Source: Eledone cirrhosa | Taxonomy: Eukaryota | Length of the DNA: 64,000 nt | Direction of reading: 5' to 3' | Assembly (NCBI GenBank): GCA_964016885.1 | Contig: OZ024745.1 | Coordinates: forward strand, 42,780,001 to 42,844,000 | In this document: piece after piece, positions 1 through 64,000 of the stretch | Numbering within the stretch: the stretch's first letter is position 1 | Layout of the letters: every line of letters starts with the position of its first letter | Program-made: the position numbers and the translations under genes | The notes under the pieces: model-generated | Told to the model about the DNA's origin: nothing | Seen by the model: the letters and a program-made list of their open reading frames with translations, nothing else | Databases searched by the model: none

Positions 1-138
1 TTTAAAATGATTTGATTGAAATAAAAAGACATGCCGAAATTATTTCTACATAAAAAAATTATATCAAAATTTTAAATTTTTTTTTTTTTGGGGGGGGGGT
101 ACTGTTTTGCTATATCATTAAGGTGGAATTTATTATAA

Positions 139-155
139 AAGGTTGGGAACCGCTG
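139..155. mobile_element. probable hAT-type terminal inverted repeat (right end of an element extending left of the window)
   Basis: aaggttgggaaccgctg is the reverse complement of CAGCGGTTCCCAACCTT, resembling Charlie/SPIN-type hAT TIRs; partner end not in window. Confidence 0.4.
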
Positions 156-314
156 ATCTAATCCTATTTCCCGTTTTTGTGAAAGCATTGTCAACACAAA
201 TAGGTGTGTATGTGTGTGTGTGTGTGTGTGTGTTTGTATTTATTGTGAGTGTTCGTATCTGTGAGTGAGATCACCTGTAAGATGATGTGCATATTTAAGG
301 GGTGCTTTATTATG

Positions 315-1200
315 TTTTCTTCTTCTTCTTCTTCTTCTTTTTATTCTTCTCTTCTTCTGCTTCTTCTTTTTCTTCTTTTTATTTTTCATCTTCTTTTTCT
401 TCTTCCTCTTCTCCTTCTTTTTCGTCTTCTCACATTTATTCTTGGCAGAGTCATGGAGGCAGAGCCTTCCAGCGTTATCCTATCAGAAACAAGCGTCTCC
501 AACTGATTCGGTTGGATCCCCAAGCAAGACCAGCCGAGTTTATGGACTTTATCCAAACATCTTGCTCGAGGTCTACTTATTGGTTTTGCTCATAAAACCT
601 GTCCAGCGATTCTTTCCTGAAATATTCTAACCACATGTCCATAGTATAGGAACTGTGATCTCTCAATTCGGAAAAGTAGCGGCTATACTTGGAGTGACTC
701 TCTGACCTCTGAGCTACGCATTCTATTGAGTAACGTTATTTCAAAGACTCTTCGGAGGAAACCCCATTTCAGCCGCTTATATTCGCGATCGTATTCTTTC
801 TGTCATTACCCAAAATTCCTGACCATAGGTAAGGGATGGCATGAATACCGAATTGAAGATAGTGAGTTTGGCTTTTACATCTATCTCCATTCTTCTGGTG
901 AGAGAATTCTGAAGCTGGTGCATCACTGAACCAGTTCCTGCAATTCTTACGCTTAATACAGCCTACTGCCTTCCATCATCCGTGAAAACGACTTCGAGAC
1001 ACATGAATTTCTCTACCTGCTTCCTTGAAAGAACGAGTATCTCAGTTTTCACAACACTGATTTTTATTCCTGCCTTGCAGGACTCGGCAGCAAACATATC
1101 AAGTGCATGTCGGCGATCACCTCTGACGATTTAAGTATTGCCATGTCGTCTGAAAATTACAGCCGACTGATACTACACTCACCAGTCTTGATACCACTAT
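315..1200 (-). mobile_element. RTE-clade LINE, 5'-truncated degenerate 3' fragment with (AAG)n-like tail
   Basis: Minus-strand translation with stops and frameshifts: L*FSDDMAIL (RT FADD motif), GIKISVVKTE, FNSVFMPSLTYGQEFWVMTERIRSRI*AAEMGF, YYGHVVR, RPRARCLD; (TTC)n tract at 315-430 is the tail. Confidence 0.85.
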
Positions 1201-1612
1201 TCTCCCCTATTACCTGTTCTACATTTCAGAGTCATTCCTTTTGCAGTCCATATTATTATTTTCTGTTTCTCTATTTCTCTATTTTTTCCTTTAGATAAGC
1301 CCTCGCGCACAATTCTTTCCCTTCTTTGTCAGTTGATGCACTCGAGCTATTTTTTTATCTATATTTATAATTCCCCGAAAGGCATTACTTATCCTGTCTT
1401 TATCTCTACCTGTTTTGTTACATCCCGCTGTGCACTGGAATGAATTGTAACAACCTTAAAGCAACGAAACCGTAGTGATTTTCAGAGGTTGACTGAGGAG
1501 ATGGGACTGTCTGTGTTTCTGTTGTTCATTCCTTTGTCTTTGTCCTGTGCACCCGCATATTTTGAATTACTATTCTAAAGACTTAACCATGCGGGCTTTT
1601 TTTCTAAATTAT

Positions 1613-1701
<89 letters not shown>

Positions 1702-1919
1702 CCGAAACAAAATCTACATTAGCATATGCAATCCAAAAGAACCCATTCAATGAAGAATAATATAATAAAATTTGTTATATTTATATGAAATAATGACTTC
1801 TACTACGGACACATATGCAGTTTACGTTTACCAAATTCTACTCATAAAGCATTGGTCGATATGATGACAGCAGTCTATAAACTAAAACAAGTAAAAAGAA
1901 TGAATATAGATTAAGCCAT

Positions 1920-2728
1920 ATTAGAGTGGAATCTCAGTTTTGAGAAATCCAAGGCTTAATAAACGTTTTTAAAGGTTGCACTGAATACACAACGATAAAG
2001 AAGAACGTAAAAGTTTCATTTACATACAGTTTTACAATTATTTCTTTATTCTAATAGAGACATATTTTGTTACTTCCTACCATGGAAGCAGCACCATCAC
2101 TTACGAAGCCAATAGAGTTTTCTAAATTCGTATCATATTCACATAACTTATCAACAATGTATCAAAAAGAGACTGTGCTTTAGCAACTGAAACACGAAGA
2201 AGCCTAAAAAGATGTTTTGATGGCTAGATTATCATGACTTTCACACAAAATGTTACTACTGCACTCACGCTTTTCTTAATTATAATATCATTGATTCATC
2301 AATGAGTAGCACTAACTTCTTTCCTTATACATATTCCTTTAAATCTACTTCTAGAATTAAACTTGCCATATTTCTAATTGAGAGAACTTGCTTCAATGTA
2401 ATTTTAACTACTAAGAGAACTACCTTTTCTATAGTCATTTATAATATCACTCAAGTGATCGATGGCAATCACAGAACAATGACTACTACTACTGACAACA
2501 TAATTTCAGCCATTTTTTTGTTATCATATCATCAAATTCAAAACTTTTCATGGTCATAAATGAAGATAAAATTACTTTAATTTCAATCGGTCAAGTTAGA
2601 TTTATTCTTAGATGTGTAATGTTGAGTTTAAATAATATAATTTACACTTCCCTGTTCAACGAATATTTTTTCGTTCATTCTTGTTTCTATTTACGGTCAG
2701 AATCGTAAATATGTTTCCACTTAGACAT
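1920..2728 (-). pseudogene. degenerate hAT transposase relic
   Basis: Minus-strand fragments MSKWKHIYDSDRK, HCSVIAIDHLSDII, LLIDES (first catalytic D), ENSIGFVSDGAASMVG (second D), RSSLSLCIQ, LGFLKTEIP; many stops and frameshifts. Confidence 0.75.
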
Positions 2729-3204
2729 TTTGTGGAGAGTGTTTCAGTAATGAAAAAACAAACTAGCTGAACATTGAGATCATCAAGATTATAAACAGAG
2801 ACATGGTCAGCTGATGCCGAAAGCAAAACGTAATATGTATATGTTTTATAAATAATGTGTTAAAAATAATCAGAAAATGATCTACAATTTAAGTATATCT
2901 AATCCAAAGAGTTCGCAGCAACCCTCATATATGTATGTGTGTGGACGTATGATGATCTTGTGATAGCACAGGTGAAACTCCAGAGTAACAGGATCATTAT
3001 ATACGCCTTCACACACATATATGGAGGAGTTATATTTTACAAATTGCAAACGTTAACTGATGCAGACACCTATACCTGGACTAGGGTGAAATAATTCATC
3101 TAATATCAATAGACGGCGGTTACTTACAAAACACGTTTCTTCTAATGGGTGATCAGTCACTAAGGGAAACTTATATTGCAAGTAGCTGTCATTTATAGAT
3201 ATAA

Positions 3205-3236
<32 letters not shown>

Positions 3237-3511
3237 AAATGAGGTAAATTTGCGGACCATGGGACATATTTGCGGACCATGGGACATATGTCCTATAGAA
3301 AGGAAATAGCTATCTGATGAAATCTACTTTCCGTTGGAAATTCTCCGAATTTCCAATCTTTTGTGGATGGAAACCGCCGGTAATAGCATTATGAACAGGT
3401 AGATATTTAAATTATTTTTTAATTTATTTAAAGGATTGTTTAATGTTTGTTTGTTCTGCTCATCAATTTTTATATATATATATATATTTGTGTGTGTGTG
3501 TATATGTGTGC

Positions 3512-3566
<55 letters not shown>

Positions 3567-3759
3567 CGAGAAGTAAACGGAAACAACATAGCAAACAATA
3601 CAGAACAATTAAAGAATATGTTAGTTTAATGCTTGGTATAGTAGGAAAAGTGTCTTAACGTTTCATCGGAAGATAGAATGAGAAATAAAAGAAGAAATGG
3701 AAAGAAACAGAATGAGAAGAGGAAGGAACAGAAAATAGAAGAAAAAAAATATATATATA

Positions 3760-3846
<87 letters not shown>

Positions 3847-4764
3847 TGTGTGTGCGTGTGTGCGTGTGTGTGTGTGTGCGTGTGTGTGCGTGTGTGCGTT
3901 ATTTGCACTAACACACTTGATGAGGTAAACCAAGAGATTATTATTAATCAAAAGTCCACCTAAATGACTAGTTCTGGTAAATGAAAAGACAGAGGAACAA
4001 AACCAACATATTATTAATTGAATATGGAATGCAGAACGTTGGGAACTCTTGACATGTTTCGACCTCATTGGACGTCATCAGTAAAGCATATTCTTAATAT
4101 GACTAGAGAGATAAGATTTCGTAAATGGATATTGAGTGGCATATCACTGATTTGGAAAGAAACCACGAAAATAGCCATGAAAACCTTATATATGCTGTTT
4201 GCATACATATATAAAATGACTTGAATTTACATACCTATTTCAGTACAGCTAGATACATTTCTTATACCGATAGGTGATATAATCACAACTTAAATTACTC
4301 AGAGCGAGATTAAATGTATGTTTGCTATACAATACATAAACATTGTATATATATATATATATATAGGATTTTATACTAACAATAATGTGTTAGTACTGTC
4401 GTTAATGTTTACTAACCTATCAAACTTGCTCTGTCTGTAAATAAACTTTCAACGGGAATAATTTGCTTACAATTTCTATAAGATTTTGCTATCTTTTATA
4501 TTATGGAATCTTGACGTAAGTAAGCGAGTAATGACGCAAATTAATAACGCTGAAATATATACATACTACTCTTACACTGATACCGTGATAGCCGTCGTAT
4601 GTTTACAGCTTTAAATACTCACAACTGGATAAAATATATTTTTATTATATATAAACCACATTGTGTTATTACTAATATAATGACCTTATGAGTATAAGCA
4701 TAACTCCAGATTAAAAAGACCTAAACTAGCCTTTAATACAGAATATGTGTGTGTGTGAGTATGT

Positions 4765-4828
<64 letters not shown>

Positions 4829-4963
4829 GTGTTAAACAATATTCAATGATTATGTCAAAGAATGAGTTTTACAGTAGATTGGAAGCACTCAACGAAAAAT
4901 AATTTTCTGGAGTTATTAATATTAAAGTATAAGTATTAATAAAATAGATGTTCTGTTGATCAA

Positions 4964-5024
4964 TTACATTTTATTATACATATTTCGGATGTACAACAGT
5001 ACGTTCTCATCAGACAAAATATAA
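4964..5024 (-). ncRNA. type I minimal hammerhead ribozyme (family C), imperfect stem II
   Basis: Minus strand: ttatattttgt-CTGATGA-gaacgtac tgtt gtacatcc-GAAA-tatgta-TA^-ataaaatgtaa; stem I 11 bp with G.U pairs. Confidence 0.65.
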
Positions 5025-5383
5025 TGATACATGACATACCCTGAGATGTTAAATGGTTAAGATTTTAATCAAGGTAGTACTACCTAAGATGAAAGGACGG
5101 TGTGTGTGTAGTGTAAAATGGTTTTACATTGGAGTGAATTGTGTTAAAACAAAACAAACACTCAATGTTATGATCTAGAGAACAATAACATTATTGTATT
5201 GGAAGTGGAATATATGTGAATCTGTGCTCAGAGTTTTTCATTCCAGGTCTTCAGTTAGCAGAAGACCGGAAATGAGAAACTTCGAGTAGCAACTCACGCA
5301 GACACAATTTTGTATAAATCTTATATGTATGATGTTCCCACCTATCTACATCAGCATAAGTATATCACAAACGTATATATGTA

Positions 5384-6452
<1,069 letters not shown>

Positions 6453-6453
6453 T

Positions 6454-7350
6454 ATAACGAAGGAAATGTGGTAAGGAACCAGGTGGACCATAACGCACCA
6501 AAGTACTCAATACTTAGGGTAGTAGAGTGGGTAATAGGAACAAGTATGACCCCGACGGCAGAGCTCAAGCCGTTTCGACGGCTATCTTAGTGGTATTTTT
6601 GTATTAGTATTCTTGTATTAGTATTTCTGTATTAGTATTCTGAATTAATACTTCGTATTAGTATTTTTGTAGTAGTATTTTAGTATTTTTGTTTTCAACT
6701 TATTAACCTGTCATTGTAAGATAGCATTGGCTGATTACTAACTATCTATAGCAGTGGTGTTAGACCCCTGTAAAGCCGGCTTTATAAATTTCTTTCACTA
6801 CAATCTCATATATAGTATTTTTCTCCACCTATTAAACTTTTCTATAGCTTAGCAATACCAATGAGAGATTTGGTGATGGTGGAAATGGAGTAGTAACCAG
6901 AAATTTTTTTTTTATAAATATATATATTTTTTTTTATATATTTATTTCCTTATTTTTATAATGTTTTTTTTTGTTTACTCCCTTTCGATTTACCTATTCT
7001 TTCAACCCCCCTCTCATTCTCCAGTACACTTTTTTCGACTTTCTACACACTATCCTTAGAATCTGCTGTATAGATTTCACTTTCAACGCTTGACTGGGTT
7101 TCCCCCACTCCCTCTTTGTTCTACAGGCAAGTTCAGCTACCCCTACCTCCCACCAAATGCCATGAGAGAATCATCTGTCTTTACAACAAATTTTTGACCA
7201 ATCCTTTTGACAATTACTATCTTCCTATATAAGGAATTACCCCCTGAGAAGTTCGGCTATTTATTTACCAGGCTAAAATTTCTTATTTAGTCCAGAATTA
7301 GCCGTCGAAACAGCTTGAGCTCTGCCGTCGGCGTCATACCTGTTCCTATA
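6454..7350 (+). mobile_element. non-autonomous Penelope-like (PLE-type) element, family A, with inverted terminal copy
   Basis: 6454-6585 is an inverted copy of the family A terminus; AT-rich body; forward terminus at 7239-7350 contains a hammerhead fold. Confidence 0.55.
7239..7334 (+). ncRNA. type I hammerhead ribozyme with variant core (family A, only full copy in window)
   Basis: acccc-CTGAGAA-long stem II (cggcta/tagccg, ggctaaa/tttagtc)-GAAA-cagc ttGAGCTCt gccg-TC^-ggcgt; other copies read ggggt, which pairs acccc. Confidence 0.6.
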
Positions 7351-7353
7351 TAT

Positions 7354-7798
7354 ACTAGACCTGAAAATGCGCAAGCTCAAAAGAGCCACAGAATGTTATA
7401 ATAAACCTTCAAAAGTGTGGGACTAGAGTTGTTGCTCAAAAATATTGAAATAATTATCTATCGTACACTCTATGGCATCCTTTTATAAAAAAGAGACTCA
7501 TAAAGAACTCAAGACGCCACGATAATTATTTAAGCTAATGTTCAATATCTCATATTAGATGTTTAGTAATGATTAATACAAACTGCACTTAAACCGAATT
7601 CTATATTATAAATTCACTTAAATAATTATCGTGTCGTCTTGAGTTCGTTATGAGCCTCTTTTTTATAAAAGGATGCCTCAGAGTGTACGATAGATAATGA
7701 TTACAATAGTTTTGAGCAACAACTCTAGTCCCACACTTTTGAATGTTTATTATAACATTCTGTGGCTCTTTTGAGCTTGCGCATTTTTCAGGTCTAGT
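7354..7798. repeat. long inverted repeat (~180-bp arms, ~80-bp spacer), both ends CTAG
   Basis: 7354-7534 is the near-perfect reverse complement of 7617-7798. Confidence 0.9.
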
Positions 7799-8591
7799 TT
7801 AATATTTTTTTAAGGCAACGCTTGTAGTAACTCTAGTTAAACATGATATATATTAATAATAAATTATCGTTGTAATGTAATTATATTATATTATTGTTAT
7901 TTTATAAATGATCTTATAAATATTATTGTAAGATGTATAAAAATATTTTCAGACTTTTAATATAAACAACTACAAAAAACAATCAATATTAAATAAATAT
8001 GTTTTACATAATAATTATTATAGTTGAATTAATAAAAATTAAATATTACATACAAATAGTCTAACATGATAATAAATAAATAATCTAACATAATAATAAT
8101 AAAATAATCTAACATAAAACGAACAATAATATGGACAAATATACAAGTAAATATGATACAACCAATATTATAAGCATGTTATAACGAACTGAAAAAAATT
8201 AGTTAATATAAATTTTAAAAATCATATATAAATTAACAATATAACTTACCAAAACGAGAAAAATATTTTGATGATAAACGACGAAATACAGGAGGAAGAT
8301 TCGAAAGCGAAACAATAAATAAACGTGCAAACAAAATGGCGGATGCTTTTGAGCAACAATTACTATCGTTGGTTGATTAGCCAATAAGACGATGAAATTA
8401 GCCAATAAGACGATACATTACAAAACATGTTTGGCAGCAATCATCATCACCACGGCCAGCGACACCCCTTGAATTATTTATTCACAAGCTACGCATATAT
8501 GTCAGACACGCAGACTTAAAACATTCTGTTGTTAGTCACTGCATGTCTAACAGATAACGGCTTGAGCTCTGTCATCTGAGTCAAACATTTT

Positions 8592-8674
<83 letters not shown>

Positions 8675-8678
<4 letters not shown>

Positions 8679-8873
8679 CAAGAAAGTATGGTAAGGAACC
8701 AGGTGGACCATAACGCACCAGAGTACTTGATACTTAGGGTAGTAGAGTGGGTAATAGGAAAAGAGTCAGCACCCAGACAGCTGAGCTCCAGCCGTTTCGA
8801 CAGCTAGATCCGAGCTGTTCGGATCTAGCTGTCGAAACGGCCGGAGCTCAGCCGTCGGGGTCCTGACTCTTTT

Positions 8874-8877
<4 letters not shown>
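8675..8877. mobile_element. family A palindromic element in (TA)n
   Basis: Arms mirror about the hairpin gacagctagatccga/tcggatctagctgtc; each arm carries the GAAA-stem III-GTC-ggg half ribozyme. Confidence 0.8.
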
Positions 8878-8918
<41 letters not shown>

Positions 8919-8925
<7 letters not shown>

Positions 8926-9080
8926 AACACAGGAGGCTGGACTGGTGTAATTCCTTAAAAGTTTATTATACTATGAACATTTCAATGACCGGGTTCAGTA
9001 TGAATCCGGTCATTGAAATGTTCATAGTATAATAAACCTTTAAGGAATTACACCAGTCCAGCCTCTTGTTGTTTTATAAT
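8919..9080. repeat. palindrome centred on a hairpin followed by GAAA and AATAAA (PLE-terminus-like)
   Basis: Near-perfect ~80-bp arms about aatgaccgggttca-gta-tgaatccggtcatt; similar terminus (ggactgg...tgttgtttta) at 36330-36440. Confidence 0.8.
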
Positions 9081-9227
9081 AATTAACTCTGTACTCGCAC
9101 CACCAACAACAGCACAAACGAAGACGGGTGAGTTGCACTACGTCGAGTGCTCTCCTTAATATTACATCAAGGTTGACTATACGGAATAACCAGTTCTATC
9201 TAGTGGTGATCCAACAAACCAACCTAA

Positions 9228-9290
<63 letters not shown>

Positions 9291-9358
9291 TTATATATAA
9301 TAATAATAAATATGAAGACCAAAATCCAAAGAGGACTCGATAAGAGTTATATATATAT

Positions 9359-9712
9359 ATAAGTTAAACAATGAAATAAAAAATCAAGTCATTAGAGATA
9401 TACTTCACTGCTTTACGATCGTTTCTAGATGGTGATAATACATTATATCTATACTCAGTTATTGATCTATGTAAGTTTACAAACTATCAGATAGAGAGAA
9501 TATTTACTTACATGCTGTTTTCAAAAGATTGCTTTTGAAATCAGCTGGTGATATGCATGTAAGTAAATATTCTCTCTATCTGATAGTTTGTAAACTTACA
9601 TAGATCAATAACTGAGTATAGATACAATGTATTATCACCATCTAGAAACGATCGTAAAGCAGTGAAGTATATCTCTAATGACTTGATTTTTTATTTCATT
9701 GTTTTAACTTAT
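9359..9712. repeat. ~155-bp-arm palindromic element in (TA)n
   Basis: 9359-9515 reverse-complements 9555-9712; central hairpin; diverged homologue at 14305-14450. Confidence 0.9.
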
Positions 9713-9843
9713 ATCATGACTCTGTTTTCTTTTTAATGTTTTATTGTTTTCTGAGATTTATCTTAACCTACAACATTTTCAACATATGGATTACATTGAG
9801 TTCTTCATACAGAATAGACCCCACATCTTACAGTGGATACCTT

Positions 9844-9882
<39 letters not shown>

Positions 9883-9971
9883 ATAGAGCAAATAATTAAT
9901 TAATGTGTATGTATATAAACCCTGAAGAAGCCTCTGAGCTTTTCAGCCACTCCTCGTATATATTTATATTT

Positions 9972-10009
<38 letters not shown>

Positions 10010-10317
10010 GTGTGTGTGCGCGCGCGCGCGCGTGTGCGTGTGTGTGTTCAAGGAAACAACAAACAGAGGTACAAAAAGTCTTATTAGGTTCACGCTTTAT
10101 ATTGGAAAGGGGAAAGAAAGTTCGACGTGTAGGGCACAAACCCTTTTTCAGGAGTACAAAATAGAGACAAGATCACAAAACAGTTATATATATATTTATA
10201 TATATATATATATATATAACTGAATGAGCACTCAATAGTTGTAGGTAAATTTATTTTCTAGATAGAAGTGTCAGTGACTTCGAAGTTTAAGCTTAGGCTT
10301 CATATATATATATGTAT

Positions 10318-10376
<59 letters not shown>

Positions 10377-10447
10377 CATATAATATTGAGTGATTATTCA
10401 GTTAATGTTTGAATGTTGCAAATACAACGGTATTTTATACACACATT

Positions 10448-10496
<49 letters not shown>

Positions 10497-10498
10497 GG

Positions 10499-10628
10499 TT
10501 CCTGATGATTTCTCACGAATGAAACATTTCTAGTCCTGTAGAAGGTCTTCTATATTAAAACAGTTATACTCTGCTATGTATTGAGTACCTTACTTACTGT
10601 GGTTACCTCCGATTCAACCCGGAATAAC
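10499..10628 (+). mobile_element. family B terminus with degenerate hammerhead
   Basis: ttc-CTGATGA-tttctcacgaat-GAAA-catttctagtcctg-TA^-gaa, then the same tail as 48060-48136; flanked by (TA)n. Confidence 0.65.
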
Positions 10629-10651
10629 TTATATATATATATATAATATAT

Positions 10652-10761
<110 letters not shown>

Positions 10762-10776
10762 AACATACACACACGT

Positions 10777-10817
<41 letters not shown>

Positions 10818-11064
10818 GTTACAACTTGTTTATATACAATATAGGTGTGTGTGTGTGTCTGTGTCTGTGTCTGTGTCTGTGTCTGTCTGTGTGTGTGTGT
10901 GCGTGTGTATAACCATGGTATATGTGTGTATTCAGCGGAAGAACTCATCTTCAGAGAAGCTGCTCTCTTGTATGTTTTGTTATGTCTGGAGACCAAACAG
11001 AAGCCATGACTCTGATAGGATGGTGATAGAGACAGCGAGAGATTGGGGCGCTTAGTTCCCTCCC

Positions 11065-12300
11065 ATCATCATTACCACCACCTCTATCACTATCACCATC
11101 ACCTCCACCTTAGCCACAAACACCACTACTACCCCCAACACTGCAACTACTACCACCGCCACCACCACTACCACCACCGCCACTACCATAGCCTCAGTCA
11201 CCACCACTACCACCACCACCATACACAAACACCACTACTACCCCCAACACTGCAACTACTACCACCGCCACCACCACTACCACCACCGCCACCACCATAG
11301 CCTCAGTCACCACCACTACCACCAACACTGCCACTACCATAGCCACAATCACAACCACTACTCCCAATACTACCACCATCACCGCAGCCACAAACACCAC
11401 TACCACCATAACCACTGTCACCACTCCCAACACTACAACTACCACCACCACCACCACCACAACCATAGCCACAGTCACCACCACTAGCCATAACACTACC
11501 ACCACCACTACCACCACCGCCACTACCATAGCCACAATTACCACCACAAGCCCGCCCCCCCCCCCCTCAACACTACCACCACCCATCAATATAGCGACAA
11601 ACACCACCACCACCACCACCACCACCATAACCACAGTCACCACCACTAGCCCCAACACTACCACCACCACTACCACCACCAGCACCAGCACGACCACTAC
11701 CACCACCACTACCACCACCATAGCCACAATTACCACCACAACCCCCAACACTACCACCACCCACTAATATAGCGACAAACACCACCACCACCACCACCAC
11801 CACCATAACCACAGTCACCACCACTAGCCTCAACACTACCACCACCACTACCACCTCCCACTACCACCACCACCACCAGCATCACCACTACCACCACCGC
11901 CACCACCATAGCCACAATTACCACCACAACCCTCAACACTACCACCACCCACTAATATAGCGACACACACCACCACCACCATAACCACAGTCACCATAAC
12001 CACAGTCACCACTACTATCCTCAACACTACCACCATCCACAACCACCATAACCACAGTCACCACCACTAGCCTCAACACTACCACCAACACTACCACCAC
12101 CACCACCACCATAACCACAGTCACCACTACTAGCCTCAACACTACCACCACCACCACCACCATAACCACAGTCACCACCACTAGCCTCAACACTACCACC
12201 AACACTACCACCACCACCACCACCACCATAGCCACAATCATCACCACCACCACCACCATAGCCACAATCATCACCATCACCACCACCATAGTCACGAACA
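11065..12300. repeat. (ACC/ACT)-rich low-complexity tandem region
   Basis: Degenerate repeated units such as ccataaccacagtcaccaccactagcctcaacactaccacc; no stable reading frame. Confidence 0.9.
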
Positions 12301-12569
12301 CAACAGCCGCAGAACAGTTTTACATAGGGGACGGATTAATAAGAAAAGGCAGGCTTAGAGTTATATAGACAAAATGAATGAGAGAGTGTGAGAAAGAGAA
12401 AGAGAAAGGCGGAGGGGGTGGAATAAGGGAGGCGGAGATTTGTGGAAAATGCACGTTTATTCGCTAAGCTGTGTTAACCTGTCAAAGAAGAGTGTTGTTA
12501 GTTTGGTGGCTCAGCCTATAGAGAAATAGCACACACTCACTTAAAGACATTCACAAACATTCTTCCGCA

Positions 12570-12605
12570 AACACACACACACACACACACACACGCGCGC
12601 GCGCG

Positions 12606-12699
<94 letters not shown>

Positions 12700-13545
12700 C
12701 ACACTCACACACACACACGATACGTGTGCAAATATATGCACACACGCATGCAAACTCGCGCACACAAACATCTATCCATACACACATACATACATACATA
12801 CATACATGCATACATACATAGATACATACGTACATACATATATACATACATACATACACACGTACGTACATACATATATACTTACCTACATTCATAAATA
12901 CATACATACATATATACATATATATACATACTTACCTACATACATAAATACATACATACATATATACATACATACATACATGCATACATACATACATACG
13001 TACATACATACATACATACATACATACATACATACATACATACATACATACATACATACATTCATACATACGTACATTCTACACAGACATAAATACTTAT
13101 AGATGCAAACACACATACACTCACAAACACGTACACACACACATACACACACACGCACACGCACACACACACACATATATATACACACGAGCGCGTGCAC
13201 ATACTAAACACAGTCTCTCACACATATCGTATGCCATATAGATATAATGTGTGTACATATACTCGAGTATGTGCATATACATGTGTCTGTGTATGTGTTT
13301 GTTTGTCTGTGTGATCATATATGGACATATTTCGTATACATATATATGTATACATATATATAGACATATATATACATATATATACATATGTATATATATG
13401 TATACGAAATGTGTCCATATATGATCACACAGACAAACAAACAAATACACATACACATTTATATGTATACACATTTATATGTATACATATATATGTATAC
13501 ATATATATGTATACATATATATGTATACATTTGTATACATATATG
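12570..13545. repeat. compound microsatellite (CA/CG/CACG/ACAT/TA)
   Basis: Direct inspection; representative of dozens of such tracts across the window. Confidence 0.95.
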
Positions 13546-13602
13546 ACTGCCAAAACTGGAATTGAGCCATCAGCACAGTTGAGGTATGTCATACATCAAT
13601 TT

Positions 13603-13674
13603 ATATATTTTATCTGATGAGGACGTACTGAAAAAACAGCACAGTACCTCCGAAATATATATAATAAAATATAT
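13603..13674 (+). ncRNA. type I minimal hammerhead ribozyme (family C)
   Basis: atatattttat-CTGATGA-ggacgtactg[11 nt]cagtacctcc-GAAA-tatata-TA^-ataaaatatat; 11-bp stem I, 10-bp stem II with one C.C mismatch. Confidence 0.85.
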
Positions 13675-13904
13675 TTTGATTAGGTTGAATGTCTATATTT
13701 ATTAATATCTTGAATTAATATATATGTATATATATATGTATACATATATAGAATGTTATACGTACGCACACACACACGCTCACACACACACACACAAACT
13801 CCGATCGACATATCTAAGTACTTATGTGTAGATGTATTCATTGTGTGTGCGGATGCATTAAATATCTATACGTATGGACATTGAAGCATACAGACAGATT
13901 ACAG

Positions 13905-14305
<401 letters not shown>

Positions 14306-14641
14306 AAAACAATGAAATTAAACAAAAAACGGTTAATTTATAGTAAAACTCATTATTTTACGATCGTTTCTGGGGGGTAGTTCCCCGTATGTCCATTCTA
14401 TTATTGATCTATGTAAAATATATTACAAAATATCATAATAAGAAAATATACATACGTCTTCACTACCCGCCGTCTTCAGAAATAATGATGGTAGTTGTAG
14501 AGTTGAGCTCTGCCGTCGGTGTTAAACTTTTTCCAATATATATATATAGTTATGTAATAAAATAATATTAAGCTCTGTTACCTACATAGAGCACTCTTTT
14601 TCCTGGACCTTTCCGACGGAATTACTTCACTCATATATATA

Positions 14642-14821
14642 TAGGAAAAAGTTTAGCACCGACGGCAGAGCTCAAGCCGTTTCGACGGCTATTTCTGGAC
14701 TATTCTGAGTCCAGAAATATCCGTCTTAACGGCTTGAGCTCTGCCGTCGGGGTTAAACTTTTTCCTATTACCCACTCTACTACCCTAAGTATTTGGTACT
14801 CTGGTGCGTTCTGGTCTATCT

Positions 14822-14825
<4 letters not shown>
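14642..14825. mobile_element. family A palindromic element
   Basis: Axis tttctggact-attctg-agtccagaaa; (TA)n flanks. Confidence 0.8.
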
Positions 14826-14898
<73 letters not shown>

Positions 14899-14904
14899 AT
14901 GTAT

Positions 14905-14931
14905 ATTTGCGTCTCATCCTTCGCAGGGGCC

Positions 14932-14964
<33 letters not shown>
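14905..14964 (-). pseudogene. U6 snRNA internal fragment (retro-pseudogene)
   Basis: Minus strand CTAAAATTGGAACGATACAGAGAAGATTAGCATGGCCCCTGCG-AAGGATGAGACGCAAAT matches the conserved U6 core including the ACAGAGA box; both U6 ends missing. Confidence 0.92.
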
Positions 14965-15034
14965 AAAATGTATTACACTCTACTAATGTACTGAGTACCT
15001 TACTTACTATGGTTACCCCTAATTGAACACGGGA

Positions 15035-15107
<73 letters not shown>

Positions 15108-15301
15108 TAGTTGAAGTGTAGTCGTCCCAACATAAATTACCACAATAATAGTCAATTACTATAAATAATAGTTGAGAAAAATCGGGTAAAGTAGGTATGA
15201 AGACGGTAAAACGTGGACATACGCGCCTGCTAGGTATCGAAAACCTCATCTCTTGATCGACTATTATGGTCAATTGCGCCAAGACGACTGCATTTTAAAT
15301 C

Positions 15302-15341
<40 letters not shown>

Positions 15342-15345
<4 letters not shown>

Positions 15346-15544
15346 AACGAGTAGGACCCCGACGGCTGAGTTCAAGCCGTTTCGACGGCTAATTCTGGAC
15401 TAAATTAGTCCAGAATTAGCCGTCGAAATGGCTTGAGCTCAGCCGTCGGGGTCCTACTCGTTCCTATTACCCACTCTACTACCCTAAGTATTGAGTACTT
15501 TGGTGCGTTATGGTCCACTTGGTTCCTTACCACATTTCCTTCGT

Positions 15545-15547
<3 letters not shown>
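15342..15547. mobile_element. family A palindromic element
   Basis: Axis gacggctaattctggact-aaatt-agtccagaattagccgtc; (TA)n flanks. Confidence 0.8.
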
Positions 15548-15580
<33 letters not shown>

Positions 15581-15718
15581 TTACATATGTATGTATACAT
15601 ATTTGGGGGATGGAGGGTGGGGGGGAATTACCAGCTCAGTAATCAATACTTGGGAAAGTTGAGTGAAGGTATTGTAAAGAGCTCAGCCATCGGGCACTAA
15701 CTCTTTACTATGTATATG

Positions 15719-15782
<64 letters not shown>

Positions 15783-16170
15783 TATATATATGAATTAAAA
15801 GATAGAGCAAGAAACCAGGACTATCCGTCATCAGTGATCTTCTGGCTATCATCGGTATTTCTCGCATTAAAGACCAGATACCTCAAGACAGTGCGAACAA
15901 TAACTAAAATAAGTTATTGGGATAAAAAGAATTGTGTGGAGAAAGAGAGACATGTAAACAAACAAAAATGGTAAGGCAACGTAAAGAGAGGAAGATGAGA
16001 AAAGAAGTCAGTGATACAAATCATTAACGAGAAGAAAAAAAGATGCGTCCAAACCCAGCGAAATGTGAGCGAGAAAAGGATTTCACACAGGTCAGACGGG
16101 AGGAAGTGAGAGAGGGGAGTAGCAGAGAGTGAGTGAGTGAAAGTGTGAGGAAGAGGTCAGTCGAGAGAGG

Positions 16171-16260
<90 letters not shown>

Positions 16261-16354
16261 CAGAAGGGATATTCAATTTGTTGGTAATTCAACAAATATA
16301 AATGTTTATAACTGATTCAGAGCACTCGACAGATTTCTAATGTATATATATTCT

Positions 16355-17045
16355 TTATGCATTCGTCTGTCTCGAGAGAGAGACAATGGAGCTGTGCATT
16401 GGTTGTTGTTTATGGCGCAGCGTTGGTTTTGGTTTGACATGTCTATTCAAGAATGGCCTATCTCTCCCACACCCTGCGCAGACGAAGTCTGATACTTGTC
16501 TGTCTGGCAGACCTTTGGCCTTCTTTCTTTGCCGTTTCGCCTCTGACTCTTGGGAATGTGTCTCATCCATGTGTGGAGAGGCCTTGCTAACTCCAGGAGG
16601 ATCGTTCGGAGGTTACAGCTTCCAATATGTCCAGGCTGAACTGTTGGTCCCTCGGGTCTTATTACAACGTAATTGGGATCTGTTTTGAGAGCCGTTTTCT
16701 TTGAGCAAGCTTTCCATGTAGAAGGTCCTTCAGTATTTGACACTCGTTCATTTGCGCGACTTGCTCGAGCCAACGTGTGCATCTTTGATCCAGATCGTAA
16801 ATACTGTGGATGTCAGCCCCATTCTTACAGGGGGCTTTGTCCTTCCAAGATATGTGCATGACACTTCGGAGGCTTCGAGCCTGTTGAGGTAACGTATCTC
16901 TCTAGCATGTAGTGTCAAGTTTTTACTACAATACAAGAAGGGTCTGACGATTAAAACGTAGTAGACTCGGATTTTGGTATGTTTTATCAGCTTGTTCCAT
17001 ACCCTTTTAGTCAACACATGGTAGTAGCAGACTTGTCAATAGGCT
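16355..17045 (-). mobile_element. RTE (BovB-like) LINE 3' fragment, degenerate
   Basis: [54 protein letters not shown]-terminal CAGCGRD zinc knuckle. Confidence 0.8.
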
Positions 17046-17142
17046 TCTTTTGCTCGGTGTCGAGAGGTACATACATACATACATACATACATACATACAT
17101 ACATACATACATACATACATACATACATACATACATACATAC

Positions 17143-17680
17143 ATGATGGCTGCCCCCTCGTTATCGAGTATGGCCATTGCACGATATACCATTATTAATA
17201 ATTATTAATTAATTCTATCGTGCAATGCCTGTGCATGAAGATATTTTTTTAAGTGAGGAAAGACTGTGCACTGAGCCAATCCCACTCTCTGAGTGACAGT
17301 AGCTATAACCTGAAAAGAAGAAAAGATCAACATCATCGGTAACTACTGAGCCGCAGGTTTTATATCGGAGTTATCCCAGTTTCCTGAGTTGCCTTCTCCT
17401 AGAAGAATGCCCTGACAAAGGCTAGGGATGCTTCACTTCCAGTGGTTTAACCGCGCGGTACATGTGTATATACATATTTACACACTTTTGGATGGCCGTT
17501 GACTCTTATGAGTTCTTCCGCCCTTTGTCAGGGTGTGTTTTTTTTCCTGCAGGGTGTCCAAAATCACCCTCCTCACCGAGTAAACTTGGTGGGGTTGCCG
17601 GTTTAGTCGCCGACGACCCGACCATGCGGCAGGTTGTACTGGGTTACATGTTACCAGTAGCACTCAAGAGGGACCCGACA
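17143..17680 (-). mobile_element. short retroelement family flanked by (ACAT)n (probably RTE-derived non-autonomous)
   Basis: Colinear homology with 60523-61130 and 20646-20830; shared termini; (ATGT)n tail on minus strand. Confidence 0.65.
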
Positions 17681-17999
17681 TACATACATACAGACAGACA
17701 ACACACAGAGATATATGTACAATCCTACGCACACAGAAGAGTTAGCAAATATTATGGAACTGGAGTGGAAGGGTAGGTAACTATCTGTATTAGTGTTGGT
17801 GGATTTATAGATGGATGGGTGGATGGATGGGTGGATGGATGGATGGGTGGGTGGATGGATGGATGGCGAGAGTGGTTGGAGTGTTGGGGGGAGGAGTGAA
17901 TTGTTAGGTTAATCAAACAAAAGGATAGATCAATAAGTTGATTATCAGAAGGAGAGATCGATTTTTTCTCATAGATGCCTACAAACAGAGATATTCATA

Positions 18000-18153
<154 letters not shown>

Positions 18154-18446
18154 CCTTTCTTTTTCTCTCTCTCTCTCTCTCTCTCTCTTTCTATATATAT
18201 ATATATGTATGTAGTGTGTGTATGGGAGCGGGGGGAGGTGTATGCAAATATATGTATATATTAATGTACTGGTTTCAGTCATTAAACTGGAGACATGATG
18301 GGGCACCACCTTCAAAAGAATCTCTGGTGCTCACTTCATTCTTCGCAAAAGATATATATATATATAATGATGAAACGAAGCTATCGAATAGGACCAACAC
18401 AGCTTCGATCGCTTTCTCACTCACCCAATAATTTAATTAAGTCTGT

Positions 18447-18522
18447 ATTATTAAGACACGACCTCAAGAGTATATTAAGGCACGACCCCAAGAGTATATT
18501 AAGACACGACCCCAAGAGTATA
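18447..18522. repeat. 24-bp tandem repeat x3
   Basis: tattaagacacgaccccaagagta, enclosed by short inverted repeat atcgctttctcact/agtgagaaaaacgat. Confidence 0.85.
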
Positions 18523-18788
18523 TACTTATACGTTAATTAGTGAGAAAAACGATTTGGTGTGTGTGGAAGATTAGATTTTCCGGCCCCGGACCAATGCATT
18601 AGTTTCTGCGATTCCATCTGCTAGTGGCATCCGAATGGAACTGCCATGAACAGAAATGACGTAATGTTAGTAAACTACATAAGTGGCTAGTATCGCGTCT
18701 TCAGCGGGAATTAGCCTCGCTGGAACAGAGAGTTCCGATGAGCTATCCACCACACACACACGCGTATGTGTGGAGAGAGAGGGGGGGT

Positions 18789-18851
<63 letters not shown>

Positions 18852-18876
18852 TTTTTTATTAGCCACAAGGGCGTAT

Positions 18877-19060
18877 AATTGTTTCTACTTTAGGCACAAG
18901 GCCAGCAATAAACCAGCGCATTACTGGTACTTTATTTTATCGACCCCGTAAGGATGAAAGGCAAAGTCAACCTCGGCGGGATTTGAACTCAGATCGTAAA
19001 GGGACGTAACTATGCTGGAAAGCATGGCCTCCGACCCTCTACCGATACTGCCAATCCACC
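18877..19060 (-). mobile_element. tRNA-derived SINE, family 1 (octopus-type)
   Basis: B-box gagttcaaatccc plus central gactttgcctttcatccttacggggtcgataaaataaagtaccag; more than 10 copies in window. Confidence 0.85.
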
Positions 19061-19061
19061 T

Positions 19062-19111
<50 letters not shown>

Positions 19112-19112
<1 letters not shown>

Positions 19113-20108
19113 TATTTCTTTATTAGCCACAGGGGCACAAAAGAAGGGGACAAATACAAAGGGGGAAGTTTACATACAATAAAAACGTGTAAAATGTTAT
19201 CACAGATGGAATTTAAAAGTTAGTCGATTTTCCCCAATAGAGGGAGACAGTTTATATGGGTAACACAGACCCCCGAAAAAAATGTGCAACCCTCATCTCC
19301 AGGAGTACGAAGAGCTTGTACTCCTTTCCTCTCCTCCTCCTTTTCCTCAACCTACAGGCTGATATAGAGAGAAGGCCCATTCACTCGGGCCATTCTCGCC
19401 ACTTTCATCCACCTTTCATAAAACTTGCTGGGGTACAGCACCTCTCTCTCCATCCTGATTCTTCTTCCAAAGTGGTATTTGAAAAAAAGAATCAGTTGTT
19501 GGCCGGAGAGAAAGGTGTCTGACCTCAGCCCTTTCAACCTTGTCCACCATACAACCTCTTTCGCCATAGCTATCACACAAAGGAAAACCGCCTCTCCTTC
19601 GTTTTTGAAGGAGGGTGGCGGTTTGATCATGACAATGGACTCGGTGGTCAACTGGATTGGTCCCACCCGCGACAATAGTCGTTCTACATAGCCCCACAGG
19701 TCAGTGACGCCCGGGCAGTGTATGAATGCGTGCGCGACGGTTTCTTCGTCTCGCACGCACCTCGGACAGATCTTTTTTGCAGGGTCCCTGCCCGGGCGCC
19801 CATGTCTGTAGAGCTTGTCTCGAACTGGTAGAGCTCCTCGGTAGCACTGCCAGGCCAGGGACTTTTGGAAGTTGTCCATCGGTCCCGGGCGGAAGGTCCT
19901 ACCGAACAGACTGGCCAGTTCATCTTCCTCCACGCCTAGAGTTTCACCGAGCGCGTCGTCGCACTTGCTGCGGACCAACCCTCTATAGAATGACGAAGTG
20001 GAGTCTCCACTGATCGCCGGGTCCGCCTGCCAGAGGGCTGTGAGCGCCTGAGCACATTCGATGTGCCAGTCGCCCATTTTCCTCGGTCTCTGCTTGACCC
20101 AGGACTGC

Positions 20109-20109
<1 letters not shown>
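19112..20109 (-). mobile_element. Tx1/L1-like LINE 3' fragment (zf-RVT region of ORF2, ORF 19352-20077) inside (GATA)n
   Basis: SLAWQCYRGALPVRDKL..CPRCVRDEETVAHAFIHCP cysteine/histidine motif; AATAAA then (ATCT)n; high GC relative to host. Confidence 0.85.
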
Positions 20110-20197
<88 letters not shown>

Positions 20198-20645
20198 TAC
20201 AAGCGCGAACTCGCTATCTTGCAGATTACGTATTTACTTGTAACATTGCTGTAAAGAGGATGACTTGGTGAACTTATTTAACCATCTTGATAAAGACTTC
20301 ACCAAAAATGGAAATCTGTACCGAAAACACTCATGACAAACGTCAACTGTATTATCACTATAGGCATCTCTGTGCAAGTGCAAACACTAGAATGCGTGCT
20401 ACAGTTTAAATAGCTGAGCTATAGGGCGAGGAGGGGGGTGATCATTAATGGTAACGGAACAAGACATGAAGTCCTTACAAGAACCGCACAGACAATGACT
20501 ATCCTAACTATGCTTTAACCAATATAGAAATATAAGAGCATCTTTATGAAGAACAAGATCAGACTCCTGCATGTACTGGTACTTTCCATTTTCCTGTAAT
20601 ACATGTGAGACAATGTGTGTTTCAGGATACATACATAGATACATA

Positions 20646-20830
20646 CATGATGGTTGCCCCCCCCCCCCCCCCCCCCCCCCCTCGTTATCGAGTATAGCCA
20701 TTGCACGATATAGCATTATTAATAATTAGCAATTAATACTATCGTCCAATGCTTGTACGTGAAGATTTTTTTTTATGAGGAAAGACTGTGCACTGAGCCA
20801 ATCCCACTCTCTGAGCGACAGTAACTATAC
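20646..20830 (-). mobile_element. partial copy of the (ACAT)n-flanked family
   Basis: Matches 17143-17310. Confidence 0.7.
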
Positions 20831-21640
20831 ATAGAAAGATAGGCCATATCACACAAAAAAGCAGGTCCACAAAACAATCCACCACCTTGATCCATCACCT
20901 TTCAAAGACCATCCTATAAAGAACTGTGTGAGGGGAAAGAAAGAGAGATGAGCAAAGAAAAGTATAGACTGGTATTAAAAAGTGAACAGAAAAATCCTTA
21001 GCTAAGACAAGAGATCTGGTACGTGATCATGAAAAGTAAAGATCAATGGTGCACAGCATGTCACAATTACGCCCTTACGACTCAATCAGAGCATACGATA
21101 CGCTATGTGTGTGAGTGTGTGCGTGTGTGTATGTATATGAGTGAGTGTATGTATTGATTGGCGAACGTTTGTAATTATAATCGTGGAAAACGTAGACAAT
21201 GTATAAAATGTGTTTATATTATTTTAGTTTATGTATATTTTATGAGTGTGTGTATATTTTTAAGAGCGTGTATATTTTATTAGGAACTAAGCGCTTTTGA
21301 ATACGTTCCTGCATAAAGAAGCAGCAAGGCAATCAATAAGCGTATCGAAATATGATTAGTCAACTGATATCAAGATTTGTTGGTTGACCAAAATACTGTT
21401 GGAAAATGCATCACACATTTATTGAATTGTCATGTATAAAACATACCATAATTTCATGTATTCATACGCAAAAACTCTGTTGTCTTCGATATGTACGCAA
21501 ATATTTTCCTTATATATTGTCACACTAGTTCCTTACTTCAATTGTTTACATAATTGCTAACATAAAACTCCGTTCAAGAAGCTTCCACTTCTAACTGTAA
21601 AGATAATTATATTTATGTAATCTTTCATATATTTATATAG

Positions 21641-21670
<30 letters not shown>

Positions 21671-21671
<1 letters not shown>

Positions 21672-21806
21672 CAACCTAGGTTAACGTATGTTGATGCCCT
21701 AAAGACAGACACTGGTCTGTTGGAGACGCAGGACATAGCAGCGATAATGGACAGAGGCCGCTGGAGATAACTCGTCCATGGATCTCGGGAATTTTACCCG
21801 CCCTAG
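21671..21806 (+). mobile_element. RTE-X-like LINE extreme 3' end in (TA)n
   Basis: TYVDALKTDTGL..QDIAAIM; reverse complement of 55338-55470. Confidence 0.75.
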
Positions 21807-21937
21807 ATATATAGATATATATATATTTCATTTATACATACATACATACATACATACATACATACATACATACAAGCAAAGTTTAAATATTCATTTAATG
21901 GCTAAGTGGTGTGTATGTATGTGAGTGTATTATTTTA

Positions 21938-22048
21938 TAATCCCGCCGAGATTAACTTTGCCTTTCATCCTTACGGGGTCGATAAAATAAAGTACCAGTA
22001 ATGCACTGGGATAATTGCTGGCCTGGTGCCAAAAGTAGAAACAATTAT
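21938..22048 (+). mobile_element. SINE family 1, partial
   Basis: Central domain and tail match 18877-19000. Confidence 0.8.
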
Positions 22049-22681
22049 TTTATAGATAGAAAGAGAGCGAGAGAAAGAGATAGGCAGACGGACAGACATA
22101 CAGACAGAGAGGCAGGCAGAGGGTAAGGGATGATTGGTTACTTAGTAGATGTTAGAATGACTGGATAATAGGTTAATAGCTAGGTGAAGAGATCAATAGG
22201 ACTTTACTGAAAATGACGTCAACAATTCAAAATTGCATGTTGATGAGAATCTATGAAAATCGTTGTCACAATTTTGATGTGATTAGAGATTAGGGATCAA
22301 TTATTAAGGATTAAGCAGAAAGGATCGAAGATCATGGGTCAATAATCAATCAACAGTTAATGATTGATAAACAGATTAACAGAGTAAAATGAGAAAAACA
22401 AGGAAAAAGTGTTTTAATAACACGTCCTTGGATAAGCATAAATACTTAAGAGGGTTTAATGTAGAGAGATAATTTGGAAAGATAAGACGTTCTTGATTTT
22501 TTCCTCCAATATATTGTTGGACATGTGGTTTAGATGTTCGCTTCACTATTATATGATTTCGGATTCGATCCCATTGCGCGACACCTTGAGCAAGTTTTGT
22601 TTATCAAAACGTAGTTAATACATATGTGTGTATTTTTGTGTATGTATTATGTATGTGCATGTCTGTGACAAATATATATAT

Positions 22682-23022
22682 ACATACGTTTAAATAGCTT
22701 GACAAATTGAACATTGCGGTTGGCAAAACCCAACCATACAATACCAAAGTAACGAAAGAACTAACAGGTTAAAATACAGACCAGGACAAATCAAACGATA
22801 TACGTCTGAGGTGTTTCCATGAATCCGAAATCATTTATCCAACTTACGTAACACGCAAGCTTGTGGTATTCCATAATCGAACAGAGGATTCATTTCATCA
22901 ACAGGGGTTCCGTTCTGCCTCAAACTAGTGTGAACAAACTAAATGCGACCGTTACTTTGGTACTGTATGGTTGGGTTTTGCCTGCCGCAATGTTCAATTT
23001 GTCAAGCTATTTAAACGTATGT
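22682..23022. mobile_element. MITE-like element with ~72-bp terminal inverted repeats
   Basis: 22682-22753 reverse-complements 22950-23022; TA-rich left flank. Confidence 0.65.
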
Positions 23023-23146
23023 TATTACTCTGAGGACCTACCCTTATTGAGTGCTTTGTTAACTCATTCCTATTGTAGGTCGACTTTGCTTGGCCACAGC
23101 GTAAGCTTCGATTTACTAAGCTTCCACTTGTATATATATATATATA

Positions 23147-23337
23147 TAACGAAGGAAGCGTGGTAAGGAACCAGGTGGACCATAACGCACCAGAGTACTC
23201 GATACTATAGATAGTAGAGTGGGTAATAGGAAAAGAGTCAGAACCACGACGGCTGAGCTCCGGCCGTTTCGACAGCTATTTCTGAAATAGCTGTCGAAAC
23301 GGCCGGAGCTCAGCCGTCGGGGTCCTGACTCTTTTCC

Positions 23338-23339
<2 letters not shown>
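23147..23339. mobile_element. family A palindromic element
   Basis: Axis gacagctatttc-t-gaaatagctgtc at 23283; long left arm, short right arm. Confidence 0.8.
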
Positions 23340-23375
<36 letters not shown>

Positions 23376-23399
23376 GTGATTATGTCAAGCAGTTGACTT

Positions 23400-23900
23400 A
23401 GGAAGCATTTTAGAAATTTGAAATTTGAAATGTGTGCATCCCAACACAAATGCATTGTCTCCCTCTTTCTTGCAACAGTAATTTCAAGTACAACCATATC
23501 CTTTTACTTAGAAAGCCTCTTCCATGTGTTCTGCCAAAACCACAGTCAGTGCCCACATAATCATTTGCTTGGTGGAATCTTGGTGGAGTGTTGTTTGTAT
23601 GATGTACTCAGGGAACTTCAGTTGTTTCACAAGATCTACACTCTGCTGCCAGTCTGGAGCTATCGAAAATAGGAATGGTCTTGGTTGTGGCAGTGAACAA
23701 AGTTTCTCTTCGCCTTTGAGAAATAGGGTGTTTTTCTTTAATGGGTGGAATTTACTTGATTGAATGAGCACCTGATCAGGGGCAGAAGCAACACAGACCG
23801 GCAGTCAAGGCTTTAGGACAGTTGTTAATGACCAATGCATGAAGGTTTGTTCCTTGCTTTGGCCTTACTAATCTGACAGCTTGTGCTCCCTGCATCAAAC
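23400..23900 (-). mobile_element. Hero-like non-LTR retrotransposon relic (restriction-like endonuclease domain)
   Basis: NCPKALTAG..DQVL and APDWQQSVDLVKQLKFPEYIIQTTL..DSTKQMIMWALTV..EHMEEAF, matching the recalled Hero RLE pattern. Confidence 0.7.
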
Positions 23901-24960
23901 ATTCCTCTCTCACTGAAACTCTCCGGTACCACTCCACATTCTACCTGTGCGGGCTTCAATACAAGCCGCTGCTACGTTTAGGGCTTAAGAGCTTCTGCTG
24001 GCTTCTCTTGTTCATGTCATCACAAATTCGTCTTCGAGGCACCTCCACAAATAGCTGCTGATCTTATTGACCACAAACTCTGGGCAGGGTGGTCTCCTGG
24101 CATAACTAAGCCCTTAAACCAATACAGCAACCTAGATTTGTGAACCTTGGGAAGCTAGGTTATAATGTCTTCGCTGGTTTTCTGAATGGTAACGGTATTC
24201 CTCATGCTCTTCTCTATCTGTTCTGTAAATGTTGGCATACCACCATTTTCCCTCTCCCCGACACAAAGTAATTCTACTTTGATGGTTTAAAGGTCATCTT
24301 TAAGCGAGAGTAGTGGTCATAAGTGAGGGAGAAATTAAACCTAATATCTAATGTGATATTCATACGTTTTGGAGAATAGTATCAGGAGTGAAATAATGTG
24401 GGATATGATAATGACGTGATTGGTGGCAGAAATTTATGTATTATTGTGTGGCCGTCAGAGTAAATGGGTTAAATAACTGAGAGGCAAGTTGTGTTAGTAA
24501 AGGGAAAAGATAGTAAGAGCGATGTGTGAATCAAAGAATGATAGAGTTGGAGAATGACTAATGGATAACCAGATAGCTCACTAAATAGATAGATAGGAGG
24601 GGTAACCTCGATCGGATGAGCTCAGTGAACAGAAGGATGCTAGCCGTTGCAGCTTTCGGTTTTCTGCATAAGTTACTGGTTATGCGTGTTCGGATACCCT
24701 ATATGCGTCGTCGTCGTCGTCCGCTGCCGCCCGCACGTTAAAGCCCGTATCCGCCGCCGCCGCCGCCATCAACGAATTGCCTTTCCTGACCGCCCGCCTT
24801 ACGCTCGCCCGCCCGACCCACGAGAGAAGACGTCGCCGTTACCGCTGGAGCACCGCCAATTACTCCTCAGTCGCCGCCACCAACGCGCGCCTTCCCGGCC
24901 GGGCGGCGTAAAAGTCTGAAGCTCTCTCTCTTAGATAAATAGACAGACAGACAGACAGAC

Positions 24961-25036
<76 letters not shown>

Positions 25037-25037
<1 letters not shown>

Positions 25038-26012
25038 TGTTTCTTTATTAGCCACAGGGGCACAAAAGAAGGGGACAAATACAAAAGGGGGAAGTTTACA
25101 TACAATAAAAACGTGTAAAATATTATCACAAATGCAATTTAAAAGTTAATCCATTTTCCCCAATAGGGGGAGACATTTCATATGGGTAACACATACCCCC
25201 GAAAAAAATGTGCAACCCTCATCTCCAGGAGTACGAAGAGTTTGTACCTCTTTCCTCTCTTCCTCCTTTTCCCCAACCTACAGGCTGATATAGAGAGAAG
25301 GCCCATTCACTCGGGCCATTCTCGCCACTTTCACCCACCTTTCATAAAACTTGCTGGGGTACAGCACCTCTCTCTCCATCCTGATTCTTCTTCCAAAGTG
25401 GTATCTGACCTCAGCCCTTTTAACCTCGTCCACCATACAACCTCTTTCGCCATAGCTATCACACAAAGGAAAACCGCCTCTCCTTCGTTGTTGAAGGAGG
25501 GTGGCGGTTTGATTATGACAATGGACTCGGTGGTCAACTGGATTGGTCCCACCCGCAACAATAGTCGTTCTACAAAGCCCCACAGGTCGGTAACGCCCGG
25601 GCAGTGTACAAATGCGTGCGCGACGGTTTCCTCGTCGCGCACGCATCTCGGACAGATCTTTTTCGAAGGGTCCCTGCCCGGGCGCCCGTGTCTGTAGAGC
25701 TTGTCTCGAACTGGTAGAGCTCCTCAGTAGCACTGTCAGGCCAGGGACTTTGGGAAGTTGTCCATCGGTCCCGGGCGGAAGGTTCTACCGAACAGACTGA
25801 CCAGTTCGTCTTCCTCTACGCCTAGAGTTTCTCCGAGCGCGTCGTCGCACTTACTGCAGACCAACCCTCTATAGAATGTCGAAGTGGAGTCTCCACTGAT
25901 CGCCGGGCCCGCCTGCCAGAGGGCTGTGAGCGCCTGGGCACATTCGATGTGCCAGTCGCCCATTTTCCTCGGTCTTTGCTTGACCCAGGACTGCAGCTCG
26001 GTCAGCGAGACG
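25037..26012 (-). mobile_element. second Tx1/L1-like LINE 3' fragment inside (GATA)n
   Basis: Colinear with 19112-20109; has a 40-bp internal deletion and a premature stop. Confidence 0.85.
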
Positions 26013-26038
26013 AGATAGATAGACAGACAGACAGATGA

Positions 26039-26127
<89 letters not shown>

Positions 26128-26651
26128 CAGACGAAGATTGGGACGGACTGACGGACAGACAAGTAATAAAGAGAATCAGTTAGATGATTTAGAGTAGCTA
26201 AAATATATGTACACTTTCCGTGAATCTTCACAAAAGGTTACATGCTACTACCGGTGCTGGTGAGATGAAAGAGAAAGAGTTTTAGTTCTGGCTTTTATAG
26301 TCTTTCGTTATGCTGGTTACCTCCATCTCCTCCTCCTCCTCCTCTGATTGCTGCTGTTATGTGTGTGTTAGACGTGATAGCTGATGGTGAAATAACGTCC
26401 AACTGAAGTGGACAGAATCTAGTAATATCTGCAGTTTCTGCAGCAACTCTAGAACAAACGGAAACGGTAATGAGTCTAATACGACATCAAAGAGGAACGT
26501 GCTAAGTAGGAATGTTGTGCCATTGTTAAAGGCAATTGGTATTTATGAAGAAGCATACCATAGCTACTTTCTTGTCTCTCTCATCCCGTCGTTATAAATT
26601 GTTTTAAAACTCTGTAAATGTATATATAAATACATATATATATATATATAA

Positions 26652-26727
<76 letters not shown>

Positions 26728-27257
26728 CTGCCCATATACACAAAAAACGCATATACGTATATATATATATATATATATATATACGCACACATGATTTCTC
26801 TCCTCTCGTGTATCTCTCTTTAAAATCCTACCTCTATATTTTCTCCTATATGTAGTTCTCCATATGTTTTTCTTCCCCTTTCTCACTATCTCTTTCTATC
26901 TCTCTCCTACCCTCTTTCATACCCATGCTCTTTCTTCCACTCTATCACCAGAGTTCAAATATGGGTTTCCTGCTCTACCTCCCTCGTTTATATCTTTAAC
27001 TATCTACCTATCGTTCACCATCTTTCTTTCTCTATTTTTCACACATATAATCTTTCACTTTTTCGCAACCAGGCTTTAGTTTTGTGTCAAAGTTTATACA
27101 ATATTCGTGGAATCAAGCACGTAATTCTCTGGTTGCTAAACACATGCATATTATAGGTTTTGATCCAAAGAATACAGCACGATAAAATAGTTTGTCATAG
27201 TAGTATATTACATAATCATTATGTCAGTACACACTAACCTCTGACTAACACAGTGAT

Positions 27258-27290
<33 letters not shown>

Positions 27291-27291
27291 G

Positions 27292-27360
<69 letters not shown>

Positions 27361-27363
<3 letters not shown>

Positions 27364-27572
27364 TGCACCGTTTCCTCTCACCCCCTTTTTGCTATATGTC
27401 TCTCCACTACTCCCCTACACACCCCTTGAACTCTCTTCCCACACACTTTTCACCTGAAGAAGGGCTTATGCCCGAAACGTCGTTCCCCACCACCACCCCA
27501 CTCTCAAGAGCGTGAAATTAATAAACATTCGTTGTACTGCCTCTATGTTTTGTTCCTGTTCAATTTTTCATT
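27361..27572 (+). mobile_element. PLE-type terminus with minimal hammerhead core (27452-27483)
   Basis: ac-CTGAAGAA-gggc ttat gccc-GAAA-cg-TC^-gt, downstream AATAAA; stem I only 2 bp; (TA)n both sides. Confidence 0.6.
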
Positions 27573-27955
27573 ATATATATATATATATATATATATAATC
27601 ACTGTGTTAGTCAGAGGTTAGTGTGTATATATATATATATATATATATGTCTTTGCACACGGCACCAGACAGAATTATTTCTTTCATCATCCGCTCTCAT
27701 TTGGGAATGGTTTTGTATGGCGTCAGTTTGTGATTTGAACTCGGGAATTTTATATTCTCCGGGGGAGAAGAGCCTTCTGAAGATTGCTCCCTTCTCAATG
27801 AAAATCCGCTTGGATTTTCCGTTTATTCTGGAGCATGAAACCGCGGTAAAGGCACATATAGTAAGTACAGCGAATTTTTTTTTATTTATTTTAAAACTTT
27901 TTCTCTATTTGCTAGACCTCGATTTTATATATATATATATATATTAGTTTGTTTG

Positions 27956-28059
<104 letters not shown>

Positions 28060-28895
28060 GCTTGTGTGTAGTTCGTCAAGTAACAGGAGAAGTCATGACA
28101 TCATAACCGATGAGAATTAAGTGAATTCAAAAATTCGATCCTCCAGTTGCTTTATCTTTGACTCTAGAATTTATCACCAAAGTTATTTTACTGCGAACCT
28201 ATGCATATATATATGTGTATGTATGGACCAACGATGAGCTATTGAAGTGGTGGATCAACCAGCTAGAAATAGCAACCAAATCTCTCTAAAATCCCATCCA
28301 ACAATCTTTGAGGACACAGGATAAATACACCATACATGAAAGAAAAGCAAGATGCTCACAACTGAAACACCTTTGATCATAGATTTGCTTGATATGGACG
28401 ACATCTATAAATTCCTCCACAACCACCAACAAAGAAGCGTTTCTCACCAGAACCATCATCGCCACATTTGCAATATAATCATAAGAAAAGAAAAGCATTG
28501 CCTCCAAAATTTCCGGGATTTCTGATTTTTTTCAACGTGCTAAGATAGTTTTGTAAAATAAAACCACAAAACCTTTCCTGAAATCCCCATCTCTACGCTA
28601 CCTACGCATATTAGTCGCATGTGAAAACTTCTCCGATCAATCAACGCAACAAAGTGATTGGTTTTTACGCTGTACCATTCATAACTTTCCCGTTTACTTT
28701 CATTTTCTCCTTTCTTCCCTCATAAATAAATATTTACTGATTCCTCAGTGTATTATAATGATGCGCTTTCCGTGAGTGAATTTAAAATTGTATATACTGA
28801 AAACAGCTTTAGATCCGTAACCCTAAGAAGTAGGAAAAGATAAACTACCTAGAATAATACTCCTTTATATTAGCCGTAACTACGTTAATGTAAAA

Positions 28896-29082
28896 TAATT
28901 GTTTCTACTTTTTGGCACAAGGCCAGCAATTACCCAGTGCATTACTGGTACTTTATTTTATCGACCCCGTAAGGATGAAAGGCAAAGTTAACCTCGGCGG
29001 GATTTGAACTCACAATGGCAAGGGCCGTAACTCTATGCGTCAAAGCATGGCGTTCGACCCTCTACCGATACTACCAATCCAC
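28896..29082 (-). mobile_element. SINE family 1
   Basis: Full-length match to 18877-19060. Confidence 0.85.
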
Positions 29083-29735
29083 GTTAATAGTAAAATAATG
29101 TTTTCATTTTACATAAGAAACGCCTCTCTTCACAGCATAGGTACTATGAAACATTTAATTAAAATATCATAAATATTTCTTACTCTATCATTTTTAAATT
29201 TGCTCATAACCTTACATCTTATAACCTGTAAATTAAAGCAACATATCAGTCACCAAGATATTAACATTTGCATGAACTCCAACAATTTCCCTTATAATCT
29301 AACTAACTACAGATACCGTATTCCAATATGCCGTACAAACTAATAACCAATCTAAGGCATACATTAACCTCACCTCTAATCCTTTCATACTCCATTTCAA
29401 CTAGCACACATGTTTCGAAATTAAAACAAACGTTTATTAACTATAAAAAAAAATAGTCTAAGTTGGGCATTTAAACCCCTAGTGACGGGAAAATTTGTCA
29501 AATCCCCTTTAGTGTACCTGGTACCGCGGGCCCCCAGCGCACGATATGTGTGAGTTCAAGTTTCTCAGGTAACTTTGTCCACTTTACTCTGTTTCGGAGA
29601 ACTTATATACTTGTACAACTTGATAGAATGTTTCTCATAGTCAATAACTCGTGTTGAAGGTGTTAACTTTAAAAACAGCAACGAACATTCAAATTTATAA
29701 TTCTCCCAATGAATCTAAAAGTGCATGCATGTGTG

Positions 29736-29799
<64 letters not shown>

Positions 29800-30054
29800 T
29801 ATGTGTGTGTGTATGCATGCGTTCGCGCACCTGTTTGTGCGCGCTCACGCGTGTGTGTGTGTTTGTGTGTGCTTTGTCTATTTTTCCGTAAAGTTTCCTC
29901 AACAATACAGCCTGTTCATTTGGCCTGTATCGTAAACTTGATATACAACAAAACCCCACTTATTCTCCTCCTCCTCCTCTTCAACATCATCATCATCATC
30001 ATCATCATCATCCTCTTCTTCGCCTTCCTTCTCATCCTATCCTCCTTTACATTG

Positions 30055-30085
<31 letters not shown>

Positions 30086-30804
30086 GCCATCCTTGTCATG
30101 ATGAGAATTATTATTACTATTATTATGTTGTTTCCTTTTGTTGCTGCTGTTAAACTCTCAAAACCGTTTTATCAACCATACCGTTGTGCCCCTCATTATT
30201 ATTAAGTCAGTTCACAGATACGCGTTTGTAGCCATTAACTATAAAGCTATTGTCCGGTTTTAAATTAAATTTGCCCAAAATAGGTTTTCCTTTAAATGAA
30301 CAGGTCGCCATATCAACTTTATTATCATTGATATAATTCTTCGCCTCTCCCTTCGCAATTTAATTATAAAGCTACATTACTTTAATAAAAATGAGCTGCT
30401 CGTTATATCTTCTCTTCGCTGCTTCTTTTCTGAATTGATCTCATTCTCAAGAGATAAACTTAGATACATAATTGCTCTCTGTTGATCAAGTTTTAAGGCT
30501 ACTATATTTTAAAAGAGGAGCAAATGTGAAGCTTTGACGTTTATTGATTTATTTATTAGAGTAGAAGATCCCTTTCGGACATGGCTGGTCAAGCGTTTGC
30601 TCCTAGAAAGTCACTATCTCCAAGATGCACAAGGTTCTGGTATGACGGAAGCCCTAGTAAGCCCTGGTATGAAGCAAGCCCTAGTATGACGCAAGCGCGG
30701 GTAAGACGCAATCCCGGGTATGTATGTAGCTAATAGTAACTACATGAATCAACCAATGAAATGTTGTCCCGTTTTTTCATCTGCTCAGATCGATGCTATC
30801 TCGT

Positions 30805-31200
30805 GGTTCTAGCGAAAAGAATTATAAGGCATTAGCACGGAGGTTAGCAAGGGGGATGCGCTATAAGAGCCAATCCCACTCGTGGACTGATTCTTGTGGG
30901 TGGCCAATTCCATCTCGATAGTAGTAAGCAGGGATGTGGTTCTGAGACCTAGGACACTTGAAGGTTTCACAGCCAAAGGCTTGATGATAAAACTATCGAA
31001 AAGCCGTTGGTATTTCAATATCTTGCAATCTTCAGCTTGTCAGACAACGATACTTGGATCAGTAGTTGAATTCCTTGGGTTGCTGCTGAAAAAAGTATCG
31101 CAACATAACACATCCCGAGATGAAGGGCTTATCATCTGACCTACTCTGTCTAATCGTACCAGTTCAACTATGATGGCAAGCCAGCAGCGTCCAAGCAACA
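30805..31200 (-). mobile_element. CRE-like non-LTR retrotransposon relic (RLE domain)
   Basis: LDAAGLPS.., AEDCKILKYQRL..FIIKPLAVK.., DWLL*RIPLANLRANA (cf. QRISLAIQRGNA). Confidence 0.65.
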
Positions 31201-31522
31201 CTTAACGATCTCGTTGAGAACGGCATATCGTGGGAGACGATATATAAGAATAGTCAATAAAGAATATGAACAGGAGAAAAATACAATACAATGATATATT
31301 ATATAGTATATTAGTTTAACGACATAATGAGGAAAAATTCTTAGCGTTTCGGACGCTAGTGCTTTATCGAAAGATAGAAAAAGAGAGAAGAAAGGGGGAG
31401 GGTTAGGAGAGAGCAGAAAAAAAGGAAAACAGAGGAGAGTAAAAACTGTAAACAGAGAAAAGGATAGATAGACGAAAAAGTTCCTCTTCTTGTTACTCAG
31501 AAAAGTGAAAAATCAATATACG

Positions 31523-31624
<102 letters not shown>

Positions 31625-31826
31625 AAAGCAACCGATAAAAAAAGAATGAAACAGTAGTGTGTCATGAAATGTATTCTGAAATGTTTAGATTTTCAGTTCA
31701 AATCACGGAGGTCGATTTTGCTTTTCACACGTCACAAGGACAATAAGCATAAGTGTTTTAGATACAAATCGTGTTTCGATGTGTTGAGTGTGTGTGTGTG
31801 TGTGTGTGTGCGTGTGTGTGTGCGTG

Positions 31827-31880
<54 letters not shown>

Positions 31881-32439
31881 CGTGGATGTGTTTGTGTGTA
31901 TATGTTTATGTGTGTATGTTTGTGTATGTGTGTGTGTGCATGTGTATGTTGTGTTCGTGCGCGGGTTTGTTTTTGTGTGTCTGTGTTTATGTGTGTGTGT
32001 GTATGTCTTTGGCTACGCTCTCTAACATTCTTGAGAAGAATGCTAGAGATGTGTAAACGCTACCGTCTCTGAGTCAAACAACATTTTCACCGGAAAGTTC
32101 CGCTTTGCAATTCCAAGACAATGTTGCTTGTGAATCGTTATGGAACGTGAATTCAATATGTCTCAGAACTTTTCCACCATGCATAAATTAGTTCTGCTGT
32201 AGAATATGAGAATTTATGTCTCTCTGTCTCTCTAAAGTTTATGGTATTGATTCTGTGTCTGCCTCACGTTCGGTATGAGTTGTGTGTCTGGGGTGAGATT
32301 GGGCATTTGATGCAGGTTTGTAGGGTATTCGTTGAAGTATTTCGTATATTTTTGCATTTATATGTGTATTCTTGTATATTTGCTACATTGGTTTCTTATA
32401 CGTGCAGTTATACCACGCATACATACACACATTATATAC

Positions 32440-32484
<45 letters not shown>

Positions 32485-32501
32485 TATGTATGTATTTATC
32501 T

Positions 32502-32534
<33 letters not shown>

Positions 32535-32544
32535 GTGTGTATAT

Positions 32545-32587
<43 letters not shown>

Positions 32588-32643
32588 TATATATATACAC
32601 ACATACACACTCATATATATATATATACATATATATATATATG

Positions 32644-32796
<153 letters not shown>

Positions 32797-32811
32797 TATA
32801 TATATATATAT

Positions 32812-33110
<299 letters not shown>

Positions 33111-33484
33111 TGAATAATTTTCACTTATATGTGCATATGCGAATAGATATATGTTTGTGTGCGTGTGTGCGCGCAAAAATTATTGTTAGATTGAACGCTG
33201 AATAAATGTTTATATTTTTAAGCAAAATTAAATATGTTAATACATTTGACAAAGAAGAGTATATGAATTCTGTAGATTCGAACCTACGTTTCTCCGTTGA
33301 TACCTAATATGTGTGTGTGTGTATGTGTGTATGTGTGTGTGGAGATATAGTATATATCCGTAATAATGTGTATAAACAGCCGATCTATGTTGAATGCATT
33401 CAATATACACTTTATTCCAGTATGTACGTATGAGCTCTATCTCACACTCACTCTATTCTCTCTCTCTCTCTATCTATCTATCTC

Positions 33485-33554
<70 letters not shown>

Positions 33555-33674
33555 TCTCTCTCTCGCTCTCTTGCTCTCTCTCTTTCTCTTTCTATCTATC
33601 TATCTATCTCTCTATCTATCTATCAATCAATCTATCTCCCTATCTTTCTCTTTTCTTTTTCACTCCAGTTCTTT

Positions 33675-33852
33675 TTGGCAGTATCGGTAGAGGGTTGGAC
33701 GCCATGCTTTGATGCATAGAGTTACAGCCCTTGCCATTCTGAGTTCAAATCCCGCCTAGGTTAACTTTGCCTTTCATCCTTACGGGGTCGATAAAATAAA
33801 GTACCAGTAATGCACTGGGATAATTGCTGGCCTTGTGCCAAAAGTAGAAACA
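33675..33852 (+). mobile_element. SINE family 1
   Basis: tggcagtatcggtagag (A-box), gagttcaaatccc (B-box), central domain. Confidence 0.85.
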
Positions 33853-34398
33853 GTTCTTTATTTTGTGTACGATTCTCTATCTACTATACATTCTCCGGGA
33901 AAAGAATCAATGTCACAACTTCAATGTCACAAAGTTTTCCAACAACCTCAAGCCACATGCCTATGAAACAAACGTCCTTGATCAAAGTTTGCACTTTTAT
34001 GAGTTTATGTGTTTGTGTTTGTATGTATTTGTATATGTGTGTGTGTGTGTGAGAGACTGCGTAAATTGTTTCTTTGTATATGTGTAGATATTTGAGCGAG
34101 TATGTAAATATGACAATATGTATGAGTGTTGTCTGCTGACCTAGACATTATTTGCACTTTGAGAAGCTATTCTATGCACAATTCCATCTCTCAAGACGTG
34201 CATTTAAGCGCGAAGGTATTGTGCCTATATATTCAGCATATATTTCAAATATATTAGATTCCTATATGCTTATACATATATATATATAATTTATACATAA
34301 GCATCTGCGTTGATGTGCACACACACTTACGTACACAGACCCACACCATCACCACCACCACCACCCCATACACACAGACACGCGCGCGCGCGCGCGCT

Positions 34399-34454
<56 letters not shown>

Positions 34455-34456
<2 letters not shown>

Positions 34457-35305
34457 CGATATTTGTCCCAAAAGTAAGAGTACAGAGTTTCCTATGTACG
34501 ACATGGTAGCGCAGCACCTCGTTGGTTTATCTAGGCGTCTTTGTTACGACCATGGCTATACGTACATAGTTGTTTCAACATGATTGATTGAGTCAGTTGT
34601 GAGTTATTAAAGGTTTATGTACAGACGTGTTATATAAACTCTGTAATGTTTGCGATGCAGTAAAAAATCAAACAACGGCACGCGATCAAATTGTGTGTTA
34701 AACTCAACAAATCTGCCACCAAAACATTTAATTCTTTAACAGAAGCTTATAAAGATGCCACTCTATCGAAAAGTAAGGTTTTTAAATGGCACATAGCTTT
34801 CAAAGAGGACCGAGAAAATGTTGAAAATGAACCTTGCTCTGGAAGGTCAATCTCGTCAACAAATGAACAAAATGTGGCATTGTTAAAAAAGAATGTTTAC
34901 CTCTTGGACAGACAGTTAATCGCACCTTCTACAAAGATGTCTTGGAACGACTTCGAAAATGAGTCCAACGAGTCCGAAAGGACATTCCAGGGAATTGGGT
35001 ATTGCACTACAATAACAGCAATTTCAATTAGAGATCTAGCAAAGAAAAATATTCCCACTCTTCCACATCCTCCCTACAGCACAGATGTAGCTCTGTGTGA
35101 TTTCTACCTCTTTCATGTTGTAATCGAAGTTGAAGGCGCTTCATTCTAGGATTTCAGTACTGTTATGATCAATTGAAAAAATGTTGGAACCCCACTGTGA
35201 CTTCCCAAGGATCGTGTCTTCAAGGAGATAACTTGTAATTTTATGTACGTTTAATATACATTTAAATCAAACATCAGTGCCCTTTCTTTTGGGACAAACC
35301 TCGTA
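34455..35305 (+). mobile_element. mariner transposon, internally deleted
   Basis: TIRs tacgatatttgtcccaaaag / cttttgggacaaacctcgta with TA ends; HTH CVKLNKSATKTF..VFKWH..EPCSGR and PHPPYSTDVALCDFYLF. Confidence 0.9.
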
Positions 35306-35313
35306 TATGTATA

Positions 35314-35352
<39 letters not shown>

Positions 35353-35459
35353 CATTTATGTTGTGTAGTTCACCAGTGGGTAGAACTGGTCAATCCGTTT
35401 AGTTAATCATGATGTTTTAGTAAGAAAAGCACTCTACGTTATGCAGGAAAACAGTTAAA

Positions 35460-36317
35460 TCTATATATTAATTTCAACAATGTCAGTATTCCGTGTGTCA
35501 TAATTCTCGATTATCATTGGTTCATAAGTTTCAAACGACTCCGCCCACCTCAACGACGCCAAACTTAAACTAATATGCATAATGCAAATGAGGGAGTGAG
35601 AGGGGAGAGTAAGAAATAGAGAGGCAAAGTGAACGCTGTAACTAATACCATGTGTGCGTGTGTATGTACGTGCGCGTATGTTTATGTGTGTGTGCGTGCG
35701 TGCAGCGTTCCACAGAAAGTAAAAGCAATTCGACTTTATCAAACAGTGAACTACAGCGGCGACGGCGTGCAGCCAGGAATGAAGAAAAAAGGGCCGAACA
35801 GCGCCATCGGAACGCCGAACTTCAGAGGCGAAGACGTGCCGCCGTGAATGAAGAGGAGCTGGCTGAACAACGCCAACGAAACACTGGAGCCAAGCAGCGA
35901 AGGCGTGCTGGGATGGATTGAAGACGAACTGGTCGAGCATCATCTTTTATATGAATTATCTATATCTATATTTACATATAATATAAAAGATTGGAATTTC
36001 CATCATCCTTTTGAGACACGTGGAACAACCACATCTATGCAATGATACAAGTTTTACAGTCAGGCAGAAGATGAACCATCTCCTAGAGATCACTATTCTA
36101 GAAGGGAACACCTAGAATTGTTCATATACTATGCACAAACGGTACAACGAAGAATCTGGTATATCTGGAAGATTTTTTTTACTGTTTTTTGTATCATACA
36201 GACCCCACGGCCTCGCCTCATACTGTAACCAGACAGACATCTAATACAGTCATTTTCTCTTTTACCTGTCTTCTCTTATCATCTGTTTACCCGGGCGAAG
36301 ATGGGTACGTCAGCTAG
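35460..36317 (+). mobile_element. non-autonomous composite Helitron
   Basis: 5' TCTATATATTAA at 35460, second 5'-like TCTATATCTATA..ATAAAA at 35959; 3' acccgggcgaagatgggt hairpin plus CTAG-T; internal R/E-rich repeat QRRRRAARNEEKRAEQR. Confidence 0.7.
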
Positions 36318-36892
36318 TATTTATTTAATTAAAACAACAGAAAGCCGGACTGGAAATATCCCTTTAGAGTCTTAATTTTGCAAAAACACTACATATATTT
36401 CAATAGCCTGGTTACGTATGACCGTGGGGACATCATCAGGTTCGGATTGCATAATTCGTTAATCAATAAAAGGAATTACGGCAAACACAAAAAGAGAATA
36501 GAGAATATATTTTATTCAGAGATGGCCCTTGAATTCGGTGTTATTTTTGCGGTAGACCATCTCCTATTGGTATCTACTTTATCGGCATTTGAACACAGAA
36601 TCTGAAGCAACATAATTAAAATAATATAGGTCGTTGGGTTCCGGCGCTATTTCGTTTTGTGTCAACCCATCGCCTTTATGAATCTCAGAGAATCGAATCA
36701 CTGTCCTAGTTGTGACTTCCAATTTTGGAACAATTTCACTTCTGTCACTAATTGCTTTGGTAATTACGACTTGAACGACGTCACCATGTTCTTATTTTCT
36801 AAACGTTTACATAATTCAAAGGTGTTATTCTAACATCTGTATACTTCAAAATACCCTCCAAATATAGATGTATTTAGTCGTATTTACGTCAC

Positions 36893-37057
36893 TGTAGGCA
36901 ACGAATTGACAAAGTCGTTAGAACGTCTAACGACTTTGTCATAGAATGATTTGCAGTGTTCTGGTTCTTTCTCGTCTCTACGCTCTCGGAGTTCAAATCC
37001 CGTCGGGTTATCTTTGCCTTTCCTCCTTCCGAAGTCGATAAAAAAAATAGCAATCCA

Positions 37058-37103
<46 letters not shown>

Positions 37104-37230
37104 CTTCTCTGGAATAAATTGGCTGTGTTCAGTCCTAGCGAAGCGATGGGTTTCATTAAATTTGAAATGCTCTATGGTGCGCCTACATCTCTATCAGGAA
37201 TCAAGGACCCTCACTTACATTCTTAAATCA
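36893..37230 (+). mobile_element. SINE family 1 variant with internal (CT)n and extra tail
   Basis: B-box at ~36990; tail ttggctgtgttcag..gatggg also follows a (CT)n tract at 60180. Confidence 0.6.
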
Positions 37231-37371
37231 CCAAACTTCCATTATAATATTGATTAATACTTATTATATTGACTGCGAGAGAATGAAAGACAAAGTAGAC
37301 CACAGCAATATTTGACATCAGAATGTAAAAGATTCAAACTAGTCCACTTCGATTTCTGACTTGGTAATATT

Positions 37372-37561
37372 GATTTCTAATTAAGGCACAATTTGTGAGG
37401 AAAGTTAATTACATCGACGCCAGTACGTGACTGGTACTTTATTTTATATTCGCCGGAAAGGTAAAAAGCAAAGTTGACCTCGGCGAAATTTGAACTCAGA
37501 ACGTAAAGAATCGAAACGACATTTCATCCGACGCTCTACCAATTCTCCCAATCCACCACCC
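37372..37561 (-). mobile_element. SINE family 1 (diverged)
   Basis: ctggtactttatttta..aaagttgacctcggcgaaatttgaactc. Confidence 0.8.
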
Positions 37562-38772
37562 TATGTTTGTAAATTGGCAATAATAATATTATTTGAAGAT
37601 AAACATATTTCAAAAATATTCTTCACACAAATATTATGCTTCAGACATACAATTCAAGCATAAATATTTTTCAAATTTCTTCCCTATTTTTTTAACAAAT
37701 ACAAACGTGTTTCAAACACACATATATTTCAATCATATATGATCGGTAAACACAAATATACATCAAATATGCTATTTATATTTCTCGTACGTTCTTTAAA
37801 CACAGTCAAATTTTACAAAGATTCTTTCGCAGAAAAGAAACAAACCTTCAAAAGATAACAAAACAATACTTTTTTCATATATAAAAGACACGAAAAGAAG
37901 AAGAAAAAAAACACCCGTGAGAAAATTGTTCGATTCAATGTATTTGGCGAATCATAAATTTTAAATAAAATAAAATTAAAAATAAAATAAAGTAAAGTAA
38001 AATAAAATAAAATAAAACAGAAATTTAATGAAATTTAACAGATACAAAACATTTAACGTGCGTATGTGCATTCAGAGTACCATGAATCACTGCATTGAAA
38101 GGCTAAGGTTTTGCACATTGCTTACCCATTGTACATCACCACAGTTGGTTTGGCAACGATTGCAGTGGTTGCAGTTCAAGTAATATATCGACACTACTGT
38201 TGACCTGGCTTGTCAATCATCGGATCAATAGATGAGAAAAGCAGAGAATAGCACAGTTTTTCCTGTAGCTATAGCGATTTCCTATCAGAAGCAAGCCGCC
38301 AGAACCGGATATAAACGATGGCCTTTTCAGAGACCTCCTATTGAAAATGGTCTACTAAATATTGTGTCCCGTTTTCTATGGAAGCAAAACCAAAGCAATA
38401 TCGAAGCGACTGCAATGTTCGCCGATCATTCTATACACATAGCAGCACTCGCATGAACAGACTAAATGAAAATAAAGCGAGCTACAAATAATACACACTA
38501 CAGATCTATATATCGTTGGAAAAGTTGAAGGGGGTGGGTATAAAAAAAAAGAAAATGTTTACCAATCGAAGAGAGGTGAAAGCGAGAGAAAGTGAAGGAG
38601 TGTGGTGACAGTGGAAACAAGAAAAGAAATAAGAGGATGAGGAGGGAGATGGAGGGTGAGGAGAAGAGCAGGGAGGAGACAAAAGAAAGCGAATGAAATA
38701 TTTTCATTCACACGTGAATAGCTTTTATTCAGAAATCTTTATTTCGCATATGTGAAATGATGATGGTGATGG

Positions 38773-38816
<44 letters not shown>

Positions 38817-39171
38817 GGGGAGATGACTATCATCATCATCATCACCATCATTATCATCAGTGTTATTATTATTACTTTGTTGTTGCTTTACAATAAGGAC
38901 TTGCGGTATTTCGTTACATCACTGTAAGTTATGAGTTCAAATCTTTACAGGGGCAGTAAAATCAAAGTACTGTGTAAAACAGACTACAATTCTCCTTCCA
39001 AAATATAGGGCCTATGCTAGAAATCAGTATTAAAAGAAAGTAAAAGACATCATCATCATCAATAAAAATAAGACTTGATACAAGCAGTAATTTGAAGGGA
39101 TGAGGAAAGTCGATTAAATCAACCCCAGTGCGTTACTGGTACTTTATTATATCGACCTCGTAAGGATAAAA

Positions 39172-39432
39172 GGTTGTCGTGGATAGATCTGTTCAAGAAG
39201 GCGCATGTCTGCGCCTCTCCAACCAGACCATCAACAGCAAGTGTCAACCACGCTACTAAAACCTTGGTCAAAATTTTGAACTCTGGGTTTAGCAGTTATA
39301 GGCCTAAACTTATCAATATGATCCCCCTTTCTCAGCAGCGCTACAGCTCCTCGGCTCACAAAACTGGGAATTCTCCCAGTTGCAGTAGACGTCTCTCAAT
39401 ATGTCACCGAACAAGTCTGGCATGTAACCGTA
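39172..39432 (-). mobile_element. Tx1/L1-like reverse transcriptase N-terminal fragment between SINE copies
   Basis: RGAVALLRKGD..KFRPIT/LNPEFKILTKVL..VGEAQTCAFLNRSIHDN. Confidence 0.75.
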
Positions 39433-39554
39433 ATGCTCGCAGTGGCAGACCATCCAAACCAAGTGAGTTCAAATCCTGCCGATGTCAAGTTTTCCTTTCA
39501 TCCGTCCGTGATTGATAAAATAAAGAACCACTCAAGCACTGAGGTCAACATACT

Positions 39555-39695
39555 TGACTGGTACTTTTTTTATCGATCACGAAAGGTTAAAAGGCAAAGT
39601 TGACCTCGGCGAAATTTGAACTCAGAGAACAGAGAGTCAAAACTAATATCACAAAGAATTCTATCCGATATTCTAACAACTCCGCCAAATCGCCG
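39555..39695 (-). mobile_element. SINE family 1 (diverged)
   Basis: Central domain and B-box; further partial copies at 39082-39172 and 39436-39550. Confidence 0.75.
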
Positions 39696-39768
39696 TTCAG
39701 CAATTATTTGTAAACAGTCAAACCATAATAATATACCATGAGTGTTTGTATATATGTGTGTATATATG

Positions 39769-39815
<47 letters not shown>

Positions 39816-40362
39816 GTGGGTGTATGAATATGTATGCATGTGTGTGTGCATGCGTGTGTGTGTGGGTTTTTTTAATTTACACACACAAACATTCAAGCGT
39901 TACACAAATACACATAATGCATTTCCTACCCAAGTTATATTGCTATATTAATAAGTTCATTTTCCAATCACAAGGACCCGAGTTCTAACCCTATATTTGT
40001 CCCTGTAAATAGTTATTTGTTCAGAGTTTATATTTAATGCTGTATGTTATTTGCACAGTTCATATATTCTGAATATTGATGTAATTATATCCTAGAAATA
40101 TATTATTAAAACATTCTATCTTTAATTATTTCCACGTGTTAGTAATCAACATAAACTATAGGTTTCCTCTTATGCAAACCATTAATTGATTAAAATGCAA
40201 AATTCCCAATTTTCATAATTGTTTATATATCGGGTTATCCTGGAATATATGGCATACTATTTCTGTACTCCAAAAATTAAATAAGTTTAACTCTATTACC
40301 GCCATTTTTGATGGCACCGGGTCCAGTATTATTCATAAAACCAGTAAACACACACACACACA

Positions 40363-40406
<44 letters not shown>

Positions 40407-40454
40407 TACACTTTGATTACTTTGCTGTTGAAGTATGTATACATTTTGGGGGAC

Positions 40455-40551
<97 letters not shown>

Positions 40552-40683
40552 AATGTAGAGGAGTGACACACGAGTTGATATATATAAAAAAAATAGTAAA
40601 AAGGAAAAACACAGAAAATACTAGAGGGATTTTTTCATTTTGTAAAAATCCCTCTAGCATTTTCTACTGTTTTTTTTCCTTTT

Positions 40684-40728
<45 letters not shown>

Positions 40729-41076
40729 GGACAAACAAATAAAATACAAAAGAAACAAAGCGATGCGAAATCACTTGGAATAAATCTGGTGAATTTGATA
40801 ATGTTTCATTTGAAGGAATGGAAAATGATTGGCTGTTGACCTTTGTCACTGTTGATAACATTTGCGGTGGCTGTGGACTGACGCTTGTCGCTAGTTAACA
40901 AGATTAATTCTAATCCTCCATTATATGCAAAAAGACGACCAGCGGTGAGCCATAGAACATCTCACTGATCTCTTTCTAATAATCTTCCAGCTTAACGCCT
41001 CTTCAACTATCACTTTCAATTACCACAGTCACAACCGCCGTCATTATCGTTGAGGCATTCATATTCTCACACCATA

Positions 41077-41140
<64 letters not shown>

Positions 41141-41454
41141 ATACGCGCACACATATATATATGTATGTGTGTGTCTATATGCATATGTGTGTGTGTGTGT
41201 ATATATATATACACACACATATGTATACATATGTGTGTGAGAGTGTCTGTGTATTGAAATATACATATGTGTGTGTGTGTGTCTAAGTACATACTCACAT
41301 GCTCTCATAGATGCATACGCAAACGCACATGCGCAGACTATGACTAACTCGGCCATTTTAACTTCCAAGAGGAAATCTTTCCTTTTTCCTCACCACTTAA
41401 ATTGCTTTGCTGTTCATTTCATATATTTTAATTTTCTCTTTGTTGGATCCCATC

Positions 41455-41720
41455 GGGGGGCATCTTAGGGAAGTGTCATTTACCCTAACCTTGAGTCGAC
41501 TCAAGCCTTGTGTGTGAAATTGAGTAGACGGAAATCGTTTGGAATCCCGTCAGATGGAACTGTACTTGTATTTCATATGGCCAACCAACCATGTCACACA
41601 ATGTCGCACAGAATCTGCCAGAGAATTACGTGTCTGTATAATGTTTAGCCACTGATATTTGAATTTCATGGACAGGTTGATCTTTAATCAAACAGCATGA
41701 GTACTCCTCGTCGGAATAGA
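41455..41720 (+). mobile_element. SINE family 2, diverged partial
   Basis: Similarity to 44870-45150. Confidence 0.55.
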
Positions 41721-41960
41721 TTGAGGTCCCTTCCATATAAAAACTATTTTCTTGTCGTTTCTTCTTCCATTCTGCATCATTTTTACCTCCTGGTCATGTT
41801 CATTTTATTCTTCTTCTGCTCCTCCTCGGCCATTTTTCCATCAATACCATCGTAATCATCATTATCGTCATACTCCTTTCTTTGTCGTCGCCATCGTCAT
41901 CATCGCCGCCATCATTTTCACCAGACCTCACATTCTTCTTCTTATTTCCCTTCACCTCTA

Positions 41961-41967
41961 CTGCTGC

Positions 41968-42040
<73 letters not shown>
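41961..42040. repeat. (CTG)n microsatellite
   Basis: Direct inspection. Confidence 0.95.
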
Positions 42041-42042
<2 letters not shown>

Positions 42043-42346
42043 CAATGATTCTTTTGCTTCTTTTTCATCGTAAAGCCCATCTTATTTTCTGATCACTTTC
42101 TTCAATTTCTCTCTCCCACCTCCTTCTCTCTCTCTCTCTTTCTCTCCCTCTCTCTCTCTCTCTCACTTACTCACTCTCTCTCCCTTTCTTTCTCACACTA
42201 ACTCACTCACATTCACTCATTCACTCACTCTCTCACTCACTCATGCACTCACTCTCTCACTCACTCACTCTCTCTCTCATACACACACACATTATATATA
42301 TATATGTATATATATATTCATACATATATATATATATATATATATA

Positions 42347-42408
<62 letters not shown>

Positions 42409-43708
42409 TATATATATATATATATATATTCATATATATATATAATCATATATATATATATAATCATATATATGTATATATATTATATATATTATTATAT
42501 ATATATATATGTGTGGGGGAGGGGTATGAATATATATATATATACACTTCTCAGTCTCATTCTCGTAAACGATTTAGCCGATTGACACACAAATGTGCTC
42601 ATAAACACACATAACACACATATATATATACACACACAGACAGATCTTTCGTTCAGAGAAGCAGTGTGTGTTGATGCCAATGCAGTTCTTTCGTTTTGTG
42701 GTCGAGAAAACACGTTATTGTGCCACCATGTTTTTCCGTGCAGCCGCGCTCCGCCTCCGCCGTTCATCATCAGATTCTGTTATTAAATTTCTGATGACAC
42801 AGATGCTGTCTGCTTGTGGTGACATCTGCCGGCTGTTGACTAGTGACAAGGGCAGTGAATTACGTGTTGACATCACATCCGTATCGCGACCGTCAGCTTG
42901 ACGCGTATTGCTTGAGCGACATTTTCTACTTCCATTTGCATTTTATTTTCATAATGTTTTCTTGTTTTTCAATACAACGTGGAAAAGAAAACACTCACAC
43001 ACTCTGACACACACACATACATACACACACACATACACATGTATATACACACGCAAACACACACATATACATACACATACAAACACGTACACACATACAA
43101 CCTTACAGACACTGGCATACGCACATATATACACTCACATACCGCAATGGAGACACTCATACACACACTCACACACACACTCACACACACACTCACACAC
43201 ACACTCACACACACATACACACACTCACACACTCACACACACACTCACACACACATACACACACTCACACATACACACACTCACACACATACACACACTC
43301 ACACGCACATACACACACGCACACACACACACACACACTCACACACACACACACTCACACATACACACACTCACACACATACACACACTCACACGCACAT
43401 ACACACACTCACACGCACATATACACGCACACACACACACACTCACACACATACACACAGAGGAGAAAACATGAGCATTTAAAAATATAAACAACGATAA
43501 CAAAAATAAATCCTGAGAAAATAAAAAGGAAAACGGCAAATAAAAAGCAAACTGTTTCTTGAATGTCGGAAATTTGTAGAGGGTCAACGCTTAAAAATGA
43601 GGAAACGGCAAGAAGTCGGCCATGAAACAGAGCTGGTAGAATTGATGGTAGAATATATCACAAAAACATACATACATGCATATATATATGTATATATATA
43701 TATATGTA

Positions 43709-43757
<49 letters not shown>

Positions 43758-43781
43758 GAGTGTGTGCGTGTGCAAATGTAC

Positions 43782-43859
<78 letters not shown>

Positions 43860-43945
43860 CAAGTAAGTATGTATATATATATATATATACATATACACAC
43901 ACACACACATATATATATATATAATACATATATATATATATATAT

Positions 43946-44010
<65 letters not shown>

Positions 44011-44081
44011 AAGTATATATATGTGTGTGTGTGTGTGTATGTATATATATATATACATATATATATATATGTATATATATG

Positions 44082-44138
<57 letters not shown>

Positions 44139-44809
44139 GTACACTTGCACACATACACGTGTATATATATATATACACACATACATACACTTACATACAC
44201 GCATACGTACATACACTTACACACACGAACCCGCACAAGCACACACACACATAAACACCTACACATACACATACGCACATACACAAATGCGCATAAACAT
44301 GCATTCACATATATATACGCCTAAACATGTTAACATGCAAATCGGATCAAACACGTACACACACAAACACACCAATAACACGCACACACAAACACACCAA
44401 TAACACACACACACACACATGCATACATTTATACATACGCTTACACAAATATACTCACATATATACATACTCGCACATGCATGTGAACACAAATGCATGT
44501 AAACACACATGCAGGCACACGCATATATTCCCTCGCACCCGAACTTACATAGAAACACATATACTTTTATATATGCAAGCACACACACAAACACAAGCGC
44601 GCATACAGAGATACATACTCACACGTTCCCAATACGCATATACATACACATACACATACACATAAATATACACATACGTATACATTTAGACAAACCCATG
44701 CATATCAAAGACATATGCACTCATAAACATCTACACACTCGCACGAACATACACACACACACACACACAACATATACACTGGTACACACATTCCCACAGA
44801 CTGGACGTT

Positions 44810-45150
44810 GCATGGCTGAATAATTAAGATGTCCACTTCCCAATAATTAGGTCTCGGGTTCGATCACATTGTGTGAGACCTTGAGCAAGTTTCATTTACC
44901 ATAGCCTCGGGTTGACCCATGTCTTGTAAATAAAATTGGATAAACAGAAACTTTTTGGAAGCTCGTCGGATAGACTGTACTTGTAATTACAAGGTCCAGC
45001 CTTGTAACACGCCGTGTCACGCTGAATCTCCCTGAGAATTACGCTGAGAGTAAACATGTATGTAGAATACTCAGCCACTTATAAGTTAATTTCATGGGCA
45101 GGCTGCTTTGTTGATCGAAGAATAGGAATACTCATCGTCGAAACCGACCG
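44810..45150 (+). mobile_element. tRNA-derived SINE, family 2 (CORE-like)
   Basis: tggctgaataattaag (A-box-like), gggttcgatc (B-box), accttgagcaagt CORE-like segment; other copies at 22520, 49295, 51470, 59080. Confidence 0.75.
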
Positions 45151-45172
45151 ATATCCAATCCACTCATTTCTC

Positions 45173-45207
<35 letters not shown>

Positions 45208-45210
45208 ATC

Positions 45211-45245
<35 letters not shown>

Positions 45246-45294
45246 CTCTATCTGTGTGTCTCTCTCTCTCTCTCTCTCTCGCTCTCTCTCTATT

Positions 45295-45329
<35 letters not shown>

Positions 45330-46127
45330 TACGTAGGCAGATACATATACACGAACACACACTCGTACAAATGCACATACACACGTACACTGATGCATGT
45401 CAAAGGCACACAAAAATCTACACAATCACTCACACATTCACACAAATACATACACATACATTTACATATACACTCACACACATTCACACAAATGCATACA
45501 CATACACTCACACACATACACTTACACACATACACTTACACACATACACTTACACATACATATACGCTCACACAAAAATACTTTCTAAGATTAATTAAAT
45601 TTGTAGAAGCAATTTTTTATCTCTGCCCCACCAACACCACCAGCACCACCGCCACCTCCACCGTCACAGCCACCACCACAGCCACCACCACTAGCACCGC
45701 CATTTATTATCACCACCATCACCACCATCGTTATCACTGCTGCCACCACCGCCATCATCACCGTCGCCAGCGCCACAATCATTACCACCGCCACCACCAC
45801 TAACACTATCACTACCAACGTCATCACCACCACCACCAACACTATCACGACCATTTATTACCTTCGCCACCACCTCTATTACCATCACCCTTCCCACCAC
45901 TTTCACTATCTCACTCACTACCACCAGAACCTCTCCCCTCACCAACACCACCACCACAACCATCACCACCACCACATCCAACCGAAACTATCCACTGCCA
46001 TCTTTTCAATCACCATAGTCATCATCCCTATCGCCAGTTACCACTGTTGTCAAATGTAGACCTGCAAAATTAGTAATAAGCCCTGGCGAGTTGTGAAATG
46101 TCGACATCCGGATCTGGCAATGGACCC

Positions 46128-46790
46128 AGAACAGATGTAAAATGAAGCTCATCCCCAAACTAGTAATAGTCCTAGAACAGATGTAAAATGTAGCTCATCC
46201 CCAAACTAGTAATAGGCCTAGAACAGATGTAAAATGTAGCTCATCCCCAAACTAGTAATAGGCCTAGAACAGATGTAAAATGTAGCTCATCCCCAAACTA
46301 GTAATAGGCCTAGAACAGATGTAAAATGTAGCTCATCCCCAAACTAGTAATAGGCCTAGAACAGATGTAAAATGTAGTCCATTCCCAAACTAGTAATAGG
46401 CCTAGAACAGATGTAAAATGTAGCTCATCCACAAACTAGTAATAGGCCTAGAACAGATGTAAAATGTAGCTCATCCCCAAACTAGTAATAGGCCTAGAAC
46501 AGATGTAAAATGTAGCTCATCCCCAAACTAGTAATAGGCCTAGAACAGATGTAAAATGTAGTCCATTCCCAAACTAGTAATAGGCCTAGAACAGATGTAA
46601 AATGTAGCTCATCCCCAAACTAGTAATAGACCTAGAACAGATGTAAAATGAAGCTCATCCCCAAACTAGTAATAGGCCTAGAACAGATGTAAAATGTAGC
46701 TCATCCCCAAACTAGTAATAGGCCTAGAACAGATGTAAAATGTAGTCCATTCCCAAACTAGTAATAAACCTGGAACATATGTAAAATGTA
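46128..46790. repeat. 46-bp minisatellite, ~14.5 copies
   Basis: Unit agaacagatgtaaaatgtagctcatccccaaactagtaataggcct; degenerate units on both flanks. Confidence 0.95.
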
Positions 46791-47144
46791 ACCCCCTCCT
46801 CAAGAATTAAGCGAAGCCCAGATGAAAAATGTGGTACACCCTAAGCTTGTAATAGGCTCAGGTCAAATATAATGTGTAGGTCCCGTTTTAAAATACTCGA
46901 TGGTTTAATTACACTGGTCAACAACCAAAATGCTTCTGAGACCAGAGTGACTATTTCAAACAAATGTTAGGTCGCTAATAATGAATATCGTGGTTAAAGC
47001 TGTTAGCGCTACTTTTCAACATACGTCTACGTGTCACAGCAGGTTCCAACGGAATTGACGCAATTTCTTACCAAACTCACAGTCCTACTGCCCTTCAGTA
47101 TATATCTTTATACCCACAACCGATAATTATCAGTTGTGGGTATA

Positions 47145-47185
<41 letters not shown>

Positions 47186-47360
47186 GATAACAAAATATCG
47201 TTAGAGGTAATCCATGATCAGTGAAACAATTGTTAGACTGCAAATAAATCCCCTTTTTTGTACTGTTGACCATGTTGTTCTCCACTTTTTCAATTTTTAT
47301 ATATATATATATATATATATTCCAAATATTAACAAAATAGATATTCTTGTGATCAATTAA

Positions 47361-47425
47361 ATTTTATTATACATATTTCAGAGGTACTGAATTAAGTTCA
47401 ACAGTACGTCCTCATCAGATAAAAT
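47361..47425 (-). ncRNA. type I minimal hammerhead ribozyme (family C)
   Basis: Minus strand: attttat-CTGATGA-ggacgtactg[12 nt]cagtacctct-GAAA-tatgta-TA^-ataaaat. Confidence 0.8.
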
Positions 47426-47519
47426 AAAATGATACATGACATACCCTGACATGGTAGATGGTTAAGATTTAATCAAGGTAGTGATATAAAAGATATAAAA
47501 TATATATATATATATATAA

Positions 47520-47665
47520 GTTTATCCCGGGTTCAATCGGGGTAACCACAGTAAGGTACTCAATACACAGCAAAGTATAAATATTTAATATAGAATTGGC
47601 TTCTACAAGACTAGAACTGTTTCATTTCTCCCGAATGAAACAATTCTAGTCCTGTAGAAGCCAAT

Positions 47666-47674
<9 letters not shown>
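47520..47674. mobile_element. family B palindromic element centred on hammerhead stem II
   Basis: ...ctagaactgtttcatt-tctcccg-aatGAAAcaattctagtcctgTAgaag...; long left arm carries the family B tail. Confidence 0.75.
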
Positions 47675-47725
<51 letters not shown>

Positions 47726-47737
47726 TTAATATAGATG

Positions 47738-47788
47738 AGATTCTACAGGACTAGAACTGTTTCATTCTTTAGAAATCATCAGCAATCT
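47738..47788 (-). ncRNA. type I hammerhead (family B), first stem I pair mismatched
   Basis: agattg-CTGATGA-tttctaaagaat-GAAA-cag ttctagtc ctg-TA^-gaatct. Confidence 0.65.
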
Positions 47789-48003
47789 GGGTATCAAAAA
47801 CTAAGTAGGAGAGGGTAGGGAGTGGGATGGGTAGAGGTCATTGGTTGATAGAAAAGGGAATTCATTAAAAGCTAATTCTTCAAAGCAATTAGCTTTTAAT
47901 GAATTCCCTTTTCTATCAACCAATGACCTACACCCATCCAACTCCCTACCCTCTCCTACCACCTGAAGAGACCTATAAATACCATACTTATTTGTTGATA
48001 CCC

Positions 48004-48054
48004 AGATTCCTGATGATTTCTAAAGAATGAAACAGTTCTAGTCCTGTAGAATCT
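48004..48054 (+). ncRNA. type I hammerhead ribozyme (family B)
   Basis: agattc-CTGATGA-t ttc taaa gaa t-GAAA-cag ttctagtc ctg-TA^-gaatct; 6-bp stem I, 4-bp stem III, predicted cut after 48048. Confidence 0.8.
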
Positions 48055-48629
48055 CATCTATATTAAAACTTTTATACTCTGCAATGTATTGAGTACCTTA
48101 CTTACTGTGGTTACCTCCGACTCAACCCGGAATAACGTATATATATATATATATCATCATCATCATCGTTTAACGTCCATCTTCCACGCTAGCATGGGTT
48201 ATATATATATATATATATATAGTGTGTGTGCGCAATGTACTTAGAAGTACCAGAACAGATTAAAAGAACTAGGACTTGTGATATGTGGACCTATACCAAT
48301 TGGATGACCTCTTCCACCACAGCTCTGGCCTGGTTCCATTACAACAATCATCATCATCAACACCACTAGAACTGACAGCACCCAGTTGAGTAATCCTAAT
48401 GTCAAGAGGGTCTTTGAGAGGAATTTTATCAGGGTGTACGAAGTTTTAGGGGGTGAGGTGGAGAATTCCTTCAATGTATATGCTAGTCATCAGTATATGG
48501 AAACATTTACTGAGATCACAGGAAATACGTGGATAGGCTGACTGTGAAGGAGGATGCTAAAGCTGTGAAATCTTGCATGCATTAATTTCAACTCTTCTTA
48601 TTGGTGGCAGCGGAAGCAACAGCAGCAGC

Positions 48630-48687
<58 letters not shown>

Positions 48688-50876
48688 AAGGCAAAGAAGA
48701 CCGCGAATTTTCTAAACCAAAAATCAAAACAATAAAGGCAGACATACATTACACACAGACAGACTGACAGACAAACAGACAGACAGACTCCCACACAGAC
48801 AGACAGGCAAACAAGATGTTAAAGGTTAACAAAAAAGTGACACAAATAATAAAGTATGTGTGAGGTGACGTGTCGGGGAAGAGAGGAGGTAGCCACACCC
48901 GATGTTACCACGTGTCTTTGTGGTATTGCAATGACACTAATGGTGATTTGTTTCTCGTTGCTGTTTAAGCGGTTGGGAGGTTATTGTTGTTGATGTTTAT
49001 GCTGTCTTATTTTTACAGTTTTGCTTTAAAAAATATTATGGAAATGAGGAAGATTCTGGAGAGAAAAAAAGGATTATAACAGCTGATGATTTCCTTGATC
49101 CTATTTCCTGTTTCCAATTAATATGAAGTCCTGTGCCGTATGTATATTGGATGTGTGTGTTGTTGTGGGTGAGAGAGAGAGAGAGAGATAGAGAGAGAGA
49201 GGGGGAGATAGAGAGAGGGGTAGATAGAGAGAGAGAGGGGAGATAAAGATAGATAGAGAAAGAAAGAGAGGGGGAGAGGGAGAGAGAGAGAGAACGAGTG
49301 TTCCAGTTGTTTAACGAACTGTACTGCCTGCTCGTGAAATGAACGTGCAAGTAAAAGTAGCGGATCATTTAATAGACACGTATACCTGTAACAAAGTCCT
49401 CAGGGAGATTCAGCGTAATGCAATGTGACAAGGCTTGAATTACAGCTGCAACTCATTTTTTTTTTTTTTTTTCAACTGAGTGTACTGGAGCAACGTGAAA
49501 TAAAGTGACCACTAGCCACTAAGCTACATGCCTTAACACTTTACATTGGGCAGTGACGTACACCTGAAGTAAGCTAGAACTATTCGCGGTCTCAAATCTT
49601 CGCTAGTGTTCTTAGAGAAGGCATGGACGTCTCAACTTCCCAGTTTCATTCTCTACATATTTAAAGGATGGGACACCTGTTCGAAGTTGTTCGACTTGTT
49701 AGAAATATAAGTTAAATATCCTTTAAAACACAATCTACTGTAGCGGTTCCCAGCTTGTGATCCACGGACACCTGAAAGTAGCAAAGATAGTACGAGAGGG
49801 TAGGATCAGTGAGATTGTTATGTAGACAGACTTTTCAAATGTTTGGGGTCTGTGAAAAAATTCATTAAAATAAACGGTGTCGTAGTAGTGGAAAGATTGG
49901 AATGTTATTGCCCTACTGCCATTAAAAAATAAGACACGTCGTCCTAGATTCTCTGTTCGGAAACAAATGGTGTCTAGTGAGGGCAAGAACATATTTGATC
50001 CTAAGCTTGCTCGATCAGGCTTGACCTAGCGCTATACAATATAAAACTAGGGAAAAGAAACCATTATCAGTTGTGAATGATAAACATATTTCCGTGCGAT
50101 ATTGTGTCGTTATTATGAAGTGCGACAGTCATCACATGATTTAACGAAAAGTTGCCAAAAGCAACAACACAAAACAATATATACGTATGTCTTTTTTTAA
50201 TTTTTTTTTTATAATTTTCTTTATCTAATCACTCATATTTTTCGTGTAGAGTCATTTTCTTCACGTTTTGATTCTAAACTCAGCTTTTTTATTGTGCTTC
50301 GAAACTATTCAACAAACATATATCCGTTCACTGTCGCTATTTATTACCTCTCTATTTCCTGAATAAAAAAAAAGCCTTGCCGCTAACAACGTTGCCTTGT
50401 ATTTAACAGGGCTCTATAAAATATATACCATAAAAATACCATTAAAAAAAAAGAAATAGCCTTATGATCAAAAAGAAATCATAAATCTTGTGGAATGTAC
50501 ATTGATATTGTTTTTGTTGTTGTTATGGTTGTTCTTGTTTAATTTCAATTCGATCCTGATCGAGCATTTCTACATTCTCCAATATGCCCTTTCTTTTTTA
50601 AAATGACTAAAATGGGTCCCGATAGAGAATTAGATGCTATTTCTAGCAGGTTGAGCAATCGCATAGAGATTTCCTTGTTGGTTGGTCGTATTGTTTGTAT
50701 TAGCTTGTGTTGCGGAGTAAACTGTAAATACTTGGTAAATCTAGCAGACCAAGATTGTGAATCAGTTTCAATACCTGTTGTGACTCATTTTGTTTATATT
50801 GTTTACATTCTAGGGAAATGATAAATGTCGCCATGTTGTCCTTTAACATATAAATGATTGCATTAAATATCTTATA

Positions 50877-51035
50877 GTTTCTACATTTGGCACAAGGCCA
50901 ACAATTTGAAGGGAAGAAGAAAGTCGATTATATCGACACCAGTGCATTACTGGTATTTATTTTATCGACCTCGTAAGGATGAAAAACAAAGTTGACCACT
51001 GAGGGATTTGAACTCAGAACGTAAAGGGCCGTAAA
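50877..51035 (-). mobile_element. SINE family 1
   Basis: Central domain and B-box. Confidence 0.75.
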
Positions 51036-51469
51036 TTTACGTTTTGAGTTCAAATCACGCCGAGGAACCAGTTGACAAAAACCAATATGAGAAATCAGAA
51101 TTTGGATTATAACTAAATACAAGAAACTATCTGACCTTCTGATGATACCTCCACTTGTCTCTCCTCTTCTCGTCACACATATTGTGTCCACTACACATTG
51201 ACTATCGGTCCTCTGGATTTCCCTCCCACACAACCTTTTACCTGCAACCATCAACTTGCAACTATTCAAGGGGAACATTAACCACATCAATCTCACCAGT
51301 CATCGAAGGCCTGTAAAGGTCGTGGGCAAGAAGACCCCTTCATTCAGAACAATCAAATAAAATATTAACGTTAAAATGGTATCGATTTACAGTGAAGCAA
51401 GCAAGACTTTTGAAGAAATTAAATGTTTTTGCCAAGTGACATGACAGTTTACCAGGGAAAATGGGATGG

Positions 51470-51765
51470 ACCCTCTTCGTTTTCCACGATGAGTGTACAA
51501 GTTTTTAGATCAACGGAACAACCTGCTCAGGAAATTAACATGTAAGTAGCTGAGCATTCCACAAACTCTTAGAGTGACGCAGCGTGTGGAAAAGGTTGAC
51601 CGTTTAAATTACAGGTACAGTCCATCCGACGACCTTCCAAACAGTTCCTATCTACCCAATTTCACTCACAAGTTTTGGGTCGACATGAGGCTATGGAAAA
51701 TGACCCTTGCCCAAAATGCCTCCCAGTAGGATAGGACCTGAAACCTAATGATTGCGTAGCTGATC
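51470..51765 (-). mobile_element. SINE family 2 (diverged)
   Basis: Reverse-complement similarity to 44810-45150. Confidence 0.6.
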
Positions 51766-53017
51766 CATTTTACTCGTGAAAGGGATACAAACCGTTGATA
51801 TTTTGGCTAATAGGTTGATATCCTAACGATATGCCTATTTGCCACACTATATACGCCTTAATGACATACCATCATGTAGTCAAACACTCCCTAATTACAT
51901 ACATACACAAACATAATGACAGCCCCTTCATAAAAGTACTGCTTAACATTTACGCAAATATTGTGAGGATCCTGTTCTAAAGTTGCATAAGTTACATTGA
52001 TTCTTTCACACAATACTTCTCTTTCATTGCAAATGTTTTTTTAGAATATGATTCCATTCCTAATCTTTCCAAATATTTAAAGAAAAATAAAAGACTGAAA
52101 TAGAAGGAAAAAAAGGCTTAGAAATAAGAATAAAAAAATCAAATCAAAGAAGTGCCTAAAAAGCAATAACTGCCCCAAAGTGTTTCCGATCAATTTGGTG
52201 TTGGCACCGTATGTCTGCAAGCCGAGATCAGATTTTGAAACCATATCTGAATAAAATAAATATTGTAAGTCATGGTTTGTCTAAAACAAAATAAAAAAGT
52301 AATCGAAATTCCATATGAAACTCAATTAGTGTCTGTTATCCTGTTCTCCACACGATACTTTAGATAGCAGTCCTTTCAGTTTTTTTGTTGTTGTTTTTGT
52401 TGTTTTTTTCGTTATTTTTTCGTTATATCTTTAAACGTTTAATTTTTGCTGTTTACACAAAGCTACCTTAGTTTTTTCGACATTTAATACCCTAATACTT
52501 TTTTCTTCGTTGACATTCTCCTGTTCAAATTCTTGGCGGTTTTCATATTTTTACTCATCCTTACACTAAGTCACTCTTATACTTTTTTTGTCTCTCTTTT
52601 TATTTGTCTCTCTTTTTAGTTGTCTCTCTTTTTATTTGTCTCTCTGCGTTTATCTCGATCTCCCTTTTTATCTTTCTTTTCTATTCAGTTTTATATTTGC
52701 CTTTCTTTTGATTTTCTCTACCTCCTTCTCTCTATCGTCATATATAAAGTATTTTCTTCCGCCTTAGTTTTCCACCTACCTCGCCATCCAATGTTCTAAT
52801 ACACACTGAACAATAAATATTCTCTTTTACATCAACGAAACATCCCTATCTTGAGACAATTCAGAAAACTAGCTAAATTTCATAAGACCAGAGAATATCA
52901 TATATAAATACCTCACCTATCCACTTCAATCATTTTTCCTTCTTAACTAACGTTCATGTCTGCTGACCCGAAATGACCAGCAAGCTCTTTATTCTGGTAG
53001 TTATTTTTTCACTCAAC

Positions 53018-53158
53018 CTGTTCACATATGTGGTAGAGCGTGTCAAGGACGGCAAAGGCAGAAAGCAATCGGATCAAAACATTTCCGGTAGCGTTCATGT
53101 GATATTTGTCAAGTGGATAAACGACACAGCTACACAGATCCGACCACTTCACTGCCAT
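53018..53158 (-). CDS. possible first coding exon of an unidentified host gene (weak)
   Basis: 47 open codons MAVKWSDLC..NVLIRLLSAFAVLDTLYHICEQ ending at CAG|GTTGAG in unique, non-repetitive sequence; no homology recognised. Confidence 0.15.
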
Positions 53159-53391
53159 ATCGTATTCGATATTCACTGTAAGATGATCGGCCGTGAAGTT
53201 CCGGTGAAAAGAATTGCTGTTAGGTAGCGTTAGTAGTTGATGGAACTAAACCCGTTCGTTTCGCTACTACTCTCGCTTATGCTTTTACATAAAGAATGAC
53301 AGATTCTCTTCCGATCAGCAACATCGACACGAGTGTATGTTTGTGTAGTGAATACAATCTGCCGCCGTGTTTTCTCATAAAACGATAATGA

Positions 53392-53464
<73 letters not shown>

Positions 53465-53753
53465 CCCCGGTTTTTATTCATTTTCACCGTCTGATGCTGG
53501 TCTGAAATATTAAAGTTTTCAGCGTTTCCTATTCTGAGGAAAGACGCTTAATAAAAGACTTGTTATGGGAAATGAAAATACAACAAACGTCGATATCTAC
53601 CTATCTATATATGTGTGTGTGTGTCTTTGGGTGTGTGTGTGTCTGTGCGTGTGTGTGTGTGTGTATGTGTCTGTGCGCGTGCGCGCGCGTGTGTGTGTGT
53701 GTGTGTGTGTAACCTAATATACAATCTATCGAAGCTCAGTGTAATTTGAAATT

Positions 53754-53994
53754 CTTTGGGAAAATGTAGGAATCCCAAACGCAGAAGATAACTGCAACAA
53801 CATTCGATTGCTATACATAATAGCTTAGAAAATCGATTAAAATATCCTAGACACTTCCATGTGCGAAAAAAGTGTCCAATAGAAGCTTTGTGAGAGGGGG
53901 TGGTTCACAGAAGTATTTTACCCGATTTTTTAAGTTATTATTTATAGGAACCAACTGTTATTTTCTGCGTTTGGGATTCCTATGTTTTTCTAAA

Positions 53995-53995
<1 letters not shown>
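53754..53995 (+). repeat. nested inverted repeat / branched hairpin
   Basis: 53754-53792 pairs 53957-53995; inner stem and two terminal hairpins. Confidence 0.8.
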
Positions 53996-54085
<90 letters not shown>

Positions 54086-55213
54086 TAATCTATTTATTTA
54101 ATTCTTGTAGACATCGCCAGAATTCAACATTCAGAACTATATATAACTTATAATTATACTTATAATATTCCTATTAATCTCCATAACAATCTCATCTACT
54201 TGGTTTAATATATTGACATCTCTAAATCATATCTCTAACATTTGCTGTACTTCCATTTCTTAAAAATGTTCATATAATATATACGTATATAATTCTAATT
54301 TTTTAAATTTTAATTTTAATAATTTTTTATTTCTTTAAAAATTACCTATCTCTTACAAAATTTTTTTTTTTACTTTTTTAAATTTTCTCAAAAAATGTTT
54401 TCAAAATTTTTTCAATATTTTAAAAAAATGTTTTCAATATTTTTTTCAATATTTTTTAATATTTTTTCAATATTTTCTCAAGATTAATAACCATTAACTG
54501 ATTCTGGCTAAATGTATCTTAAACATCCATACTTATTTTGACTAAATAGTCTCACACTAACGAATAAATAAATAAAAGCGGAGTGTTTTCCTTATCTTCC
54601 CTTTTCAATCATATAAATATAAATATTCTTACTTAACTCAGTTAATTTAATTTAATTTAATTTAATTTAATTTTAAATCATTCTCAATTTTAAATACATA
54701 TTTATTTACATAAAATACAAAACCAATATCCCTCATAACTCATTAAAACAACTATCTATAACATGATATACCCATCTATTTATTTATTTATTTATTTATT
54801 TATTTACCTACTTATAACAGAAGAAAAATATTATATTATAAACAAATTTTAAACAACTAATAATCATAAAATATTCCTTTAATATAAATACACATAATAT
54901 TAAGATATATACTTACATATATACATAGATAATTGTTCGAATATATTTCCCTCAAATTAACGTTGTATGAGTTTTTTTATTCATCTTCGCTTTTTTCCTT
55001 CTTCTCTCTCTCACTATTTTGTCCTTCTCTCTTCTCTCTTCTCTCTCTCCATAGTCGTTTAAATAAACGGTTGTTTTTCAATTATTTACATATTCATTTG
55101 CATATTCACCCATAAGTTTGAAAAATCCCTAATACATTTCCACTATCCAGAGAATATCCAACTAATAAGGTATGATTTTCCTGGGTATGTCTCTATTTAT
55201 AAAACAAACTTTG

Positions 55214-55276
55214 TATTTTATCTGAAGAAAGCGTACCAAAGTGTTTTGGTACCCTTGAAATATATATAATAAAATA
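55214..55276 (+). ncRNA. type I minimal hammerhead ribozyme (family C-related) at the end of a ~1.2-kb AT-rich body
   Basis: tattttat-CTGAAGA-aagcgtaccaaa gtgt tttggtaccctt-GAAA-tatata-TA^-ataaaata. Confidence 0.8.
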
Positions 55277-55337
55277 AATATGGTTTTATAAATATAGTTT
55301 CCATTTATTTAATATCATTGTATATATATATATATAT

Positions 55338-55767
55338 CTAGGGCGGGTAAAATTCCCGAGATCCATGGACGAGTTCTCTCCGGCGGTCTCTGTCCCTCAT
55401 TATCGCTGCCATGTCCTGCGTCTCCAACAGACCAGTGTCTGTCCTTAGGGCATCAACATACGTTTACCTTGGTCTTCCTCTTCCAGTGTGTCCATGCAGG
55501 GGCTCCCACAGGAGCACTGAGTGCAGTGTCAACTCTGGAAGACCCGCTTCTTCATTGCTGCTGTACGGGTCCCAGACTTGGATACTGACCAAGAAACTCA
55601 CTCAGAAGGTGGATGGGTGCTACACGAGAATGCTGAGGATGGCTCTGAACATTAATGAGTATACACTGAGGATGAAAAACTCAGAGCTGTATGGGGGCCT
55701 CCCAAAAGTCAGCTCAAAAGTGACACAGAGGAGACTGAGGTCAGCTGGACATGCTCACCGACATCCA
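55338..55767. mobile_element. RTE-X-like LINE 3' fragment with 5' inversion
   Basis: 55338-55539 minus: PELTLHSVLLWEPLHGHTGRGRP..TYVDAL; 55540-55767 plus: LLYGSQTW..DGCYTRMLRMAL..RRLRSAGHAHRHP. Confidence 0.85.
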
Positions 55768-55832
55768 TATATATATATACATATAGAGAACATCGTTATT
55801 TTTCTCCCTCATATCAAGAATTTGAACACAAT

Positions 55833-55920
55833 TCATTTTCACCTGATGAGATCAGTGATAATCGATCATGGCTTCACAATCGATCTATCTCTTATTGAAA
55901 CATGTGTCGTGATTGAATGA
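55833..55920 (+). ncRNA. type I hammerhead ribozyme (family D), long imperfect stem II
   Basis: tcattt tcac-CTGATGA-[47 nt, atcgat/atcgat stem]-GAAA-catgtg-TC^-gtga ttg aatga; canonical GUC site. Confidence 0.65.
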
Positions 55921-56034
55921 TTAGAATTTTACCTTGCCTTCGGATTTTCATTTTGATACATATATATATATATATATGTATACGTACATACATATATGTA
56001 TACAGACGTACAGTAGTATGTATATGCATACATG

Positions 56035-56097
<63 letters not shown>

Positions 56098-56137
56098 GTA
56101 TGGGTTTACCAAACATTTATTCAACACTGACAAAGGA

Positions 56138-56180
56138 ACGATGAACTAGTTTCTAGCTTATTAGCTGTCATCAGCACGGT
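56138..56180 (-). ncRNA. type I minimal hammerhead (family E)
   Basis: accgtg-CTGATGA-c agct aata agct a-GAAA-ctag-TT^-catcgt. Confidence 0.65.
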
Positions 56181-56694
56181 ATACCTTCCTGTCAGTAGAT
56201 TGAACGTTTGAAAGTATATACTTTCCTTATGCATATTAACGGCTGAGTAGCCTAATTTTCATATCGAGTGAGTTAGTCGGCCGGGTGTAGCGAAAACGAT
56301 AAATGGAAAAAATGAAATTTCATTTCTCACACTTAGTACGGCTGATACTTAAATATAAGTATGTATACGTACATACATATATGTATACAGACGTACAGTA
56401 GTATGTATATACATACATGTACACATATATATATGTACGTATGGGTTAACGAACATTTATTATCAAGCTCGGTTTCGTCTGTATACATATATGTATGTAC
56501 GTATACATGCTTATATTTAAGTATCAGCGGTACTAAGTGTGAGAAATGAAATTTCATTTCATTCTTTTCCATTTATCATTTTCAGGACGCCCTGCCGACT
56601 AACTCACTCGAAATGCAAATTAGGCTGCTCAGCCGTTAATATGCATAAGGAAAGTATATACTTTCAAACGTTCAATCGACTGACAGGAAGGTAT

Positions 56695-56737
56695 ACGGTG
56701 CTGATGACAGCTAATAAGCTAGAAACTAGTTCATCGT
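56695..56737 (+). ncRNA. type I minimal hammerhead (family E)
   Basis: acggtg-CTGATGA-c agct aata agct a-GAAA-ctag-TT^-catcgt; stem I extends via ctgaca/tgtcag (56680-56748). Confidence 0.75.
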
Positions 56738-56861
56738 TCCTTTGTCAGTGTTGAACAAAATGGCAACGATGGTTGCCGAACACCGTACGGCTAAAAATTC
56801 GGGCTGTTTGTTTACAAACAAACCGAGCATTATAATAAACGTTCGGTAAACCCATACGTAC

Positions 56862-56894
<33 letters not shown>

Positions 56895-57013
56895 CATGTA
56901 TGTATGTATATACATACTACTGTAGGTCTGTATACATATATGTATGTACGTATACATACTTATATTTAAGTATCGACCGTACTAAGTGTGAGAAATGAAA
57001 TTTCATTTTTTCC

Positions 57014-57057
<44 letters not shown>

Positions 57058-57319
57058 AAGTGCACTACCAGCCGAAGACTATGATAAAGCTATATCTGTA
57101 TAAATACAGAGTGTGTAAATGAGACTGCACCAACGTGTATAAATATTATACACGTATCTAATATATATATCTTGGTTCAGAGAGCTTAGCCAGTCTCTGG
57201 AAGATACGGGGTTCGACTCCTCGTAGTGGCCAAAGACAGCTTCTTTTGCAGTCTTTAAAAACCTTCTATAAGGTATTTTATGGCATCTGCGCACATGAGC
57301 ACACCACTCTTTATATGTA

Positions 57320-57423
<104 letters not shown>

Positions 57424-57424
57424 C

Positions 57425-57469
<45 letters not shown>

Positions 57470-57929
57470 CGTTGCTTCGAAAGGGGAGTGGGAGAGCAAG
57501 GGGAAGAAAGAAAAACAAATAAAAGATGTTGCAACCAGTGGTAGAGTGAAAGCAAGGAAGGAAGGAAGGAAGAGAAAGATGAGGGGGAAATGGGGAAGGA
57601 GGGAAGGAAGGAAGAGGAAAGGAGAAAAGAACAGAAGCTACTACGGAAAGGAATACAATGAGCAGACGACAACACTGCCACGTGACTAAACGGAAAGAGC
57701 GCACGATATAGCACGTGGCCAACTGTCAGAAGAATAAAACAGTGTTATTTTATTTGTCTCTTTCTTATGTTTTTATGATATTTAATATCATGGTTGAATT
57801 TCATTTTAATTTTTATTATATATGAAACAAATTTATATATAAAAATATTGATAAAGAAAAGACATACTGTTGCTTCATTGTTTACAAGAACTCCCTACAT
57901 AGAATTCACACACATTGTTGCTATCTATT

Positions 57930-58535
57930 TTTCTAGGCACAAAGACTTATGTGGCTGAGAGCACTGAGCAGAGACTTATTCATAACGATCTGAACATGCA
58001 CAAAGTTCGTTCCCGGGGTGGTCAATGAAGATCAAAGCCAGAGGCGCGTTGATCACAGCAGGGAGACGGTTGAGTGGATCGCTTCGAATCGAAGTGTCCT
58101 TGAGTCTCTGGTAACTTGTGACGAGAGTTGGGCCTACTGTTATGATCTAGAGACCAAGAGGCAGAGTGCTCAGTGGAAACTTTCTGACTCCCCAAGACTT
58201 AAGAAGGCCAAACAAAGCAGGTCGGCTGGGAAGCTCATGATGATCCAGGTCTTTGACAACAAGTCCATCATCTACACCCACTGGCTCTCTCATGACCAGG
58301 CAGTCAACAAAAAGTACTATGTAGAGAGTCTGAGACAGTTCAGAAAGGGATTATGTCACAAGAGACCAGAATTCTTCAAGTCTGGTCTGTGGCACCTACA
58401 CCCAGACAATGCCCCATAACACAAATCCATCCTGGTGACCAACTTCTTGACTTATATGGGTATCAAGACTTTTTCTTCATCCTCCCTACAGTCCAAACTT
58501 AACCCCATGGGACTTCCGGATGTTCCCCCAAGATG
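57930..58535 (+). pseudogene. mariner transposase fragment
   Basis: LVTCDESWAYCYDLETKRQSAQW..KQSRSAGKLM..HLHPDNAP, then PPYSPNLTP in another frame. Confidence 0.85.
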
Positions 58536-59079
58536 TCACGCAGTAAGATCGAACCTGCAACCAAATGATTGCCAAGTGAACTTTTTAACCATTCGACAAT
58601 GCTGCGTACACTTAACCACGGATAAATGAAAGACAAATTCCTCTTTGGTGGGATTTGAATTCAAAACATAAACGGACATAACTAAATATCACAAGATCCA
58701 TTCATTTTTCCCAATCTCCTGTTCTCCCTAATCCTATATTAGCGCTTAACATATAATACAATCAAAACAACTCAAAATAATTTGCTGTACAAATATTCAA
58801 TATTAACTTTATTCAAACGAACCGTTGCACTACAGTGGTTAAGTTAACACCATTTTGAAATTAATATTAATATCTGAATCATTAATATAAACAATAAGGA
58901 ACCATTAGTGATATTATTCAGATCCATTATCTAAATAAGGAGTATTGAAAAATGTTAAAGGTTTGGTTGTTTGATTAAAGGTCTATACAAAATTTAGTCT
59001 CTAATTCATGCCATAGCACAATACACACTACTGCAGGTTTTTATACTAAAATGTAGTTGTATTTTTAATTCTCCTTGGA

Positions 59080-59470
59080 AGCAGTGGTACGAACAATCGT
59101 TTTTATATCTGTGGAAGGAACCTCGGTCGGATTAAACGATCAGTGTTCTAATTGTTCGGTCAATGAAATATTCTGCTCATGAAACTAAGTTGTAAGTGGC
59201 TAAGCATTCCATAAAAATTTTTAATCTTCAGGTCATTTTCGGAGATAGCGTAATTTTCAGTGACAGAGTGTGTAACAAGATTGGCCCTTAGAATTACTAA
59301 TACAGTTCATCCTGCGGGCTTCGAAACAGTTTCCGCCAGCTCAATTTCATTCATAAGGCAGGGATCGAACCGAGGTTAGCATAAATGACACTTGCCCAAG
59401 ATGCCACGCAATAGGACCGAAACTGGGACTTAATTATTGCGAATCGAACTTCTTAACAATTCGGGCATGT
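59080..59470 (-). mobile_element. SINE family 2 (diverged)
   Basis: cacttgcccaagatgccacgc etc., reverse complement of the family 2 head. Confidence 0.6.
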
Positions 59471-60085
59471 TGCTTCCACGTGTCTATCTATATATTCAAC
59501 AATATTTTTTTATGACCCGTAAATACTTATGGAGTGGTAGGAGCACCATCGTGGCATATGGCGTATCTTGGACCCTTCCCTTCTCCAAGTCTAACACAGC
59601 TGATTTCTGTCAGAGATGGAGAGAGAATGAGAGTGAAGACGTGAGAAAGAGATATAAAGGAAGAATCGATCTTGGTACTAAACTGGTACTTCTTTTATCG
59701 ACCTCGAGAGGAAGAACGGCAAAATTGATCTCGATAGGTTTTGAACTGAGAGTGTAGACAGTCGGAATGAATTCTATCTGCCTGATACTCAACAATGATT
59801 ACACACAAATGGTGAATTGAGATGGTTTTTGATTCTCCTCATTTTTAATTATTCAATGTATATTTTTTTTATTCACATTTAGTTGCCCATTACTTTTGAA
59901 GTTGCTTCTACACCGGTGAAATCGATGATGTTGATTTTCTACTTACGGATTAATACGGGAGGAGGAAATAGTGTTAACAAGGAGAAATTTTGGAAGGTAT
60001 AAGATAAAGAAAAAGCAGTGAATTGGCCGAGCCCAGTACTGGAATCCATTCTTTCTCTATATCTTTTCTCGCTTCCACACACACA

Positions 60086-60160
<75 letters not shown>

Positions 60161-60384
60161 CCTCCTTCCCTATAAAAAACTGGCTGTGTTCAGGCCTGGA
60201 GAAAGGATGGGTTCCGTCAGTTTTAAAGTTCCAAGATGTCAGAACAATGTCCTTACAATTCCATCATGAGATACGAGTCCATACATACATACACACACAC
60301 TCACATATACATACATGCATACATACAAACATACATACATACATACATACATACATACATACATACATACATACATACATACAT

Positions 60385-60418
<34 letters not shown>

Positions 60419-60424
60419 TCACAT

Positions 60425-60455
<31 letters not shown>

Positions 60456-60522
60456 CATACATATATACATACATACATACATACATACATACATACATAC
60501 ATACATACATACATACATACAT

Positions 60523-61130
60523 ACATGGTGGCTGCCAACTCGTTTTCGAGTACGGCCACTACTTTATATCCATGTAGGAGAACTCCTACCGATGCCCTGA
60601 ACAAGTGTGACTTTTTAGTCCAGCCAGCGTATTGAAAACTCTGGTACAAACACTACACTTGTGACAATTATTGACACATAGTGCTGGGCCCATTGTACCA
60701 TGTGACGACAAGTGCAGAGAGATCTCCAGATATAAAGCAATGCCTGTGCCGTGAAGCTTTTATAGTGAGCAAAGGCACTGCACAAAGCCAGCCCCACTCT
60801 CTTAACCAAGATGATATTTACCAAAAAGAACAAGTCAACATCATTGGATACCATCAGGGTTGCAGGTATTATATCAGAGTTTTCCTTCTCCTAGAATTCT
60901 GCCTTGACAAAGGCTAAGGGGTCATCTCTCCCGGTGATTTTGGATGGCCATTGACTCTTAAGAGCTCCTTTGCCCTTTGACAGGTTTTGTTTTTAGTCCT
61001 GCAGGATGTCCAAAGTCACCCTCCTCACCAAGAACCCTTGGTGGGGTTGCCAGTTTAGTCGCCAACGACCCGACCATGAGACAGGTTGTACTGGGATACA
61101 TGTTACCAGTAGCACCAACTGGTGACCTGA
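60523..61130 (-). mobile_element. (ACAT)n-flanked short retroelement
   Basis: Homologous to 17143-17680; long (ACAT)n on both sides. Confidence 0.7.
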
Positions 61131-61519
61131 CACATACATACATACATACATACATACATACATACATACATACATACATACATACATACATACATACATA
61201 CATACAAGATAAAGTATGGATTACGGATGAACTTAAAAGAAGGTCTTACATAGCTTACTGTAGTAGAAGTAGAAGAAACAGAAAGAAGATGAAAGTGTGT
61301 TTGTGAATTAGTAGTGTAGCATGTAGCCGGGCTTTTGTTGTTGTTGTTGTTGTTGTTTTGTTGTTTTTTTTTTTTGTTTTTTATCAAATTGGGTGAGTGA
61401 CCTTTTAGATGTGCCAGAAATAAGGGTCCAATTTCTGGCGACGCAACAATACAGATGCTAATAGATACTCGTTTATATCTGTACTGTTGTCAATATATAT
61501 GAAAGGACGATGGGTGACG

Positions 61520-62146
61520 AGATCGTTAAAGAGATGGACATGCCATCTGATATTTAGTAAAGTCCCATTGCATTCTGAGTTTAACTTGTTCGTCAAAAGA
61601 TTTTTCACGCCTGAAAATATCTTATATCTTTATAAATCTACCATCGCCCTTGTATTGAGTACTGTTGCCACACCTGGTCTGGTGCTTCTGCCATGCACCT
61701 TGAGAGGCTAGTTAGGATCCAAAGATTAATCGTCAACATTATTGTTCCTAACTCATCATGTCAGCTTCAATCACTATCATACCATCGAAATGCTGTCCCT
61801 CTTTTCCTTTTTATAAATATTTTCATAGGAAATGTTCTGATGAGCTTTGCTTTTTGTTGACTCGTCTCCACTAGTTTAAACAGAGCACTGGATTAGCGGC
61901 TTGGTCTCATCCATTTACCGATGAAATTCCTAAAATCTATTCTGATAGTTTTTCCCTTGGACATTTCACCTATGGAATTCTCTTCCATCTTGTAATTCTT
62001 CTGGCCATCACAATTTGCAAAAATTCAAAAGCAACTTCAATTGTCATCTCCTCTCTCCTTGAATTATGTTCTCTTTGCCTTTTCCTTCTCCCATCTACAT
62101 TTTAGTGGCTTTATTCTCTTGTTGAGGTGAGCAAAGAAAAAAAAAA
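61520..62146 (+). mobile_element. CR1-group LINE 3' fragment
   Basis: FTPENILYLYKSTI/PCIEYCCHTWSGAS..LQSLSYHRN..FYKYFHRKCSDEL..WNSLP..KFKS; poly(A) tail. Confidence 0.75.
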
Positions 62147-63082
62147 TAGTGATGTCGACTTTATCTTCAGACTTCCGATAAAATAAATATCAGTAAAGTA
62201 GTCGTGTGAAATGGCAAGGGCCGTAACTCTATGCGTCAAAGCATGGCGTCCGACCCTCTACCGATACTGCTAATTCATAATGGCTTAATATTTTGTCGGG
62301 TAAATGGAATTCATTGAACAACACCTTCACAATATATTACAGGTACTTATTTGATCAATCTCTGAAGACTGAAAATTAAAACCAACTTCGGTGACACTCG
62401 AAGTTAAATATGGTAAGACATTTAGTTCATTGTCTAATCATTCTTACTGAATATGTGTATGAATAACGTTAATTTCAGATAAACGATTAACACACACGTG
62501 CAGCAAGATCGATCATAAGCTACTGCACATGGATGAGCGAAATAATAAATGAAAGTCCCACTGGCATTTGCTACTAGCAGACCTCTCTGGCCATAACTTA
62601 TCAGCCTATAAACCTTGTCACATTGAGAGCAGTCATCTTTCACCAATTCACTGACGCTGTAAGGGTTTTATTACTTTGATTTCACCTGTTCATTCTGGCG
62701 TCAAATCTGCACAGTTTCATAACCTTTTAAGTAGCCGTTTCTTGTCAACATCTGCTCGTCCTCTTTACAAAACTTTAAAAATTAGCTCATCCTTTAACGG
62801 AACTTGAAAGTTATCACCTCCATTTTTACTATTTCTATCCAACAAATAATCAAACGTTTATATAGAAATAACAGCGCCGACGATGGCGTCGCTAGACAAC
62901 AACAACGATAATGATGGCGTCGCTAGACAACAACAACGATAATGATAATGATTACCATCGTCGCCATTACCGTCGTCGCCGTCATTATCATCGCTATAGT
63001 CATCGTTGTCGCTAAGACCTCCATCGCCGTTGTCGCCGTGGGCTCTTTCTATAACCATATTTTTCGATTTCACTTTTTTTTT

Positions 63083-63132
<50 letters not shown>

Positions 63133-63219
63133 ATGACAGGGTGCTTGTGTTTCTCTCTCTCTCACTTGGATTTCGTTACTTCTGTAACTGTATGCAGATA
63201 GATAGATATGACAGATAGG

Positions 63220-63321
<102 letters not shown>

Positions 63322-63581
63322 ACCGGCCACACTCTATTTCGTTATAGAAAGTATGAAACGAGGAACTCACGTAAGTACGCTAGTAACCAACAAGTAGGGC
63401 AGAAAACAAATATGGAGCGACGGGTGGGTTGGCTGAGCGGTCAGAGGTGAAACAGGAACAATGAACGGAGCGGAATAAATCATTTATCGATGGCAAAACT
63501 AAACATTGCTTACTGAGGTGTGAAGCGATGGACGACCACATGTGAAGGATGGAGAATCAATCGTTGAAAGGATACATACAG

Positions 63582-63623
<42 letters not shown>

Positions 63624-63625
63624 TA

Positions 63626-63656
<31 letters not shown>

Positions 63657-63675
63657 GTGTGTGTATATATATATA

Positions 63676-63754
<79 letters not shown>

Positions 63755-63759
<5 letters not shown>

Positions 63760-63911
63760 GAAGAAACTGTGGTAAGGAACCAGGTGGACCATAACGCACC
63801 AAAGTACTCAATACTTAGGGTAGTAGAGTGGGTAATAGGAACGAGTAGGACCCCGACGGCTGAGCTCAAGCCGTTTCGACGGCTAATTCTGCCGTCGGGG
63901 TCCTACTCGTT

Positions 63912-63915
<4 letters not shown>
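63755..63915. mobile_element. family A palindromic element (centre partly deleted)
   Basis: Long left arm, short right arm gccgtcggggtcctactcgttccta; (TA)n flanks. Confidence 0.8.
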
Positions 63916-63999
<84 letters not shown>

Positions 64000-64000
64000 T

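What the first reader, a model, noticed from the sequence alone, without database searches (positions are those of the whole stretch)
55975..57018. Retrozyme-like concatemer: head-to-head arrays of a ~450-nt hammerhead unit
Seen: from an axis near 56476, the plus side reads X-Y(hammerhead)-Z-X-Y(partial), period ~449 bp. The minus side reads Z(end)-X-Y(hammerhead)-X with most of Z deleted. Unit X itself contains TA/CA microsatellite. Established: animal retrozymes are tandem type I hammerhead repeats processed into circular RNAs. Inference: more-than-unit-length, permuted copies fit rolling reverse transcription of a circle or partial-tandem PLE insertion, with tandem copies enabling dimeric cleavage through the AACTAGTT palindrome.
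Basis: partly seen in the sequence, partly recalled or inferred. Interest (0 to 1): 0.75.

Follow-up and report, generated by a model that had tools for sequence, protein, structure and literature searches.

The report
Penelope-type insertion of a hammerhead repeat
Two oppositely oriented copies of a ~450-base non-coding repeat, each with one hammerhead ribozyme motif, sit back to back in an AT microsatellite; this is likely one insertion of a retrozyme-like parasite made by Penelope-like retrotransposon enzymes, a known kind of element.

Summary
The geometry is real: axis 56475|56476, a 544-nt plus arm and a 501-nt minus arm, each about 1.2 turns of a 449-nt unit, 95% alike, with both outer ends running into (AT)n. 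But each arm holds one hammerhead, on opposite strands. These are not arrays, the locus cannot cleave as a dimer in cis or release a unit circle, and a read-through RNA is predicted to mask both ribozymes. The unit is a multicopy family in runs of three organisms, and no variant row shown falls in its core. A partial tandem plus an inverted 5'-truncated copy in (TA)n is the textbook Penelope-like (PLE) insertion, and animal retrozymes are already proposed as non-autonomous PLEs. A rare base shared by three copies and a ~33-nt overlap between the arms hint at one template of ~2.4 units primed twice, which needs no circle. No PLE protein partner was found; RNA was not tested. The scan noted a similar PLE-type footprint on an unrelated, ribozyme-free unit in another genome. 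Verdict: new member of a known kind; modest interest.

The parts
56476..57019 (+). Plus arm, 544 nt: X (56476-56576), Y with hammerhead (56577-56756), Z (56757-56859), microsatellite block, X again (to 57019); 3' end joins (AT)n
55975..56475 (-). Minus arm, 501 nt: end of Z (equals 56820 onward), microsatellite, X, Y with hammerhead, Z with deletion, microsatellite, first ~33 nt of X; 3' end joins (AT)n
56475..56476 (.). Head-to-head (5'-to-5') junction; the two sides start at different points of the unit, so it is not a mirror fold-back
56695..56737 (+). Type I hammerhead motif: 6-bp proximal stem I, CUGAUGA 56701-56707, 4-bp stem II closed by a C.A mismatch, GAAA 56722-56725, palindromic helix III 56725-56730, predicted GUU cut after 56731
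   Evidence: activity not tested
56670..56756 (+). Extended stem I with internal loops enclosing the core
   Evidence: z -4.5 against 200 shuffles; distal pairs P about 1 in the single arm
56138..56180 (-). Second hammerhead copy, same core, one mismatch in stem I; predicted cut after 56144 on the minus strand
   Evidence: (relaxed scan)
56115..56116 (-). Junction of an 80-nt deletion (equals 56760-56839) between imperfect 6-nt repeats
56860..56925 (+). Internal (AT)n(GT)n and low-complexity block, part of the unit; the AT run differs in length among the three copies
55975..56008 (-). 3' end of the minus arm, overlapping the 5' start of the plus arm (56476-56509) by 33-34 nt in unit coordinates
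55958..55974 (.). Left (AT)n flank, at the 3' end of an unrelated hammerhead element (about 55790-55957)
57020..57054 (.). Right (AT)n flank; no target duplication can be resolved inside the microsatellite

Best explanation
This is a pair of inverted, slightly-more-than-unit copies of a multicopy 449-nt non-coding hammerhead repeat, likely laid down in one retrotransposition event by Penelope-like (PLE) enzymes acting in trans, and now likely a dead copy. Shown: geometry, AT-microsatellite flanks, multicopy family, conserved ribozyme motif, no coding capacity found. Inferred steps: (1) a tandem source locus elsewhere is transcribed into multimeric RNA; (2) a PLE GIY-YIG endonuclease nicks both strands of a (TA)n run; (3) both 3' ends prime reverse transcription at internal sites in X, 61 nt apart in unit coordinates, not at the ribozyme cut; (4) each cDNA crosses the unit boundary and the cut site, so the template held more than one unit; (5) the cDNA ends join head to head. 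I favour one uncleaved linear template of about 2.4 units primed twice (twin priming, about 55% within this model) over rolling around a circle (about 45%), because the plus arm stops ~33 nt past the point where the minus arm was primed.
For: Partial tandem plus adjacent inverted 5'-truncated copy and (TA)n targets are described for PLEs (passages, PMC8557442; passages, PMC3846280); opposite-strand hammerhead pairs 100-700 bp apart are reported as probable truncated PLEs (PMC4209133). A PLE protein in vitro cuts and extends both strands of AT-rich DNA, starts internally on the RNA and uses uncleaved RNA (PMC11167929). Family: 6593 contigs laid in X1, 4789 in X4, 48 in X5, 44036 of 12.5 million reads in X15; 8 of 15 listed joints are strand changes, all at different points (49 not shown). 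None of the 40 variant rows shown falls in 56701-56707, 56709-56720 or 56722-56730 (100 not shown). Single origin: all five copy-to-copy comparisons are 94.7-95.7%, and 3 of 3 copies covering 56538 carry T where 97.7-100% of depth in all four runs has A. Short duplications at the inversion point are a twin-priming signature in L1 (17% of inversions, median 22 bp). 11 of 12 hammerheads in the window have (AT)5+ within 200 nt downstream against 24% of random positions (not independent), and a second family shows the same head-to-head layout at 47518-48137.
Against: No PLE RT or GIY-YIG match among 192 window frames of 55 aa or more, and no genome is held, so the partner is unseen. The ~33-nt overlap would arise by chance about 15% of the time. 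The single-template argument rests on one site. The two 3' ends differ by 61 nt, longer than the 30-40-nt PLE tail. Neither arm has two sense hammerheads, and no listed contig spans the whole laid stretch, so no true tandem source is shown. Stem II lacks the G10.1-C11.1 pair that PMC4209133 calls highly conserved, and the predicted lowest-energy fold is not the hammerhead (7.9 kcal/mol gap). Three of the 8 strand-change joints come from RAD reads, which can be ligation chimeras; the other five are single contigs.
Confidence: 0.65

Rival explanations
1. Same family and enzymes, but the template was a ~450-nt circular RNA (hammerhead double cleavage, then ligation), copied past one turn from each target strand; the first reader's model.
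For: Both arms exceed one unit and cross the cut site; all four block junctions close a loop. Circles are shown for coral, mussel and axolotl retrozymes. One period folds as a circle at z -8.5, 70% paired.
Against: It leaves the ~33-nt overlap to chance (about 15%). The folding score is weak support: 8 of 41 other 354-nt window segments reach z <= -5, the value of the microsatellite-free core. A PLE in vitro used uncleaved RNA.
Confidence: 0.3
2. The arms are only the pseudo-LTR ends of an autonomous PLE, severely 5'-truncated, with no independent short element.
For: Identical insertion pattern; PLE pseudo-LTRs carry hammerheads and palindromes; the unit has 16-18-bp palindromes at 56543-56560 and 56650-56665.
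Against: Both arms join X to Y at the same point and listed contigs in X1 and X4 run through X into Y (table 8), so the loop closes without an ORF; none of the 24 loose ends shown is recognisably coding (815 not shown).
Confidence: 0.15
3. A DNA-level fold-back duplication after insertion, or an assembly chimera.
For: Microsatellite-rich DNA is prone to both; the axis junction could not be checked in reads (skipped the low-complexity start).
Against: The arms start at different unit positions, differ at 14 of 278 aligned bases, differ by an 80-nt deletion, and no flank is duplicated; copies within one arm are as diverged as copies between arms.
Confidence: 0.04
4. A non-autonomous Helitron/Helentron-type element spread by DNA rolling-circle replication; these carry microsatellites and a hairpin followed by CTRR at the 3' end (recalled).
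For: The hammerhead's stem II followed by CTAG at 56726-56729 looks like such an end (sequence).
Against: Depth runs through 56729 in all four runs and no end or loose end is listed there (815 loose ends not shown); neither arm stops there; the surrounding bases fit a hammerhead core.
Confidence: 0.02

Closest known systems
Animal non-LTR retrozymes (Cervera and de la Pena 2020, PMC7229834; Li et al. 2026, bioRxiv 10.64898/2026.07.22.740005)
   Same: Non-coding unit of 150-450 nt, under 50% GC, one type I hammerhead with short palindromic helix III, many copies; axolotl HHR_Amex2 also has a mismatch at the base of stem II.
   Different: This locus has no two consecutive sense ribozymes, is inverted, and has a microsatellite inside the unit; circular RNA is not shown. 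Neither paper's main text discusses inverted copies.
EN+ Penelope-like element insertions (Penelope/Poseidon, Neptune, Naiad; PMC8557442, PMC3846280)
   Same: Partial tandem, adjacent inverted 5'-truncated copy, head-to-head junction, microhomology deletion, (TA)n target.
   Different: No ORF; the whole element is the repeat unit; the two 3' ends differ by 61 nt rather than a 30-40-nt tail.
PLE minimal hammerheads (PMC4209133)
   Same: Extra base after CUGANGA, palindromic helix III, opposite-strand pairs 100-700 bp apart.
   Different: Canonical sizes here (stem I 6 bp with long extension, stem II 4 bp) and no G10.1-C11.1 pair.
L1 twin priming (Ostertag and Kazazian 2001, as described in bioRxiv 10.1101/2024.08.27.596794)
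   Same: 5' part inverted, short duplication at the inversion point.
   Different: No poly(A) or L1 target motif; template is a tandem unit; a works-like comparison only.

Membership tests
Animal non-LTR retrozyme | Type I hammerhead motif in the unit | tested here: met
   Descriptor hit above shuffles; no core row among 40 variant rows shown; no Rfam hammerhead match
Animal non-LTR retrozyme | Unit 150-450 nt, GC under 50%, no protein | tested here: met
   449 nt, 36.5% GC; the three frames over the unit gave no Pfam match
Animal non-LTR retrozyme | At least two consecutive same-strand units with complete hammerheads (Li 2026 'active' criterion), at this locus | tested here: not met
   One hammerhead per strand; no 449-nt TRF row. 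The locus is not filed as an active retrozyme array.
Animal non-LTR retrozyme | Head-to-tail arrays elsewhere in the genome | tested here: inconclusive
Animal non-LTR retrozyme | Self-cleavage and circular RNA | not testable with these tools
   Needs bench assays; contigs and DNA reads cannot show it
PLE-type insertion | Partial tandem | tested here: met
   Both arms about 1.2 units
PLE-type insertion | Inverted 5'-truncated copy adjacent at the 5' end | tested here: met
   Axis 56475|56476; strand-change joints in 8 of 15 listed rows
PLE-type insertion | AT-rich or (TA)n target | tested here: met
   Both outer ends in (AT)n
PLE-type insertion | 30-40-nt tail at one 3' end | tested here: inconclusive
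   3' ends differ by 61 nt; family end positions confounded
Autonomous PLE | RT plus GIY-YIG ORF | tested here: not met
   0 of 192 window frames match either in Pfam
Helitron/Helentron non-autonomous element | Fixed 3' end at hairpin plus CTRR (recalled) | tested here: not met
   Both arms and read depth continue through 56729

The most novel reading that the evidence does not exclude
This family carries the PLE integration footprint (two-strand internal priming, head-to-head joining, (TA)n target) on a bare hammerhead repeat, and the arm overlap records twin priming on an uncleaved multimer. Across thousands of copies this would be direct genomic evidence for which enzyme moves animal retrozymes and whether the circle is the transposition template or a by-product.
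Probability: 0.3. Interest if true: 0.55.

Novelty: new member of a known kind. Interest (0 to 1): 0.33.

Why it matters
The link between retrozymes and PLEs now rests on co-occurrence and sequence trees; Li et al. 2026 state that the mechanism remains open. A high-copy family with frequent inversions and scorable ends would make circle versus linear multimer testable from a genome alone. This single locus is an ordinary decayed insertion and cannot settle it.

Tried and rejected
Whole genome: none held. Rfam: no hammerhead match. Run search: no RNA holder listed. Exact core patterns: 0 matches in metagenome contigs and 0 in viral contigs. Earlier findings by sequence and by place: none. Fixed 3' end at 56553/56554: 7761 X15 reads leave the element there into mixed sequence, but the point coincides with an AATT site, and 6975 molecules end at the AATT site at 56618-56621, so it is likely a restriction-ligation artefact and I rejected it as evidence. 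X4 loose ends at 56556-56567 sit on the window's private 6-nt duplication: inconclusive. Idea that the window's C/A/U variant is a more inactive switch form: the decoy hairpins vanish with the majority letters (stem II P 0.37 to 1.0), but proximal stem I falls (0.91 to 0.14) and the gap to the active fold is unchanged (7.9 to 7.6 kcal/mol): inconclusive. Stem I covariation (56698, 56734 in X4): linkage not visible, inconclusive. Folding z as proof of a structured circle: rejected by the control. Pol III boxes on the sense strand: none with my recalled patterns; ARAGORN 0 genes. Literature: a search for 'hammerhead ribozyme' plus 'octopus' (host guessed from a recalled impression of the repeat landscape, confirmed by no call) listed 4 papers, none on such a family by title; two searches listed no paper on inverted retrozyme copies.

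Full report
Observation. The window is microsatellite-rich DNA of about 27-48% GC, by inference from an animal; no call names the host and no genome is held. The locus is two arms meeting 5' to 5' at 56475|56476. The plus arm (56476-57019, 544 nt) reads X, Y, Z, microsatellite, X with a 449-nt spacing. The minus arm (56475-55975, 501 nt) starts near the end of Z, then reads microsatellite, X, Y, Z lacking 80 nt, microsatellite and the first ~33 nt of X. Five pairwise comparisons between copies give 94.7-95.7% identity. Both outer ends run into (AT)n. Each arm is about 1.2 units, and TRF lists no 449-nt period, so 'arrays' overstates it.

The hammerhead. Each arm has one type I motif: CUGAUGA at 56701 (+) and 56174 (-), a 4-bp stem II closed by a C.A mismatch, GAAA, a 6-nt palindromic helix III and a GUU triplet with the cut at 56731|56732. 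A long stem I encloses it (z -4.5). My descriptor, written after seeing the motif, gave 9 strict hits in the window against 0.08 per shuffle (60 shuffles, max 2); the minus copy needs the relaxed version. Rfam has no hammerhead match here. The predicted lowest-energy fold uses decoy hairpins rather than the active core. Because the two motifs are on opposite strands, no transcript of this locus carries two in sense. In a predicted read-through fold all 31 core bases pair with the other arm and stem I probability is 0. The locus therefore cannot supply a unit circle or a cis dimer.

The family. Four runs were laid on 56476-56858 at 80% likeness: 6593 contigs in X1 and 44036 of 12.5 million RAD reads in X15 (organism A), 4789 contigs in X4 (organism B), 48 in X5 (organism C). 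Depth is no copy number, but thousands of distinct contigs show a multicopy family. None of the 40 variant rows shown lies in the core or stem II (100 more not shown). Two variants alternate: the window's C.A/GUU form dominates X4 (88-98% of depth at the three sites), while U.U/GUA dominates X15 and X5 (90-97%) and is 51-76% in X1. Both keep a mismatch at the base of stem II and a permitted cleavage triplet. Of 15 joints listed, 8 are strand changes at different points (3 in RAD reads, 5 in single contigs; 49 not shown). The apparent sharp end at 56553 coincides with an AATT site and was set aside. The axis junction and the microsatellite-to-X junction were not testable in these runs.

One event. 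At 56538, 3 of 3 local copies have T where 97.7-100% of depth in all four runs has A. Seven other listed differences are found in the first plus copy but not in the other local copies, as expected from later decay. This suggests one source template, on one site's evidence. In unit coordinates the minus arm's 3' end overlaps the plus arm's 5' start by 33-34 nt, so the arms can be read as consecutive parts of one template of about 2.4 units with the 5' part inverted. That is the twin-priming pattern, where short duplications mark 17% of L1 inversions (median 22 bp). Chance would give such closeness about 15% of the time, so it is a hint only.

Mechanism. Shown: geometry, flanks, family, motif, no Pfam RT or GIY-YIG match in 192 frames. 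Inferred: a PLE protein in trans nicks both strands of (TA)n and primes internally in X at two sites 61 nt apart; both cDNAs cross the cut site, so the template was an uncleaved multimer or a circle; the ends join head to head. A PLE protein does the first steps in vitro and does not need ribozyme cleavage. The window supports a genome-wide habit: 12 hammerhead motifs of several families, 11 with (AT)5+ within 200 nt downstream against 24% of random positions (not independent), and a second head-to-head pair at 47518-48137. Against: the partner is unseen, no true tandem is shown, and the circle's folding score is matched by 8 of 41 control segments.

What is known. PMC8557442 (passages) and PMC3846280 (passages) describe partial tandems with an adjacent inverted 5'-truncated copy, and (TA)n targets for Naiads. 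PMC4209133 (parts 1-2 of 4) reports opposite-strand hammerhead pairs 100-700 bp apart and already proposes circles as templates for more-than-unit copies. PMC7229834 (parts 2-4 of 6) defines animal retrozymes and shows their circles. bioRxiv 10.64898/2026.07.22.740005 (parts 1-3 of 5) argues that they are non-autonomous PLEs. PMC11167929 was read in parts 1-2 of 4, and 10.1101/2024.08.27.596794 in passages. Term searches of the two retrozyme papers found no discussion of inverted copies, and searches listed no paper on this family; the library lacks most subscription papers.

Verdict. It works like a PLE insertion of a retrozyme. The locus fails the two-consecutive-ribozyme test, so it is not an active retrozyme array; the family is probably one, unproven. 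New member of a known kind, interest 0.33. The value lies in the family as a test bed for circle versus linear template.

Noticed in passing
window 47518-48137: Second head-to-head hammerhead pair of another family (47782 -, 48010 +; arms 96-97% alike), both outer ends at the same unit position and in (TA)n, with a small inverted piece and (TA)n inside the left arm.
   Followed up: partly
window 5013 -, 13614 +, 47418 -, 55222 +: Four diverged copies of one hammerhead family with an all-A/U helix III; three end at a similar point in (TA)n about 100-110 nt downstream.
   Followed up: partly
window 3314 +, 27777 +, 55843 +, 4081 -: Further hammerhead motifs, three with long stem II regions; the 55790-55957 element directly abuts the finding and supplies its left (AT)n target.
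   Followed up: partly
window 55340-55766: Fragment that resembles the 3' end of an RTE-type LINE (recalled motifs), apparently with an internal inversion; no Pfam match.
   Followed up: no
window 14881-14986 -: U6 snRNA match above the Rfam gathering score whose 3' end runs into microsatellite: likely a truncated retrocopy.
   Followed up: no
window 56543-56560 and 56650-56665: Perfect 18- and 16-bp palindromes in the unit, the second TATA-centred and about 35 nt upstream of the core; PLE pseudo-LTRs have such features.
   Followed up: partly
window 56759 onward, run X15: Other deletions in Z start at the same point, the foot of the long stem I (joint 56759 to 56796, 110 reads).
   Followed up: no
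window 8912-9086: Long near-perfect inverted repeat.
   Followed up: no
window 19355-20233, 25334-25723, 34664-35146, 57994-58416: LINE zf-RVT fragments (two copies) and mariner transposase fragments.
   Followed up: no
window about 8520, 14100, 14800, 23100, 63700: A short repeated element seen as recurring similar translations in the ORF list, next to (TA)n.
   Followed up: no
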